Positions 1 through 64,000 of a stretch of 64,000 nucleotides of DNA are shown here, piece by piece. Where the stretch lies: sequence record PV037725.1; one strand, written 5' to 3'. The notes under the pieces were generated by a model. The model was not told where the DNA came from. It worked only from the letters and a program-made list of their open reading frames with translations, and did no database searches. Each line of letters starts with the position of its first letter. Position 1 is the first letter of the stretch. The position numbers and the translations under genes were made by a program.

Positions 1-2
1 TA

Positions 3-1850
3 CTCAGTCTGAAAGGCGCCGACGGTAAATCCGCGTATGACATCGCAGTAGAAGAAGGTTTCGTAGGTGACGAAGCTGCCTGGTTAGCCAGCCTTAAAGG
101 TTCAAATGGCCAATCAGCCTTCCAACTGTGGCAGGCAGTTCCAGGTAATGAAGATAAGACTGAGAGTGAGTTCTTGGCTAGCTTGGTGGGCGCTGATGGT
201 AAATCAGCTTATCAAGTATGGTTGGCACTTCCGGGCAATGCGGGTAAAACTGAAGCTGACTTTATTGCCAGCTTGAAAGGTACTCAAGGTGCCGCTGGTC
301 TGTCGGCTTATCAAATCTGGCTGAACGCTGGTAACACTGGTACAGAAGCACAGTTCCTTGCTAGCCTGAAAGGCGCTGCGGGTACGAACGGCACCAATGG
401 TACTAACGGTAAAGATGGCGCAGCTATTAATGTTGTGGCTACCATTACCCAAGCCGAGTTTGACCAAATCGTAGCGGATGGTGATGCCTTAATTGGTGAC
501 GCTTATTTCGTTGACGAGTTCATGTACGTCTACAACGGTACTGATTGGGTTAAATCACCTTCTCTGAAAGGCCCAACTGGTTCTGGTCTGAACTACCTCG
601 GTGTTTGGCCAGATGCACAGCAGTTACCAACAGGTCCGACTTACAACGCCGGTGATACCTACATGTGGCGTTCTAACATGTGGACACTGATGTTGCAACC
701 TACTCGCGCTTGGGTCGCTACTGGCGTACCTGGTCCACAGGGTAAGTCTGCATTCCAAGTGTGGCAAGAACTGCCAGGCAACGCTGGTAAAACTGAAGCC
801 GAATTTATCGCTGCACTGAAAGGTGAACAGGGTATTGAAGGTCCAGATGGTCCGGAAGGTGAATCTGCTTTCCAAGTTTGGCAAGCGATCCCAGGAAACG
901 AAGGTAAAACCCAAGCGCAGTTCTTCGAAGCACTGACTGGCGCCCCAGGTGAATCCGCATACGACATCTGGCTGGAACAACCAGGGAATGAAGGTAAGAC
1001 TGAGGCCGAGTTCCTCGCTAGCCTGAAAGGCGCTGATGGCACCAACGGTACTAATGGTATCGACGGTGAGAACGCTGTAGCCTTTACCATTGAAGGTCAA
1101 CTGGCTGACGTATCGGAATTACCTCGTCCAGGTAATGCCACCAAAGCCTACTACGTCGGTCAGAATCTTTACGTTTGGATCGACTCGAAGGACGACTATG
1201 AGAACCTCGGTTCTCTGAACGGTGCTTCGGCTTACCAGATCTGGTTGTCTCAACCGGGTAATTCTGGTACTGAAGAGGACTTCCTCAACTCCCTGAAAGG
1301 TAAGTCTGCTTACGCCTTGGCCGTAGAAGAAGGTTTCGTAGGTAGTGAGACCGCTTGGTTGGCTAGCCTGAAGGGTACCGACGGCACCAATGGTACTAAC
1401 GGTACTGATGGTACGGACGGTCGCAACCTGCAAGTCAATGGGCAACAGGCTAATGAAGCGGCTATTAAGGCACTTCCATCTCCAGCTGACCAAGATGCTT
1501 GGGTCGCCGAAGACACTGGTAATCTGTGGATCTACAACGGTACCGAATGGATCGATGCTGGTCCTTTCCGTGGGGCTGCTGGTGAGAATGGTAAGTCTGC
1601 TTACGAACTGTGGGAAGAACAAGCTGGCAATGCTGGCAAGTCCGAAGCAGAGTTCTTAGCTAGCCTGAAAGGCGCTGATGGCACCAACGGTACTAATGGT
1701 ACTGATGGCGTGGATGGCCAGTCAACCTACGAGCTGTGGCTTGAGCAACCAGGTAACGCTGGTAAGTCAGAAGCAGAGTTCCTTGAATCTATCAAGGGTG
1801 CCGCTGGTAAGGACGGGACTAATGGTACGAACGGTACCAATGGTCGTAAC
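3..1850 (+). repeat. Intragenic ~35-aa repeat array; includes an identical 43-nt copy pair at 1017-1059 and 1659-1701
   Basis: GCTAGCCTGAAAGGCGCTGATGGCACCAACGGTACTAATGGTA occurs twice exactly; degenerate copies near 360 and 1363. Confidence 0.9.
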
Positions 1851-3359
1851 GTTGTTATCAAAGGTTCCGTAGACGATGAAGCCGCCCTCGGCACTATCGT
1901 CAACCCACAACAGCAAGATGCCTACACCACTCGTGATTTGGGTATCCTGTTCATGTACATTGGTACTACCTGGACTAACCTCGGTCAGTTCCGTGGTGAC
2001 CAAGGTATTCAGGGTGAACAAGGCGTAGCTGGTCAAGGTTTGATCATCGTTGCTGAAGTTGAGTTGTTGACTGATCGTCCATCTCCAGCTACGCTAGAAC
2101 CAGGTCAAGCTGTATTCGTACTCGAAGATCATCGCCTGTATCAGGTGAATGACGCTAACGTTTACGGTCCAGGTATCTTGATCCAAGGTCCACAAGGTGA
2201 AGAAGGTCCTGAGGGTAAACAAGGTGCGACTGGTACATCCATCAGCATCATGGGCTCTTACGCCAACGCAGCTGACCTGATCGCTGCACACCCTACTGGT
2301 AATCCCGGTGAAGGTTATCTGGTTGGTAACGACCTGTACCTCTACGGTGTGAACCCAACTGGTGGTGCTACAGAATGGTTTAACGCTGGTCAAGTTCGTG
2401 GCCCACAAGGTGAGCAAGGTGTTCCAGGTCCTCGTGGCTTGCGTGGTCTCATCGGTGAAACTGGTCAACGTGGTTCGCTGTGGTTGGTTCTTCCACCAGG
2501 CGTTGACACTCCTACTGCTGACTACGGTCGTCCAGGCGACTGGGCTGTCAACTCGCAGTTCGATTCGTTCTATCGCGATGAAGCAACTGGTTGGGGTCTC
2601 ATCGGTCGTCTGGTTGCAGGTGACGTTAACTCGCCACTGCCAGGTCTGGGTAAAGTGGTCCGTGAAGGTAATCAGTGGGTTGCTCTGCCAATCGACGAAG
2701 TACCATCTCCAACAGTTGACGCTCAATACGTACGTAAGGGTGTTACTGGTGGTAAGACTGAGTGGGCTCTATTGTCCATCCCGTCTTCGGGTATTCCAGA
2801 TGTACCAGCTAGCACCACTATCCCACAAGGTCGTACTTCGGCTGGCTGGACTGCGGTAATGGCTGCTCCAACTGGTCAAACCGCTGGTCGTCGCTACGAA
2901 CTGTTGAACGGTGCATGGACTCAGTCGGCTGTTCAGGCTGCTGCTCCTTCTACTGTTGATACCGCACTGTGCTACTCTGTAACATCAGCTGGAGTCGGTT
3001 CGTGGGTTGGTGTAACATTCGATCGTTACTCGTTGAAACAGGATACAGCTGCCCGTCAAGGTGCATTCACTCCTGACTTCGCGGTACAACAGACCTTCCG
3101 TATTAACGGTGGGACTGGTTCGACTGCTACTGCTGTAACACTGCCAGCTGGCGCTACTGCACGTACGATGTTGGCCGTGTTTGTAGTCGAAGGTAATACT
3201 AACAAGTTGTCCTTCGTGGCTGGTACCGGTACCCCTACTCTGGGTTACAACAACGGTGTTGCTGCGGCAGATATCGAGTACGGCGCTACCCAGACTGTGA
3301 TTACTGCATTCTGGAACGGCTTCGGTACTTGGATCATCTCCAAAGGTCCATCGTTCTAA
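3..3359 (+). CDS. Tail fibre protein with collagen-like and GKSAY repeats (phiKZ gp145/146-like); 5'-truncated
   Basis: Frame is open from nt 3 (LSLKGADGKSAYDIAVEEGF...), so the true start lies upstream of the window. Many GKSA(Y/F)xxWxxxPGNxGKTEAEFLASLKG units, (GTN)n and G-x-y triplets, and a distinct C-terminal domain. Confidence 0.85.
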   Translation, partial: LSLKGADGKSAYDIAVEEGFVGDEAAWLASLKGSNGQSAFQLWQAVPGNEDKTESEFLASLVGADGKSAYQVWLALPGNAGKTEADFIASLKGTQGAAGLSAYQIWLNAGNTGTEAQFLASLKGAAGTNGTNGTNGKDGAAINVVATITQAEFDQIVADGDALIGDAYFVDEFMYVYNGTDWVKSPSLKGPTGSGLNYLGVWPDAQQLPTGPTYNAGDTYMWRSNMWTLMLQPTRAWVATGVPGPQGKSAFQVWQELPGNAGKTEAEFIAALKGEQGIEGPDGPEGESAFQVWQAIPGNEGKTQAQFFEALTGAPGESAYDIWLEQPGNEGKTEAEFLASLKGADGTNGTNGIDGENAVAFTIEGQLADVSELPRPGNATKAYYVGQNLYVWIDSKDDYENLGSLNGASAYQIWLSQPGNSGTEEDFLNSLKGKSAYALAVEEGFVGSETAWLASLKGTDGTNGTNGTDGTDGRNLQVNGQQANEAAIKALPSPADQDAWVAEDTGNLWIYNGTEWIDAGPFRGAAGENGKSAYELWEEQAGNAGKSEAEFLASLKGADGTNGTNGTDGVDGQSTYELWLEQPGNAGKSEAEFLESIKGAAGKDGTNGTNGTNGRNVVIKGSVDDEAALGTIVNPQQQDAYTTRDLGILFMYIGTTWTNLGQFRGDQGIQGEQGVAGQGLIIVAEVELLTDRPSPATLEPGQAVFVLEDHRLYQVNDANVYGPGILIQGPQGEEGPEGKQGATGTSISIMGSYANAADLIAAHPTGNPGEGYLVGNDLYLYGVNPTGGATEWFNAGQVRGPQGEQGVPGPRGLRGLIGETGQRGSLWLVLPPGVDTPTADYGRPGDWAVNSQFDSFYRDEATGWGLIGRLVAGDVNSPLPGLGKVVREGNQWVALPIDEVPSPTVDAQYVRKGVTGGKTEWALLSIPSSGIPDVPASTTIPQGRTSAGWTAVMAAPTGQTAGRRYELLNGAWTQSAVQAAAPSTVDTALCYSVTSAGVGSWVGVTFDRYSLKQDTAARQGAFTPDFAVQQTFRINGGTGSTATAVTLPAGATARTMLAVFVVEGNTNKLSFVAGTGTPTLGYNNGVAAADIEYGATQTVITAFWNGFGTWIISKGPSF

Positions 3360-3364
3360 GACAA

Positions 3365-3402
3365 CATATTGCCCCTCCCGTAAAGGAGGGGCTTTATGCC
3401 GT
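3365..3402. terminator. Bidirectional hairpin terminator between convergent genes
   Basis: CATATT-GCCCCTCC-cgtaaa-GGAGGGGC-TTTATGCCGT. Confidence 0.8.
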
Positions 3403-4127
3403 TACTTACCGTGTACGTTTATAACGCTGAAATACTTTGCATCGATAAACTCAAAGTCCATGTGCAATAGGTTCAGCATTCGGAACGCGGTTAACGCCGC
3501 TTGCTTCTGATCAACTGGTGTCTCACTGACGTCCTGTTCAAAGATCTTAGGTGCAATGAAATTGAAACAGTTCAGCTTAACCTTTTCAAGTTCAGTGCTA
3601 TGTAACTTAATCCATTCTGGGAAGTCATACATTACACAAGCTGCAAAGTTCTCATTCATCAACTGTGGAGTAAGTTGAGTCATAGGGATACTTACTAACT
3701 CGACTGACAACGATTCACCATACAACTGATGCATGATATCTTCAAGCCAATCGATCTCAACTGAGTTCAGCTTATATGGCCAGTAGTTAACAGTTAGCCC
3801 CACTGAGGTCATTGGGTCAGCCATCTGGTTAAGACGGTTGATATGATCGTCTGTCAACAACCTCAAGATAAACGGTACGATACCTGTACGGATAGACCCA
3901 GCAAGCGTAGCTTTGGTATTATCACCACCGCGCTCCGCGTAAGCAACAGCAAACTCTTCGTTGGTGATGAGGCCACCGCTCAGCACACTCCAGAAGTCAT
4001 TTTCACGTATCCAGTATTCTGGATTACTGATTACGGCGAGTGCCGCATCTGGATTAACGCGGTTGATCGTACCCAAGCGGGTATCTAGATGGATGTCTAG
4101 TGGTGTTAGGATACGTTTAATCTGCAT
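3402..4127 (-). CDS. Hypothetical protein (conserved-type phiKZ-like gene)
   Basis: 241-aa ORF closely packed in a minus-strand operon. Confidence 0.7.
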   Translation of the reverse strand: MQIKRILTPLDIHLDTRLGTINRVNPDAALAVISNPEYWIRENDFWSVLSGGLITNEEFAVAYAERGGDNTKATLAGSIRTGIVPFILRLLTDDHINRLNQMADPMTSVGLTVNYWPYKLNSVEIDWLEDIMHQLYGESLSVELVSIPMTQLTPQLMNENFAACVMYDFPEWIKLHSTELEKVKLNCFNFIAPKIFEQDVSETPVDQKQAALTAFRMLNLLHMDFEFIDAKYFSVINVHGK

Positions 4128-4131
4128 TTAC

Positions 4132-4602
4132 TTACCCCTTACCATCGGCAGGCTTATATTCAGCAGCAGTTTCAAGTACTACGCGCATGTTAGTAGTCGC
4201 ATAGATAACAAAGAACAACCAGTAGTTGTCCTTTAAGATCTTAGCCAATGTGGTTTGATCGACAGCCTTACCAATTGTCTCATCGTCGACAATCATACTC
4301 GCTGAAGTAAACGGAATAAGTCGATTAACCATTTGATCGATGACTGTATCAATATCGTCTACACCCTGTAAGAAAGTAGCCGTAGTACTAATCAGAGTTT
4401 GTTGCATCGAGGCTGGTGCACGCAGCTTTTCCCACACGTATTTCTCAACGTACTTGGAATCCATCATGATCAAGTTGAGATCTGAGCGAATACTATCAAA
4501 TACTTCAATGAGTTTTGTACTGTGAATAAGATCCTCGCTGAGGAACAATTCATGAATGGCTTCAACTAAAGCCGCTCGCATCTGTTTGTTAGCTTCGTAC
4601 AT
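4132..4602 (-). CDS. Hypothetical protein
   Basis: Start moved to ATG 4602 (MYEANK...), 1 nt after the stop of the upstream gene; the longer ORF overlaps beta-C. Confidence 0.65.
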   Translation of the reverse strand: MYEANKQMRAALVEAIHELFLSEDLIHSTKLIEVFDSIRSDLNLIMMDSKYVEKYVWEKLRAPASMQQTLISTTATFLQGVDDIDTVIDQMVNRLIPFTSASMIVDDETIGKAVDQTTLAKILKDNYWLFFVIYATTNMRVVLETAAEYKPADGKG

Positions 4603-4603
4603 A

Positions 4604-5278
4604 TTAAACCAAGTTGTTAGCCAAGTGCTGAGCCTTGAGATATACCGAGAGAGTCTTGTTTGACTTAACGGTAGAATCGAACTCAGACATAATGGAGTTA
4701 ATGGAAGCTTCACCAGTTTCAATGATGGAGCGGTTCATAGCCAAGTAAGCATCTTCATCACCACCACGACATTTGATCAATTCACGGATCATACTGTGCA
4801 GACCTTTAGATGCGTTCACCTGAAGCTCTGGAGCGGACAATCTAGCGCCTTTAGAGTCGCCAGTAGGCTGACCTGTACGTTGATCGACAACGTGGTTAGA
4901 AGAAGGGATAGAGGCCTTCTTGACAAGCATCTGTACTTGTCTACGGAACGGTACAATACCCACCATGTGTTTGTTGGCAGTTCGGTACACTTGACCAGTT
5001 TGTTGGTCAGTAAGGATCAGATGCTGGAAAAGTTCAAACTCAAGCTCATCGGCAATCTCATAGATGCGAGTCATCTGCAATGTTTGTTCTTGCAGGTTAG
5101 GTGCATAGAGAGCCATGATCTCAACATCGGATTCCAGATTGGTAATCCACTGCTCGAACTCTTTGTCAGACATCCGTTCGAACAGTTCTTCGTACACCTT
5201 CCCGTTATTAGAACCGGGAAGGAATTTCTCAATAAAATAAAGGGCCTCTTTTTCAGCGGCCTTACGATCAGTTGCCAT
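4604..5278 (-). CDS. rpoB: Virion RNA polymerase beta subunit, C-terminal fragment (phiKZ gp149-like)
   Basis: RRQVQMLVKK...VDQRTGQPTGDSKGARLSAPELQV aligns with the beta C-terminal [28 protein letters not shown] region; expected position in phiKZ-like gene order. Confidence 0.8.
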   Translation of the reverse strand: MATDRKAAEKEALYFIEKFLPGSNNGKVYEELFERMSDKEFEQWITNLESDVEIMALYAPNLQEQTLQMTRIYEIADELEFELFQHLILTDQQTGQVYRTANKHMVGIVPFRRQVQMLVKKASIPSSNHVVDQRTGQPTGDSKGARLSAPELQVNASKGLHSMIRELIKCRGGDEDAYLAMNRSIIETGEASINSIMSEFDSTVKSNKTLSVYLKAQHLANNLV

Positions 5279-5299
5279 GTGCTAGCTCCAGTTAATGAT

Positions 5300-5626
5300 T
5301 CATAGGATAGAATCTTTGGACTGGCACTGATACATTGGAGCGGCAGCTGTATCGGTGCAAGCTGGTAATCTACGCTTACTTAAGTAAGGGAGAACATTGG
5401 CATTGAAACTAGTTATCCAATGGTCGAACGAATCTGTGTCCAGTAGAGCAGACCTGACTTTAAGTGTGTCAGCAGCGTACTGGGCGATCATGCCATGAAA
5501 GAAATTGTTCAGGCAAGCAATAGTGGAACAAGAACCCATCCGTCGATAGACGTCTTCAGATAGTTCAACGTCACGGCTTCGCAAAGTCGTAACTAATAGC
5601 ATTTTATAATCAGGTTGGATACTCAT
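5300..5626 (-). CDS. Hypothetical protein
   Basis: 108-aa ORF in operon. Confidence 0.6.
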   Translation of the reverse strand: MSIQPDYKMLLVTTLRSRDVELSEDVYRRMGSCSTIACLNNFFHGMIAQYAADTLKVRSALLDTDSFDHWITSFNANVLPYLSKRRLPACTDTAAAPMYQCQSKDSIL

Positions 5627-5634
5627 ACGGAAAC

Positions 5635-5982
5635 CTACTTTATCTCACCACGGTAGATACACTCCGTGTGTTTGTCTAAAAACTTAACTAATAAATGTCG
5701 GTGACAAAATTTGCCACGTGGGCAGTAACAACCGACAGCCAATACTTCTACATTAAATAGCTCATCAAAGTATTCTGGAAATTCGATGAGCCTTTCCTCT
5801 AGCAACCTGTTGTAGCCCTCGGTGTATTCGGCTTCAGTTCCACCGTTGTACTTATAAGCTGTCAACAGTTCCCACGTGGGAGCTAACATCCAATCACCGG
5901 ACTTAATTGTGGTGTCCATGTAAGGAACACCTAAGTCTCTAACCTTCCGCCATTGTGACAGCTGATAAGTATAAACTTCCAT
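5635..5982 (-). CDS. DUF488-family protein
   Basis: LAPTWELL...Y...Y..LL and LAVGCYCPRGKFCHRHLL motifs typical of DUF488 (CYC...CHR). Confidence 0.7.
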   Translation of the reverse strand: MEVYTYQLSQWRKVRDLGVPYMDTTIKSGDWMLAPTWELLTAYKYNGGTEAEYTEGYNRLLEERLIEFPEYFDELFNVEVLAVGCYCPRGKFCHRHLLVKFLDKHTECIYRGEIK

Positions 5983-5984
5983 GA

Positions 5985-6848
5985 CTATGCCTCGTCAACA
6001 CCATACTTAGCTTCGTATTCAACGTGAGTTAAAGCTTCAATCAGATTACCATCGTCATCGAATACTTCAAACTGTAGTTCTCCACCACCGTACACAACAC
6101 ACACGGGTAGATACTTAGACTTGACTACCTGTTTAACCTTACGTTGTTGGCGGGCCTCGATCAATGGGTCTAACACACTGTCCAGTTTTACTAGATCTTC
6201 AGTAGACAGTTCACCCAAAGCATCGATAATACCGTCCAAGCTACGGTAGTAAGCCGTACGGTCATCATAACGTAAGCGAGGTCGTTCGCGATCTTCCCGT
6301 GTAAACCAACGAGGGCATGGTACCTCACCAGCCTTAATGATCCTTGGATTACCCGCAGTGTCAAGAATAATGTCACCTTTACGATGCTCAAAGATGATTT
6401 GTTTAACACCATCAATTTCAGCAACTACAATCTTACCACTAGTCTCCCGTTTAGGGATATCGCGGTAATAGCGTTCATATTGAATCTCTGGAATGGCATT
6501 TTCGATTACTTTACCCTCAGGTTCACGTGGGATATGGGTCTCGTTACCATGGCCGTCAATTTCAATTGGCATGTCTACTTCCTTAATCGGGATTGCTCGG
6601 TTGGCGTAGTTGAGTCTCAAGTCACCTTTACGGTGCTTAATAGTTGTTCTAAAACCAAAGATGTAGTTGTATTCATCACGAGTGTAACGCTCGTGTTCGG
6701 TAGAGCACCACGGTACAGGCTTCATATTTTTGTCAAGCACCGTTTCACCCACCACTACTTCATGGGGTCCCCGTCTTGCAACTCGATGATACTCATACTT
6801 TCTAGGCGGTATTGCAATTAACCCACCAGCTCCGATTTCATAGATCAT
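5985..6848 (-). CDS. Hypothetical protein with two HRKGD motifs
   Basis: ATG 6848 preceded by AAGG (GTG 6878 is an alternative); KHRKGDLRL and EHRKGDIILDTAGNP. Confidence 0.65.
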   Translation of the reverse strand: MIYEIGAGGLIAIPPRKYEYHRVARRGPHEVVVGETVLDKNMKPVPWCSTEHERYTRDEYNYIFGFRTTIKHRKGDLRLNYANRAIPIKEVDMPIEIDGHGNETHIPREPEGKVIENAIPEIQYERYYRDIPKRETSGKIVVAEIDGVKQIIFEHRKGDIILDTAGNPRIIKAGEVPCPRWFTREDRERPRLRYDDRTAYYRSLDGIIDALGELSTEDLVKLDSVLDPLIEARQQRKVKQVVKSKYLPVCVVYGGGELQFEVFDDDGNLIEALTHVEYEAKYGVDEA

Positions 6849-6904
6849 AACTAGCCTTTCGCTTAGATAGATCCGCACCGTAGCGCGGATCAGTGTCTGT
6901 ATAC

Positions 6905-8389
6905 TCAGGCGGCTTTGGTTTGGGTCGCAGTGCCCTTAGCAAGCGCCAGAGGAGTGATTGCTGCTTTCTCGGCATCAGTCATCCAGTAAGGTTTGTAAAG
7001 ACCCTTACGCATGCGCATGAGGTCGTAGGTGGAAAGGAACTTCTTCTCAACGAGATGTTCATCTTCTTCACACATCCAGTAACCGCGAGTTTTGTTAAGG
7101 ATCACATCCCAATCATAACCCATCGCCTTCAGGTCTTCATACAACGCTTTAGGTGTGCAGACTTCTTCTGGATTGTCGGTAGGACCAGAGGTAGGCTCAA
7201 GTACCCAGCGTTGGAATACCATCAGTTGCAGCATCTCAGATTGGATCTCAACAGCACGACGAAGTGCAGCAGACTCTTCCAACTTCTTACGTACGGTAGT
7301 CCGCGAGAGTTTCAGATCTGGTACCAGCTCAACGAAGTAGTTCATCAGGTTACCACCAATACCCCAATCCGCTTCTTTGCAGTAGTCGAATTCGGACAGA
7401 GCTGGTTTGATACCTTCAGACTGAGCTACCAGAATGTTGAATGGCAGGTCAGAGATACCGTTCTTACCCCGCAGGTTCTTGATTTCCAGGCAACGTAGGT
7501 CAGAGTCACCTTGAATAGCGGTAGCATTATCCAGAGGGTACTGTGGCATCTTGTCTTTGTTAAGCAATGGCTTGTTAGACAAAATTTCCCAGACGTTGTT
7601 AGGGAGCGAGTAGAAGCCGTTAGACACACCAGCAATAGTTGTACCTTTCTTTTGCCCAGACAACTTACGTTTGTCAGCAGCATACGGGTCCATCTCAATC
7701 ACGTCAGCAACGTGAGCGGTGAGTAGCATGTAGGTGTTAGACTTCGCACACAGTTGTGGGAGCTGACCGAACAACTGAGCCTTAGCTTTACCGTTAGCCA
7801 TAGCGTCCATGTTCAGACCACCGCTACCGATAGCGTGCTTGTCGTACATCGTAGCTACAGCACTAACTTGGAACTTGGAGAACGAGTCAATGAACCCAAC
7901 TGTTGGATACAGGAACTTCTTAGAGTTACCATTGATATCCAAGAACGGTGTAGTGCGCAGGTAGGTCTTGGATTCTTTCTCTTTGACACCCAGCGAGTCA
8001 CGGAACAGCTTGAAGAACTCATCACCGCTGTAACGGGACAAGTCGGTAAAGGTAAACTGTTCGTCATTGATCCAATCAATCTCACGGAGTTCATCGTAAT
8101 GCTCACCAATAGTCGCCAGACGACTGTATGGGGCAAGTGTACCTTCTGTATCGTAAGTCAGTGCATAGCTGCCTGGGAAGGCACGTCGAACCATTGCAAG
8201 CATGTACATGCAGATGGCTGACTTAAAGTTGTTTGGACGAGAGCTAACGCCGGTCAGCGACCCTAATCCACCGTTGAGAATCATCTCACCGTGTTTACCT
8301 TGTTCGTATTTACCTGTTGGGATATCCATCAGGCCCCCGATATTCAGTCCAGGACGGAATGCCGGTTTTTCAAAATGGTTTGCAAACAT
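6905..8389 (-). CDS. uvsX: UvsX/RecA-like recombinase (phiKZ gp152-like)
   Basis: LTGVSSRPNNFKS P-loop variant, TYDTEGTL, FIDSFS Walker-B-like, MLLTAHV, IKNLRGKNG; synteny. Confidence 0.8.
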   Translation of the reverse strand: MFANHFEKPAFRPGLNIGGLMDIPTGKYEQGKHGEMILNGGLGSLTGVSSRPNNFKSAICMYMLAMVRRAFPGSYALTYDTEGTLAPYSRLATIGEHYDELREIDWINDEQFTFTDLSRYSGDEFFKLFRDSLGVKEKESKTYLRTTPFLDINGNSKKFLYPTVGFIDSFSKFQVSAVATMYDKHAIGSGGLNMDAMANGKAKAQLFGQLPQLCAKSNTYMLLTAHVADVIEMDPYAADKRKLSGQKKGTTIAGVSNGFYSLPNNVWEILSNKPLLNKDKMPQYPLDNATAIQGDSDLRCLEIKNLRGKNGISDLPFNILVAQSEGIKPALSEFDYCKEADWGIGGNLMNYFVELVPDLKLSRTTVRKKLEESAALRRAVEIQSEMLQLMVFQRWVLEPTSGPTDNPEEVCTPKALYEDLKAMGYDWDVILNKTRGYWMCEEDEHLVEKKFLSTYDLMRMRKGLYKPYWMTDAEKAAITPLALAKGTATQTKAA

Positions 8390-8510
8390 TTTTGAGTTTT
8401 CCTTTAGAGTGTATAGACTACATAAGGAATGAACTACGGTAATTTAATGCACTTATTCTATGTTAACAGTGTCGCGACTGTGTTTAATCAATTTAACAAG
8501 GTACCTTGAA

Positions 8511-9467
8511 ATGAAATATGGCAATTTGAGTAAGTACATCAAAGAGGTTGGCGTTAAACCCGGCCCTAAAGCTAGTCAGGAAGATTATCTCGAAGAGGAA
8601 GTTGTAGCGGATGGCACAGCTCATCTCAACGCTGACACAGCCCCACTGGGTATCGACGATACGCCAGACAACGCTTTGTTCAAACAGCTCCACACCATCT
8701 CTACAGAAGCTCTGGCAATCGGTAACTTTGCACGGTACTTCTCCCGTAAGGCTGATGCACTAAGTATCGCTGTGCAAGAAGGTTTCAAGTACCTGACCAC
8801 GTATAACTACGAACCAATGGAAACCCTACATCCATTGCAGATGTCTAATTACACCGAGACCTTGGACTTCATGGATCATGAAGACCTTAAAGTTCCACAA
8901 CCTACCTCTTTCAAAGGTGAGTTACTCCCTTACACCGTGTTACTGATGGAACGTGCTCAGACCATGAATAAGGTTCTGACTAATGTTATCCAACCAGCCA
9001 CTACTCGCTTTGGCCACTACCTCAGCTTGCCTATGGATCGCGCAGAACGTCGTGACTTTGAATTCGGTATCAACATCCAAGACGACCGAGATAAGATGAA
9101 CAAGGAAGACGCTAAGCTGTTTGGTAGCAATCGTTCCAGCTCCGCATCGTTGGGTAACCTGTTCAACTCGTTCTCCGACTTTGTAGAGGCCGAACGTAAC
9201 ATGTTGGTTGTGAAGTCTACCATGGGTGAAGGTGGTATGGATTCAGTGAAGAAAGCTGTACAAGCTTTGACTATTACGGCATCTGCTCTGATTAAGCGTT
9301 TAGGTGAAGATGCTCAGAATCGACCATCTAATGAATTCGTTAAGATGATCTCGGATCAACTGACTGAAGTAGCTCGTTGGGTAGAATGGTACGCTGGACA
9401 AATGACTCGCATCATCGAGACTAACAACGCGCTGTATGAAGTAGAGAAAGAAATCCTCAAGCTGTAA
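8511..9467 (+). CDS. Putative virion head protein (phiKZ gp153-like)
   Basis: ATG 8511 (MKYGNLSKY) after an AT-rich divergent intergenic region; acidic N-terminal segment; ends at terminator. Confidence 0.6.
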   Translation: MKYGNLSKYIKEVGVKPGPKASQEDYLEEEVVADGTAHLNADTAPLGIDDTPDNALFKQLHTISTEALAIGNFARYFSRKADALSIAVQEGFKYLTTYNYEPMETLHPLQMSNYTETLDFMDHEDLKVPQPTSFKGELLPYTVLLMERAQTMNKVLTNVIQPATTRFGHYLSLPMDRAERRDFEFGINIQDDRDKMNKEDAKLFGSNRSSSASLGNLFNSFSDFVEAERNMLVVKSTMGEGGMDSVKKAVQALTITASALIKRLGEDAQNRPSNEFVKMISDQLTEVARWVEWYAGQMTRIIETNNALYEVEKEILKL

Positions 9468-9508
9468 CGACATAAAGCCCTCCCGCTAAGGGAGGGTGTT
9501 TATGCTGT
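9468..9508. terminator. Bidirectional hairpin terminator
   Basis: ACGACATAAA-GCCCTCCC-gctaa-GGGAGGGT-GTTTATGCTGT between convergent genes. Confidence 0.8.
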
Positions 9509-9511
9509 GAT

Positions 9512-9916
9512 TTAACGACACTTGTGCTCAGCACAGTACCACAACAAAGACTTGATATCAGCTTCAAGTTTTTCATCAGTACCATAGTTGAGCCAGCAGG
9601 GCATTGTTCGGATAATCCGATGTGCCATACGATCGCTATTTAGATTCACTTTATCCACCGTAGGAATATTCTTCCAGATAATATTCCCGAATAATGTTGG
9701 AAGCTTCATAGCGTTCGAATCCGCGACCAACTGCATACGCTCATTCAGACGACAAATACTACTTGTGTCATCTGAACTACACTTAACCAATTGAGCGTGC
9801 AGTGAAGCTATTACACACATTCTTCGAAACCCGACATCACTTTTTTCCCACAATCCGTGCCAGATCATGAGTAAACGGTGACGGCAGGCCGCTCTGAACT
9901 TTGTAATCAGATTCAT
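9512..9916 (-). CDS. Hypothetical protein
   Basis: 134-aa ORF downstream of RNase H. Confidence 0.6.
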   Translation of the reverse strand: MNLITKFRAACRHRLLMIWHGLWEKSDVGFRRMCVIASLHAQLVKCSSDDTSSICRLNERMQLVADSNAMKLPTLFGNIIWKNIPTVDKVNLNSDRMAHRIIRTMPCWLNYGTDEKLEADIKSLLWYCAEHKCR

Positions 9917-9926
9917 GAGTTACCCA

Positions 9927-11375
9927 CTATTTTTTCAGTAAGAACTGAGTGTACGGTGATCCAAAGATAGCATGGCCATCTTCGGCCGTAAACACAGTCG
10001 AGTATGAATAGGCGCACGGCCCCAACGGGATAATCATCAGCTCAACCTTGATGCCATCACAGGCCATTCTATTAAGTTGATTTCGGGACGGAATGTCAAT
10101 AGCGAGACACAGCTTGATATTGACTTTCTGACCCTTGAACTTAATTGGAATGTCAAGGTGTGTAGTGTTTTGAGTGATGCTTTTCTTTAGCTGGGTTACC
10201 GTCTTCTTACCTTCAACGACTTCGTAAAAGTCTGTGGTAATGTCAACTAGATCCACCGAACTCCCAAGTTTACCATCAATGTATTCGTTGAGACGACGTT
10301 CCATTTGAGTGAACTCATTTACAGCGTCGTTTGCCATCCTAGGCGGATTGAGAGTTTTACTAATCAACCCCATTTCTGGAGTTGCCAGTACATGGATATC
10401 ATCAAACTTTAGCAGACCAGCTACACCCATCGTTTCGATAGTTTGACGGTAACTAGCTCGACAGGCATTTGCTAAGTTGAGAATACCCAATTCTGGAAGG
10501 TCCGTACCGAGTGCTTCGGTATGGAGTTGCTTAAGGGTTTCGAGGTATTCATCGAGTTCCTTAGCCTTATAGACACCGAATGTGGCTTCTGCAATACGAC
10601 GACCAAACAACAAGTCAGCTTTCGCCAGCTTATCTTTAGATGTGTCACGTGGCTTAAAGCCAGCGTTATGCATACGACCGAGGTTGTAAGTATAGTAAAC
10701 ACCGTCTGGTACAAGGCCCGAGTTGATGCCAAACACCATACGTGTTTCCAGTAGTAGTGGCGAGATAGGTTTCTTCTTGAGCTTGGTGACTTTCTCACCA
10801 TCGATCATAACCTTTACTGGTGCTGCCGTATCAGCCGCTCCGCCACGAATAGCGTTCTGGTCTGCCTTGTCATTACCAATATCATTACTATGGCCTTTAA
10901 CCCATTCGACTTTTAGTTTGTAGCCACGGTCATCCCATTTCTTTTTCAGATCGAGTAGTTCAAGCCAAAGCTCTTTATTCTCTCGTGGAGTGCCGTCGGT
11001 CTTGACCCATTTCTCTTTGATCCATTTTTGGACCCACTGCGTCAAGCCCTTGATTACATACGTTGAGTCTGGCCGCATTACAAAGCTTTGTGCACCAGAC
11101 TCAAAAGCGAGTTTAAATCCTTCAATGGCGCCGGTTAACTCCGCCGTATTATTGGTAGCCCGTCCTTCTACCTTACCAAATGCGTCGATGAACTCGATAA
11201 CGGTGCAAGTCTCATCTAACGCTACTTCTTTATAACCCTCTGCGGTCGGCTGTTGCTTAGTCGTAGCCTTGGATGTCATGGGCTTGTTATGGTAAGTATA
11301 ACCATGGACACCCCATCCGGCAGAGTTCTTTTGGAACGACCCATCTGTGTATAACACTATTCCATCGCACATCAC
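9927..11375 (-). CDS. rnhA: Ribonuclease HI with long C-terminal extension (phiKZ gp155-like)
   Basis: LYTDGS, ATNNTAEL, DSTYVIKG..QW..KW, NKELWLEL, VEWVKGHSNDIGNDKAD: complete RNase HI motif set. Confidence 0.92.
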   Translation of the reverse strand: MMCDGIVLYTDGSFQKNSAGWGVHGYTYHNKPMTSKATTKQQPTAEGYKEVALDETCTVIEFIDAFGKVEGRATNNTAELTGAIEGFKLAFESGAQSFVMRPDSTYVIKGLTQWVQKWIKEKWVKTDGTPRENKELWLELLDLKKKWDDRGYKLKVEWVKGHSNDIGNDKADQNAIRGGAADTAAPVKVMIDGEKVTKLKKKPISPLLLETRMVFGINSGLVPDGVYYTYNLGRMHNAGFKPRDTSKDKLAKADLLFGRRIAEATFGVYKAKELDEYLETLKQLHTEALGTDLPELGILNLANACRASYRQTIETMGVAGLLKFDDIHVLATPEMGLISKTLNPPRMANDAVNEFTQMERRLNEYIDGKLGSSVDLVDITTDFYEVVEGKKTVTQLKKSITQNTTHLDIPIKFKGQKVNIKLCLAIDIPSRNQLNRMACDGIKVELMIIPLGPCAYSYSTVFTAEDGHAIFGSPYTQFLLKK

Positions 11376-11416
11376 AAGATACCTTCACTATTAAATAAGC
11401 TGCTCTAGATCATTAT

Positions 11417-11839
11417 CTAACGCAGTAGTTTCTTAGCACAGGTCTCCATCCACCGCTGGTGGGCTTGCTCGAATTTGGAGTAGATCCCATCGATGTGCGT
11501 TTGAAGCTCTTTCATCTTTGTACTGATAATTCGGTCTGATGTTGCTAGATCAGTGGCAGCCGCCAAATCGGCGTCAGTTAAGTACATAGGTTTAAGAGCA
11601 TCACGGGGGAGGGCGAAAGTATCACAGTCAGCTAACGTACGCTGGCTAAGATGATGCTTTACCTTCGGGTCAACCCGTTTCGACACCTCAGTCGTTTTTT
11701 GTTCTAGTCGGGTGTTAAGCGACGAGGTAGATTCATAATGAACCACCGTTTTCTGATTGTCATCGACGTATGTCGGTGCGTAAACCACGCACGCGGAAAG
11801 GGTAAGGCATACGCCTAAGATTAAAGCTATTCTAGACAT
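11417..11839 (-). CDS. Lipoprotein, candidate o-spanin
   Basis: MSRIALILGVCLTLSA|C lipobox; two further Cys; in-frame starts up to 11854. Confidence 0.6.
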   Translation of the reverse strand: MSRIALILGVCLTLSACVVYAPTYVDDNQKTVVHYESTSSLNTRLEQKTTEVSKRVDPKVKHHLSQRTLADCDTFALPRDALKPMYLTDADLAAATDLATSDRIISTKMKELQTHIDGIYSKFEQAHQRWMETCAKKLLR

Positions 11840-11861
11840 GTGGTTCATCCCCATAAAGGTC

Positions 11862-12146
11862 TTATTTCAGAATGTCACCGAACACTTGACGACGTTTCAA
11901 CAGAGTGTCTGCGATCTGGTCATCAGGCTTGGCACACATACTCGAGGTGAGCATGCGGTTCTCTGACTTAATTACGCTAAGCTCAACAACAGTGTAAACC
12001 TGCATGAATGCAACACAGCATAAACACAAGTACACGACAGTGATGTGCAAATTTGCCAGCACGATTTCTTTAAAAGTCATGTCCCCAAAGAGCGCACGCT
12101 TAAAGAAGGGCCAAAAAAGGAGCAAGGCTCGAATAGTCAAACTCAC
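11862..12146 (-). CDS. Small membrane protein, candidate i-spanin/holin-like
   Basis: Hydrophobic helix IVLANLHITVVYLCLCCVAFMQVYTVV followed by a polar tail; directly upstream of the lipoprotein. Confidence 0.5.
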   Translation of the reverse strand: MSLTIRALLLFWPFFKRALFGDMTFKEIVLANLHITVVYLCLCCVAFMQVYTVVELSVIKSENRMLTSSMCAKPDDQIADTLLKRRQVFGDILK

Positions 12147-12333
12147 CGGAATATCCTCAGGTCAGTAATAAACTAAGCCTACCCATGTAACCATAAAGGC
12201 TGAAGCATAGACTTGCTGACGGTATTTATCATACTTGCGTATGACTGTACCCGACGTTTTATTTTAACGCAAGCAGAATTACTGATTGTATAGATGGTGT
12301 TCCATCCAAAGCTCTACTCACGAGGAAGGTACA

Positions 12334-13644
12334 ATGTACGAATTGAAAGGCTTTTTTGAATATCCGGCGTATATCAATAATACGGCGGATACTGTAGCTG
12401 TACTCGGTGAGATCTCCGATAACAGCTTAACCTATGCAAAAGACAAGACTATCCTTACCGGGTCGTCCACCCCAAACGTAGGTCTGATCTCATTTCATAG
12501 TGTAAGGGACGAAACTGTCGTTCCCGTCGATGGTCCTTACTATGAACAAACTCTAAAGCTTGGTGAGTATATCTTCAACCAGGCTCAGGCTGGCACCATT
12601 ACGAACAATCCTACCGCACTGCGCCAGATGATCATGGCTGAGTTCGTTGGCATCGTACTGGAATTTAACTCGGGTGTAATGAAAACCAACGGTAACGTTT
12701 GGATGCCTGAGTACATCGAGGTTAAACTCGCTACCACCGATAACGAAGATAACCGTGTTATCGTTTGGTTGTCAGATGATTCATTCTCCGCGCAGTACGA
12801 CGGATACATCATCGAGATTATCCAACCGATCTTACCTGTTGACGATTTCTTTAAAGACCCTTTGGTAGTTAAGGAACTGTTAGATTCATATAACATCGTT
12901 GAGAAACTGGAAGATGCGCAGCTTCGTCGGGCACAATACCCGTACACCCACCTGCGTGCATTTGAGTTCGACTATGTTCATCCAGGTGATCCGACTAAAC
13001 GTTATCCAGCTAAGTGGCTGGTATTGATCTATGGCGAAGCAGGTAATAACCCTGACTTGATCAAAGATGCAATCGTAAAAGACATTCTCGATAACTCGAC
13101 TCATCCACGTGAAGATTGGGAAACCATTCTCCCGGATTTGTTTCTGACCACCGAGTTTATCTTTACCCCACTTTGGAATAAGTACTCGGTACCTAACTCT
13201 GATTTCCGTGCAGGTCTGTACTCACCGGTGTTTGACCCTAATGCTGATCTGCGTTATGTATTACGCACTGCACGTGGTCCAGCTTACACTGACGTCTTCG
13301 TACGTGCCAACTGGCAGTCGAGTGTTAACATCTATAAGTCTCTGGCTTTCGGTGTTGTTGGTAACCCACAGAACCGTAATGGTGTAACTAAGTTCTATAC
13401 CAAGTTCCCAGACTACGTTGTATCTGAAGTCGGTACGGGTGATGCTAACCGCGTCAGCCCAGATACTTTGGAATGGATGCTGTTGTTCTCGACTCTGATT
13501 AAAGCCGCTGAAACAATGACCCGCTACACTAGCGTACCGCCAAAGGTTTCCCGTATGGTGCGTGATGGTATTGTCTACGCTTCTGCTTTCTTTAAGAACG
13601 TCAACTATCTGGTCGTTACAAAGTCCTCGGTTGAATCGATCTAA
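12334..13644 (+). CDS. Virion structural protein (phiKZ gp157-like)
   Basis: ATG 12334 after GAGGAAGG SD; MYELKGFFEYP start; first gene of a structural operon. Confidence 0.65.
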   Translation: MYELKGFFEYPAYINNTADTVAVLGEISDNSLTYAKDKTILTGSSTPNVGLISFHSVRDETVVPVDGPYYEQTLKLGEYIFNQAQAGTITNNPTALRQMIMAEFVGIVLEFNSGVMKTNGNVWMPEYIEVKLATTDNEDNRVIVWLSDDSFSAQYDGYIIEIIQPILPVDDFFKDPLVVKELLDSYNIVEKLEDAQLRRAQYPYTHLRAFEFDYVHPGDPTKRYPAKWLVLIYGEAGNNPDLIKDAIVKDILDNSTHPREDWETILPDLFLTTEFIFTPLWNKYSVPNSDFRAGLYSPVFDPNADLRYVLRTARGPAYTDVFVRANWQSSVNIYKSLAFGVVGNPQNRNGVTKFYTKFPDYVVSEVGTGDANRVSPDTLEWMLLFSTLIKAAETMTRYTSVPPKVSRMVRDGIVYASAFFKNVNYLVVTKSSVESI

Positions 13645-13648
13645 ACTG

Positions 13649-13670
13649 GGAGAGGGAAACCTCTCCTTTT
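13649..13670 (+). terminator. Rho-independent terminator
   Basis: GGAGAGG-gaaa-CCTCTCC-TTTT. Confidence 0.75.
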
Positions 13671-13685
13671 ATAACGGAGCCCCAC

Positions 13686-14171
13686 ATGAAAACTTTTGAA
13701 TTACCGTTGAATGTAAACACGTTGGGTTCCGACCCCATCCTACATTTATACAACGCTTTGATTGCAACCTATCCAGACGACGGGTTAACCCGTGAGAACT
13801 CACGGATCTTAAAGATCCAACCTTCGGCTACATCGACCTACCCTAACCTGACCTACCTAAGGATTCAGAAAGGCGATGACCCACAAGACATCTACGAATA
13901 CTATTACAACCGTTACAACATCAATGACTATTTAACCAATCCAATCTTTACCACAAGTGAAGCTTTGCAAGCATCTAAGTTACCCAACTCAGTTAAACTG
14001 GTCGATGCTATTTCGGCCAAGGTACAACTCAATTTCTTGGGTAGTGATTTCTGGACCAGCATTAATAGTCTTGACTATAGTGGTGGTACCGTTACACCTA
14101 ACTGGCTGATGCAATCTACTTACGACTCAGTATACTGGTGTGGCAGTATGTATGTATGGTTACATACCTGA
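13686..14171 (+). CDS. Putative virion structural protein
   Basis: GGAG SD; YYYNRYNI...SVYWCGSMYV resembles a domain recurrent in phiKZ-like tail/baseplate proteins. Confidence 0.55.
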   Translation: MKTFELPLNVNTLGSDPILHLYNALIATYPDDGLTRENSRILKIQPSATSTYPNLTYLRIQKGDDPQDIYEYYYNRYNINDYLTNPIFTTSEALQASKLPNSVKLVDAISAKVQLNFLGSDFWTSINSLDYSGGTVTPNWLMQSTYDSVYWCGSMYVWLHT

Positions 14172-14202
14172 TCCAATCTTATAATCTTTAAGAGTTAGTG
14201 AT

Positions 14203-14829
14203 ATGGCAAATAACAACCTAGTTCCACCAGTAGGTACGAAAGGCCGCTATGTATTAAAGCCTCCCTTCGATGCTGCGATGGTACCGAACAAACTTTACAC
14301 GTTAGATGCTGACCGAACATTCGGCGAGATCGATACCTTTGGTACTAACATCTATACACAGTTCTACCTACCTTACAGTATCCCTGAAACGCAGGTAAGT
14401 ACCGACCGGGCCGCGGGTGCACGGATCATCACACTGATGACCGACGATGCCCCTCCTTTATATGTGCCGACATCGTTCGTACAGTCATACCCAGACTTGA
14501 ACTATAAGCCGTACAACCAGTACATGGCCGTATTGAGTTTTGGTCCAATGGCTGAAGACACGCTATTTGAACCAACCGTTCAAGCTTTGAAGAATACCGT
14601 AAGTGAGTTCTTAGGTGTGGAACCTGAGATTCATATTGCATTCACCCCATTGTCAGACGTTATTACTCCGGAGCAACACGACGCGCTGGAAGCGACTCGG
14701 CAAGCAGCTATTAGCAATCGCAGTACAGACTACGCTAGACTATACGAGTCCCAAGCACAGGTAGCATTACTGCAACAACGCATCACCATCCTTGAGAAGA
14801 TCGTCAAAGACAACGGTCTACTTGATTGA
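14203..14829 (+). CDS. Conserved phiKZ-like virion protein
   Basis: PPVGTKGRYVLKPPF, LYVPTSFVQSYP, C-terminal coiled coil; structural operon context. Confidence 0.6.
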   Translation: MANNNLVPPVGTKGRYVLKPPFDAAMVPNKLYTLDADRTFGEIDTFGTNIYTQFYLPYSIPETQVSTDRAAGARIITLMTDDAPPLYVPTSFVQSYPDLNYKPYNQYMAVLSFGPMAEDTLFEPTVQALKNTVSEFLGVEPEIHIAFTPLSDVITPEQHDALEATRQAAISNRSTDYARLYESQAQVALLQQRITILEKIVKDNGLLD

Positions 14830-14872
14830 CAACCTTATGTAGAACTACATCCTTATTACCCGGAGTAATGAA

Positions 14873-16720
14873 ATGGCACGAGTTAACCTTTTCGATTTTA
14901 CTGGCTCGATCTCGAACGAGTCCGTAACCCACGATAATGCAGAGAGCGTAGCGCTCAACGCAAAGAATGATTTGCCTAAGCAGGTACAAGAAGATGCCGA
15001 CGCCGTACACGTCGACAAAGATGTATCCGCTGAAGCTTCGAACACCAAGACCAGTGAACCAGGCCCTAAAGATGGCGGTGGTGATGGCACGGCTGATTTC
15101 CAAGCAGCTGACAAAAGTAAAGTAGATATCGACGTTACTGACGTAGACCCTAAGGTCGCTCATGACCAAAATGGTGGTCGCGATATCGATACCCTGCCTA
15201 ACAAGGTTAGTGCTAAAGATGGCTTGAGTTCTAAAGACATCAGTACTTCGGTAGAAGAACACACTGATAAAGCTGAATCCGAATCAGAAGAAAGCGAACT
15301 GGAATCGATCGATGCATCTGGCGCTGAAGTAGTTGGTGCTGCTGATGACATGATCCAAGACCTCGACAGTGAAGAACTGGAAGTAGCTGGGTTGACTGAT
15401 GCTGCTGATAAAGGTATCTCTGAAGCTGACGCAGCTTTCGCCAAGGTTGACGAACTCAACAAAGGCGTCGCGTCGGTAGAACGTTATCTGGGTCTGTTGA
15501 ACCGTCTGGATGAAACCGGTCGTGCAATGTCCCCTGAATTGCGTCAGTCGATTAGCTGGGCTCTGGAAGCTATTGACTCCGAACTGTTCTTTGACGAACG
15601 TGTAGCGCTTGAATCCTTCGATCCATCCGCTCGTGTTTCCTTGGAGGCTAGCGATATGGTTGTTGCCGGTGCTCGTCAATCTCACGGTGAGATCGATGAC
15701 GGTGATGATCCAGGTTCGGTAGCTAAAGGTATCAGTGGTAAACTGAAGCAGCTGATTGATGCTGGTATTCGCATGTTCTGGCGTGCAGTTAACGCTGTAG
15801 TTGATGCTTACCATGCACTGACTAGCAACATGCCTAAGATCCGAGATCACTTGTCTGAACTGCGCGCTAAAGCTAAGATCCTCGACGGCGGTAAAGAATT
15901 CCAAATGAAAGGTGCGCATCGCCTACTCATTGGTGATGAATTCGTCGGTGACTCCCGTCAAGCAATTGACAAGGTGTCCAAGACTGCTAACGAGCTGTTG
16001 CTGGCATGGCCTAACCAACTGGGTAAACTGATCAAAGAATGGCAAGACGGCCGCACTGGTCTGTTTGGTGCCTTCCTCGGTAAATCCGACCAAGGTAACT
16101 ACAGCAAACTGATCGACGGTGTGGGTGATCTGATGGATCGTTCGTTCCGTGGTATGCAATCGCTGAATCCTTCTGATCGTGACAAAGTGCCATCTGGCTT
16201 CTTGAATGCTACCCGTGTTCACTGGTCTGGTCCACTGCCTGGTAACCGTGCACTGTACACCGGTGTTAACGATAAAGGTAACCACGTTGAACAGTCCATG
16301 ATCAACCAGTCGGTAATGATTAACTTCTCCGCCATTCCAGGCGAAGACACCAGTTCCGAGGCTGTTAGTGTAGCTACCCCATCCGGTGGCGAGGCTATCG
16401 CTATCATCCGTGAACTGGAGAAGCTGACCCATTTCATCGACGATGCTAAGAAAGGTATGGCTGAGATTAAGAAGATGGGCGAAGAAGCATTCGGTGAGTC
16501 CGTCCAAGACCTCTTGGGTATGGGCGGTGCTAATGAATCTAAGATGATGGCAGGTATTATGATGATGGGTCTGGCTTCGGCTACTACCCAATCTCAGTCT
16601 CAGTTCTTCGGATACTTGACTGGCATGATCAAATCGTACATCGGCTTCATCTCGGCTTCCTTGAAAGCTGAGGGTGGTAGCCAAGACGACATCGAAGGTT
16701 CCGCCACCCGCGTAGCGTAA
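14873..16720 (+). CDS. Internal head (inner-body/ejection) protein with acidic propeptide (phiKZ gp162-like)
   Basis: Long D/E-rich N-terminus with ALE|S and SLE|A prohead-protease-type sites, then a helical domain (GKLKQLIDAGIRMFWRAVNAVVDAY). Confidence 0.7.
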   Translation: MARVNLFDFTGSISNESVTHDNAESVALNAKNDLPKQVQEDADAVHVDKDVSAEASNTKTSEPGPKDGGGDGTADFQAADKSKVDIDVTDVDPKVAHDQNGGRDIDTLPNKVSAKDGLSSKDISTSVEEHTDKAESESEESELESIDASGAEVVGAADDMIQDLDSEELEVAGLTDAADKGISEADAAFAKVDELNKGVASVERYLGLLNRLDETGRAMSPELRQSISWALEAIDSELFFDERVALESFDPSARVSLEASDMVVAGARQSHGEIDDGDDPGSVAKGISGKLKQLIDAGIRMFWRAVNAVVDAYHALTSNMPKIRDHLSELRAKAKILDGGKEFQMKGAHRLLIGDEFVGDSRQAIDKVSKTANELLLAWPNQLGKLIKEWQDGRTGLFGAFLGKSDQGNYSKLIDGVGDLMDRSFRGMQSLNPSDRDKVPSGFLNATRVHWSGPLPGNRALYTGVNDKGNHVEQSMINQSVMINFSAIPGEDTSSEAVSVATPSGGEAIAIIRELEKLTHFIDDAKKGMAEIKKMGEEAFGESVQDLLGMGGANESKMMAGIMMMGLASATTQSQSQFFGYLTGMIKSYIGFISASLKAEGGSQDDIEGSATRVA

Positions 16721-16729
16721 GGAATCAGT

Positions 16730-17923
16730 ATGATTACCCGATCCGAGTATAAGACACTTGTGCACGATTGGGAAAAGACTGGTAAGCTATTTGCTTCATT
16801 GGAACGATACCAAGCTATCTTGGGTGACAATGAAGCAGCTAGCGAAGACGTTGCATTTGTTATGAGTACTGCTCTTGAGAACATCGACCCTGAGTTCGAT
16901 ATCAAAGAGGGTAGTACTATTACACTGCGAGCCATTAAAGAAGCACTCGTTGCAGCCGCTAAGGTGACATGGGAAATCCTTAAACAGATCTACCAATACC
17001 TTAACGCACTGTATGTTCGATTCACTGGTAGTATCCGCCGCGTGCGTGCTAACCAGACTCGGGTAATGCGTAAGCTGGGTGCTTTGGGTTCTAAGACATC
17101 GTATTCATCCACTATTAACGTGGCTGGTTTACAACGTCTTAGTGTGGATGGTAAATTTGTGGGTATGGATATGGATAACCTTAAAGACATTAAGGATATC
17201 ACTAACTATACTCTCACCGTTTACCCACGTTGTGTTACGCAGATTGCACGTAACTGTAGCCGTCAATTCCTAAACATCCTCGACCGGGCAACTGGCGAGA
17301 ACAACAAAGAAATCGCTCACGACATCGTTGAAGTTGTAGCTGAAACCTTTGACCGGACTTTCCGTGAACCACCAAGTGCTACCCATGTACGTCAAGGTGA
17401 GATCGGTGGGCAAGTTAAGAACCTGAAACGTGGCGCTGCCTTGGTAGGTAACTCGTCGTTTGTCTACACTGACCCTAAAGCGATGGTAGGTGAATTCCGT
17501 AGAACCAACTCCGATACAGCCGCCGCCGTAGCTAGCGCGTTACACATGAACTTCCAGGAACTCAGCCTTAACGTAGCAGATAAGTCTGAACGTGAGATTG
17601 ACTTACCAACGGTTCGTGAGCTGACTGCTCTAACTGAAGAGATTGCACGTATCCTGACTATGGCTGAGAAAGCTGATTCGGGTCGTCAAGACTTTAATTC
17701 AGTTAAGACCGTAGTCGATGATGCTATTCGTCAAGCAATGGACCGTACTGAAAACCAATCTCTGGTTCCAGTCACCCAACTCGTAATGACAATCTCTGGT
17801 GAGATCTCTAAGAAGCTCGCTGAGCCGATGGATAACTTCATGCATTGGTTGGCCATTACGTTGAACGTTTGGTTGAACTTTATTGGTCACTGCGCTGATC
17901 ACTATGAGCGTGAAGGTATCTAA
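16730..17923 (+). CDS. Internal head protein, paralogue of upstream gene (phiKZ gp163-like)
   Basis: SLE/ALE sites near N-terminus; same LK..W..L..I...L..L..RF..S helical pattern as upstream gene. Confidence 0.65.
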   Translation: MITRSEYKTLVHDWEKTGKLFASLERYQAILGDNEAASEDVAFVMSTALENIDPEFDIKEGSTITLRAIKEALVAAAKVTWEILKQIYQYLNALYVRFTGSIRRVRANQTRVMRKLGALGSKTSYSSTINVAGLQRLSVDGKFVGMDMDNLKDIKDITNYTLTVYPRCVTQIARNCSRQFLNILDRATGENNKEIAHDIVEVVAETFDRTFREPPSATHVRQGEIGGQVKNLKRGAALVGNSSFVYTDPKAMVGEFRRTNSDTAAAVASALHMNFQELSLNVADKSEREIDLPTVRELTALTEEIARILTMAEKADSGRQDFNSVKTVVDDAIRQAMDRTENQSLVPVTQLVMTISGEISKKLAEPMDNFMHWLAITLNVWLNFIGHCADHYEREGI

Positions 17924-17962
17924 CGACATAAAGCCCAGCCTAGTGGCTGGGCTTTATGCTGT
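17923..17962. terminator. Bidirectional hairpin terminator
   Basis: ACGACATAAAGCCCAGCC-tagt-GGCTGGGCTTTATGCTGT. Confidence 0.85.
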
Positions 17963-18228
17963 CATGAATCAGTTGTGTAGTTAGGACGACCTGTTGCTTG
18001 GTCACCACAGCTGGCCAGTGAGCCTGCCATACAGACGGGTATCCCACTAATGAATACCTTAGCTGAACCAGTTACCATTACAGCACCTTGGTGTGTCCCA
18101 GGGCCGTGTGGGGCTACTTCACAACCCACTACTGCAACTGGGTTACCAAAGTAGAACACTTTGGTATTAGGCCCAGGTTTTATAACACCACCAGCGGTGT
18201 CGATGTTACATACTGAGATACCTGCCAT
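17962..18228 (-). CDS. PAAR-repeat spike tip protein
   Basis: TAATG-coupled start at 18228; [40 protein letters not shown]. Confidence 0.88.
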
Positions 18229-19067
18229 TATACGTAATCCCACTTAACACACTTGGCTGTAATCTGAGGTGCGTCCAATGTAATAGTTGCACTACCTTTG
18301 ATAGTCGTATTATCGGAGTCACTCATTACAGTGTTAGTTTTAGAAGTAATAGCGGTCGGTGTCCATTTATGTGTGGTACTACCTACCGTCATTTGGATGT
18401 ACTCGTCAGCCTTCATGTCAATGAATTGTTTCTCCATGTTAATGAAGGAGTCGTTTGCATTGCGTAGCCGAAGTCGAGTTTCTTTAGAGTTCAATTCAAA
18501 GAAGTTACCAACGTCGTCAGTGATATTTACATTACCCTCTTTGGTATTGATCTGGATAGTGTAAGCGTAAGGTTCACCATTAGCCTTAGTGGTTTGTAAG
18601 TTGACGTAGCCGTTCAAGGGTGAGATGATCGATGTGTAGCAACCATCCATTGACAGCCCAGACCCACCAGCTTTAGGTGTAGCCCCGTAAGCATTCACAA
18701 CATGCTCTAATGTCCGAAGACCGTTACGCATGTTCATACTACGCCAGAAGTACTTAGGTGAATTACCTAGGCGATAGATCTCAACTAGTTCACCACGGCG
18801 CACGTCTGGTGGCGTAACACGGTTATCATCAAATGGATACCATTCACATTCGAGGTCACGTGTCATTGTAGCTTTTACTTCATAAGCATCGCCTTTTGCA
18901 TCGATACCTTTAAGAATGTCTTCAATTGGATTATGGGTTACCTCACCGTCGGTACCTGATGCAGACTCAACGGGCAGGGCTTGAATCAAACGAGAATTAT
19001 AATCTTTGTTCTTGGTAACGTAGCCTACACTAAACAAAAATAGTGAGGATTTAATGTCTTTAGCCAT
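18228..19067 (-). CDS. Baseplate central spike (gp5/gpV-like; phiKZ gp164-like)
   Basis: [20 protein letters not shown]-fold region followed by beta-helix-like repeats; adjacent to PAAR gene. Confidence 0.78.
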
Positions 19068-19124
19068 TGTAATAAACCTTTACTTGATAACATTCATCTA
19101 TAGGATTACTTAAGGATCGTCAAA

Positions 19125-21614
19125 ATGCAAATCAAGCTACTTCGTCTCAAGTCGTACAAAAGGTTGATGCGTTCTGGCATCCAGTCTTTTGAATGGACTC
19201 CAACTAAACAACTGATGTTGATCATTGGTTCTAATGGTTCTGGTAAATCCAGTATCATGGATGAGATGTCTCCACTCCCAGCACGACACAAAGCCTTTGT
19301 TAAAGGTGGTGAGAAGGAATTCCACTGTTACCACAACGGTAACTTTTATATCCTAAAGTCTGTTTATGATCACGGTACAGGTCGGCACTCGTTTATCCGT
19401 AATGATGAAGAGCTGAACTCTGGTGGTACCTTCAAGATTCAAGAAGACCTCTGCCTGCAAGAATTCGGACTGACCCGTGAGATTCACGACATCATGACTG
19501 GCCGTACTTTGTTTACGGATCTGTCTACAGCTGATCGTCGTAAGCTACTGACTAAGATGTCTGTAGTGAATCTAGACTATGCGTTCGACCGATTCCAGAA
19601 ACTGAAGATCGAAGCACGTTCCCAGAAAGGTACAGTTGATACGATCACTCGCCGTCTGGTCAATGAGAACCACGACATTCCATCCGATGCCGATATGCAG
19701 TTGATGCGTGAATCCAACAAGCGGTTGAACGAACGTTTGAATCAACTGTTTACTTCACGACAGCCTAATGTCAAGCAAGGGTTCAACAATGAGATCGAAG
19801 CAGCTACTGCCCTGGCTCAATTGGTAGAACGTGCTAAAGCCATACTCTACAGTTATCCTAAAGTACCGGCTGGTTTCAATGCACGCTCGAAGGAAAGCTT
19901 TGCTGCTGAAAAGCAATTGGTGGCTGGGCAGTGCTCGGCTATCCAAGCTGTAATCCAAAGGATGGCTGAAGAACTAGATTCGCTACGTGGGTCTAACACA
20001 ACTGAATTTGAAGTATCGCCCGATCAGATTGCTAACATTGAAGCCGATATTGCCGCATTGGAAGCTACAGTGGTGGCGGGTCAAGCTGAACTGGATGCAA
20101 TCACGACTGAACTACCATTGTTCACACTAGATGTGACCAATGAGCCCTTGCGTAGACTGGAAGGTATGTTTGCACGCTGGATGTCATCCATAAACTCATT
20201 CCCTGAAAACGTAGATGGTTACATTTCGCGCCACACCTATGAACAAGTGTTGCAGAACGTTCAAGCTAACGTAGCCAAACGTCGTCAGATGGATGCGGCT
20301 TATCAAACAGCTAGTCAAAGGTTGTCGCGTCTTAAAGGTTGCGATACCGTCGTCTGTACTAAATGTGAACACGAATTCAAACCGGGTGTGGATGAAACCG
20401 AGGGGCCTAAGTTGGAAGAGTATGTTTCCCAACTTAGTATCAAGATGGATGAGGTCGATCTAGCTGTAAAACAAGACGAGGAATACATTGACCTCTATAA
20501 AGAGTATCGTAGCCACGTCAGCAACTTTGCGGGCATTCAAGCTGAGTACTCTGACTTTGGTGTGCTGTGGGATCACTTGGCTAAGTCCCAAGTAATGTTC
20601 CGTACCCCTAAGACCCTCATGGTAAGCGCTGTAGCATGGCATGAAGCGATGAAGAAGCTTATCAACGTACGTGTGGGCTCTATGCGATTAGAGACGCTCC
20701 AGTCACGCCTGAAGACGCTTAAAGAGATTGACTCTGACGCTGTAGCCTATACCCGTAAAAGAATGCTTGAACTCGAGCACGAGATTTCTGATAAGTATCG
20801 CCAGCAAACTGAAACCAATCAGTTCTATCGTGAGATCGAACAAGGTGAACGTGACATTGAGGCTATGAATCGTGAGATCCATACTTTGTTGGAACGTTAT
20901 GCTGACTGGCGTAGTCGAGCCATGGCACATGCTGAGTGGTTGTTGGATAAAGCGTTTGAATCTGAGATCGCTGAAACTCACCAACTGATGGCTGAAGGTA
21001 CTCGTCGACTTAACATCTCTGAACAGCGTGAGAACTCTATTCGAGTGTTGGAGAACGAAGTTAACACAGCTAGAGAGATCGCGTCAGATCTTAACCTGTT
21101 GATTAAAGCGCTATCCCCTAATGGCGGACTATTGGGTAAATACCTGATGGGTTTCATGCAGGGTGTAGTGAGTTACGTCAATGCGTTTATCGGTGAAGTC
21201 TGGACATACCCAATGGAAGTAATGCCATCTAAGGTAGAGAAAGATGAACTCGATTACAACTTCCCATTGAACGTGTCTAATGGTGCTGTGGTCGCCGATG
21301 ATATCTCACTCGGTTCAGACTCTCAACTCGAAATGGTTAACTTTAGTTTCGAGCAGGCAGTGCGTAAGTTCTTAGGTATGGAAGACTATCCGTTGTTCCT
21401 TGACGAATTCGGTCGCACCTTTGACGAGCAACACCGTGCTAACCTGATTCCATTCATTAGTCGCTTGATTGAGAATGGTCAGTATCAGCAAATCTTTTAC
21501 ATCTCTCACTTCAGTAGTGAACATGGTGCATTTAACAGTGCCGAGTATATGGTACTCGATCCAACCAACATTACTGTCCCAGTTCAATTTAACAAAAATG
21601 TGGTGCTCAAATGA
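19125..21614 (+). CDS. sbcC: SbcC/Rad50-like SMC ATPase (phiKZ gp165-like)
   Basis: Walker A GSNGSGKS, coiled coils with CTKC zinc hook, signature SLGSDSQ, Walker B LFLDEFG, H-loop ISHF. Confidence 0.9.
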   Translation: MQIKLLRLKSYKRLMRSGIQSFEWTPTKQLMLIIGSNGSGKSSIMDEMSPLPARHKAFVKGGEKEFHCYHNGNFYILKSVYDHGTGRHSFIRNDEELNSGGTFKIQEDLCLQEFGLTREIHDIMTGRTLFTDLSTADRRKLLTKMSVVNLDYAFDRFQKLKIEARSQKGTVDTITRRLVNENHDIPSDADMQLMRESNKRLNERLNQLFTSRQPNVKQGFNNEIEAATALAQLVERAKAILYSYPKVPAGFNARSKESFAAEKQLVAGQCSAIQAVIQRMAEELDSLRGSNTTEFEVSPDQIANIEADIAALEATVVAGQAELDAITTELPLFTLDVTNEPLRRLEGMFARWMSSINSFPENVDGYISRHTYEQVLQNVQANVAKRRQMDAAYQTASQRLSRLKGCDTVVCTKCEHEFKPGVDETEGPKLEEYVSQLSIKMDEVDLAVKQDEEYIDLYKEYRSHVSNFAGIQAEYSDFGVLWDHLAKSQVMFRTPKTLMVSAVAWHEAMKKLINVRVGSMRLETLQSRLKTLKEIDSDAVAYTRKRMLELEHEISDKYRQQTETNQFYREIEQGERDIEAMNREIHTLLERYADWRSRAMAHAEWLLDKAFESEIAETHQLMAEGTRRLNISEQRENSIRVLENEVNTAREIASDLNLLIKALSPNGGLLGKYLMGFMQGVVSYVNAFIGEVWTYPMEVMPSKVEKDELDYNFPLNVSNGAVVADDISLGSDSQLEMVNFSFEQAVRKFLGMEDYPLFLDEFGRTFDEQHRANLIPFISRLIENGQYQQIFYISHFSSEHGAFNSAEYMVLDPTNITVPVQFNKNVVLK

Positions 21615-21733
21615 CTGTATTAGGAATCGTACAACTGCTGTTAGAATTTCAAGCCCCCTTCTGGGGTGCATGTGTGGGAGTTGGTATTTCCCACACAATG
21701 GTTAAACACTATGAGTCGAGGGATTTGAAATGA
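21611..21733 (+). CDS. Small 40-aa hydrophobic peptide (not in ORF track)
   Basis: ATGA overlaps at both ends; MTVLGIVQLLLEFQAPFWGACVGVGISHTMVKHYESRDLK. Confidence 0.55.
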   Translation: MTVLGIVQLLLEFQAPFWGACVGVGISHTMVKHYESRDLK

Positions 21734-22065
21734 GTCCAGTAGATACTTTAGCTTTATTTGTGATGTCAATTGCAGTGGGCGGTGTGGCATATTTCGTTGG
21801 TCGAGTTCTAGGTTGGTCCGTAATCTTCGGTATCTTAGTGGTTCAGATAGTCTACGGTCTAGCACAGAAGTTGGCTGAGGTAGCCAAGTTACCAATTGCA
21901 TGGTTGGAGCGTAAACGCAAGGACTTAGAGTTAAGTCGATTGATGCGCGAAACCGAACAAGCTGATGCTCGTCGCAATCTGGTGCGTCGTACAGAAGACC
22001 TTCTGGAGTATCCTAGACGCCGGACACTCCCACTTCGGGTCATTACGAACCCGATGATCCAATAG
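21730..22065 (+). CDS. Membrane protein, two N-terminal TM helices
   Basis: Hydrophobic residues 5-47, charged helical tail. Confidence 0.65.
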   Translation: MSPVDTLALFVMSIAVGGVAYFVGRVLGWSVIFGILVVQIVYGLAQKLAEVAKLPIAWLERKRKDLELSRLMRETEQADARRNLVRRTEDLLEYPRRRTLPLRVITNPMIQ

Positions 22066-22093
22066 CTCTCCAGTGGCACCACAAAGCCTTACA

Positions 22094-22129
22094 GACATAC
22101 TGCCAGCCTAAGGGCTGGCTTTATGCCGT
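22094..22129 (+). terminator. Hairpin terminator, conserved-flank family
   Basis: GACATACT-GCCAGCC-taag-GGCTGGC-TTTATGCCGT. Confidence 0.78.
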
Positions 22130-22145
22130 CAACTCAATTTATTTG

Positions 22146-22158
22146 AGATTTATATTAC
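22146..22158 (+). promoter_or_regulatory. Early (virion RNAP) promoter
   Basis: AGATTTATATTAC; TATATTAC is the published phiKZ early-promoter motif; identical 13-mer at 53246. Confidence 0.75.
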
Positions 22159-22188
22159 ATAGGTGTAGTACAGATGGGAACTTAATCC

Positions 22189-22641
22189 ATGTTGTTGAAT
22201 GACGTAACTGCTACACTAGGTGCTACGAGCCCGTATGAGTTCGTTACAGCACCACAATGGGTTAGGGCTAGGCGTGGTGTTAGAATTTACCACAATGGCA
22301 CACGAATCAATGTAAGACGACGTAAGAAGGGATATTGGTTTGTCTGTAATAAGGGGACTCGATTACTACGTCTACACTTAACTAAAGAACTAGCAGATGC
22401 TTTCACCATAAACCAATGCGACGCTAATGACCTGTTGGGGATTCCTAACGTCATTGACAAAGCTGATCTTAAATATAAACCCACCACTGATGAGGTATCA
22501 ATGGAAGAAACCCAAGACTTCTTTACGGAACAGAATGTTAAGAACGTAGCATACGTTGTTGGTATGTTTGCAGTAGCTACCGCTGTTGTCCTAGGTGTCA
22601 AGACGACTGCACAAGTAGTAACTAAAGGGCGTGGTAAATAA
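22189..22641 (+). CDS. Hypothetical early protein with C-terminal TM helix
   Basis: 150 aa; possible internal start ATG 22501 after GAGG giving a 46-aa TM peptide. Confidence 0.55.
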   Translation: MLLNDVTATLGATSPYEFVTAPQWVRARRGVRIYHNGTRINVRRRKKGYWFVCNKGTRLLRLHLTKELADAFTINQCDANDLLGIPNVIDKADLKYKPTTDEVSMEETQDFFTEQNVKNVAYVVGMFAVATAVVLGVKTTAQVVTKGRGK

Positions 22642-22732
22642 TACTGTTTGTCGATCCCTATGTAGGGGGAATACGGATTAAACTCTTTATTCTTATTCCT
22701 TATTAGAGATAGACAAGCATAAGGCGTGTAGT

Positions 22733-22990
22733 ATGAGTGACTGGTATAAGAAAGTAAAACAAGCAGTACGTGATAACGTTCCTGTCATTGTAACCATCGG
22801 CACTACAGTCGCAGCAGTAGCTGCGGTTATGTATGTCAAAGACGAACTGGATGAAGCTGTAAGGGGTAACAACGAACTACTTAAGACTATCGAAGAGAAA
22901 ATAGCTATCGCAATTGAAACACCACAAATCGTTAAAGTAGAGATCGGTGATGACATCGAACTTTACGGTAAAGGTAATCGAACTGACTGA
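22733..22990 (+). CDS. Small early membrane protein (DNVP...PQIVKVE family)
   Basis: TM VIVTIGTTVAAVAAVMYV; clearly similar to the C-terminus of 28838-29614. Confidence 0.7.
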   Translation: MSDWYKKVKQAVRDNVPVIVTIGTTVAAVAAVMYVKDELDEAVRGNNELLKTIEEKIAIAIETPQIVKVEIGDDIELYGKGNRTD

Positions 22991-23021
22991 CATAAAGCCC
23001 CTCCCTAAGGAGAGGCGTTTA
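22989..23021. terminator. Bidirectional hairpin terminator
   Basis: GACATAAA-GCCCCTCC-ctaa-GGAGAGGC-GTTTA. Confidence 0.7.
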
Positions 23022-23558
23022 TTATGCCGGTGACTGAGTAGGAATGTCGTCGCCAGAGATACCCATCTCCTGAGCACGACGCTGCATCTCTTCACGGTTA
23101 ACGATATCCATACGACGAGTGAAACTATCGGATGTTTCAACGATTACACCGATCTCGGCTTCACCGTCAGCATGCGCACCATCGAATTCAGGTAGCGCAC
23201 CAATATCCGCTTGTTCAACTGGAGCTGCGCCGTTCTCAATGAGGGAAGGGTGTTTACCACCAGAGCTTTGAACCAGTTGTACAATAGCGTTAAGAACACT
23301 AGCGGCATCGTTACCGGATTTCTCGTCCACCACCAAGCGCCGTTTGGCAATTGTGGTTTTGTCCATCGAATCAGCAACCTTCAAGATCAGTTCGACACCA
23401 TCCTTGTCGGTTGGTAACCCAGATACATCTGATACGAGTTTGTGTAGTACCCGACCTTTGATTCGTTGAGTATGTTTAAGTTGTTCATCAAAGTCCAACT
23501 CCGCGTAGTCTACCTCGGGGTTTTCTGGATCGATGAATGCACGGCTAATGTCTTCCAT
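23022..23558 (-). CDS. Conserved phiKZ-like hypothetical protein
   Basis: 178 aa; LKHTQRIK...DSMDKTTIAKRRL pattern; AGG upstream. Confidence 0.65.
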   Translation of the reverse strand: MEDISRAFIDPENPEVDYAELDFDEQLKHTQRIKGRVLHKLVSDVSGLPTDKDGVELILKVADSMDKTTIAKRRLVVDEKSGNDAASVLNAIVQLVQSSGGKHPSLIENGAAPVEQADIGALPEFDGAHADGEAEIGVIVETSDSFTRRMDIVNREEMQRRAQEMGISGDDIPTQSPA

Positions 23559-23621
23559 AAAGTTTTACCTGACTGGATATAGTTATGTCTTACGACACGT
23601 TTAATTGAAAGGGTCTATAAA

Positions 23622-24158
23622 ATGATAGATAAAATCGAACAACTGCTAAGGCGCTGGACTAAGTCAACTCCAAAAGCGACGTACTTGAAGTATCTGGAAC
23701 AGTTCGATGCAGTCGAAACAACCATCACTGCATTGCCGTATATGCTGACTGAGTTCTGGAATAAAGTGGACTTGGCCCATTTTGAGAATGGCCCAACGTT
23801 CAAAGAAATGATGTACGAAACAGTACACGTTCGGCACAAGACCATCTCAGAGTTGGTTAGCATCCTAGCCATGGCAACGGGTTCACTTGCGCAGGATGAT
23901 GAGAACTTTATCCATGAGATCTCTATCAACCAATTTGCAACGTACGAAGACCTTACTATGGATGATTACTTTGGTGGCGTTCGAGGTGGGTCTGTGACTT
24001 ATCTTGAGGGTGTTCGGATGCTTAAACAAGCTATGACACGCCATGGTGAAGTAATCGAAAATATGCCACCTGGGTATCATTGCCGGATGTTGAATCGGAT
24101 GTACAATGATATCCTGAGCGTTACAGTATCAATCATTAACCAACTTAAGGAAGCCTAA
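23622..24158 (+). CDS. Hypothetical protein
   Basis: 178-aa ORF, AAAGGG upstream. Confidence 0.65.
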   Translation: MIDKIEQLLRRWTKSTPKATYLKYLEQFDAVETTITALPYMLTEFWNKVDLAHFENGPTFKEMMYETVHVRHKTISELVSILAMATGSLAQDDENFIHEISINQFATYEDLTMDDYFGGVRGGSVTYLEGVRMLKQAMTRHGEVIENMPPGYHCRMLNRMYNDILSVTVSIINQLKEA

Positions 24159-24220
24159 CGATCAGGTAAATATTAACCGTAGTATCGAACCCTGTTTAAT
24201 TCACCGTAGGTGTAGAGCTA

Positions 24221-24976
24221 ATGGATTCTGTAAACGATTTGCTGTCTGACCCACTAAAAGGCACTAAGCGTGCCCAAGGCGTATTGTGTTATCTGTTCCG
24301 TGAAGTATTGTTGTGGCGTAAGATGAACCGCTTTACATGGGGTCGTCTACTCACCAACTACTTTGATAAACCCCATAACCAAGTCAAGCCCGATAAAGGC
24401 AACTTGAATAAGGTGTTGATCGCAGATGACATGAACTGGCAGGCATTTTGTAAGGCGGTAGATTTCCTAGGTCCACATAAAGCTTATCTCGATATTAAGC
24501 TGTACTGGAAAGATGGGTCTACTAGCGACTATCGTATCAATGTTGATCCGACTGACGCCGAAGATAAACCAACTGCAAATGAATTCAAATGGGAAAACTG
24601 TGAACTGTTTAGTCGAGCTAAACCACCAACCTTGTTGATGGGGCATCTCTTCCGACACATCGCAGCTACCGAGGGCTCTAAACACTCCGACCTTAACGTC
24701 TGGTGGGAAAAGCTGTTTGAAGATTATACCAAGAATCCGGCTAACGTCGTAGGTATGACTCAGACAGACATAAACAAAAACGTTCAAAACTTGAAGCGGT
24801 CTATTGTCGACCCACGCTTGAGCTGGAACGGGTTTCGTAAAGGACTGCACTTGCTCCGCCCTAAAGCGGAAGAGTACACCTTGACGCTACAGTGGGCAGA
24901 TACCCCTGAGTTGCGTCGCACCCTACCCGATTCCATTCACCCGATCTATATTGCCGATCCTTACTTCGTGGAGTGA
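24221..24976 (+). CDS. Hypothetical protein built of two tandem homologous domains
   Basis: LCYLFR...W..LL..Y...P.N...NL.K...W..F.K...L and MGHLFR...W..LF..Y...P.N...NL.R...W..F.K...L. Confidence 0.7.
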   Translation: MDSVNDLLSDPLKGTKRAQGVLCYLFREVLLWRKMNRFTWGRLLTNYFDKPHNQVKPDKGNLNKVLIADDMNWQAFCKAVDFLGPHKAYLDIKLYWKDGSTSDYRINVDPTDAEDKPTANEFKWENCELFSRAKPPTLLMGHLFRHIAATEGSKHSDLNVWWEKLFEDYTKNPANVVGMTQTDINKNVQNLKRSIVDPRLSWNGFRKGLHLLRPKAEEYTLTLQWADTPELRRTLPDSIHPIYIADPYFVE

Positions 24977-24979
24977 CCC

Positions 24980-25519
24980 ATGACTGATACACAACGAACT
25001 GACGCAGTATTGGAAACGGTTAGAACCGACTTTAAAGCTGGTGAGCGGTTCTTGCTATATCTTGCGTTCGTTGATGGTAAAGCAAAACCACCCAAAGCCA
25101 CTTACCTACCAACAATCCGGTCGTTGGCGCAACGTGGACTTATTGAACTACTCCCTGATAGTGAATACAAACTGACTTTGGGGGGCGTAGACGCGTACAC
25201 TCAGATTTATCTGAAAGATGTAAAGATGGGTGCACGGGACGAAGTAACGACAATCAACTACTTCCGTTGTCATTACAGTGAACGGTTGCGTACTGGCTTC
25301 GAAGGTCCAGTCATTACATGTAGTAATGAAGGTGTGATCAATTACACCAACTTGCTAAAGATTAATGGTAACCTTAGCCTCAGTCCACGTACCAGTGAAT
25401 GTGACTATGCAGTGTTGGACTTTATTGATGAGTTCACTGGCGAGTCATACGATCTGTTCCCTGGCGACACAGTTGTAATGAATGGCGATGGCTACGTAAT
25501 CCATAAGTTCTCGGAGTAA
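24980..25519 (+). CDS. Hypothetical protein, N-terminal winged-helix-like motif
   Basis: IRSLAQRGLIELLPDSEYKLTLGG. Confidence 0.55.
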   Translation: MTDTQRTDAVLETVRTDFKAGERFLLYLAFVDGKAKPPKATYLPTIRSLAQRGLIELLPDSEYKLTLGGVDAYTQIYLKDVKMGARDEVTTINYFRCHYSERLRTGFEGPVITCSNEGVINYTNLLKINGNLSLSPRTSECDYAVLDFIDEFTGESYDLFPGDTVVMNGDGYVIHKFSE

Positions 25520-25521
25520 GC

Positions 25522-25899
25522 ATGAATATACTTGATCTGTCTGATCCAGCAACCTGTCCAAAACAGTTTGACTTCAGCTTCGAGTATCCTAAGTCTACGT
25601 TGACAGGATTGCTGTTCCTGTCATACGAAGGGCTCCGGGCATACATCATCACTGGCTCCAAGCATAGTGAGTATCTTCAGGGGAACATTGCTTACGCTAA
25701 CCAGAACTACAAACCGGACTACGTTTACGTACCGGTGTTGAAAGAAATGATGGAATCGACACTGCGCATTGAACTGGCAAAGTATCCTTTCATCACTTTG
25801 AAGTATGGACCTAAGACAGAAGTCGTCTGGTCTAAAGTCGGTATTACCCCTGCTCAACAAGAGTGGGTTGAAACCGTCCGTAAAGTCCTAGCTAAATAA
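25522..25899 (+). CDS. Hypothetical protein
   Basis: 125-aa ORF, GGAG upstream. Confidence 0.6.
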   Translation: MNILDLSDPATCPKQFDFSFEYPKSTLTGLLFLSYEGLRAYIITGSKHSEYLQGNIAYANQNYKPDYVYVPVLKEMMESTLRIELAKYPFITLKYGPKTEVVWSKVGITPAQQEWVETVRKVLAK

Positions 25900-25921
25900 T
25901 AGCCTAGGTCTAACACCATGC

Positions 25922-25945
25922 CCCCTACTTAAATGTAGGGGTTTC
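25922..25945 (+). terminator. Putative terminator hairpin
   Basis: CCCCTAC-ttaaat-GTAGGGG-TTTC. Confidence 0.5.
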
Positions 25946-25970
25946 TAATATCTCTATTGAGACCGTAATA

Positions 25971-26897
25971 ATGACTAACTCTATCATTCAACAACACAAC
26001 GCACTCTACACTCAATTCAAAAATGTAGACGAGTTCATCAAGACCAAGTATGCCAAAGGTGAACGCGTTACACTTAAAGAGCTTGCCCGTGCCGTGAAAG
26101 TACCGCTTGCTCAAGCTGAGGCTCAATTAGCGCTATGGGTAGAAAATACTATTCGCTATGATCACCAGAATAACAGTATGCACATGCTCTGCATTTTCTA
26201 TAGTGCCGAACATGTACGACCACGCGAGCTACTTAACCTGTCATTGACTGCTAAAGAGAAATCGAGCATTCATCAAGCGTCACGTACATTGCACATGCCA
26301 GATTTTACTTATGTCAAAATGTATAAACAACTCCTGACAACAATGAGACCGGGGGTAATGGACGTCATACGCCAACTGACACTGGTTGAAGCTGCTATCA
26401 AAACTGGATTACAATTGATGCAGCAGATCGGTGTAGATGAAGAATTTAGAATCATCGGTGATATCACCGATGCGGTATACCACCCAACTACACTGACCGG
26501 CAATTTGGCACGACAACCGTGCTTTGCTAACGAAAATGTAATGGCTTCCCTGAAATGGGGTTGCAAGAGTATTGAAAAACACGAACAGGATAAATTGATT
26601 GATCCGACCATACAGGAAATCATTTGCCTGGCGCCAGATAATGAAACCCCTGAACGCCGCCTAATTCGTAAGAAAAGATGCAATATGTTCAACCAGTACA
26701 TTGCTGACCAGGCAAAGTTAGGGTTACGTTTGACAGCCGTAACGACAGTTACTCCTTATCAGACCCCACCAGAAAAGGCGGCAGGAAAAGATGCCCGTTA
26801 TCCAGTGTTCCATTTCACCAATATGGAAGATGCGATGATTGAAGTGGCGGTACATTTCAAATCCATGGCGGGTATTGGGAAATTCATTCTCAACTAA
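25971..26897 (+). CDS. Hypothetical protein with N-terminal HTH-like motif
   Basis: VTLKELARAVKVPLAQAEAQL; 308 aa; flanked by hairpins. Confidence 0.55.
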   Translation: MTNSIIQQHNALYTQFKNVDEFIKTKYAKGERVTLKELARAVKVPLAQAEAQLALWVENTIRYDHQNNSMHMLCIFYSAEHVRPRELLNLSLTAKEKSSIHQASRTLHMPDFTYVKMYKQLLTTMRPGVMDVIRQLTLVEAAIKTGLQLMQQIGVDEEFRIIGDITDAVYHPTTLTGNLARQPCFANENVMASLKWGCKSIEKHEQDKLIDPTIQEIICLAPDNETPERRLIRKKRCNMFNQYIADQAKLGLRLTAVTTVTPYQTPPEKAAGKDARYPVFHFTNMEDAMIEVAVHFKSMAGIGKFILN

Positions 26898-26902
26898 ATA
26901 AC

Positions 26903-26933
26903 AATGGGGTACTTCGGTGCCCCATTTTATGAC
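26903..26933 (+). terminator. Hairpin terminator
   Basis: AATGGGGTAC-ttcg-GTGCCCCATT-TTATGAC. Confidence 0.7.
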
Positions 26934-26957
26934 ATTTCTTTTTTTTGGGTGAATTCA

Positions 26958-28085
26958 ATGTTGTCATTAGCCACTCCAACTTTCACAGGCGTACCCAACG
27001 ATACCGTCAAGAAGATTGACGTTTATAGTGACGTAGGTACAAACGTACAGAACAGCAAAGTTTCACAGGTATCTGCATTTGATACTAGTCTTGATGGGAT
27101 CATCAGCGGGTCACTAAAAGCAATAAAGGGTATTGGTGCTGAACTCGACAATCGAGGTATCGATCTACCCACAGCTAAGAATCGGGTGCGTGATGCACTG
27201 GGTGGTTCTAGGTCTGCGATTACAGATATTTCTGAGATCTTAGAACGTGGTATCATGGGTGACATGACTGGTACTGACCAAGGTACCGGTTACGTTCGTG
27301 GTGCCAACTCCATGATCGATTCTGTGTCGATGGTTATCAATGGCGCAGACCGTACATTTAACCAGGCTGGTTATAAGAACGTTACGGGTGTAATGGGTTT
27401 CATTAGTGACCTGACTAACAACCCCCTCATTAAGACCTTTGACCTTGGTGCAGAAGCCGCTTTGATTAAAGGTGTACTGACTGAGGTTAGTCAATGGGGT
27501 ATCGCTGAGATAGTCGATGAGACCTTCGGAGCTAAATGGAATGATACCACTAAGCGGTATGATTATACGTACAGTGATGATTTCCGTTTCAGCGTAACCA
27601 AGCGCGCATCTGATTCGATCTCGCCATCAACTAACTTGAGTGTAATTGAAGCGCTGATGTTGCATGGTGGTGACACAGCTCTAATTGCAGATAACCCATC
27701 GTTTCCTTTGCAGCTATTAGGTGGCTATGTATTACCTGAAGGTTGCATTCAAGGTGGACCGTATCCAGTTGATCCAGCTGTACCCTACGGACCACAAACC
27801 AAACCGAACTACGCTGACCAAGGTTACCGGTTACTCAACATCCTCAACAAACTTAAACCGAACTGGTTCTATGTAAACCGTACATACAGCACAGGGATTC
27901 CAGCTACACCCTTCGCTACCGATATTGTGTGGAACATGGAATACCTTACGTTGACCTCGGAAGCAGCTAGGTTGGTATTAGCTACTAACCCAGATCTACG
28001 TGATGCTATGTTAGCAGCCCAGTTTTATCGTGTAGAGTCTGGTGTAGCTATGTTGAAAAATATGTATCCATACATCGTTCTATAA
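26958..28085 (+). CDS. Putative virion structural protein
   Basis: Start moved to 26958 (ORF-track ATG lies inside the terminator); MLSLATPTFTGVPNDTVKKIDVYSD N-terminus typical of a conserved phiKZ-like virion protein. Confidence 0.55.
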   Translation: MLSLATPTFTGVPNDTVKKIDVYSDVGTNVQNSKVSQVSAFDTSLDGIISGSLKAIKGIGAELDNRGIDLPTAKNRVRDALGGSRSAITDISEILERGIMGDMTGTDQGTGYVRGANSMIDSVSMVINGADRTFNQAGYKNVTGVMGFISDLTNNPLIKTFDLGAEAALIKGVLTEVSQWGIAEIVDETFGAKWNDTTKRYDYTYSDDFRFSVTKRASDSISPSTNLSVIEALMLHGGDTALIADNPSFPLQLLGGYVLPEGCIQGGPYPVDPAVPYGPQTKPNYADQGYRLLNILNKLKPNWFYVNRTYSTGIPATPFATDIVWNMEYLTLTSEAARLVLATNPDLRDAMLAAQFYRVESGVAMLKNMYPYIVL

Positions 28086-28087
28086 TG

Positions 28088-28117
28088 AAGCTTCCCTTCG
28101 GGGAGGCTTTATGCCGT
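28088..28117 (+). terminator. Hairpin terminator, conserved-flank family
   Basis: AAGCTTCCC-ttcg-GGGAGGCTT-TATGCCGT. Confidence 0.78.
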
Positions 28118-28138
28118 TATTAGAACCCCTTTAAGGAG

Positions 28139-28146
28139 TATATTAC
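28139..28146 (+). promoter_or_regulatory. Early promoter motif
   Basis: TATATTAC, 22 nt after terminator and 43 nt before next ATG. Confidence 0.6.
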
Positions 28147-28188
28147 TATTCTGAATCTAAGCCATTAAACCTGTAGGAGTTTAGGAAA

Positions 28189-28521
28189 ATGATGGAACAA
28201 TTGATCAATCTGCAATTGGTAACACTGTTTAAGGAATACGTGAAACACGTTACCCCAGAACAGCATGTGGAATCGACATTTCAGGATGCCCGACTGACTC
28301 CGGGTTTCCGTAAAGCGGAGGGGGACGCAACTCATGCGTACCTCATCCAAATCTTCTTTGGCGATAGCGGCATTGTCGATGTCGTCGCTGAAGTGAGTAT
28401 CAATGATGGCATTGAAGTAACGAATGCCTATGTTGATACTTATGGCAAGATCGCAACCTTTGGTCAGCTTCAGGAGATTGTAGCTGACGTGGCATACGAG
28501 ATCTTTGTAGCCATTAAGTAA
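28189..28521 (+). CDS. Hypothetical early protein
   Basis: 110 aa, AGGAG/AGGA SD. Confidence 0.65.
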   Translation: MMEQLINLQLVTLFKEYVKHVTPEQHVESTFQDARLTPGFRKAEGDATHAYLIQIFFGDSGIVDVVAEVSINDGIEVTNAYVDTYGKIATFGQLQEIVADVAYEIFVAIK

Positions 28522-28539
28522 AGGAAAGCGTTTCAAGCC

Positions 28540-28547
28540 TATATTAC
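28540..28547 (+). promoter_or_regulatory. Early promoter motif
   Basis: TATATTAC in intergenic region. Confidence 0.6.
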
Positions 28548-28642
28548 AACTGTGCAATAACTACCCAAAGGAGGTGTACTATGTAGACATAACGTCTCAG
28601 AATACCTACGTCCAAAATCAGTTAATATCCGAGGGTAATACC

Positions 28643-28759
28643 ATGAGCACTAATCTCAAGTGGAAAATTGCTGGCATCGTGGCAGTAGGTTCGACCATTA
28701 CGACTGTGGCCGTTCTCTACGTAGTAAAGAAGTCAACCGCAATGTGGGTTGACGTGTAA
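28643..28759 (+). CDS. 38-aa single-TM early peptide
   Basis: GAGG SD; MSTNLKWKIAGIVAVGSTITTVAVLYVVKKSTAMWVDV. Confidence 0.6.
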   Translation: MSTNLKWKIAGIVAVGSTITTVAVLYVVKKSTAMWVDV

Positions 28760-28837
28760 TCTAGGTGTAACGGATTACGCCTTAACTAGCGTGCTATGGC
28801 CCTCAATGATGGGGGCCATAGTTTGGAGCAATCGATC

Positions 28838-29614
28838 ATGGATAAACAATATGTTAAACATTACATCTTAGCAACGTATGGCAATACATCGGCTCTGGAT
28901 TACAGGGCTAATGCAATGGCGGAGTTGTTGAGTCGGTATGACCTTTTATCCGAAAGGATTATCAACGCATTGGCAAAGAACGGTATTGAGCACCCAGAAC
29001 GTTTGATCACTTACACGTTCAGAATGCTGGGTGATCACCACGACGATATGTTCAACCGTCGTGAACTGGTCAATGTAGATATCTTAGCTTTGAAAGCTGA
29101 TATTAATAGCTTTCCATGGAGTGACTATGGCTGGGTTCAAGCGTTCCAACCGCTCATCGACATCGCGGGATACACTATTGTCGAAATCGATCTGGAGTAT
29201 CAGTCGTTTGGGCCAGAAGTTTCAGCGAACCTGGAATTCATCCAACCCTGTTTCAGGATCTATGAAAAAGGGCGCCCTGAGTTCGTCAAAGGTGGCTTCA
29301 CTAGTGCGCATGATCGCGAAGGTGGGGAAACGGGCGACGACGTTCACGAAGGCATTTTTTCGGCCTGTGGACGACTAATAAAGGATAACGTTCCAACCGT
29401 CATTGCCATTGGTAGTGCGCTAACAACATTGCTTGTAGTCTGGAAAACTACAAGTGACATGGCGCATGACCTTGAAGAAAAATCGCAAATGGCTAATGAC
29501 ATCTTGCATCACATTGAGGACACAATCGATGATGCTATCGAATTACCTCAAGTCGTCAAAGTCGAGTTTCCAGACGATAGCGAAGTTATCGGTACGGGTC
29601 GACGTAGTTGGTAA
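28838..29614 (+). CDS. Early protein: soluble N-domain fused to DNVP...PQVVKVE membrane module
   Basis: Start moved to 28838 (GGAG SD; ORF-track ATG is inside a hairpin); C-terminal ~80 aa paralogous to 22733-22990. Confidence 0.7.
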   Translation: MDKQYVKHYILATYGNTSALDYRANAMAELLSRYDLLSERIINALAKNGIEHPERLITYTFRMLGDHHDDMFNRRELVNVDILALKADINSFPWSDYGWVQAFQPLIDIAGYTIVEIDLEYQSFGPEVSANLEFIQPCFRIYEKGRPEFVKGGFTSAHDREGGETGDDVHEGIFSACGRLIKDNVPTVIAIGSALTTLLVVWKTTSDMAHDLEEKSQMANDILHHIEDTIDDAIELPQVVKVEFPDDSEVIGTGRRSW

Positions 29615-29621
29615 TCCATTT

Positions 29622-29648
29622 AGCCCCTTCAGAAGGAGGGGCTTTTTA
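29622..29648 (+). terminator. Rho-independent terminator
   Basis: AGCCCCTTC-agaa-GGAGGGGCT-TTTT. Confidence 0.78.
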
Positions 29649-29663
29649 TTCCTTAGGACTTAT

Positions 29664-29969
29664 ATGAACATTGCAACTGAAACCCGTATCTTCGCTAAAC
29701 TGCTGGAACTGCTGTTGCAACACCAAATTAAAGAAGGTGAGCTACGTACGTGGTGGGATAACGGCGTATTCACTTATAGCATTCCTGGCGCAGCGCCTGA
29801 GGTGGCTGTGTCGTTCGCTGACTTTGATCACTTTGAACTGGTCTGCCGTGAACGTGAGAACGCCGATGTAGATGAACGCTTCATCGTACCTGACGACGTC
29901 ACCGATGAAGAACTGGTCGAGATCATCGAAGACACTATTCAATACATCCTCACCACTCAACCAAGCTAA
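29664..29969 (+). CDS. Hypothetical protein
   Basis: Start at ATG 29664 after AGGA; acidic 101 aa. Confidence 0.65.
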   Translation: MNIATETRIFAKLLELLLQHQIKEGELRTWWDNGVFTYSIPGAAPEVAVSFADFDHFELVCRERENADVDERFIVPDDVTDEELVEIIEDTIQYILTTQPS

Positions 29970-29978
29970 GGGCCGATA

Positions 29979-30218
29979 ATGGAAATCATTGATTCGATTC
30001 AACACCTCGAATTGACCTACCGCATTGCAATCTTCGGTTTGCTGGTAGCGGTGGGGTTGTTTACCATGCGAGATTACATCACTGAATGTGTTACACTGTT
30101 ACCATACACTCTCGGTGAATGTGTAGATACCTTCTTTGGTGTCGCATTGATGGCGGGCGTTGTTTCGGCAATGGTCGGCGCTATTCGCTTTGGTGTACAA
30201 ATCATCTTCGGGGTGTAA
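29979..30218 (+). CDS. Small membrane protein (2 TM)
   Basis: Two hydrophobic helices. Confidence 0.6.
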   Translation: MEIIDSIQHLELTYRIAIFGLLVAVGLFTMRDYITECVTLLPYTLGECVDTFFGVALMAGVVSAMVGAIRFGVQIIFGV

Positions 30219-30219
30219 C

Positions 30220-30624
30220 GTGACTGCATTTATTCAGAAAATCGTCGAGTCCAGCCTGTATGGCGTGATTCGCGCGTACAACGAATGGCTTGGTCCTGAA
30301 CACCACATTGTGCGTACCCCAACTATCTTGGGTGACAACAAGATCATGACTTTCCATATCGACCGTACTGAGAAAACCTACATCAATTGGTTGGTATGGA
30401 CCGTTCATGGTTTCGAAGCACCTGATGGTTCTGCCACGATAATACGCGTACGCGCCAAGGTTTCAGGTACCGACATCTTTAAGGTCGATGTCGAATCTAC
30501 TGCTGGGATCACAATCGCCGACGGGCTGACGTTTAATAACTACGTCTTGAAAGACCTTCATGACGAATTGTCAGCATACACAGTCCGCGAAGGCTGGGAC
30601 GCAGAAAACATTAATCTTTATTAA
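30220..30624 (+). CDS. Hypothetical protein
   Basis: GTG 30220 immediately after upstream stop. Confidence 0.55.
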   Translation: MTAFIQKIVESSLYGVIRAYNEWLGPEHHIVRTPTILGDNKIMTFHIDRTEKTYINWLVWTVHGFEAPDGSATIIRVRAKVSGTDIFKVDVESTAGITIADGLTFNNYVLKDLHDELSAYTVREGWDAENINLY

Positions 30625-30636
30625 GAGGGTAGTAAC

Positions 30637-31065
30637 ATGAAAATAGAACATCGTAAAGACATCATCCTGACCCTCCTGCACACGTACACGTTGTCGGTGC
30701 GTCATCTGATGCCGGGTCGTTCAGATCGTGCACTGTTTCATCGATTGATCGATGCCACCCAACCTACTGGGTACAAGATCTTCGAAAAGCGCGACGACGG
30801 TCGGCACTTCATCGCCAATATCCAAACGGGTGATGGTCCAGTACGAGTACTGACGGTGTTCGACAACGTTATCTCGGGTAAGTTAGATGTCGACCTGGAT
30901 AGCCCGATGCCAGATGCGTTGGAAGATGATGTGTTCATCACACTCTTCAAATGCCTCAGTATTGCGGTAGGCATCACGGTCAGTGAGTTGGCCAGCCACA
31001 CGGACAAGAACACCTCTGCATTGGCTTTGGCCATCGCAGCTCGTGCAGCGAATATGCAACCGTAA
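30637..31065 (+). CDS. Hypothetical protein
   Basis: GAGGG SD, 142 aa. Confidence 0.65.
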   Translation: MKIEHRKDIILTLLHTYTLSVRHLMPGRSDRALFHRLIDATQPTGYKIFEKRDDGRHFIANIQTGDGPVRVLTVFDNVISGKLDVDLDSPMPDALEDDVFITLFKCLSIAVGITVSELASHTDKNTSALALAIAARAANMQP

Positions 31066-31071
31066 TAGAAC

Positions 31072-31119
31072 ACGGCATAAAGCCCCTACCTTCGGGTAGG
31101 GGCAATATGTTATTTTTTT
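31072..31119. terminator. Bidirectional hairpin terminator
   Basis: ACGGCATAAA-GCCCCTACC-ttcg-GGTAGGGGC-AATATGTTATTTTTTT; near reverse complement of the 3365 element. Confidence 0.85.
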
Positions 31120-31122
31120 GTT

Positions 31123-31815
31123 TCAGAATGGTACTGGCGTGTAGTTATTGGAATAACGTGCATACCCACTGAATCGGATAGGTCCAACCTTTAACGTACA
31201 TGCACCCATCGCACTGTTCCTACCTATAACCAGATATTTAACGGTTTTAAGTAGTGGTGTTACAGGTATGTCGTATGTGTTGTAGGTAGCTGCTTGCCCA
31301 ACGGCTACAGCTTGCTTAACGCCATCGAAATACAAGTTGATGTTAGTACCCACCTTAACCAGAGCAACACGGTGAACAGTTCGCATTCCAGTCCGACGGA
31401 GGTTAGGACTATAGACACCATTGATCTGATCTGACGTTGCAATACTAAACCGGTCATTAAAAGCCGACTGACTGTAGCGTGTATAGTAACCCGGAGCATT
31501 TAGTGCACTGGTCAATGATATCTCACCGATGTATTGTGCAGCATCTGCCCCGGTGATAACTGCGCTATATTCTAAAGTCCAATTAGACAATGTTAAGTCA
31601 ACAGTCGTGTCAAATGCGATATTGGTATTATTCAGACTACCGAGACTACCACCTAGTGTGACGCCATCAATCGAGGGTGTAACCTCGTATGTAACGTCTG
31701 TTCCCAAATTAATGGTGTACGATGGAAATAGATCAGAGCCAACTACATTAAATAACTGTGTTGTTAGCTCGACCGGCGGACTTAATTGGTTAGTTGACAA
31801 TAACAAGTCCATCAT
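31123..31815 (-). CDS. Concanavalin A-like/LamG lectin-fold protein, putative virion component
   Basis: WTLEY, HRVALVKVGTNINLYFDGV, LVIG...IRFSGYARYSNNYTP LamG-type signature. Confidence 0.65.
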   Translation of the reverse strand: MMDLLLSTNQLSPPVELTTQLFNVVGSDLFPSYTINLGTDVTYEVTPSIDGVTLGGSLGSLNNTNIAFDTTVDLTLSNWTLEYSAVITGADAAQYIGEISLTSALNAPGYYTRYSQSAFNDRFSIATSDQINGVYSPNLRRTGMRTVHRVALVKVGTNINLYFDGVKQAVAVGQAATYNTYDIPVTPLLKTVKYLVIGRNSAMGACTLKVGPIRFSGYARYSNNYTPVPF

Positions 31816-31821
31816 CGTTAA

Positions 31822-32688
31822 TCACCCACGTAGCCAGTTAGGCTGACGGATACCGCGAGCACGTTCCCAACCCAACGAGTGGATCAAGTCAGATACGTCA
31901 TGTACCACCGACTCAAGACCAAGGTTAGTACGACGCTGAGCTTCGTCCTGCAAGCGCCAGAGAGTATCTGGAGTGATGATGCGCTCTGGTTTACATTCAG
32001 CCTCAGAGAAGCCCTCAAGAGCTGGAGAGGTATATTTGTTAGCTGTGAAGATACCGCCCTCACCAACGAAGTCCCAAGTTGAGATTTCACGAGTGTACTT
32101 AACACCACGGTAAGGATCATCTTGAGTGATGGACCTCACCGAGCAATAAGTATTGATACTAGGGTTATCCAGAGAGTCTTTGAATACTTTAGCGTAAGGA
32201 CCGTATGGCTTGGCTTCAGCAATTACCATAGTAACTGGCTTACCTTCCTCATTCTTACCCGGCATCAAAGTCAGGTTACGAACGTGGGCACACACACGGT
32301 TATCATCAATCTGACGAATACGGCAAAGGTACTCAGTATCAGACATTGGTTTACGAACTACACGACCATCGATCAGTAAGTCAACGAACGGCTCAGGGTG
32401 TTTGAATTCCATGAACAGAACGCCTTTCTTCAATCGGCGCATAAGAGCACTGTTGGGTTCGAACATAGCTCGACCCGAGGCTTCATCGTAAAACATACCA
32501 GCGGAGTTATGAGTGCCATAACTACCAACCACCAGAGTGTAATAACCTTGAGCGTCAGCTGGAAGGATACCACGTTTGTTAGTGCCAGCCAACATAGCAC
32601 ACCCAACTGTAACAGCCGAGTGTGATGTCGGAACCTGACCCATTTGGTTGGGGATCGTGCGACCCGCAACAATACCATTCAGATTCAT
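31822..32688 (-). CDS. Prohead (head maturation) serine protease (phiKZ gp175 / SPN3US gp245-like)
   Basis: MEFKHP (His), RVCAHV, KPYGPY, YCSVRS (Ser), TWDFVGEGG; C-terminal ALE|G candidate autocleavage site; synteny. Confidence 0.82.
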   Translation of the reverse strand: MNLNGIVAGRTIPNQMGQVPTSHSAVTVGCAMLAGTNKRGILPADAQGYYTLVVGSYGTHNSAGMFYDEASGRAMFEPNSALMRRLKKGVLFMEFKHPEPFVDLLIDGRVVRKPMSDTEYLCRIRQIDDNRVCAHVRNLTLMPGKNEEGKPVTMVIAEAKPYGPYAKVFKDSLDNPSINTYCSVRSITQDDPYRGVKYTREISTWDFVGEGGIFTANKYTSPALEGFSEAECKPERIITPDTLWRLQDEAQRRTNLGLESVVHDVSDLIHSLGWERARGIRQPNWLRG

Positions 32689-32701
32689 AAGAACATTCCG
32701 A

Positions 32702-33421
32702 TTAAGTACGGAGCAATTCCTCGATAAGCTCAACTGTCTGACTAGGGTTAACCAGTGCAGAGTTGATACCTTCGGTGTAATAAGCGCCGTTGAGTTTAGA
32801 AGTAGTATCGGAGGTGTTCCAAATAACAGATCGGAAAGGTACGGTAACTGGGGGTTTAGTTAGTACGTCTTCCGGCCTTGCTAGGATATGCCGATACAGC
32901 CGATTCATATCATCGGGATCTCGAGCGATAGAACTGATAATCAACTCGATTACAGCGCGACCCCCAAGGTTAACCCCAGCATGTTCATCAGCGGTGTCAA
33001 ACATGTTAGCGATGTCGAAATAGTTCATGTACCAAGGGATGTTACCTTTAGCAATGAACTGGTCGTACATGTAGTAAGTCAGGGTGTCTGTCACAACCAA
33101 TGCGGTTGAATAGATAACAGTGTCCCCAGCTTCAAACTGGAATTCGATATAAGGCTCGTCTTTAATGACAACCTTTTCGGTGGAGTTAGGAACGATACGC
33201 ATCATAGCGATTGTCTTGTTTACTGCATACCGGTCACCCATGATGATAGGGAAGAAACCGAAAATAAAAACCTCACTGCCAATGACAGCGAGGTTCTTAG
33301 CAGTATACGATTCAGGGATCTGAATCCGACAAGGTTCGCTACAGACAATCGAGCCAGACTCATTTCGATGCAGACGTGCTTTCACGTATTCGGCATCACG
33401 CTTGAGTTGGAAGATATCCAT
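32702..33421 (-). CDS. rpoC: Virion RNAP beta' C-terminal fragment (phiKZ gp176 / SPN3US gp244-like)
   Basis: IELIISSIAR matches beta' IEVIVRQMLR; TSDTTSKLNGAYYTEGINSAL matches the [21 protein letters not shown] region; located between protease and beta genes. Confidence 0.7.
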   Translation of the reverse strand: MDIFQLKRDAEYVKARLHRNESGSIVCSEPCRIQIPESYTAKNLAVIGSEVFIFGFFPIIMGDRYAVNKTIAMMRIVPNSTEKVVIKDEPYIEFQFEAGDTVIYSTALVVTDTLTYYMYDQFIAKGNIPWYMNYFDIANMFDTADEHAGVNLGGRAVIELIISSIARDPDDMNRLYRHILARPEDVLTKPPVTVPFRSVIWNTSDTTSKLNGAYYTEGINSALVNPSQTVELIEELLRT

Positions 33422-33424
33422 GGA

Positions 33425-33748
33425 TTACCCTTGGTATTGTTTGATAATTTTATTTAATGTCTTAGTGGTATCTTTGATCAGCTTGAGACGATCTTTCTCA
33501 TTTTGACCATACCAGCTATTACATAGTTCATCGTAGGCTCGCTCACCATCGTCTTTACCGCTAGTTACACTATTGGCTTTGATGTACAGATCAACGAGTT
33601 TCTTACCCTCGATCGGGTGGTCCTTAACGGCCAGGGTGATCCAATTAGATTGGCAACCCGCATCTAGCAATGCTTGCTGTTCTTTTGACCTACTTGGCTC
33701 AATGGCTTCCAAACTTAAACAAAACAAATTGCTCGATGTTAATTTCAT
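33425..33748 (-). CDS. Small putative head protein
   Basis: ATGA-coupled start; N-terminal SLE|A protease-type site at residues 12-15. Confidence 0.55.
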   Translation of the reverse strand: MKLTSSNLFCLSLEAIEPSRSKEQQALLDAGCQSNWITLAVKDHPIEGKKLVDLYIKANSVTSGKDDGERAYDELCNSWYGQNEKDRLKLIKDTTKTLNKIIKQYQG

Positions 33749-33987
33749 ACCTGACCTAACTTTTCTCTGAGTGTGTCATGAAATTTCTTAGCACCAGCAG
33801 CTTGCGCGTACGACTCTTTACGTTTACGTTCTTCAAACATTAACGGTGAGCCTTGGTGTATGTCTTGCAAGCGTGCAACGCGGTCAGGTAGATCGAATGT
33901 TGGGTCAATCCCCTCGGCGTCACAAGCTCTTGCAGCAGCGGTGTAAGCATCTTCTTTAGTGAAGAATTGTGGTCCAGCCTTCTGCAT
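33745..33987 (-). CDS. Hypothetical 80-aa ORF, or the tail of a -1 frameshift product of 34080-36026
   Basis: ATG 33987 with GAGG; frame open without stop up to 34095; stop coupled to next gene. Confidence 0.55.
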   Translation of the reverse strand: MQKAGPQFFTKEDAYTAAARACDAEGIDPTFDLPDRVARLQDIHQGSPLMFEERKRKESYAQAAGAKKFHDTLREKLGQV

Positions 33988-34079
33988 AGTTTCCTCTATA
34001 GGTTCACCCCGTCGCTCTTGCAAGCGAGCGAGGCGTCTCTGTAGTTCTTCAGGTCCCCATGCTTCAGTTGAAGTCTGGC

Positions 34080-36026
34080 TTAAGCTAAAGGGGTATCATC
34101 CTCTTCGTCTTCAGCAGTTTCTTCTTCCTCGGCTTCCTTAGGCTGTTCAGCGGCTTCATCTACAGTGGAGTTGTCAGCGTCAGCTTCTTCATCCCCAGCT
34201 TCGGATTCCTCTTCTTCGGTCTCAGTTTCCGCAGTGTCCGATTCGGAGTCTCCCAGTTCAGCGTAAGGATCTTCTTCATCGTCTTCACCTGCACCAAAGT
34301 CAGAATCGTCTTCGATAGTTTCAGATTCATCAGTACCGTCTAAACCATTTGTCCCACTAGGGCCGTCGGTACCCACCACACCTTCCTCAACAACCTCAGT
34401 AGTTTCACTGAACTCGCCACCGTCTTCAACTACGTCGGTAGTCTCAGTTTCAGCAAAGTCGCCAGATTGTTCACTAACGTCAGTTACTTCAGCGGTTTCT
34501 TCACCATCACTATCGAAGTCCACTACAGCCAACAGACCGGAGTCATCAATAGCACCACCTTCAGCAACAGCATTAGGATCGATCTCTGGAATGAATTCCT
34601 CAATCAGGATCTGCTTGGACAGGAACAATGCAACCAGACTCAAAGTAGCCTGAGTGTTCAGTTCACGCACGGTAGCTTTAGGGAAGTCTTGACCCAACGA
34701 ATCGATAGCGTCAAGGTATTCGAAGTAAGTGTCTTCAGGGAAGTACACACGGCAGATCAGAGTGGAGAACACTTTGTACGGGTTCTCGTAATCATCACGA
34801 CGCAAATAGCGCAGCGAGTCTTTCAACTTAGCTTCGATGTCTTGAGACCAACGATCTTTCAGCAAGTCGCCATGTGCAACTTCACGGAAAGTGGAGATCA
34901 CGTTATTGATGCACTGCCGCTCAGCATAATCAATAGCCGACTGTTTGATCATCGGATAGATTGCATGCCACCGAGCAATGAACTTGTCAGCACCAGCTTC
35001 AATGTGACGAAGGTTAGTTACACCAGTGTTCTCAATGGCTGCACCCAGTACGGCTTGGAAGTCACCACCGCCAACGATCCATGGATCGAATACGTCACCG
35101 TTTACAACTACTACAGCACGACGAGTTTCGATCGGGCTGATAGCTTCGTTACGCAGGATCAACTCACCGTCTTCACGTGCTTCAATACGACGCAGGTAAG
35201 CGCGCATCAAATAGAAACCGAACATCTCGTGCATCAGTTTCATGGTGTGTTGCCAATCTTCCAGATCAACCGATTGACCAGGAGTCTGCTCAGGGTTATC
35301 GATGTAGTGACCACAGATGAAGTAAGCGGTCAGAATATCGTCAACGTTAAACGGGGCATTGGTAGCCGACAGATAAGGCAGACCTGCGGGTACTACTGGA
35401 CCTGGCTGACCAAACAGACTAGTCCATACAGCGACGATACGGTCAGAACCAACTTGCAGTGCCCACTCAGTAACTTCTTCTTGTTCGAGATGCGGGTTAT
35501 TGATAGCCATCATTTCAATGACAGCGTCAGCAGTAACTGGATGCAGCTCGTAAGAATCGTAGGTCTCTTTAGGACGTACGTTTACATAGCGGGTATTGAC
35601 GTGGTTAACCAGTACAGGACTATCGTGAGGAGCCAGATAGCGCCAAGGCTTAACAGCGTACTCAGCTTGAGAAACAGTTTGTTGCATACCAGCATAAGTT
35701 TGATGCATCGCCTTAACAGCAGGAACGATAATGTTCGAGGTGTTAAACTGAATCTTAGAGATTGCATTAAACAGGTTGTTAACTACCGATTCACGGGAGT
35801 CATCACCAGCTGGGGTGGAATCTTGGTTGATCTCGTCAAAGTGCTCTTCAACAGCAACCATTTCCTGATCAGGCAATGGAGTGTTAGTTGGTTCAGCGTC
35901 TACTTGATAGGTATCGGCAAATACAGCCAAGGGGAACTCTGGGTTCCCCAAGGTCAGTACTTTACCTTCCCGAGTCAACTGTTGTGCGCCGTCGCGTACT
36001 GCGTCAAGAGTTTCGGTCTGGTACAT
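34080..36026 (-). CDS. Head protein with highly acidic C-terminal tail (phiKZ gp177 / SPN3US gp243-like)
   Basis: 648 aa; last ~150 aa D/E-rich with many A/S-x-E motifs; synteny next to vRNAP beta. Confidence 0.65.
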   Translation of the reverse strand: MYQTETLDAVRDGAQQLTREGKVLTLGNPEFPLAVFADTYQVDAEPTNTPLPDQEMVAVEEHFDEINQDSTPAGDDSRESVVNNLFNAISKIQFNTSNIIVPAVKAMHQTYAGMQQTVSQAEYAVKPWRYLAPHDSPVLVNHVNTRYVNVRPKETYDSYELHPVTADAVIEMMAINNPHLEQEEVTEWALQVGSDRIVAVWTSLFGQPGPVVPAGLPYLSATNAPFNVDDILTAYFICGHYIDNPEQTPGQSVDLEDWQHTMKLMHEMFGFYLMRAYLRRIEAREDGELILRNEAISPIETRRAVVVVNGDVFDPWIVGGGDFQAVLGAAIENTGVTNLRHIEAGADKFIARWHAIYPMIKQSAIDYAERQCINNVISTFREVAHGDLLKDRWSQDIEAKLKDSLRYLRRDDYENPYKVFSTLICRVYFPEDTYFEYLDAIDSLGQDFPKATVRELNTQATLSLVALFLSKQILIEEFIPEIDPNAVAEGGAIDDSGLLAVVDFDSDGEETAEVTDVSEQSGDFAETETTDVVEDGGEFSETTEVVEEGVVGTDGPSGTNGLDGTDESETIEDDSDFGAGEDDEEDPYAELGDSESDTAETETEEEESEAGDEEADADNSTVDEAAEQPKEAEEEETAEDEEDDTPLA

Positions 36027-36037
36027 GGGTTAGCTCC

Positions 36038-36238
36038 TTAGTTGTAAGCTTTGAATTTAAGAATACGACCAATCAGACTGGCCTTGATATCGTTGGCGGT
36101 AAGATACTCACCCTCGATGGTATTGGCTGCTGATTCGGAACCCATCGTGCGAGCGATAGCCTCGTAACCCAGTTCAGCTGCGGCAGTCAGAACCGCAAGG
36201 TTCTGACCATGTACTACGTTATTACTTTGCTTTTGCAT
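36038..36238 (-). CDS. Small protein between vRNAP beta and acidic head protein
   Basis: 66 aa, overlaps beta stop by 17 nt. Confidence 0.55.
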   Translation of the reverse strand: MQKQSNNVVHGQNLAVLTAAAELGYEAIARTMGSESAANTIEGEYLTANDIKASLIGRILKFKAYN

Positions 36239-39200
36239 TTACAGTTCCTCGGTATACACCAGCTACTCGTTTAGATAGAGCTTTAAGAAGGATGCTGGTA
36301 GTAGCGATTAGTTTAGGAGACATTACCATCCGTTCTTCCACAGAAGTGTTGCCGAAGATGATGTCAATTGGAGTGCCGTCTTCCAGAGTGTTAGTGCCAG
36401 TCATCACACGAGAGATAACAGTCTTCATCTGGTTACACAGTACTGCTTTGTCGCCAGTACCAAATGGGATGTCATGGTCAATGTAAATCCGAATAACCAT
36501 GCTATCTGGTTCCAAGATCTGACCCTTAATACGGAAAGAGGAATCAACCTCACCCGAGTAAGCGTTTCGCCCAGTTTGCTTAGCAATCTCTGCACGAGCA
36601 TTATCCGAAGCTTCTGCCAGAGCACGAAGGTTATCGGACATGTCATCAATGTCTCCATGATAGAAACATTCGATCTTAGAAACAGTACCAACTACCTTAG
36701 CGGTAGGTGTAGCAGACGACAGTCGTTTGAGCGTCTCAATAGAGGCATCATCAAACAGCGAGCCTGCGGCAGTTTCGGGGTCTTCAATAATACACAGTAT
36801 TGAACTGAGATCGAGGTGGTCACCTACTTTTACCAGTTCCGACACATACTGATCAAATCGAACAATAACGTTCTTCACGTCAGTAGTCTGAGTATTAAGC
36901 TTCTTGGCGATGGATTCAGAAACTACCGATCCGTCTTCCAAAGTGTCCAAGTTGTCGTTGAACGTAACTACGCCGATAACCCCAGGCATCAGAGATACCT
37001 GATCTGGGTTGTAACGGTCTTCTTTGAAATACTTCCGGTTGTATGTGATTGTGTCACCACGTTTAAATTTGTCACCTTTCTTCCACTTGGTAACCAATTC
37101 GTGAGGATACACCACACCCGCAGCAGAACCATGAATAGTCCCAAGCTGGAATGCATCCACTTCACCGTCCTCGTATTGAATAGTGATACCATTCTTATCG
37201 AGGGCAACTACCTGACCATCTCGCTCAGCAGCCGTAGCGAAGATACTCGATGTACGCTGACCTACAACCTGTTCATAACCAGTACGAACTGGAGACAGAT
37301 CGTAACCATCTGCGTACAAACCTTGTTGCTGTTGAATAGACGCAAAGCCGATACGTTTCATATCGTCGTGAGCCATACCAACACCCAACAGTGCAGACGT
37401 CGAGAGCAACTTAGACTTACCATCTTTCGTAGGATCAAACAGACGAGTCAGACCACGCATAGAGGTGAAGTTAGCATCCGGAGTCATGTAAGCAATAATA
37501 CCTACGTCACCGGAGTCAACCGTAGACTCAGATACAACACCCAAGTCAGACTCACCATACACACGTGTACGGGCAACCATCGATACCGCTGCACGTCCAC
37601 CATCACCACGATAGGTCATGGCTTCTTGTTCACGCAGGTTAGCGATTGGGTTGGAGTCCTCAATCGTTGCGATAGTCGGGTCGTTCAGTTTAGTCCATAC
37701 TTCATGACGATCCAAGACGACTTTAACATCGGTGGAACCTTCACGTGAATTGTAACGCTTCACCGCTTTAGACAGAGAACTAAAGATCTGACCAGCAATA
37801 CGTTCGTAACCACGATAGCGCATGTACTGACCATCTACTTCACCTGGAGCCCAGTCTTCCATCAGCATTTCAACTGAACGGAACAGCAGTCCTTCAAATG
37901 TAGTAGGCTCGCCCATCTCAACCAACATACCTTCGGTGATCGGGTCAACGAAGGCTTCGAACAGGAAATCGATCTCACGAATGAATCGGTTACCCATGTC
38001 CATCTCGATCAGCAGACGATGGTAAACGTCTTTCTTATCGAAGTCATACCGAGAATAATTTCGCAGTACTTTGTGGTAACGCCTCAGACCACCTAATACC
38101 AGCATGGACTTATAATCGTCACGAGGGAATACCAGAATCTCGTCATTGAATGCAAGCGTATAGTCTTCACCACTTACGACAATACGAGTACCACGTGGGT
38201 GAGCTTGGTATTTAACACCCAGCTTATCCAACAGGTTAGTGAAGCCCAACTGATAACCCAATACAAAACCAATCGGCAGGTCTTTACCAGAGACCTTAAC
38301 GTCAACAGCTTCCAAAGGCGCCTTAGCTGCGTTGATACCAACGAGGTCCAGAATGTTACCCATTGGTTCCAGTTCAGTGTTACCTTCCTTAAGATAGAAG
38401 ATACCCGCTTTATCCAACAAGATCGGTCGTCCTTCACGAACACCGACCATTACCATGTCGTTGAACTCATAAGCCTCAGAATCAATACCGAACTTCTCCT
38501 TGAAATAAGCATTACGCTTAGGATAGTTAAAGTACAGGTGATTCGCCCCGTTATCGAAACCGGAGAACTTATTAGACAGTGCCGTGTAGACACGAGGTAA
38601 GTGAAACTCAGACAGATCTAACTCAGCATAACGCGGGTTAGAAACGATCGGATTACTGTGATCACGAGCCTTAACGTCGATCTGACGAGTCAGCCACTGA
38701 TCAAAGGCATGCTCAGCGCGCGGAGAGCGCAATACGAACGTTTTATTCGTATAGCTAGTCAGAGCTACCTTTAATGGGGAAACCTTCCTGATCGGGATGT
38801 CAGCGCGTTGTACGCGTTGTCGATAAGTTACACCGTTACTAAGGAATCGACCATCACGATCAATCACTGGAACAGTAAAGGTCAGCTGAGAGGCCATACC
38901 ACGAACAGGCTTCACCGTTACCGTAAAGGTTTGGGTGTGGTTCATAGCGTCTTCGTTTTCCTGAATCTTAATATCGGTTACAGCAACGCCTTGACGTTGA
39001 ATAGCCATAATCGATTGCAGGATGTCTTTAGGCAAAAGCTTCTTGATGTACTTACGCTGCATCGACTTGTGAACCGAACGCAACATGGACTTATCCATGA
39101 TGGTGGTTTTATCAGGGAATTCTTCTACAGGTACTTCAAAGTCGGCGGGCTCGTACTGCATGGCTTCCTTAACAGTCAACCCACTACCGAATGGGTCGGG

Positions 39201-40742
39201 CATCGTTTCATAGCGCTGGGCGTCATCGATGGTCTGCTCAAAGGTACGTTCAGAGATCATACCTACTTTAGCCAAACGGAATGCACGCTTAGCCACACCA
39301 TCCAACATCGGATCACCAGTGGTAAACTCAGCATCGACAATTGCAGCAGGTCGAGCTTGTTCTACCTTAAGTGTCTTAGCCGCAGCTTTAGACATCTCGT
39401 CGGTTTCGATGTTTAGCGTAGTGCGTTCAAGTTCTAACGCAGGTGGTGGCTCGAATGTAACCTGCATGATATCGAGGTCAAACGATCTGTACACCTTACT
39501 CAGTGGTGGTGTAACGATATCGTCTTCAACGGGTACGTCACCAATAGGAACGGCCTTAGCTTTGATATCCACCGGTTCGTCTTCAGACTCGGAGAACTCA
39601 GCATTCTCATCATCGTCCGGATCAACATTAATTTGAGGTTCTTCAGATTCAGCCTCAGCTTCGATCATGGCGTTAGCTTGAACGTTAGCGTCGTTCTCAA
39701 TCAGTTGGTCGTTACCAGCAGCGTATTCAACCAGAGTAGTCATCAGACTAACAAAGCGACGTTGGATCAACTCAGGTTTGAAATAAGCTTCCATACCGAA
39801 GTCATCAACGTAGGTTTCAATACCCAAGTCAAGTCGGTCTTCTACAGACATGGCTGCGAGTGACACTTTAACTGGATATGTCTCAAAACCAGTTTCGATT
39901 GAACCATAGGTCTCGTAAGATTCTAACGAGCCCCCTTCCAGCAACAGCTTAGCGTCAGCTTCTTTCTCTTCTTCAGTCTGCTCACGCCATTCATCCAGCT
40001 TACCCAAGTTGATAACAAAGAAGCTACCTTGAATACGAATGAAGAAGTTGACCTGTGAAAAATACTGCTTATCTACTTGCGACAGGAAAGATGCTTTACG
40101 ATCAGGACCGAGAAAGCGATAGATGTCAAAGAGGTTCAGCAGGTCACCATTCTTGAAGATACCCAACAGGTTCTGAGTCTGTGAGGTCTCAAGCATCTTG
40201 AACTGTGCCATCGTCGGCATCGATTCTGGTACTTGCAGTTCGATGAAGTGGTTCCATGTAGGGAACCGTTGACAAGCATCTTGTACCCCAGCCCAGAAAG
40301 TAGCCGTGTCGTTCAGCCAGCGATAGTAGTTAGCTTTATAGCTAGCGATGTATCGATAGAGTGGATTAAGTAAGTTATAGTTAAACAGTGCAACGTTCTG
40401 TTGGTTCAGCTTAACCGACTCGTCACGACGAAGTGGTTTGAAGAAACGGTTTTGTCTGCGGAAGTCATTCAGCAAAGTAGGGGCCAGTACCGAAGTACGT
40501 TTTGGATTACCTACTTCAGATTTGAGTTCAGTGATCTGCTCAATGAATACTTTACCTTTAAGCTTGGCAATGATCGGGTCAACTTGTGATGGACCCAATA
40601 CCGCTTGGTTATCCGAATGGAAGTGATACACGGTTTCCATAGGGAACTCAAACTTGTTGATCGCGTGAAGCCGCGGAGTCTGTAACTCCGCAGCCTGACG
40701 TAGACCAAAGCTTCTCAGGAACTGGTCAATTTTTAAACGCAT
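36222..40742 (-). CDS. rpoB: Virion RNA polymerase beta subunit, N/middle fragment (phiKZ gp178-like)
   Basis: SNPIANL, ESTVDSGDVG, HDDMKRIGFASIQQQQ, LEDGSVVSES, GTGDKAVLCNQMKTVI, IDIIFG motifs. Confidence 0.92.
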   Translation of the reverse strand: MRLKIDQFLRSFGLRQAAELQTPRLHAINKFEFPMETVYHFHSDNQAVLGPSQVDPIIAKLKGKVFIEQITELKSEVGNPKRTSVLAPTLLNDFRRQNRFFKPLRRDESVKLNQQNVALFNYNLLNPLYRYIASYKANYYRWLNDTATFWAGVQDACQRFPTWNHFIELQVPESMPTMAQFKMLETSQTQNLLGIFKNGDLLNLFDIYRFLGPDRKASFLSQVDKQYFSQVNFFIRIQGSFFVINLGKLDEWREQTEEEKEADAKLLLEGGSLESYETYGSIETGFETYPVKVSLAAMSVEDRLDLGIETYVDDFGMEAYFKPELIQRRFVSLMTTLVEYAAGNDQLIENDANVQANAMIEAEAESEEPQINVDPDDDENAEFSESEDEPVDIKAKAVPIGDVPVEDDIVTPPLSKVYRSFDLDIMQVTFEPPPALELERTTLNIETDEMSKAAAKTLKVEQARPAAIVDAEFTTGDPMLDGVAKRAFRLAKVGMISERTFEQTIDDAQRYETMPDPFGSGLTVKEAMQYEPADFEVPVEEFPDKTTIMDKSMLRSVHKSMQRKYIKKLLPKDILQSIMAIQRQGVAVTDIKIQENEDAMNHTQTFTVTVKPVRGMASQLTFTVPVIDRDGRFLSNGVTYRQRVQRADIPIRKVSPLKVALTSYTNKTFVLRSPRAEHAFDQWLTRQIDVKARDHSNPIVSNPRYAELDLSEFHLPRVYTALSNKFSGFDNGANHLYFNYPKRNAYFKEKFGIDSEAYEFNDMVMVGVREGRPILLDKAGIFYLKEGNTELEPMGNILDLVGINAAKAPLEAVDVKVSGKDLPIGFVLGYQLGFTNLLDKLGVKYQAHPRGTRIVVSGEDYTLAFNDEILVFPRDDYKSMLVLGGLRRYHKVLRNYSRYDFDKKDVYHRLLIEMDMGNRFIREIDFLFEAFVDPITEGMLVEMGEPTTFEGLLFRSVEMLMEDWAPGEVDGQYMRYRGYERIAGQIFSSLSKAVKRYNSREGSTDVKVVLDRHEVWTKLNDPTIATIEDSNPIANLREQEAMTYRGDGGRAAVSMVARTRVYGESDLGVVSESTVDSGDVGIIAYMTPDANFTSMRGLTRLFDPTKDGKSKLLSTSALLGVGMAHDDMKRIGFASIQQQQGLYADGYDLSPVRTGYEQVVGQRTSSIFATAAERDGQVVALDKNGITIQYEDGEVDAFQLGTIHGSAAGVVYPHELVTKWKKGDKFKRGDTITYNRKYFKEDRYNPDQVSLMPGVIGVVTFNDNLDTLEDGSVVSESIAKKLNTQTTDVKNVIVRFDQYVSELVKVGDHLDLSSILCIIEDPETAAGSLFDDASIETLKRLSSATPTAKVVGTVSKIECFYHGDIDDMSDNLRALAEASDNARAEIAKQTGRNAYSGEVDSSFRIKGQILEPDSMVIRIYIDHDIPFGTGDKAVLCNQMKTVISRVMTGTNTLEDGTPIDIIFGNTSVEERMVMSPKLIATTSILLKALSKRVAGVYRGTVNAKAK

Positions 40743-40744
40743 GG

Positions 40745-42397
40745 TTACTTCCTTGGGATAGGATCGCCAGTCATGTAGCGAAGGGTGAGGTTCAGGGTAT
40801 GGATATTCAGAGAGAACGCAATACCGCCACCAGCTCGTACATAAGCAAGACGTGATTTAAAGAATTTGTTACACTCGGCAATAGACTCTTCCGAATAGCA
40901 TGCAATCCATGAGGTGGTGTCACCGTCAAAGTCAGCAGTCAATGGAGCGAGGGTTGCAGGAGGCAAACTGATGGAGTCGTGCCACTGTGCAGGTTTGTTC
41001 AACTCGAACACTGGATATTCCAATGCAATCGGTTGAGTGTCATCACGCTTCCAGTCCCAACCTAACGGATACCTGATCTCACCTTTAACAGTGGTCTTGA
41101 GGTACATCCGGCAAGGGATCGATGAGTTATAGTTCTCAATCGGGTAACGAGTAACAAAGCCTACAGTGGTATTCCACATAGATAAGCCTGCCAAGTAAAC
41201 CAGCTCAGAGTAGGTTATTGGCCTGACGTTCTTACGGTCTAAGGTCTTAGGAAACTCTGTGATGTCACGGAAGACTTTAAAGGTAGAGTCTGGTCCTAGG
41301 TACACGAGTGCCAAGTAGTGACCTTCAATCTCAATAGCTCGAGATCGTTGCTCTACTACCTTGAGTTCGTTGATAACTTTCTCCAACCCATCTGGCGTAC
41401 CCCATCGGTCGATTGTATCAACACCGATATTCACAGGTACCAACTTAAGGGTCTTCTTATCGATCAACTCAACTTGTTGGGTCAACGAATCAAACACACC
41501 ACTCAAGACTGAGTTACGTAAGCCGAAGATCGTTTTAGGTTTAACCGATACTGCACCTTGATACAAACCAATCGCAACGTCTTTAAACATAGGTCGGTTA
41601 GGCAGGTCCAAGTCAGCAGCGTTAGTATCCAACGAACTAATAACGTTACGAGTACCGTTAAAGACTTTACGCGATGCCCAGTTAGCTTGGATAAAGCCAC
41701 CCTTACCTGACAACAGCTTCTCGAAGTGGAGATAGATCTCGAGTACAGTGTTCTGCAAGGCTACCCGCTTACGATCGTAAATAGACAGATCGTCATTAGG
41801 GCCGAAGTATTCAGGTACGTCACGAGACTGCATTAATAGTCGGCGATACATCTCGTTGACTTCGTCCATCGTGGTTCGACCATAAGCATCGATCTCAACT
41901 TCGCGATAGGCTGCCGGGCAAACTAAGAACTGTTTCAGCGTGCAACGATCTTTATATTTCTCGATCAGCTGAAGGCGGTTCGTACGAATACCTGGACCTT
42001 TGGACTTGAACTCAACCTTCTTCCAGTTGTCGTAGAAGAATGTGTAGCCCGTGTGGCCTTCCAATTCGTTAGAAGGTACAAAGTCTTTCAGCACTGGGTC
42101 AAAGTTAGCAAATGCCTTCCCGAGGATGATCTCTTCATAGAAACTTTTGAGCTTGAGGATATTGCGGTATACGACTGGATGAATTACGGGTAATCCCAGA
42201 TCTATGTAACCGAAACGAGATTCACGGTCAGTCGAAGCTGTACGACCGAAGATCTCAACTGAGAACAAACCTTTCTCATGGTAGTTACCGCCCACACCTT
42301 CGAAGATCTCATGACTGGTGACTTGACCCAACATTGCAATTTGTTGTGGGGTCGGAATCAACAGGGAAATGTTGAAGGGCATTAGTGCCTTTTTCAT
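40745..42397 (-). CDS. rpoC: Virion RNA polymerase beta' subunit, N-terminal/catalytic fragment (phiKZ gp180-like)
   Basis: GLFSVEIFG, FGYIDLGLPVIHP, GKGGFI...SRKVFNGTRNVIS, VTRYPI, catalytic ADFDGD. Confidence 0.95.
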   Translation of the reverse strand: MKKALMPFNISLLIPTPQQIAMLGQVTSHEIFEGVGGNYHEKGLFSVEIFGRTASTDRESRFGYIDLGLPVIHPVVYRNILKLKSFYEEIILGKAFANFDPVLKDFVPSNELEGHTGYTFFYDNWKKVEFKSKGPGIRTNRLQLIEKYKDRCTLKQFLVCPAAYREVEIDAYGRTTMDEVNEMYRRLLMQSRDVPEYFGPNDDLSIYDRKRVALQNTVLEIYLHFEKLLSGKGGFIQANWASRKVFNGTRNVISSLDTNAADLDLPNRPMFKDVAIGLYQGAVSVKPKTIFGLRNSVLSGVFDSLTQQVELIDKKTLKLVPVNIGVDTIDRWGTPDGLEKVINELKVVEQRSRAIEIEGHYLALVYLGPDSTFKVFRDITEFPKTLDRKNVRPITYSELVYLAGLSMWNTTVGFVTRYPIENYNSSIPCRMYLKTTVKGEIRYPLGWDWKRDDTQPIALEYPVFELNKPAQWHDSISLPPATLAPLTADFDGDTTSWIACYSEESIAECNKFFKSRLAYVRAGGGIAFSLNIHTLNLTLRYMTGDPIPRK

Positions 42398-42469
42398 CTT
42401 ACTTTACCTCAGTGGGGTGTTTACGTGTCAACGATATGAATCTTTAAAGATATCGATGGAGTTATTACA

Positions 42470-45400
42470 ATGGCTAAACAGAATGTGCCTCTCAGAAAAC
42501 CGAAAGGTTCTGATGGTGAAGGCAATATTAAAGTACCCGGTGGCCCAGTAGTATTGGACCTCGGTGACTTCGACGACATCTTCGGTCCCATGGACGCTGA
42601 ATCACCCAAGAACGGTCCACTGGGTCAATTCTACTCTGGGCTCAAAGACTCGCTCGGAAATAGGTTTAAAACGAAAGATATCGTGCGTAACTTCTTACGC
42701 TCGGCGGCTCCTGATGGTTTATCTAACGTCATGGGTTTTGCTGACGAAGCTATGGCTGCGACTCGCGATATCAAAGAATCGATTGAGCGTACTAACGCTG
42801 CCGATTTACAATACATCGCTCAACGCGCTCAAAAAGTTTTACCTCAGCTTAAAGACTACGTCTCGGAAGACACTTACAACGACATCAACCAAGGTCTAGA
42901 GAATAAGATTGAAGAGTATGATTACACCGTTCAATCGGGTCGTGATCAAACTGCAATCCGTCGGGCACGTCAAGACGAATCTGATACCAATCAGATTAAA
43001 GCGGCGATGGATAACATCGCACTGACTGACCGTCTTAACCATAACAAGTCTGAACAGGGTGCAAACGCACGTCATAACCAAACACGTGCTGAGAACTCCA
43101 TTCGTGATGTACTGTCTACTCGACGCTTTGACTTCGTGGCTAAGTCCATGGGTATGGCGGTAGACTCCTTACAGCGGATCGTAGGCTACAAAGAACAAGT
43201 TGATTACGGGTTCCAACGTAAAGGTCTGGAACTACAATTCCGTAGTTACTTGGGTATCAAAGAACTGGTTAAGTTATCGGAAGCACACTTAGAGCTTAAC
43301 GCTCGTGCTTATAACTCGATGATTCGCAACACCGGTATCCCTGATCATGAGAAACGTGGTCGTAATGACCTAACTCAAATGGGTCAAGGTTCGGATAAGC
43401 GTGGCTTTGCTTCTAAAGCAATTCAAGCGGTAGGCGGTAAGACCCTCTCCCAGTTCTACGGTAACTATAGTGGTGATGTACAGTCTCGCGTACAGAACTC
43501 GCTGAGTCAGAAATTGAGCATGGCTACTATGGCCATGAAGATGGGTGAGAACGGACCTAGCCTATGGGATAACAAATATTCCATGGCTGGTAACCTAGCA
43601 GGCGATTACCTGTCTGACTTCCTCATCAATGACCTGGTGCCAATGTTAGGTCGTGAAGCACGTGGTCCTTTGACTAAGCTCTCCGATAGACATGGTGGTC
43701 GTCACAACCAAGCTGGCTACTTCCTGGACAACATGCCTGCATTCTTGCAGGAGTTTGTGAATAACAACCAGAACTCTCGTGGTATCAAAGGTGGCATTCG
43801 AAATCTGATAGCGCCTTATGTCCCACAATTTGGTTTGCAGGATCGTGTTCAGAACGGAACGTTCCAAACAATTGACCAGCATGCGACGTTTAACCAAGCA
43901 ACCCAACGTAGTATCGTTGATGCGATCCCCGGTTATCTTGCCCGTATACTGCAAGAGATGCGCATGATCCGTACTGGTAGTGATGATGTAGCACGTGAAG
44001 TGTTCGACATGACTAACGGTAAGTTTGGCCTTGAGAAAGCTGCGCATGATAACTTGCAGAACCGTATTGTTCCTGAGAACGCAGTTAGAGTAGCCTCGTC
44101 TACTATTAACGATGCACTCAATCAAATGGATAAAGATGGTAAGTTGAGTCCACAGGCACGTAAAGCCCTGGGTGAACGCTTATTACGCGATGGTTCGTCT
44201 AACAACCGCTTCGATCCAGAAGCCTACATCCGCTCGCGTGGCTATGCACAAGGTACAAGTCCTGAAGTAGCTAAGGAATTGGAAGAACACTTCCGTAGTC
44301 AGTTCAAGTTCGATGAAGACGGTAAGATGTCTGACACGTCCGAGAACCATAAACTGCGCCAAGAGTTCTCTCAAGCATTCTTGGATATCCGTAGTATCTC
44401 TCGTGACCCAATCAAAGAGATCAACCGGTTGATTAACTCTGGTCACACTGAACCATTGCGTGCAATGGGTATCATTGTTACTGAGAAAAATCAGGATCGG
44501 ATTAACTATCCACGTATCTGGGAAATCCTTCGTCAAGGTGTGAGCGATCACAACCCGTATGCTGAGGGTGGTAGTGGTTATGATCCATATGCAGTAGACA
44601 ACTCGGGTACCGTGGGGCATAAGAACTTCATGGGTCCTGAACACCCAGGCTTAGGCAAAGCGTTCGTTATGAACAACATGCGTAAGTTCCGAACCAAGTA
44701 TGCTCCTGAAGAGCAAGCTGCTCGCGATGCCACAGCTAAGCACCTTAAGGCCCTACGTGGTCGTTTCGGTAGTGCTGCTAAAAACGCCCAGGATACGTTT
44801 GCTGACCTCACAGGCGGTAAGGGTACTGACTATACTCCGGGTATTAAAGGCTTCTCCCAGATGATGTCTGGAGGGCCAGGATTTGGTCCGCAGAACATGG
44901 CGGGGGGTTATCAGGCGTTTATCGGTGAGAAAGTCAATGAGCACAAAGAAAAGCTGAAAGGTTATGGTGTAGATGGGATGCAGGAACTGACGGACTTGTA
45001 CAGTTCGTTTGATCCAACGCAACCTTTGATCAAGGGTATTGACTTCGGCATGGGCGACCTGATCGACGTTAACACCAAGAAGATCGTAACTAAACCATCT
45101 GACATTACAGGCGAAGTCATCAACCGGCTAGGTCAGACTGTAGTAACGGCAACCGAAGCTGCCGCAGGTCTACTCAACCCTAAAGGTGAGTTAGCGGTTA
45201 AAGTAAGCGATACTTTTAATAGCATCGTTGATAAAGCGATCGGCCTCCATCGTAACATTAATGGTGAGCGATCGGCGAGCAGTGAACCTACCGATCCTAA
45301 TAATCCTGACGAACTCAATAAGCAAGACTGGTCTTTAGGTCCTGGTGAGAATCCAATCCTTCTGGCTCGTGGCTTTATGAACGGGGAGTATAAGGATGCT

Positions 45401-48400
45401 GCTGGTAAGGTAATCAACTCTATCGCTGATATTGCATCTGACGTTTACGATAACGCCGGTAACTTGGTAGTGTCGGCTAAAGAGTTCGCTAACGGCCTGT
45501 GGTCTAAACGTAGTGGTAAACGCTATCGTCCAACTAAAGGCTTTGCACGACTACTCAAAATGGCCCAGGGCGCAGGTAAGTACTCTGGTACAACCGCAAC
45601 TGGTTTGGCTTTCGGTGCATTGAAGTTCTCAGCTAAGGCTGCATTGGGTATTGCCAAAACGGCATTCAACTTCGTTATGGATAACCAGAACGCTTACCTA
45701 CCGGGTGAGGCGGTTCCAGTTATTACACGTCGTCAATTGCAGGCAGGTGAATACTACGACGATAAAGGTAAAGTTGTTGAAGACTTTGTCGACGTATACT
45801 CACCGATGTATAATGCTCAAGGTGAGGCTGTTATTGCACCAGAGCTGTACAAGCAACTAACTAACTTCGATGGTTCCAAACACGCCCTGGCTAAGAACCG
45901 TCGCATCTGGGCTAAGTACATCATGCGCCCACTTCGGGCCGTGCGTGATGCTTACATGCGTCAGACCAAGAAGTACTACAAGTGGTTAGGTAAAACGACT
46001 ACTCGTGTTGGTGGTGCTGTCGGCCGTAAGTTGTTTGGTGGATTCGCTAAGATGGGCGGTAAGGTATTTGACTCGATGTTTGAATCAGTCGAGGACCCAA
46101 ATGCTAAAGCTCAGATTGACGCCACCTTAATGGCTTCACAGCAACAGACTTCTGTAATGGAACAAGTGTTGCAAGCTGTACGTGACCTTAAGCCGAAAGA
46201 ACTCCGTAAAGGTAGTTGGCAGGCCAAGGAAGCGAGTAAGGCTGCTGCCGGTGACGGTAAGAAAGGCGATGGTAAGGATGATGACGCCAAGCAACAAGGT
46301 TTCCTCAAGCGTGGCCTAGCTGGGTTGGCTTCGATGTTAGGTCTTGGTGGTAATAAAGACTCCGACGAGGAAGACGATGATGGTTTCGGCTTAGACGATG
46401 CTGCGGATCTTGCTGACATCGGTGACGCCGTTGGTGATCACAGAGAGCGTAGACGCCGTCGTCGACGTCCAGGTAAGAAAGGTTGGTTTGGTAATCTATG
46501 GGACAAGGCTAAGAACTCCCGTGTTGGTAAATGGGGTGGTACTATCCTTGAAAAGGCGGGGCAATCACGTCTGGGCCAAATGGCGGTTAAGCCATTACTC
46601 CAAGTAGCTAAACGTCCTACCTTCTGGGCCGCTGTGGCAACTACGGCTGCTGTAGCAGGTACTTACTTGTGGTCGAGTATCAAAGACTCATCTGGTGACT
46701 TCCGACGTCTCCGGTTATCGCAATACGGTATTTGGGGCATGCGTCGTGAACTCAAGGTACTCGAGCTTGAGACGTTGTTAGAGCAATTCACCGATAAGGT
46801 ATCTGACAACCCATCGTTTAGTCTGAGTGGTGCTGGCGCTAAGCAAATGCTTTCGATCATGGGTCTTGATATTGAGAACCAGACTGAGGTGATGAACTTT
46901 GCTAAGTGGCTTGAACTACGTTTCAAACCAATCTACCTTGCGTGGATTGGTGGGTTAAACAAAGTGGGTCAAAGCCAAGTTAAAATTAATGAGGTTGATG
47001 ACAAGCTACCTAAAGAACTCAAAGCCGACTTCCTTGAAACCATCCGATTCCCGTACAACAACGAATCACCTTACTCGGTTCTGATCAACCCGTTTGATCC
47101 AGATGACACTCCTGAACCTAACATGGATTATATCTCCAAGTTGTTCGATGAACTCAAAGCCGAGTTTGATCCTGAACGTAAGAAGGATGACGCCAAAGTA
47201 GATGGTAAGAAGGTATCCAAAGAAGATATCGCCAAAGGTGCTGCCGCGGCAGGTGGTGCAGCTGCTGTTACTAGTGATAACCCAGCTAAAGACATCGTTA
47301 AGAAACAAGCCGATGAAAAGGCTAAGAATGGCGATATTCTTAAAACTGGTATTGCTGCTACAGCGGCTACCTCGTCGAGCATGTCGGGTACGATTGCTGC
47401 ATTGAACGCACGTATTGGTAACACCGTAACGGCGCTCCAAGCGATTCGTATGCGGGCGTACGGTCTTCAAACACTGCAACTGTCCGATGTACGTAGTCTG
47501 CTGGCCTTAGAAGCAGTTTACGCCAAAGACCTTACCGCGGTGGATGATGTTGTTGACTACTCAGGTGACGATCAGAAGCTGTTAGCAGCGGCTGGTACAT
47601 TACTGGGTAAAGACACATCTGTTGGTTCCACCGATCGACCAAAGTTGTATAACTGGTTGATGCAACGATTTGGTCCCACCTTCCGTGCTTACTACGGTAC
47701 AGCGAAACAATTGAACCCATCGGCTGACCTTAAGACTTTGGAAAACAAGTTAAAGGGTGCGGATAAGGTATCGGTTGGTCAGGCTGTGTTGGGTGCAGTA
47801 TTCCGACACGATCAGACGGTTTGGGAATGCGATAGTATCTTTGATGTTAAAGGTCCACTTGCAGATCTCAAACGTTTAGCTGATGCTGACCTTGAACATC
47901 TAAAGAAAGAAGCTGAGAAAGAAGTCGTAGACTCTCCGACACAGAAAGGCTCTGATCAGATGGCTGGGAAGAATGCTGCTGATACAGGCGGTAGCTTCAC
48001 GGACAAGGTAATCGGTAAGATCAAAGACGCATGGGACTCGAGTAAAGAGACTATCTCTAATACTTGGAACCGTGCATCTGAAGCCGCTAAGGATACTTAC
48101 GCTGGGGCTAAGATCGCAGTTGGTATGGGTCCTGACTACGGTGAGGGCGGCGCATCTGGTGGCGTTATCAAGTCATCCGGTACTGGTGGCGAGATAATCT
48201 CAGGTACTGGCGGTAAGTTTGAGGAACTCCCTTATCCTTCTGCTAACAGTTCCATCAAAGCGGCATACCCAACTCTGTTGGCTGCCGGTAAGATGACTGG
48301 CGTACCGGTGGATTGGTTGACTGTGATTGCTGGTATTGAATCTGCATTTAACTACACCATCAAAGCTAAGACCTCTAGTGCAACTGGTTGGTACCAATTT

Positions 48401-49438
48401 ATCGATGGTACCTGGGATGAAATGGTTAAGAAGTATGGTCCTAAGTACGGTATCCCTGGACTCGGTCAAGACCCTGAACGTAAAGCTCGGAAAGACCCAC
48501 GTGCTTCCGCCCTGATGGGTGGTGAGTTCATTAAGAGCAACTACGATACTGTTAGTAAAGGTATCGGACGTAAAGACTTGACTGACACAGATATCTACAT
48601 GGCTCACTTCTTAGGCCCTGGCGGCGCTATCAAGTTCCTCAAAGCCGACCCTAATGCAATGGCTTACAAGATCTTCAGTAAGGAGTACTCGGCTAACATG
48701 TCGATCTTCTTCGTTGATGCTAAGCCTTCGCAACCACGGACTATTTCAGCAGTCTACAAGCTTTTCCAAGCTAAGATGGACAAATTCTGGAATACTACGG
48801 GTAAGGGTTACCGTCAAGGTGAAGCTGGGCAACCGTCTAACGACGCCAATGCCGATTCTCAAACACCGGGTGCGGTAGAGAACAGCAGTACTGCTGATTC
48901 TGAAGCCATGAAGAATAAGCTGAAGGACGAGGCTGGCTCTAAAGACGGACTGGGTAGTGATTCTCCTGATGGGCAACCATCTGGTGATACCCCGATCGAA
49001 CAAGGTGCTGGCACTGGTTCCATTCAGAAGCTTGCTCGGGATACAGCGCCGATGCCAGGTGCTCCAACTAGTGGTGGTGGTACTGGTAGTAATTCTTCGA
49101 CCAACGCGACAGGTACTGATTCGGGTAGTGGTACAGCTGACAGCCAGCAACAAAGTCAGATGGATGCTGCACAGTCTCAGAACAACCGTCGGGCAGCTGA
49201 AGTTAAACGTGAACGTGAAGCGGCTAACGCAGTGAATGATATTCAGTCTAAACAGCTGAATGCACTCTACGAGATCCGTGACCTTCAACAACTTCAATTG
49301 GATAACTCCAAAGATTTGTTGAAGGCGTTCTCAGCCGCGCAATCCGCAGGTGGCCAAGGTTCAGGTAATAATATGAATCCGTCCACCATGCAAGGTCGCC
49401 CGGCTGCTCAGCGTAACAGCAGCTTAACCCTTCGCTAA
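42470..49438 (+). CDS. Tail-associated lytic transglycosylase / tape-measure-like protein (phiKZ gp181-like)
   Basis: 2322 aa; SLT domain IAGIES...[17 protein letters not shown]...DPRASALMG...[11 protein letters not shown] near the C-terminus; internal hydrophobic helices. Confidence 0.9.
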
Positions 49439-49442
49439 CACT

Positions 49443-49467
49443 GGTCGGTCCTTCGGGACCGACCTTT
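49443..49467 (+). terminator. Hairpin terminator / processing stem
   Basis: GGTCGGTCC-ttcg-GGACCGACC-TTT. Confidence 0.7.
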
Positions 49468-49488
49468 ATCCCTTTCGAGGTTTCAACA

Positions 49489-51471
49489 ATGGCCGAAGAT
49501 CTACAACCCATCTGGCTCCGGAAAGCATTCATGCTCCCGGTAAGCTATGATAAGAATAACTATGGTTCCGGGGCTAAGCGTCGCGGGGCTAACTCAGCAG
49601 CATTCAAATTTACAAACACATCCCCTGGTGGTAGTTTCCCGATTAACATGCTTCCTCAATACACTCGGTATGCCGACATTCGTGTTCCGGGTCGAGGGCG
49701 TAGTCACGGCGACCGATTCCTGGGTATGGGCCGTTACTACTCAGAAGCACATGACGACACTAAACAAGAAATTCACATGTCGTTCGGCGTTCCACGATTC
49801 AGTAGCTGGACTAGCTTCTTTACTAACTTTTACGACCGAAGTGCGGCGTCCATGGCTAACACTGGTGCAGGTAGCGGCTTGTGGTATAACCTAGGTAACG
49901 CTGCTGGTTTGTTAGTGTCTCTGCCGATGCAACCGTTCATCTTGGGTCTAACTGGTACGATGCGCGTCATTAGCTTCTTGACTAAGTCACAACCATCCAA
50001 GTGGTTCTACTTTAAACCAACTATGCATACGTACTGGTCTTCGGTTAACACCCTAGCAAACGAATTTGCAATTGGTTTAGGTATTACGCCATGGTTCTGG
50101 GCTAAAGAAGATGATCCATTGGCTACACCAGGTGAAACGGTTACTAAGGCCAACCTTGCTGAGATCCACCGTATCTTCCCTACCCTATTCCGTGAGGACG
50201 GTGGTATCGATGTGATGGCTCTAAGTGGGCGTGCACAGCGTATGTCGGATGCTTCTCAGAAGTCTACCAAGGCATTGATGGAGAAAGCTCGGACCATCGA
50301 TGAACTTAACGCTGCAACGCAGAAAGCTATGGCTATGCCTATTGAAGATCCAGATCCGGGTATGGACGCACGGAAATACTTCCTCAAGTATGTTGACACT
50401 ATTGATAAGAAAGCCACCCAAGATGAAACCGGTATCGTAGATAACGAATTCTTCTCTAGCTGGTCTGATCTACAACACATGTACAAATATGTTGTAGGCG
50501 CACAGCACGATGGTCAGCAGTTCGTTACTTTACGAGCTGACTATAATGGTGAAGTATCTGAGAGCTTTAGTAACTCCACCAAAGACGTAGGTGTTGTACA
50601 GACGCTTAACACAAAAGTGAATGAAGGTCGTACCGCAGCATTCAACTTCATGGGTGGTAACATCACGGAAGGTGTAGGTGCCATGACGGGTATGATTGCC
50701 GACTTCGTTACTGGCGCATTAGACTCAGTCAACTTAGGTGGTCTGAGTATCTTGACGGGTTCCGCTTTCGTAGACGTCCCGGAGTATTGGGATTCTGCAA
50801 TGGCTTCTTTACCAACAGCGCAATACACCATTCCACTGATTACACCGTACGGTAACGTTATCTCCCGGTTCTTGAACATCTACCTACCGTTAGCCATGAT
50901 CCTCCCAATGGGCCTACCGAGGTCGGCCGGGCGTTCTGCATACACAGCCCCATTCTTGGTACAGATGTTCCATAAAGGGCGCGTACAACGTCAGCTGGGG
51001 ATTGTGGATTCTATCCAGATCCGTCGCGGTACTGGTAACGTAGGTTGGAACGCCAACCACGAGATGCTCGGCTGTGAAGTAACCATCGGTGTTAAAGACC
51101 TTTCGAAGATCATGCACATTCCCATTAAAGGTGGCTTTGCTTCCTCGAGTTGGATTGGTACTGGTGCTAAGTGGGCAACGGCTACCGCAGCTGAAGCCGC
51201 TGGTGGTGACGCAGCGTTAGGTGCAGCGCTGGCAGTGACTGATGGTGCAGTGTGGGATGAACAATCGCTATTCAACGATTACGTCGCAACGCTGTGCTCT
51301 CAAAGTTGGAGTGATCTGTACTACGCTGGTAAGCGGTTGAACCTAAACCTTACTCGTACAGTACAGTCATTTAAAAGTTGGCGCTCACCTTCGAACTTTG
51401 CTTCGTGGGTATTGGATGGAGACGTGGCTCGAACACTGTCGGCATTCGTACAAACAACATCTCGATTCTAA
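49489..51471 (+). CDS. Tail tip/baseplate hub protein (phiKZ gp182-like)
   Basis: 660 aa directly after gp181-like gene; [24 protein letters not shown]; C-terminal [12 protein letters not shown] beta-rich region. Confidence 0.7.
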
Positions 51472-51543
51472 ATATTACTGGGTAGGTAGATTCTACAGAG
51501 GATCTACCGGTCCCAGACTTTATTCCCTAATCGAGGCTTCGAC

Positions 51544-52035
51544 ATGTTTAAGAGTTTTATCTTGTGGTTGGTAACTAAGTTCCTGACAGCGCGTGAACGT
51601 TTGCAGTTGGTCGTCAAGGATGGCTTTGCAGATGACCCACGCCGTGTGATCAATAACTTGTATCATCTAGCACACTCTGATGGTAAGGGTAAGACCCTTG
51701 TCCCGTTTGATCGTATCGCAGCAAAAGCGCTGTCCGAATATGACCTATCTGGTAATGTATACGTCACAGTGTTGTTTGCATTGAAGCAGAAATTGTACCG
51801 CTGCGGTTCCGAAAAATGTGAAGGTAATGATTACCTCGAGTTCTTCCGCAAAGTAAACATCATTAAAGATCATAGTAACCGATTGAAGGTAACTAAAGAT
51901 CTGACCAATCTGATCATCTCAGAAACCACGTTCGGTACCGAACAAGATATTACGCTGGTAGTGAATGTATTGCAACACCAATACCTTGACCCTGAAATCA
52001 TCGCTAAATTCCTTACTGCTGGAGAATCCAAATGA
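51544..52035 (+). CDS. Hypothetical protein
   Basis: GAGG SD, 163 aa, coupled to next gene. Confidence 0.65.
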   Translation: MFKSFILWLVTKFLTARERLQLVVKDGFADDPRRVINNLYHLAHSDGKGKTLVPFDRIAAKALSEYDLSGNVYVTVLFALKQKLYRCGSEKCEGNDYLEFFRKVNIIKDHSNRLKVTKDLTNLIISETTFGTEQDITLVVNVLQHQYLDPEIIAKFLTAGESK

Positions 52036-52553
52036 AACTGTTCCGTAACCTTGCTAAATCCCTGTACGAAGCTGTAGTTCCAGAAGCTGAGCGTCAAGAA
52101 GCTGCCATCGCTACAATCAGTGATGAACAACGTGCACAACTGGCCATTACGTTCTTCGGTCGTGAAGCTGCACTGCTGGATCGTGGCGGTCAAACTTACA
52201 AGCGCGCTAAACAAGCTGCCGAAGATCTGATCGTTAGTCACCACAGTGCCAGTTCGATTGGTCAAGTTCACCGGAAAGAGTTTACTCGTGTCGAATCTGA
52301 CGACTACGTGCAAGCTATGGTACTGGGCAACCTCTTGTCGAAGGACGGTGCAGCTGACCTGTCTGCTACGCCGGTATCACTGAGTAATCAACTCTTCGGT
52401 AAAATTGCGTCGGACGTAGATGCTGCACGACTCGAGAAGTCTTTCATTAAGCGTCGCAGTATCCTGCGTAACGCCATCAAACGTGAAGTGCCTTCGCTCG
52501 ATTCTGCTGACCTGACCCTGGCTGTTGAACTCGTAATCGCTATTAGAATGTAA
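52032..52553 (+). CDS. Hypothetical helical protein
   Basis: GGAG SD; ATGA-type overlap. Confidence 0.65.
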   Translation: MKLFRNLAKSLYEAVVPEAERQEAAIATISDEQRAQLAITFFGREAALLDRGGQTYKRAKQAAEDLIVSHHSASSIGQVHRKEFTRVESDDYVQAMVLGNLLSKDGAADLSATPVSLSNQLFGKIASDVDAARLEKSFIKRRSILRNAIKREVPSLDSADLTLAVELVIAIRM

Positions 52554-52582
52554 ATAGTGTGTAGTTCAACTTAAAAGGAAAC

Positions 52583-53194
52583 ATGATGGATAACATTCTC
52601 TCTGGTCTCAAGTGGGCCAAAGGTCTTGAATCTCAAGACGGTGCTGCACAGGTAGTTGATGTTAATGCGGTTAAGTCTCACATTGACATTGACGATGTGG
52701 AACAGAACGTTGGTGATGTTAGCGAGTCTGAACCTGATGCTATCGGTGACGGTGGTGATCACGTTAAGGCTGAGACTAACCATGATATCATCTCTGCTGA
52801 AACGATTGAAGTGGCTAGCGCTATCTCCGGTCAAGAAGGTGGTAAGGTGATTATCGCTGAAGCGGTTGATCCGATCTCCGGTGCACCTAAGCGCTTCGTA
52901 ATCTCTGGTTTCAATGCACAGACTAACCCTGCTGCTGAACCCGGTGATAACCTACTTAGTCTGGTGATCCTGTTGCAAAACGGTATCATCCCTGAAGTAG
53001 GTGTGAATGGTGTTACTTGCGAAGACCTGCTTAAAGTAGTTGAAGAAGTTTTCACCTGCTTCCAAGAAGGTAAGTTCGCATGTGAGGAAAACGATCAGGT
53101 CCTTCAAGGTGTACGCATGGCTCAAGCAGCTATTGCCCAACGCTTGGCCCGTCGGGAAGCTCAAGGTACCGAAGGTACTTACCAAGGTAACTGA
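52583..53194 (+). CDS. Tad1-like (Thoeris/CBASS signal sponge) protein with acidic N-terminal extension
   Basis: SGAPKRFVISGF...LLQNGIIPEVGVNGVTCEDLL...FQEGKFACEEN...RLARREAQGTEGT follows the Tad1 pattern (GGAYHEYVI...FQKG...GV..DLL...FQAGPFSSREN...RR...R...GT). Confidence 0.82.
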   Translation: MMDNILSGLKWAKGLESQDGAAQVVDVNAVKSHIDIDDVEQNVGDVSESEPDAIGDGGDHVKAETNHDIISAETIEVASAISGQEGGKVIIAEAVDPISGAPKRFVISGFNAQTNPAAEPGDNLLSLVILLQNGIIPEVGVNGVTCEDLLKVVEEVFTCFQEGKFACEENDQVLQGVRMAQAAIAQRLARREAQGTEGTYQGN

Positions 53195-53226
53195 CATATC
53201 GCCCTTCCTTCGGGAAGGGCTTTATG
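53193..53226 (+). terminator. Hairpin terminator, conserved-flank family
   Basis: GACATATC-GCCCTTCC-ttcg-GGAAGGGC-TTTATG. Confidence 0.8.
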
Positions 53227-53245
53227 ACACATTACAAAAAATCTC

Positions 53246-53258
53246 AGATTTATATTAC
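53246..53258 (+). promoter_or_regulatory. Early (virion RNAP) promoter
   Basis: AGATTTATATTAC, identical to 22146; heads a long run of small + strand genes. Confidence 0.78.
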
Positions 53259-53291
53259 TAGTGTGAGTTAATTAACAGTTAGGAGTAAATA

Positions 53292-53474
53292 ATGAGACTT
53301 TTACTTTCTGTATCGTCTGATCTTACACGTATGTCGGTGGGTATTATTGACCAACTTGGTAATCCGGGTAAGGCAGTCGGCCGTATTCGCAAAAGGATTC
53401 TTAAAGGGTCATACACTAAACTTATGGTCATTAGTAAAACTGACGGCTATGACGTTTATGGCGACAAACTATGA
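53292..53474 (+). CDS. Hypothetical early protein
   Basis: AGGAG SD, 60 aa. Confidence 0.6.
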   Translation: MRLLLSVSSDLTRMSVGIIDQLGNPGKAVGRIRKRILKGSYTKLMVISKTDGYDVYGDKL

Positions 53475-53833
53475 GCCTACCTAAGAAAGCAATACGCCGG
53501 AACTCTTTAGTTAAGAGTATATGGAACCCAGCATTCTGTGGTCGAGTCATTCGTACATTACCTGACGGTTCTGTATTGTGGCTTACCATGAGTATGCGTT
53601 TCATGATTAATTGGCCAGAGGCGCTCACTACCGAGAACTATCCATATTGGGGTTCTCCAGGTAGCTTGCGTGAACTATCCTTACGTAATTTTAAACGTAA
53701 GGCTGTAAGGTTCCACGGTAAGAATGCGTATAACACCCCACTCGATTATCATGAGATCTTTGATGGCCGTGGTCAATTCACGCGTGAAGAAACTTTGCGT
53801 TACAGGGAGAGCCGACTTAATGAGCTTTTGTGA
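53471..53833 (+). CDS. Hypothetical early protein
   Basis: ATGA overlap, basic 120 aa. Confidence 0.6.
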   Translation: MSLPKKAIRRNSLVKSIWNPAFCGRVIRTLPDGSVLWLTMSMRFMINWPEALTTENYPYWGSPGSLRELSLRNFKRKAVRFHGKNAYNTPLDYHEIFDGRGQFTREETLRYRESRLNELL

Positions 53834-53987
53834 AGATTTCCTATTGTACGTTGATAACGAGGTAGCCAGCGCTACTCTTGCTCCAGTCGAAACTGCGGTC
53901 CAACGGCGTAATCTTGCTAAGGTAATACGTTCACGGATTGCTCGTAGTAAGACTATCATTCGTATCACGGTTACGCGGAGCTACTGA
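53820..53987 (+). CDS. Small hypothetical protein
   Basis: ATG 53820 after GGAG; fills the gap between neighbours. Confidence 0.45.
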   Translation: MSFCEDFLLYVDNEVASATLAPVETAVQRRNLAKVIRSRIARSKTIIRITVTRSY

Positions 53988-53988
53988 G

Positions 53989-54483
53989 ATGAACAACTGT
54001 CCGACGGGATACTGCGGTAATCCATGTTTATGTTCAGGTGCCTTGGATCATTTGAGTCGTACAGACGCGCTCGACATGGGTAAGTTGGCCATGAAGCGTG
54101 TCGAAGACATCGATGCTAAAGAGATGTCTGACAAGTACGGTGAACTCATGTTAGCCGTACCAGCCGTAGAAGTAAGATTGGTAGCCATGAAGTACAATGG
54201 TGCTATCAATCAATGTGATCATCTACTTGAGCGCATTATCTTACGCAAAGAAAATGATTGCATCCGCACTCTGTCTGGCTTCCGTACCGTATTGCTAGAC
54301 ACTGAAGGTAATCCTACTTTTATTCGTGGCGACGATCCTCGATCTAACACCAAACTTCGCTTTGAGATCCTTGAATGGAAAGGCGAGGTTAGTGCCTCCG
54401 TAGAGTCTTACGGAAGCCACATCGAACAAGCTTACATCAAACTTGTAAACACAACTGTTTTCCTTCCAGCCGATATGGAGTAA
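53989..54483 (+). CDS. Hypothetical protein with N-terminal Cys cluster
   Basis: ATG 53989 after GGAG; CPTGYCGNPCLC. Confidence 0.6.
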   Translation: MNNCPTGYCGNPCLCSGALDHLSRTDALDMGKLAMKRVEDIDAKEMSDKYGELMLAVPAVEVRLVAMKYNGAINQCDHLLERIILRKENDCIRTLSGFRTVLLDTEGNPTFIRGDDPRSNTKLRFEILEWKGEVSASVESYGSHIEQAYIKLVNTTVFLPADME

Positions 54484-54486
54484 CAC

Positions 54487-55608
54487 ATGAGTAACGATAT
54501 TTTCCCAACCCTAGTACAACTCTTGCCATCCGAAGCACTTGAAAAATTGCAAAATGCAATCTACGCCGAGTTACTTCGTCGTTGTGGCTCAGGTCCACAG
54601 GGTGAGGCTGGTCCTTCGTACGAAGCGTTGGTAGAACAGTTCGGTGTAGACGGAAATAAAAAGCTGCAACTGGATAACTCAGGTTATCGCCAAGAGCTAA
54701 AACCAACACCACGTTTTGAATTGGGTCAGATTCCTTTCCCAGTTGACTTCGATGAAGAACTCAACGTGTTCGTTTACACTCCTCGTGGCTTTATCCTAGA
54801 CGAGTTGGTTCGGGTACTCGGTTACAATGTATCCGTATCCCCTGACGTTCGGGAGTTGGTTGACGGCAACCTTGAGATCCTGATCGAGCCGATGCTGTAT
54901 CTCGGTGAACGTGTGTCTATCCGAAATCTACCTAAGGGTAAGACTGTACAGATGGCCGAAACGTTGGATGATTTCGTCAGTTGGTACAAACGTGCCGATG
55001 CAACTGACCTCACTCCAGTTCCATACATCGGACAGTCATTTGATCCTGAGCTGGCACTTGTTGAGTACAAAGGTCATTCCCTTAGCACTGAGCATAAATC
55101 TTCTCGAGGTGTGTTCACAGCTGTACCATTCTTAGTGGGTAAGTCCATTGATGTAATGTCCAACTCGAATGTTCCTGAACTGATCGAGCGTGGGCAAGTT
55201 AAGCCAACGGTAATGCTTGAGAGTTGCCCAACCGTTAAATCGGTATTCGTTCAAGTAGGTATGCATCTGGTCCGCGTACTGACCAATCGTACACCCTACG
55301 CCCGTTTCTGCCCACCGCCAGAATCAGTTCGTTACTCGGCACTGGACCTTCGTGCTGCGATTAACATCACCAAAGGGATGCGAGACTGTTTCGGTAACGT
55401 AATGCCTTGGACTGAGTTGTTGGGTGACGAAGGTCTGGACTTGGAAATCAGCCTTCACGGTAGTTTCAATGCTGAAACTGGCACCATCAAGACTGGGATG
55501 GGTGCAGTTAATTTTACATCGTACGACACCCTCGGCGAACATCTGTCTGACCTGTTGCGTGACAGTTCTAAATGCCTGGCATTTGAACTCGATGGCGCAC
55601 TCCTTTAA
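54487..55608 (+). CDS. Hypothetical protein; C-terminal half resembles the insertion region of phiKZ-type major capsid proteins
   Basis: FTAVPFLVGKSIDVMS...LIERGQV..T..L...VKSVFVQVG...ARF...ISLHGSFNAETG pattern (recalled similarity only). Confidence 0.5.
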   Translation: MSNDIFPTLVQLLPSEALEKLQNAIYAELLRRCGSGPQGEAGPSYEALVEQFGVDGNKKLQLDNSGYRQELKPTPRFELGQIPFPVDFDEELNVFVYTPRGFILDELVRVLGYNVSVSPDVRELVDGNLEILIEPMLYLGERVSIRNLPKGKTVQMAETLDDFVSWYKRADATDLTPVPYIGQSFDPELALVEYKGHSLSTEHKSSRGVFTAVPFLVGKSIDVMSNSNVPELIERGQVKPTVMLESCPTVKSVFVQVGMHLVRVLTNRTPYARFCPPPESVRYSALDLRAAINITKGMRDCFGNVMPWTELLGDEGLDLEISLHGSFNAETGTIKTGMGAVNFTSYDTLGEHLSDLLRDSSKCLAFELDGALL

Positions 55609-55656
55609 TCTCACGCACTAAACACAATCATTCTCGCACTAAGGAAAAATAGTATC

Positions 55657-56067
55657 ATGGCTAAAGAACTCAAATCCCGTGGCTACGCTGACACCAACAA
55701 CCTGAAAGACGTGTTCGTCCTGAACGAAGCCAATGGTTTCGATGTGCCAGCTGACGTATACAACACGCTCGTTCTGGAACCAGCAGGCATTACACTGGAT
55801 CAAGAGAAGAAACGCGTTAAGCTCGAAGGTGAAATGCTGACTGGCGGTTTGCTGGTTGGTGGTGAGCAAGTAGCTGACCGTTTCAAGACTGACGCTAATC
55901 TGCAAGAAGTTAGCATGAGTATCCCAATGGGTCCTAACCGTACCGCAACAGCAATCTTCGGTCGTGGTGTTGAAACCGTAGTGGCGATTCAAACCAAGAT
56001 CGATACCGCTGAGATGAAGCGCGTACTGGCTCACGTTAACCATCTGTTCGAAGACGTGTCCAACTAA
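55657..56067 (+). CDS. Conserved phiKZ-like hypothetical protein
   Basis: AAGGA SD; strongly biased codons suggest high expression; own terminator. Confidence 0.7.
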   Translation: MAKELKSRGYADTNNLKDVFVLNEANGFDVPADVYNTLVLEPAGITLDQEKKRVKLEGEMLTGGLLVGGEQVADRFKTDANLQEVSMSIPMGPNRTATAIFGRGVETVVAIQTKIDTAEMKRVLAHVNHLFEDVSN

Positions 56068-56076
56068 GTAACACAT

Positions 56077-56105
56077 ACTAGGGATTCCGTAAGGGTCCCT
56101 AGTTT
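56077..56105 (+). terminator. Hairpin terminator
   Basis: ACTAGGGATTC-cgtaa-GGGTCCCTAGT-TT. Confidence 0.7.
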
Positions 56106-56123
56106 ATTCAGTTAGAGGTTTGC

Positions 56124-56486
56124 ATGACCGATATTCGTAAGGATTTCCTCAAGCAGTTTGTCGGTACAATGAAGGTTTACGAGAACCTTAATGTCCACGG
56201 CATTGATCCCTATGGTGAGCCAGTACCCAACCATCACGGTTCATTCACCCCTGATTACATCGCCGGTTTTTATGCTGGTCAAAACAACGCTGCGTCTACG
56301 TTGTTAAGTATGACTGACTCCCGAGAGGGTAACAACGAACACTGGCGACTGACAACGAAAGACGGTGAAGTATTGACGTTCTTCCCAAAGGACAATCCCG
56401 ATGGGATACCTACTAAAGATGATTCTGGTGAATTGGTATTTCAGAACAGCATCATCGCCGACTATTACGATATGGTGAGCACATGA
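56124..56486 (+). CDS. Hypothetical protein
   Basis: GAGG SD. Confidence 0.65.
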   Translation: MTDIRKDFLKQFVGTMKVYENLNVHGIDPYGEPVPNHHGSFTPDYIAGFYAGQNNAASTLLSMTDSREGNNEHWRLTTKDGEVLTFFPKDNPDGIPTKDDSGELVFQNSIIADYYDMVST

Positions 56487-56857
56487 ACCGTAATGACTAC
56501 AAGGAATACTTCGATGGAATCATTGAGTTCTGTAAAACAAACGATATCCGGTGCCACCCGGCTGAGTACCATGCATACCGTAGACGCCTTATTGAAATCG
56601 CTAATGATCAATCCCTCGATCTCAGTATCAGGCAAGATGCCGGTTCGATCCAGCGAAACCTTAAGTGGACCTTCAATTCCATCGTCGGCTGCGGTAGTGG
56701 CGATCGTAGTAAGTTAAGCGATCTGTACACGGGTCATCGCAATCTCACCACAGCGTGCATGAATAAGGTAACTCAGTTGGCCGAACGCTTTGCTTTCAAA
56801 CCACAACCTTTGGTGCAGGGCATCAAACATTACTATGCGGTGGCACATGGGACTTGA
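56483..56857 (+). CDS. Hypothetical protein
   Basis: ATGA overlap. Confidence 0.6.
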   Translation: MNRNDYKEYFDGIIEFCKTNDIRCHPAEYHAYRRRLIEIANDQSLDLSIRQDAGSIQRNLKWTFNSIVGCGSGDRSKLSDLYTGHRNLTTACMNKVTQLAERFAFKPQPLVQGIKHYYAVAHGT

Positions 56858-57215
56858 TACAGATATTTATCGCGTTAACCGTAAGAAAGCCGAAGCGGCC
56901 ATCTGCACGAGTTACGATGGTGAAAATGAATACCTCGATTATTGGAGCATTACTAATGACGTCAAGTCAGTGTGCTACCAACGTAAGAATTATTTTCTCC
57001 AAGGAATACTCGAAGAGATCACCTGGAGTGTCCAGTGTGAGTATGTTGAGCTAACTAAATTGCATGCCTATCACCTATTACATGCAATGCAGGTGAAGCA
57101 TAAATGGCAAGATAGTTTTGATCGTAAACGTCACCAACGTTTTGTCCAAGAGTTCAAAGCTGTACTGCACAACTTTGATTGGGAACGCGACATGATGGTT
57201 TGGAATTGGAGCTGA
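56847..57215 (+). CDS. Hypothetical phage protein (MGLD...Y.RK.N-type)
   Basis: Start moved to MGLDTDIY; YQRKNYFLQG motif of a widespread phage family. Confidence 0.6.
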   Translation: MGLDTDIYRVNRKKAEAAICTSYDGENEYLDYWSITNDVKSVCYQRKNYFLQGILEEITWSVQCEYVELTKLHAYHLLHAMQVKHKWQDSFDRKRHQRFVQEFKAVLHNFDWERDMMVWNWS

Positions 57216-57216
57216 T

Positions 57217-57402
57217 ATGGCTGAGACTTATCCGCAATCTGGGATCACCCGCATGGCTAATGGAACCGATATTCATTGGCTTAGTAAAGGTCCAGGTGAC
57301 CACAGTTCTATGATTTTCACACCTGAAGCCAAAGAGGCTCTGAGTCGAGTTGAGATCAAAGGTGTTAACTTCAATGATTCAAGCACACGTCGTAAGAAGT
57401 AA
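57217..57402 (+). CDS. Small hypothetical protein
   Basis: GGAG SD, 61 aa. Confidence 0.55.
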   Translation: MAETYPQSGITRMANGTDIHWLSKGPGDHSSMIFTPEAKEALSRVEIKGVNFNDSSTRRKK

Positions 57403-57426
57403 GTATTTACTCAAGTAGTGAATAAT

Positions 57427-57451
57427 GTAGGAGATCCACGTGGTCTCCTAC
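57427..57451 (+). terminator. Hairpin upstream of tmk
   Basis: GTAGGAGATC-cacgt-GGTCTCCTAC. Confidence 0.5.
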
Positions 57452-57485
57452 TACCCCTTTAATTTTTTGCTAGAAAGGTAATTCA

Positions 57486-58559
57486 ATGTCTGACAATCGT
57501 ACTTTCATCGTTCTTGATGGTCCTGACTTCGCTGGTAAAACCATGCTGATGTCGGCTTTTCTCAAGCGTGTTGAAGCCGAAGGTATTGACCACATTGCAA
57601 TGCGTGAACCCGGTGGTATCGTTAACAGTGGTTCTTTGGCTGAAGAGATCCGAGTCGCACTGATCGCTAACCGTGAAGAAACCGTTCACCCAGAAACTGA
57701 CATCCTGATGCACATGGCTTATCGTTTGCAGAACGTTAAGAACATCATCCTCCCAGCTCTGGCTGAGGGTAAGTGGGTAGTGTCAGATCGCTTTGTATTC
57801 TCGACCTGGTGTCTGAACGTACAAGCCCATCTGGATACCCATCCACATCTGGCTGATCTGATGAAAGGTTTGATGCCTTTCGTACTGAATGGTATTCCTG
57901 AACCACTGACTTTCATTCTGGATACTCCACGAGCTATTCGTGATGAGCGTGCAGAGAACGGTGGTCGTAAGAAAGACCGTTACGAGTCCCAAGGTAAGAT
58001 CGTGCATGATCGTATCGAAGCTGCTTACGAGCAACTGCGTTCGGTACCTAGCTGCAAGTTCATCGATGGTACTTTGCCATTGGAAGAACAAGTCGATATC
58101 ATGTTCGCCTACATCAAAGGCTTTAAAGAACAAGTACTCGGTCAACTCGAAGGTGCCCAGGAACGCGCTGGTCTGATGGAAGACGAACGCACCCAAGCTG
58201 TCGACATGGCCACTAAGATGCGTGAAGAACTGAACGCTGACGAGACTTGGGATCTGGAAGAGAAGATCGCCGAATACGTTCAGACCAACGTGGTGGAAAT
58301 GGCCGATCAACTGTTCCAAGGTGCTCCAGAAGAGGAAGCAGCTAAGGCACTGGAGTTTGCTAAGGCATTTGCTGCTGACATGGCTCGTACTGTTTACGAA
58401 CGTACTGAAGGTGACCGTACTGTGTTCCATCCTTCCCGTGTTGGTCAGATCAACCAAAAAGTACATTCGATGCTAAGCTGGGGCTTTGCTCGTGATTCGT
58501 GGGCGAAATACTTCGCCACTGGTGGTGATAATGTCTCAACTCAAACTAACGAAGGCTGA
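57486..58559 (+). CDS. tmk: Thymidylate kinase with C-terminal extension (phiKZ gp188-like)
   Basis: P-loop DGPDFAGKT, MREPGG, VVSDRF, DRYE motifs. Confidence 0.92.
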   Translation: MSDNRTFIVLDGPDFAGKTMLMSAFLKRVEAEGIDHIAMREPGGIVNSGSLAEEIRVALIANREETVHPETDILMHMAYRLQNVKNIILPALAEGKWVVSDRFVFSTWCLNVQAHLDTHPHLADLMKGLMPFVLNGIPEPLTFILDTPRAIRDERAENGGRKKDRYESQGKIVHDRIEAAYEQLRSVPSCKFIDGTLPLEEQVDIMFAYIKGFKEQVLGQLEGAQERAGLMEDERTQAVDMATKMREELNADETWDLEEKIAEYVQTNVVEMADQLFQGAPEEEAAKALEFAKAFAADMARTVYERTEGDRTVFHPSRVGQINQKVHSMLSWGFARDSWAKYFATGGDNVSTQTNEG

Positions 58560-58752
58560 GTTGTGGAAATACGATAACTGTGAATTTGAATCACAGGTTG
58601 GTGAGCATCGAGTTCGTGTGATTCTTAAATCCGCGGACTCAAAGCACGCTCACGTATCGAATTACTATCACCGCACTCATACCTACAAAATCGATATCAA
58701 ATCGTTCTTAAAAACATTTACTCTGGTACAGGAAACCACCCGCAATGTCTGA
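58531..58752 (+). CDS. Small beta-rich protein (paralogue of next gene)
   Basis: ATG 58531 after GGTGG; similar to 58745-58981. Confidence 0.55.
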   Translation: MSQLKLTKAELWKYDNCEFESQVGEHRVRVILKSADSKHAHVSNYYHRTHTYKIDIKSFLKTFTLVQETTRNV

Positions 58753-58981
58753 AGCTCGGTCGAAAGGCGGCAAATACGTGTATGCAAAAGATCTTGAAGA
58801 TATCAAGTCTTACGTTGGTCGTATTTTCATCACTCGTAAAAATGGTGTTGTAAAGGCTGCAAGGCTAGATAAGGTCAAAGGTTCTAAAGCCTACTTGCAG
58901 CACGTTGATGATCGTGTTGATTCATTTAGTATCCCACTGAATAAGTTCCTTGATTACTACGAACTACTACAGAAAGGCTAA
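58745..58981 (+). CDS. Small beta-rich protein
   Basis: AGGA SD; 78 aa. Confidence 0.6.
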   Translation: MSEARSKGGKYVYAKDLEDIKSYVGRIFITRKNGVVKAARLDKVKGSKAYLQHVDDRVDSFSIPLNKFLDYYELLQKG

Positions 58982-58984
58982 GCC

Positions 58985-59347
58985 ATGACATTTAAAGTTT
59001 CTAACAACCTTGCCATGCTCGCAATGTTGATGACTGGGTTGCATGATGCTAATGCCGAAGACCCTACTAACGAAGTCACCATGACTATGGGTAACATCCG
59101 TAGTGGCGAATCTGTTTGGGTTGATGCCACTAAGTCTAAGTACCGTGTACATCTTAGGTTGGTTGAAGGTCTTGAGGCTAAGCTCAATATTGAATACTGG
59201 AATACCGCTGAGTCAGAGATCGGTGAATGCATTTGGCATGAGGTCGAAGTAGACTGTAATGATCCAGATACTTGGATTGAACCAATGATCATTCTCCAGA
59301 ACGTACTTGACGGTAAGTGCGAACCAGAAGACCCCTGCGAAGAGTAA
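58985..59347 (+). CDS. Hypothetical acidic protein
   Basis: 120 aa, ends before terminator. Confidence 0.65.
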   Translation: MTFKVSNNLAMLAMLMTGLHDANAEDPTNEVTMTMGNIRSGESVWVDATKSKYRVHLRLVEGLEAKLNIEYWNTAESEIGECIWHEVEVDCNDPDTWIEPMIILQNVLDGKCEPEDPCEE

Positions 59348-59354
59348 ACATCTT

Positions 59355-59380
59355 GCCCTCCTTCGGGAGGGCTTTATGCC
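59355..59380 (+). terminator. Hairpin terminator, conserved-flank family
   Basis: GCCCTCC-ttcg-GGAGGGC-TTTATGCC. Confidence 0.8.
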
Positions 59381-59406
59381 AATAGAATCCATTTGGAGTT
59401 TACATC

Positions 59407-59694
59407 ATGGATACGAATACAAAACCTGCCTATCCTTTCTTACCGGGTACCTTATACGAAGAGATAGGTTACTGCTGGTTGACAGGTGGTGATTTCTGCA
59501 CCTTCCTGCATCTAACACCATGTGCAGCGTTTATATGTAACACCATGGATATTAATGGTTGGGAGTTATATGTCCAACCACGTGAGTACAATGCCAACTT
59601 TTACAATCCGGGTAAAACATCCTACATTGCAACTTATGTCAAAAGGAACCGTACAAATGATCCAACACCATCGCCTCCTGAACTGCCTAATTAA
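59407..59694 (+). CDS. Hypothetical protein
   Basis: GGAG SD. Confidence 0.6.
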   Translation: MDTNTKPAYPFLPGTLYEEIGYCWLTGGDFCTFLHLTPCAAFICNTMDINGWELYVQPREYNANFYNPGKTSYIATYVKRNRTNDPTPSPPELPN

Positions 59695-60040
59695 GGCATT
59701 GATCGATCACGAATGGGATGCTCGTGGACCTAACGTAAAGAAGTGGTCGACATCGTTCGACCTTGGTAACAAACGGTATATCGATATCAAAATGACGGGT
59801 GCTGTTAAAGGAGCATCTAGATTTCATGTGATGTTCGATTCCGGTAATCGTATCCTGACTTTCGAAGGTCCACATAGTAAACTTGTTGGACGGGACCACA
59901 ATACTAAGCCACTGACTTCGAAGCAAGCTCTTAAGTTTGTGGATCGTTTACTGCGAATGGCATATGACACTGGTCGTGTATCATTCTGGGGTAACGCTCG
60001 CGCTCGTTACGATTATGAAATGGAGAGAGACAATGGCTAA
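59657..60040 (+). CDS. Hypothetical protein
   Basis: Start moved to ATG 59657 after AAGGA. Confidence 0.55.
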   Translation: MIQHHRLLNCLIKALIDHEWDARGPNVKKWSTSFDLGNKRYIDIKMTGAVKGASRFHVMFDSGNRILTFEGPHSKLVGRDHNTKPLTSKQALKFVDRLLRMAYDTGRVSFWGNARARYDYEMERDNG

Positions 60041-60476
60041 GGTACAACCACTGCTGACTGGACGCACCAAGTTCAATTGGCAAAACCGTTTGACGGGCTT
60101 GATTAAAGCCATTGGCGAACACACCATTGAAATGGGTGATGACCGCACCAACCGTGTGCACCTGTCGTTCCGTCGACTGGGTATGCGTTTGGCTATTACC
60201 ACCCGTTACTGGGGACGCAAAGGAAATCATGATGTAAGTCTTTTGTTATATGGTCGTAAGTCTGAAGTCATCATGGTTACACGTAACTGGAAGTTGACTT
60301 CTGTGCACAGCCTACTAACAAAAGAAGGCGTTACCGATTACAAAGCCATTTACAAACTACTGGAGCGTCGAGTGTATGCGATGTTCTCTGGTGACCATGC
60401 TGCCGAGATTATGTCTATCGGTGACACCAACTACGATATCCTGGAGAACTTTCATGTCGCAGTACAATCCAAGTAG
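60033..60476 (+). CDS. Hypothetical basic protein
   Basis: Start moved to ATG 60033 after GGAGAG. Confidence 0.6.
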   Translation: MAKVQPLLTGRTKFNWQNRLTGLIKAIGEHTIEMGDDRTNRVHLSFRRLGMRLAITTRYWGRKGNHDVSLLLYGRKSEVIMVTRNWKLTSVHSLLTKEGVTDYKAIYKLLERRVYAMFSGDHAAEIMSIGDTNYDILENFHVAVQSK

Positions 60477-60699
60477 CACGCTGGAAAACTATCACACTGT
60501 TGGTACTGCCACAGTGTCCAGTGTAACTGAAGAGTTTGCCGTGTTGGAGGACTATGGTCCATTGACGGCCGATCAACTTCAGACGATGCGTGACGGCGGA
60601 TGGCGACTGATGTTCACACCACAGGTTACCGAAGACGAACCTAACGTTAGTGTTTACATTTACACTTTCCAACAAGAGAACCTGGAGCAATTTCGATGA
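60454..60699 (+). CDS. Small hypothetical protein
   Basis: ATG 60454 after GGAG. Confidence 0.55.
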   Translation: MSQYNPSSTLENYHTVGTATVSSVTEEFAVLEDYGPLTADQLQTMRDGGWRLMFTPQVTEDEPNVSVYIYTFQQENLEQFR

Positions 60700-61391
60700 G
60701 ACCCGCTTATTGGTGGATAGTTTTAATCGTTGCGATACTGCTTAGCACCATTCGCATTAAAGAGGTTGAAGCTGCACCCATGCAGTTCTATGGTACCCCG
60801 ATGTTCTACGGTAAGTTCACTGAGTCCAAACAACCGTGTGTCTTTAACAAGGCTGCGGTTTATGGGTACTGTGGTGATATCCGTGACCCCGAAGATGCGA
60901 TCATTGGGTTTACTGACCCAACTGAACCGACTAAGGGTTTGGGCTTGACTACCCGGATGTTCACCGAGGTAACTTGTGTAGCGGGTAAGTGCGCAAGTAA
61001 CTACGGTGAGCCCATGGGTAGAATCAAGTCTACGGTAACTAGTTATTGGACTATCCCAACAGGTCATTACCTAGCCAGTAATGATGAAGAGCAAGTTGCC
61101 TACCAACAAGGCACTGGTCCATTGGCTGAAGAGTTCCCACGTTACCCCGTTAAAGAGATCCCTACGCTACAAGACCCTCCAAGGGGTGTTGCTCGGCATT
61201 TCAATGACGGGTTAGATCGTTATGAGGTTTACTGCAATAAAGCGCTTGAGTGCAGTTACATGGGACAACAGCTCATGGCTAGTGAACTCGCCAGATACAT
61301 CCCCAGAGTGATGACCTACAACTGTGGTAAATTGTTCTGCTACCATGCAGACAAAACCATTGCTGGATTAAACCCTAAAAGGAAATACTGA
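60696..61391 (+). CDS. Exported Cys-rich protein with signal peptide
   Basis: MRPAYWWIVLIVAILLSTIRIKEVEA|A signal-like N-terminus; eight Cys, three pairs closely spaced. Confidence 0.65.
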   Translation: MRPAYWWIVLIVAILLSTIRIKEVEAAPMQFYGTPMFYGKFTESKQPCVFNKAAVYGYCGDIRDPEDAIIGFTDPTEPTKGLGLTTRMFTEVTCVAGKCASNYGEPMGRIKSTVTSYWTIPTGHYLASNDEEQVAYQQGTGPLAEEFPRYPVKEIPTLQDPPRGVARHFNDGLDRYEVYCNKALECSYMGQQLMASELARYIPRVMTYNCGKLFCYHADKTIAGLNPKRKY

Positions 61392-61753
61392 TGTTCAACA
61401 CCTGGATCACGCATGGTATCTTTTATGGCTTCTCTGACGAATCCATTATTCACTTCATCCGTCGTCGGCTAGATCCTGATTACGGTTCGGTACAACTAAC
61501 CAATGATCGTAAGTTGATGGGTACTGGTCTGGTAATTGCTCCAGAAGAAGAACACTTAGATGAAGCTGAAATACTTGCGGGTATTGCAGAACGTCGCCTG
61601 GTACCAGATCCATTCCCCTCGGGTAAGTGTGGTCGATACACACTGGAACAAAAGTTGGAGTTTATGAATCATCCAACTTTTCTACCACGGTATAAGAATA
61701 TTCTATCCATCGTACAGAATAAGTACAACCTACTAACTTTCAAAGGTAAGTGA
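61391..61753 (+). CDS. Hypothetical protein
   Basis: TGATG coupling. Confidence 0.6.
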   Translation: MFNTWITHGIFYGFSDESIIHFIRRRLDPDYGSVQLTNDRKLMGTGLVIAPEEEHLDEAEILAGIAERRLVPDPFPSGKCGRYTLEQKLEFMNHPTFLPRYKNILSIVQNKYNLLTFKGK

Positions 61754-61756
61754 TAC

Positions 61757-62113
61757 ATGGAATTCGTTCTAGTAGTAACCTTGCTCTTCAAGCTATTGGC
61801 TGGTCACGCATTGGCTGACTACGCTTTACAGAATGACTTCGTAGCCCAGGCTAAGAATCATACCACCGAACTCGGTAAGCAGTTCTGGCGTTGGGTATTA
61901 CCCTCGCATGGTCTGATCCATGGTCTCATGGTCTACCTTGCCACAGGTATGATCTGGCTAGGTATTATCGAGACGGTGGTACACACTCTGATTGATTACC
62001 TGAAGTGTGCCGGTAAGTTGACCTTCAATGAGGATCAACTACTGCACGTGCTGTGTAAAGTGGCATACGTTGCAATCATCTTCCATAACGTTCCATACCT
62101 GACCGGAGTTTAA
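61757..62113 (+). CDS. DUF3307-family integral membrane protein
   Basis: GHALADYALQ, SHGLIHG, VHTLIDYLK, EDQLLH conserved His/Asp pattern. Confidence 0.78.
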   Translation: MEFVLVVTLLFKLLAGHALADYALQNDFVAQAKNHTTELGKQFWRWVLPSHGLIHGLMVYLATGMIWLGIIETVVHTLIDYLKCAGKLTFNEDQLLHVLCKVAYVAIIFHNVPYLTGV

Positions 62114-62116
62114 TTT

Positions 62117-62581
62117 ATGTTTAAGTTAGCTATTACAGATCTTTCCGTTTCAATCAAAGATCTTGACGAAGCGGCTATCCGTGAACACATCGCTAATACC
62201 AAGGATGACCAGTGGGCGTTACCATTCGTAGAGACCATCATCGAAGACATTGGTAACTTCGATCCGGGAATGGGTTCGTTGGATCACTACACCCTGCGTC
62301 GATTTGCCGTCCACGCCTTTAATCGTAATTCGTATTACAAAGCACGTTCCACTCAAACAGATGGTCGCGGACACCAGTTCATGGACCTACTCTTGGCGTA
62401 CTCCGGTCCAATGGAAGGAGCACTCCCAGCTAACATTCGTTATAAGGAAGAGCCACTACCTTATCTGATCCACGAAACCTTCGGTAAATTCAACTTTGAT
62501 TCATACATCAAGAACGTTCCAGAACTTGGTGAGAAGTGGCGTCGTTGGGGTTGGGAAATGAAGTCGGACTATGCCGATTGA
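62117..62581 (+). CDS. Hypothetical protein
   Basis: GGAG SD; ends at terminator. Confidence 0.65.
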   Translation: MFKLAITDLSVSIKDLDEAAIREHIANTKDDQWALPFVETIIEDIGNFDPGMGSLDHYTLRRFAVHAFNRNSYYKARSTQTDGRGHQFMDLLLAYSGPMEGALPANIRYKEEPLPYLIHETFGKFNFDSYIKNVPELGEKWRRWGWEMKSDYAD

Positions 62582-62585
62582 CGTA

Positions 62586-62632
62586 ATAAAGCCTCCACCT
62601 TCGGGTGGAGGCATTTATGTCGTTTCTTTTTT
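62586..62632 (+). terminator. Hairpin terminator, conserved-flank family
   Basis: ATAAA-GCCTCCACC-ttcg-GGTGGAGGC-ATTTATGTCGT then T-run. Confidence 0.82.
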
Positions 62633-62684
62633 TACCTAATGGTACGTAACACCCTTTCATCTTTAACTTGAAAAGGGGAGTGGT

Positions 62685-63179
62685 ATGGTGTTGACTTACG
62701 GTACTGTCTCTGGTATTGATTTACAAGTAACCAAGGGCTTAGCTGTTGGTTACTTTGGGGTTGAAGATGATCTATCTAAGATACCAAAGACTTTGGGGGA
62801 TTGGGGACTGCGTACAGTGCCTGATAACCATCGACATGGAATCGGAATGATAGTCGCGGTGCCAACCAACCGTAGAACACGTAAGATCTACAATGCGGGT
62901 CGTATCGCATGGCTTAAGGCGTTGGAGTTCTCTGAGGATAAAGCTTGGCGTTACATTAGGGCTTCTCAGAAACATAAAAGAAAGTGGGACCATCGTGTCG
63001 CTAGGTTCGTTTGTGATAACTTCCATCTAGATCCATTTATAATAAACGATATCTTAACTAGTCCGTCTCCTCGTAAGGCGTGTCTAGATAACGGTATCTA
63101 CACCACTATGAATCATGGCCAAGTGATTGGCGCTTGTCAAATTCTTGCTGATATTCATAAACTCAACTTGGGAGCTTAG
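62685..63179 (+). CDS. Hypothetical protein
   Basis: GGGGAG SD, 164 aa. Confidence 0.65.
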   Translation: MVLTYGTVSGIDLQVTKGLAVGYFGVEDDLSKIPKTLGDWGLRTVPDNHRHGIGMIVAVPTNRRTRKIYNAGRIAWLKALEFSEDKAWRYIRASQKHKRKWDHRVARFVCDNFHLDPFIINDILTSPSPRKACLDNGIYTTMNHGQVIGACQILADIHKLNLGA

Positions 63180-63250
63180 GCTCCCGTTTTATCGCCTATT
63201 CATATGAATCACTAACTTTAATTATTGGGTTATACCCATGGGAGCCTCAC

Positions 63251-63682
63251 ATGAACTTCTTCGTTGACGCGGAGTTTGATGTACCAACAAAAACATTGAT
63301 CAGTCTTGCCATCGTAAGTGAAGACGGACAAAGGGAATTCTACGAGGTGTTAGACTATTCTAACATTCAGGATGAATGGGTTAAAGAAAACGTTATTCCG
63401 ATCTTACAGAAAGCACCTATCTCTCGTGAAGAATTCCAACTCAAGCTAACCAAATTCTGTGGTCAGTTTGCAGGTATGAACATCATCGTTAATCACCCTA
63501 ATGATGTTATCTATTTCAGTGAGGCTCTACTGGGTGAGAAAGGTAAATGGATTAAGATCCAACCATTAACCTTTGACGTTGATGACAACTTAAGTGGTAA
63601 AGGATCTAAGTTACTGCACAATGCCCTTTACGACGCAATAGCCACTCGTGAAGATTGGTTCTTACAGAATGGATATAAATAG
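63251..63682 (+). CDS. DEDDh 3'-5' exo(ribo)nuclease (Rv2179c-like)
   Basis: FFVDAEF (Exo I D-x-E), ISLAIVSEDGQREFY, HNALYDA (Exo III H...D). Confidence 0.8.
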   Translation: MNFFVDAEFDVPTKTLISLAIVSEDGQREFYEVLDYSNIQDEWVKENVIPILQKAPISREEFQLKLTKFCGQFAGMNIIVNHPNDVIYFSEALLGEKGKWIKIQPLTFDVDDNLSGKGSKLLHNALYDAIATREDWFLQNGYK

Positions 63683-63691
63683 GTACTACAG

Positions 63692-64000
63692 ATGACTGCA
63701 TATAAACAAATGACGGAACACCGCTCTCGCCGGTGCCGTCCAGAAACCTTACTACGATTGTTGTTATCAACAAGCTATCCACAATCGACACTGAGTGATC
63801 TCACCCTAGCTTTGAATGTTCATGGTGGTCAGACCGATCTAGAAGAACTAGAACGTAACGCTGAAGACTTACGTGAAGTTGAGAAAGAGTATACACTCTA
63901 CGACTTCGTACGCTGCGTTGAGATCCGTCGTACATTCGGTGAGATCCGTCTTGTGGTGAAAGGGTTAGACATTGATCCAGCGATGAAAGCGATTAATGAC
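63692..64000 (+). CDS. Hypothetical protein, 3'-truncated
   Basis: ATG 63692 after AGG; frame open to window end (MTAYKQMTEHRSRRCRPE...). Confidence 0.55.
   Translation, partial: MTAYKQMTEHRSRRCRPETLLRLLLSTSYPQSTLSDLTLALNVHGGQTDLEELERNAEDLREVEKEYTLYDFVRCVEIRRTFGEIRLVVKGLDIDPAMKAIND

Follow-up and report, generated by a model that had tools for sequence, protein, structure and literature searches.

The window analysed here, i.e., the whole stretch of 64,000 nucleotides that was studied, is the final 64 kb of PV037725.1, the 322,655-bp genome of Pseudomonas phage Viktualia. This phage infects P. syringae and is a 201phi2-1-like chimallivirus. The gene under study and the features around it are as follows:

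31822..32688, minus strand: prohead protease gene (PhiKZ gp175 family, Peptidase_S80), required by the processing model
42470..52553, plus strand: upstream block of genes on the same strand, with a gp181-like gene, a gp182-like gene and two small ORFs
52583..53194, plus strand: whole ORF, 203 aa plus stop, ortholog of PhiKZ gp184 and 201phi2-1 gp280
52583..52630, plus strand: N-terminal leader of the inner-body type, residues 1-16, ending in G-L-E16, with a predicted first cut before S17
52631..52801, plus strand: acidic segment, residues 17-73, predicted to be disordered and ending in S71-A72-E73 (predicted second cut)
52802..53191, plus strand: Tad1-like domain, residues 74-203, 130 aa, with a four-strand sheet and two long helices
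53060..53155, plus strand: codons of the predicted gcADPR/cyclic-dinucleotide (CDN) pocket, F160, N170, R187 and R191
53201..53220, plus strand: terminator-like hairpin, with an 8-bp GC-rich stem and a 4-nt loop, followed by TTTAT
53251..53258, plus strand: putative promoter-like 8-mer, about 30 nt past the hairpin, opening the next gene block

The ORF is real, as had been claimed from the sequence alone: an open frame of 203 aa runs from the ATG at 52583 to the TGA at 53192-53194. The alternative start at 52586, a second ATG, would give 202 aa; this start is used in the PV037725.1 record, lies at a better distance than the first ATG from the AAGGA at 52575-52579, and gives the same length, 202 aa, as in the closest homologs. 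The residue numbers given here follow the 203-aa scheme and may be one too high. In the record the gene is annotated as a hypothetical protein. The sequence-only reading had placed it downstream of gp181/gp182-like tail genes, and both were found upstream on the same strand, the former encoding a 2322-aa virion protein with a transglycosylase region and the latter a 660-aa virion protein. The two small ORFs (51544-52035 and 52032-52553) lie between the gp182-like gene and the Tad1-type gene. The protease gene, about 20 kb upstream of the latter, was identified by PF20034 Peptidase_S80 (E=6.7e-89) and by phrog_3014, head maturation protease, and the annotation in the record agrees.

The gene had also been described as closed by a terminator just before an early promoter, and what was found fits this order, with the promoter only putative. 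A strong hairpin follows the stop codon, and the 46-nt stretch at 53190-53235 folds with a dG of -20 kcal/mol (z=-6.9). A consensus terminator scan made no call at the hairpin because its T run is short, and the evidence was taken from direct folding instead. The 8-mer beyond it, which we take to resemble the early promoters of PhiKZ (ΦKZ), can be called promoter-like at most; it is not enriched in the window, where 4 sites were counted and 12 of 100 shuffles also reached 4. The first ORF of the gene block that follows it starts at 53292, and the same arrangement of hairpin end and 8-mer is repeated at 22151 and 28139 in the window.

Residues from about 74 to 203 form a genuine Tad1 domain. 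The resemblance to Tad1 noted earlier in the C-terminal part of the protein reflects true homology, since the single sequence, the family profile and the fold all return Tad1. Compared with PDB chains, the single Viktualia sequence matched CmTad1 (8kbb) at E=6.7e-7, and a profile of 57 family members matched CmTad1 at E=6.3e-19 and CbTad1 at about 1e-16, the latter over residues 4-121 of the 123 in the chain. With the family alignment as input, AF2 gave a model that is confident over residues 78-200 (pLDDT mostly >90), with strands at 78-82, 88-95, 102-108 and 126-131 and helices at 146-162 and 168-193. The comparison of such a model with Tad1 structures had been named beforehand as one test by which the assignment could be refuted. 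In the Foldseek search against the PDB, all 20 significant matches were Tad1 structures, with a probability of 1.00 and target-normalised TM scores of 0.70-0.77, and the next match came at E=0.48.

The fold and the gcADPR/CDN pocket residues are as in CbTad1 (7uav, 7uaw, 8smd and 8kbe), CmTad1 (8kbb-d) and the Tad1 of SBSphiJ7, and at 130 aa the domain is as long as a stand-alone Tad1; only about 25% of its residues are identical to those of characterised Tad1. Characterised Tad1 proteins are stand-alone, about 120-130 aa long and hexameric, with two extra cyclic-trinucleotide pockets, whereas the Viktualia protein also has an acidic segment and a leader, putatively for packaging. For the Viktualia protein, neither Pfam nor PADLOC gave a useful match. 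A precomputed PF24729 (Acb2/Tad1 hairpin) label is attached to most of its homologs, and among 65 relatives at greater distance the local PF24729.2 model recognised only 5.

By sequence and position, the Viktualia gene is the ortholog of PhiKZ gp184 and 201phi2-1 gp280. The best PDB sequence match was PhiKZ gp184 (8y6v chain I, E=3.4e-40, residues 85-203), and phrog_23843 was matched over the full length (1.4e-93). The gp184 gene occupies the same position after the gp181-183 homologs, and its product is about 57-59% identical to the Viktualia protein over the Tad1 domain, itself matches Tad1 chains at about 1e-5 to 1e-6, and has a model for which Foldseek also returns Tad1. Both proteins have a leader ending in x-L-E|S and a protease-type motif just before the fold, and the same ligand-site residues are retained and lost in both. 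They differ in the extension, which in PhiKZ gp184 is about 95 residues including a β module, whereas in Viktualia it is a 57-residue acidic segment without that module; the remaining N-terminal parts are barely alignable. 201phi2-1 gp280 is 75% identical over the full length, has both motif sites and the same synteny, and carries a record note that mass spectrometry detected it in virions; the host of 201phi2-1 is P. chlororaphis, whereas that of Viktualia is P. syringae. Matches were found in 101 phage records, among them 64 of Pseudomonas jumbo phages. The match covers at least 80% of the protein in 15 phage records, and the annotation is almost always hypothetical.

A packaged, processed and injected Tad1 has already been published for PhiKZ gp184, and the idea is therefore not new. 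In the capsid study, gp184 is a minor capsid protein of the inner surface, 'mainly β-strands', that is cut by the gp175 protease and is partly visible in the map, where it occupies the space left between gp86 and a subunit of the major capsid protein (PMC11297242). Fossati et al. validated its injection by western blot (PMC10449902); the construct name and primers in that study indicate a C-terminal 3xFLAG tag, from which it follows that the Tad1 end is part of the ejected species. AntiDefenseFinder calls the PhiKZ gp184 gene Tad1 (PMC11724313). A transposon-mutagenesis preprint of 2025, which also names gp184 Tad1, describes N-termini wedged in the capsid and C-termini that are freed and injected (10.1101/2025.11.23.690004), and a review of 2026 states that Tad1 is injected by PhiKZ (PMC13282480). 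gp184 owes the name Tad1 to homology (AntiDefenseFinder) and to cited studies of Tad1 from Clostridium and Bacillus; in the literature searched, neither ligand binding nor counter-defence was found to be reported for a member of the gp184 clade. The proposal that the Viktualia protein is packaged and injected is thus backed by orthology to PhiKZ gp184, which is packaged, cut by gp175 and injected, and to the virion-found gp280. Virion presence, processing and injection are established by others for the orthologs, and for Viktualia itself they would hold by analogy.

The part of gp184 that is ordered in the capsid map is small. Chain I of 8y6v has 34 modelled residues, and it was matched by the PhiKZ gp184 model with 97% identity and an rmsd of 1.5 Å; the Viktualia model gave no match to 8y6v_I in Foldseek against the PDB. 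In the gp184 model a small β-rich module is seen at about residues 50-100, in keeping with the 'mainly β-strands' of the capsid study, and residues from about 45 to 107 are an insertion relative to the Viktualia protein, whose Tad1 fold is otherwise shared at about 57% identity. According to the models, the ordered piece probably belongs to the extension of the PhiKZ protein, with the Tad1 fold free inside the head. That only 34 gp184 residues are ordered in the map argues against a Tad1 fold fixed to the shell.

The N-terminal extension of the Viktualia protein is rich in D and E, as had been stated earlier, with 23.5% D+E and 3% K+R over residues 17-84; for the equivalent of residues 17-77, homologs have a median of 30% D+E. 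In the AF2 model residues 1-74 are predicted to be disordered except for a short helix at 6-16, and pLDDT is <50 in segment 17-73. The motif G14-L15-E16|S17 was likewise present as described. L9, W11, A12, G/S14, L/I15, E16, S17, D19 and G20 hardly vary among 52 long homologs, E16 being kept in 52/52 and G or S at P3 in 50/52. A leader ending in S-L-E at residues 11-13 is common to PhiKZ gp93, gp94, gp95, gp97 and gp184, and the end of the Viktualia leader, G-L-E16|S-Q-D-G, is close to that of gp97, S-L-E13|N-Q-D-G. In PhiKZ gp93 the cut between Glu13 and Ser14 was verified, and Ser14 is the first ordered residue (PMC11297242); the segment of gp93 that follows remains shell-bound, and the rest of the protein is ejected (PMC11297242, PMC10449902). 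The cargo of gp93, gp94, gp95 and gp97, unlike that of the Viktualia protein, consists of helical PF12699-type domains of unknown function and not of Tad1.

A second motif of the protease type lies at the other end of the extension. S/A/G-x-E occurs within positions 66-78 in 51 of the 52 long homologs, and E73/E74 stands four to five residues ahead of the first Tad1 strand. Stand-alone Tad1-like proteins of 124-135 aa, found by an exhaustive profile search that gave 5,295 representative clusters at E<=1e-3, start at profile position 73-74, so that a cut after E73 would give a 130-residue fragment matching a natural stand-alone Tad1. In PhiKZ gp184 the corresponding G-H-E108 is two residues before the start of the fold, and confidence in the AF2 model drops at a hinge spanning 106-110. 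The number of S/A/G-x-E motifs was rejected as evidence for processing, since the 6 in the Viktualia protein are at chance level (5.0 +/- 1.8 expected), and positional conservation was used instead. A motif at the domain boundary as a general property of N-extended Tad1-like proteins was also rejected (19 observed against 15.4 +/- 3.3), and 21 protease-type motifs near the N-terminus were observed in these proteins where 22.5 were expected; the signature appears to be specific to the close gp184 family. Both cut sites in Viktualia are predictions from sequence. The earlier description of the extension as a head-protein propeptide fits the leader with its protease-type site, and needs to be widened by a segment whose PhiKZ counterpart remains attached to the shell and by the predicted second cut site.

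For the ligand sites, contact residues were taken from Li et al. (10.1101/2023.11.15.567273) and mapped through HMMER alignments, and the numbering offsets were checked (CmTad1 chain = native +10; CbTad1 8kbh_I = native -1). F82, N92, R109 and R113 of CbTad1 correspond to F160, N170, R187 and R191 of the Viktualia protein, and these four are present throughout the family (57/57, position 160 being F or Y). Of the cyclic-trinucleotide (CTN) pocket, R88 and T95 of CmTad1 (R90 and T97 of CbTad1) correspond to E168 and Q175, and neither the Arg nor the Thr is found in the family (0/57 each). The residues K96, Q98, E99, M102, W103 and K106 at the interface of the CmTad1 hexamer, a trimer of dimers, are replaced by G176, R178, M179, A182, A183 and Q186. 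The conserved Trp reported earlier as replaced is W103 of CmTad1, which maps to A183, and a Trp at this position was found in 1 of the 57 family members. Its replacement had been taken as a possible sign of altered ligand specificity. This Trp is a residue of the hexamer interface, and more weight falls on the lost Arg and Thr of the CTN pocket beside an intact gcADPR/CDN pocket.

Substitutions in the CTN site occur in about 6% of Tad1 orthologs (Li et al., 10.1101/2023.11.15.567273), so that their presence does not exclude membership of Tad1, and the gp184 clade is part of this minority of about 6%. From the conserved residues the clade is predicted to consist of sponges for gcADPR, perhaps also for cyclic dinucleotides, that do not bind cyclic trinucleotides, and its Tad1 domain may be dimeric. 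What is new, as far as the alignments indicate, is that the whole clade retains the gcADPR/CDN pocket and lacks both the CTN pocket and the hexamer-interface residues. This prediction qualifies the general statement that PhiKZ Tad1 blocks both CBASS and Thoeris.

The best explanation of these results, to which we give a probability of roughly 70%, is that the gene encodes a three-part precursor which is made late, packaged into the head and cut twice, and whose Tad1 domain is injected as a sponge. Residues 1-16 would direct the precursor into the prohead, where the Peptidase_S80 protease would remove the leader after G-L-E16. Residues 17-73 would serve as a flexible acidic segment, whose equivalent in PhiKZ probably includes the short piece ordered on the inner capsid surface. 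The second cut, after S-A-E73, would free the 130-residue Tad1 domain inside the head. When the next cell is infected, the freed domain would exit together with the DNA, ahead of all phage gene expression. Once delivered, it would bind gcADPR, and possibly cyclic dinucleotides, through F160, N170, R187 and R191. The exact cut sites, the ligand binding and every step in Viktualia itself are inferred. Conservation of the leader and of both cut motifs points to selection on packaging and release. The two-cut processing model, and the match between the predicted second cut and the N-terminus native to stand-alone Tad1, are what is added here to the published picture.

Three other explanations were considered. 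The Tad1 fold could have been co-opted as a cement of the vertex-binding complex, its signal binding lost, and the protein would then be a purely structural minor capsid protein. The place of PhiKZ gp184 between gp86 and the major-capsid subunit in the capsid map, and the clade-wide loss of the hexamer interface and the cyclic-trinucleotide pocket, would agree with this. However, only the 34 ordered PhiKZ residues are seen there, probably outside the Tad1 fold, and a gcADPR/CDN pocket kept in 57/57 would be surprising in a protein with a structural role alone. Moreover, transposon insertions in orf184 had a near-neutral competitive index, unlike those in the genes of the essential cement proteins gp28, gp91 and gp119 (10.1101/2025.11.23.690004), and the C-terminally tagged gp184 was injected (PMC10449902). 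A purely structural role is therefore considered highly improbable. It is distinctly improbable, too, that the protein is a delivered sponge for another ligand, e.g., another ADPR-derived or nucleotide signal of Pseudomonas defence. Tad1 homologs differ in the loops near the pocket, which determine the range of ligands that each binds (10.1101/2023.11.15.567273), switching of ligands is known for sponge families (10.1101/2025.08.24.671296), and the low identity to characterised Tad1 leaves room for such a switch. On the other hand, the protein retains each of the four residues through which CbTad1 contacts the AMP-like moiety common to gcADPR and 2',3'-cGAMP, and the same ligand class is therefore the simplest expectation.

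The sponge might also act mainly in the producing cell, in the cytoplasm of late infection, and packaging would then add little. The virion-gene block is closed by a terminator, so the protein should be abundant late, and the number of delivered copies is probably low. The vertex-binding complex is present five per vertex (PMC11297242), and one gp184 per complex would give about 55-60 delivered copies and a small buffering capacity. Ejected chimallivirus proteins are moreover thought, according to a review, to accompany the DNA into the early-infection vesicle; they may be confined to it, and this counts against a sponge meeting cytoplasmic signals. However, Thoeris and CBASS signalling would generally be expected to count at a stage when late genes are still silent, and the strong conservation of the leader and both cut motifs would not be expected if packaging added little. 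We regard action mainly in the producing cell as improbable, although it is compatible with the packaged and injected sponge preferred here, and both could hold.

The classic examples of anti-defence proteins that enter the head by means of an N-terminal targeting sequence and are later ejected along with the DNA are the internal protein IPI* of T4 and the Dar proteins of P1; the targeting sequence of IPI* is trimmed by the prohead protease. IPI* and Dar block restriction-type nucleases by protein-protein action and not by sequestration of a small signal, and we know of no sequence relationship between them and the Viktualia protein. A pre-made sponge that arrives with the genome can act before phage transcription, when Thoeris-type signalling decides the outcome of infection, and the locus extends the concept of a packaged Tad1 to the 201phi2-1-like phages of plant-associated pseudomonads.

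A wider reading would make the gp184 clade a distinct, dimeric variant of Tad1, specific to gcADPR/CDN and produced from a two-cut precursor, and would regard fusion of Tad1-like domains to N-terminal modules, capsid-associated ones included, as recurrent in large phages; this is put forward only tentatively and is somewhat doubtful. Among uncultured relatives, a Tad1-like domain was seen fused to a fragment of a PhiKZ-type major capsid protein. In a 719-aa head protein the fragment corresponds to residues from about 219 to 434, i.e., to the I-domain region and not to the propeptide, and the fusion was therefore rejected as independent evidence for capsid targeting. The full fusion was found in no sequenced phage; in Xanthomonas phage RTH11 a gene of its own encodes the capsid fragment, and the gene next to it is not Tad1. 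In Burkholderia phage FLC9, a Tad1-like domain is fused to a cyclophilin.

A Tad1-like domain was found joined to part of a PhiKZ-type major capsid protein in six distinct metagenomic relatives, namely the representatives P0144, P0146, P0101, P0141, P0116 and P0103, the capsid fragment being N-terminal and the Tad1-like domain C-terminal in each. The fragment covered positions ~142-280 of the 635 in profile PF25620 (E down to 1e-24) and was aligned to ~residues 219-434 of the head protein of Ralstonia phage RP31 (719 aa), which is the I-domain region of that protein. The full fusion was found in none of the sequenced phages in the collection. A paralogue of such a capsid fragment was present as a stand-alone protein in Xanthomonas phage RTH11 (locus L004), where it is adjoined by ribonucleotide reductase genes; Tad1 likeness was looked for in its downstream neighbour and none was detectable. 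In Burkholderia phage FLC9 (locus L005), the Tad1-like domain is carried by gp131, a hypothetical protein in the record.

L004:2546-3085, RTH11 stand-alone capsid-fragment paralogue, 179 aa (WJJ55076.1; PF25620 positions 172-234, E=3e-13)
L005:1904-2920 (LC667451.1 135653-136669), FLC9 gp131, cyclophilin-type peptidyl-prolyl isomerase plus Tad1-like domain

Residues 3-162 of FLC9 gp131 constitute the isomerase (E=2.5e-44), and residues 223-337 the Tad1-like domain, which matched the PhiKZ gp184 chain of the capsid structure (8y6v_I, 6e-20) and the characterised sponge CmTad1 (1e-13).

Within the close gp184-type family, one cysteine of the Tad1-like domain was invariant.

53081-53083, + strand, codon of C167, Cys in 57/57 family members

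This residue aligns with C87 of CmTad1, listed among the hydrophobic contacts that the cyclic trinucleotide makes (10.1101/2023.11.15.567273), and was kept in all members although the gp184 clade has lost the polar contacts to that ligand. In the extension of PhiKZ gp184 (P0047 among the homologs), a small module of a helix plus strands was predicted by AF2 at ~residues 50-100 (pLDDT 74-89), an insertion in comparison with the Viktualia and 201phi2-1 type; the 34 residues ordered in the PhiKZ capsid map likely come from this module.

The precomputed label PF24729.3 (Acb2/Tad1 hairpin) was attached to 50 of the 56 homologs, whereas no PF24729 match at E<=1 came up when hmmscan was run anew on these proteins with the local copy of Pfam, in which the model is PF24729.2. 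This is a difference of model version or threshold, and is useful to know for annotation.

Two further kinds of feature were recorded in the window.

42470-49438, + strand, gp181-like protein, 2322 aa, annotated in the record as 'tail fiber protein'
22151-22158, + strand, 8-mer TATATTAC with hairpin
28139-28146, + strand, 8-mer TATATTAC with hairpin
53251-53258, + strand, 8-mer TATATTAC with hairpin

In each copy of the repeated module, all on the + strand, a GC-rich hairpin with the end ...GGGCTTTATG(C/A)C is followed after ~30 nt by TATATTAC; the module looks like a terminator-then-promoter unit between gene blocks. At 28540 the 8-mer occurs a fourth time, there without the hairpin. The gp181-like protein contains a transglycosylase region (residues 1922-2106; phrog_4067, E=1e-41), consistent with what is noted for 201phi2-1 gp276, a role in puncturing the cell.
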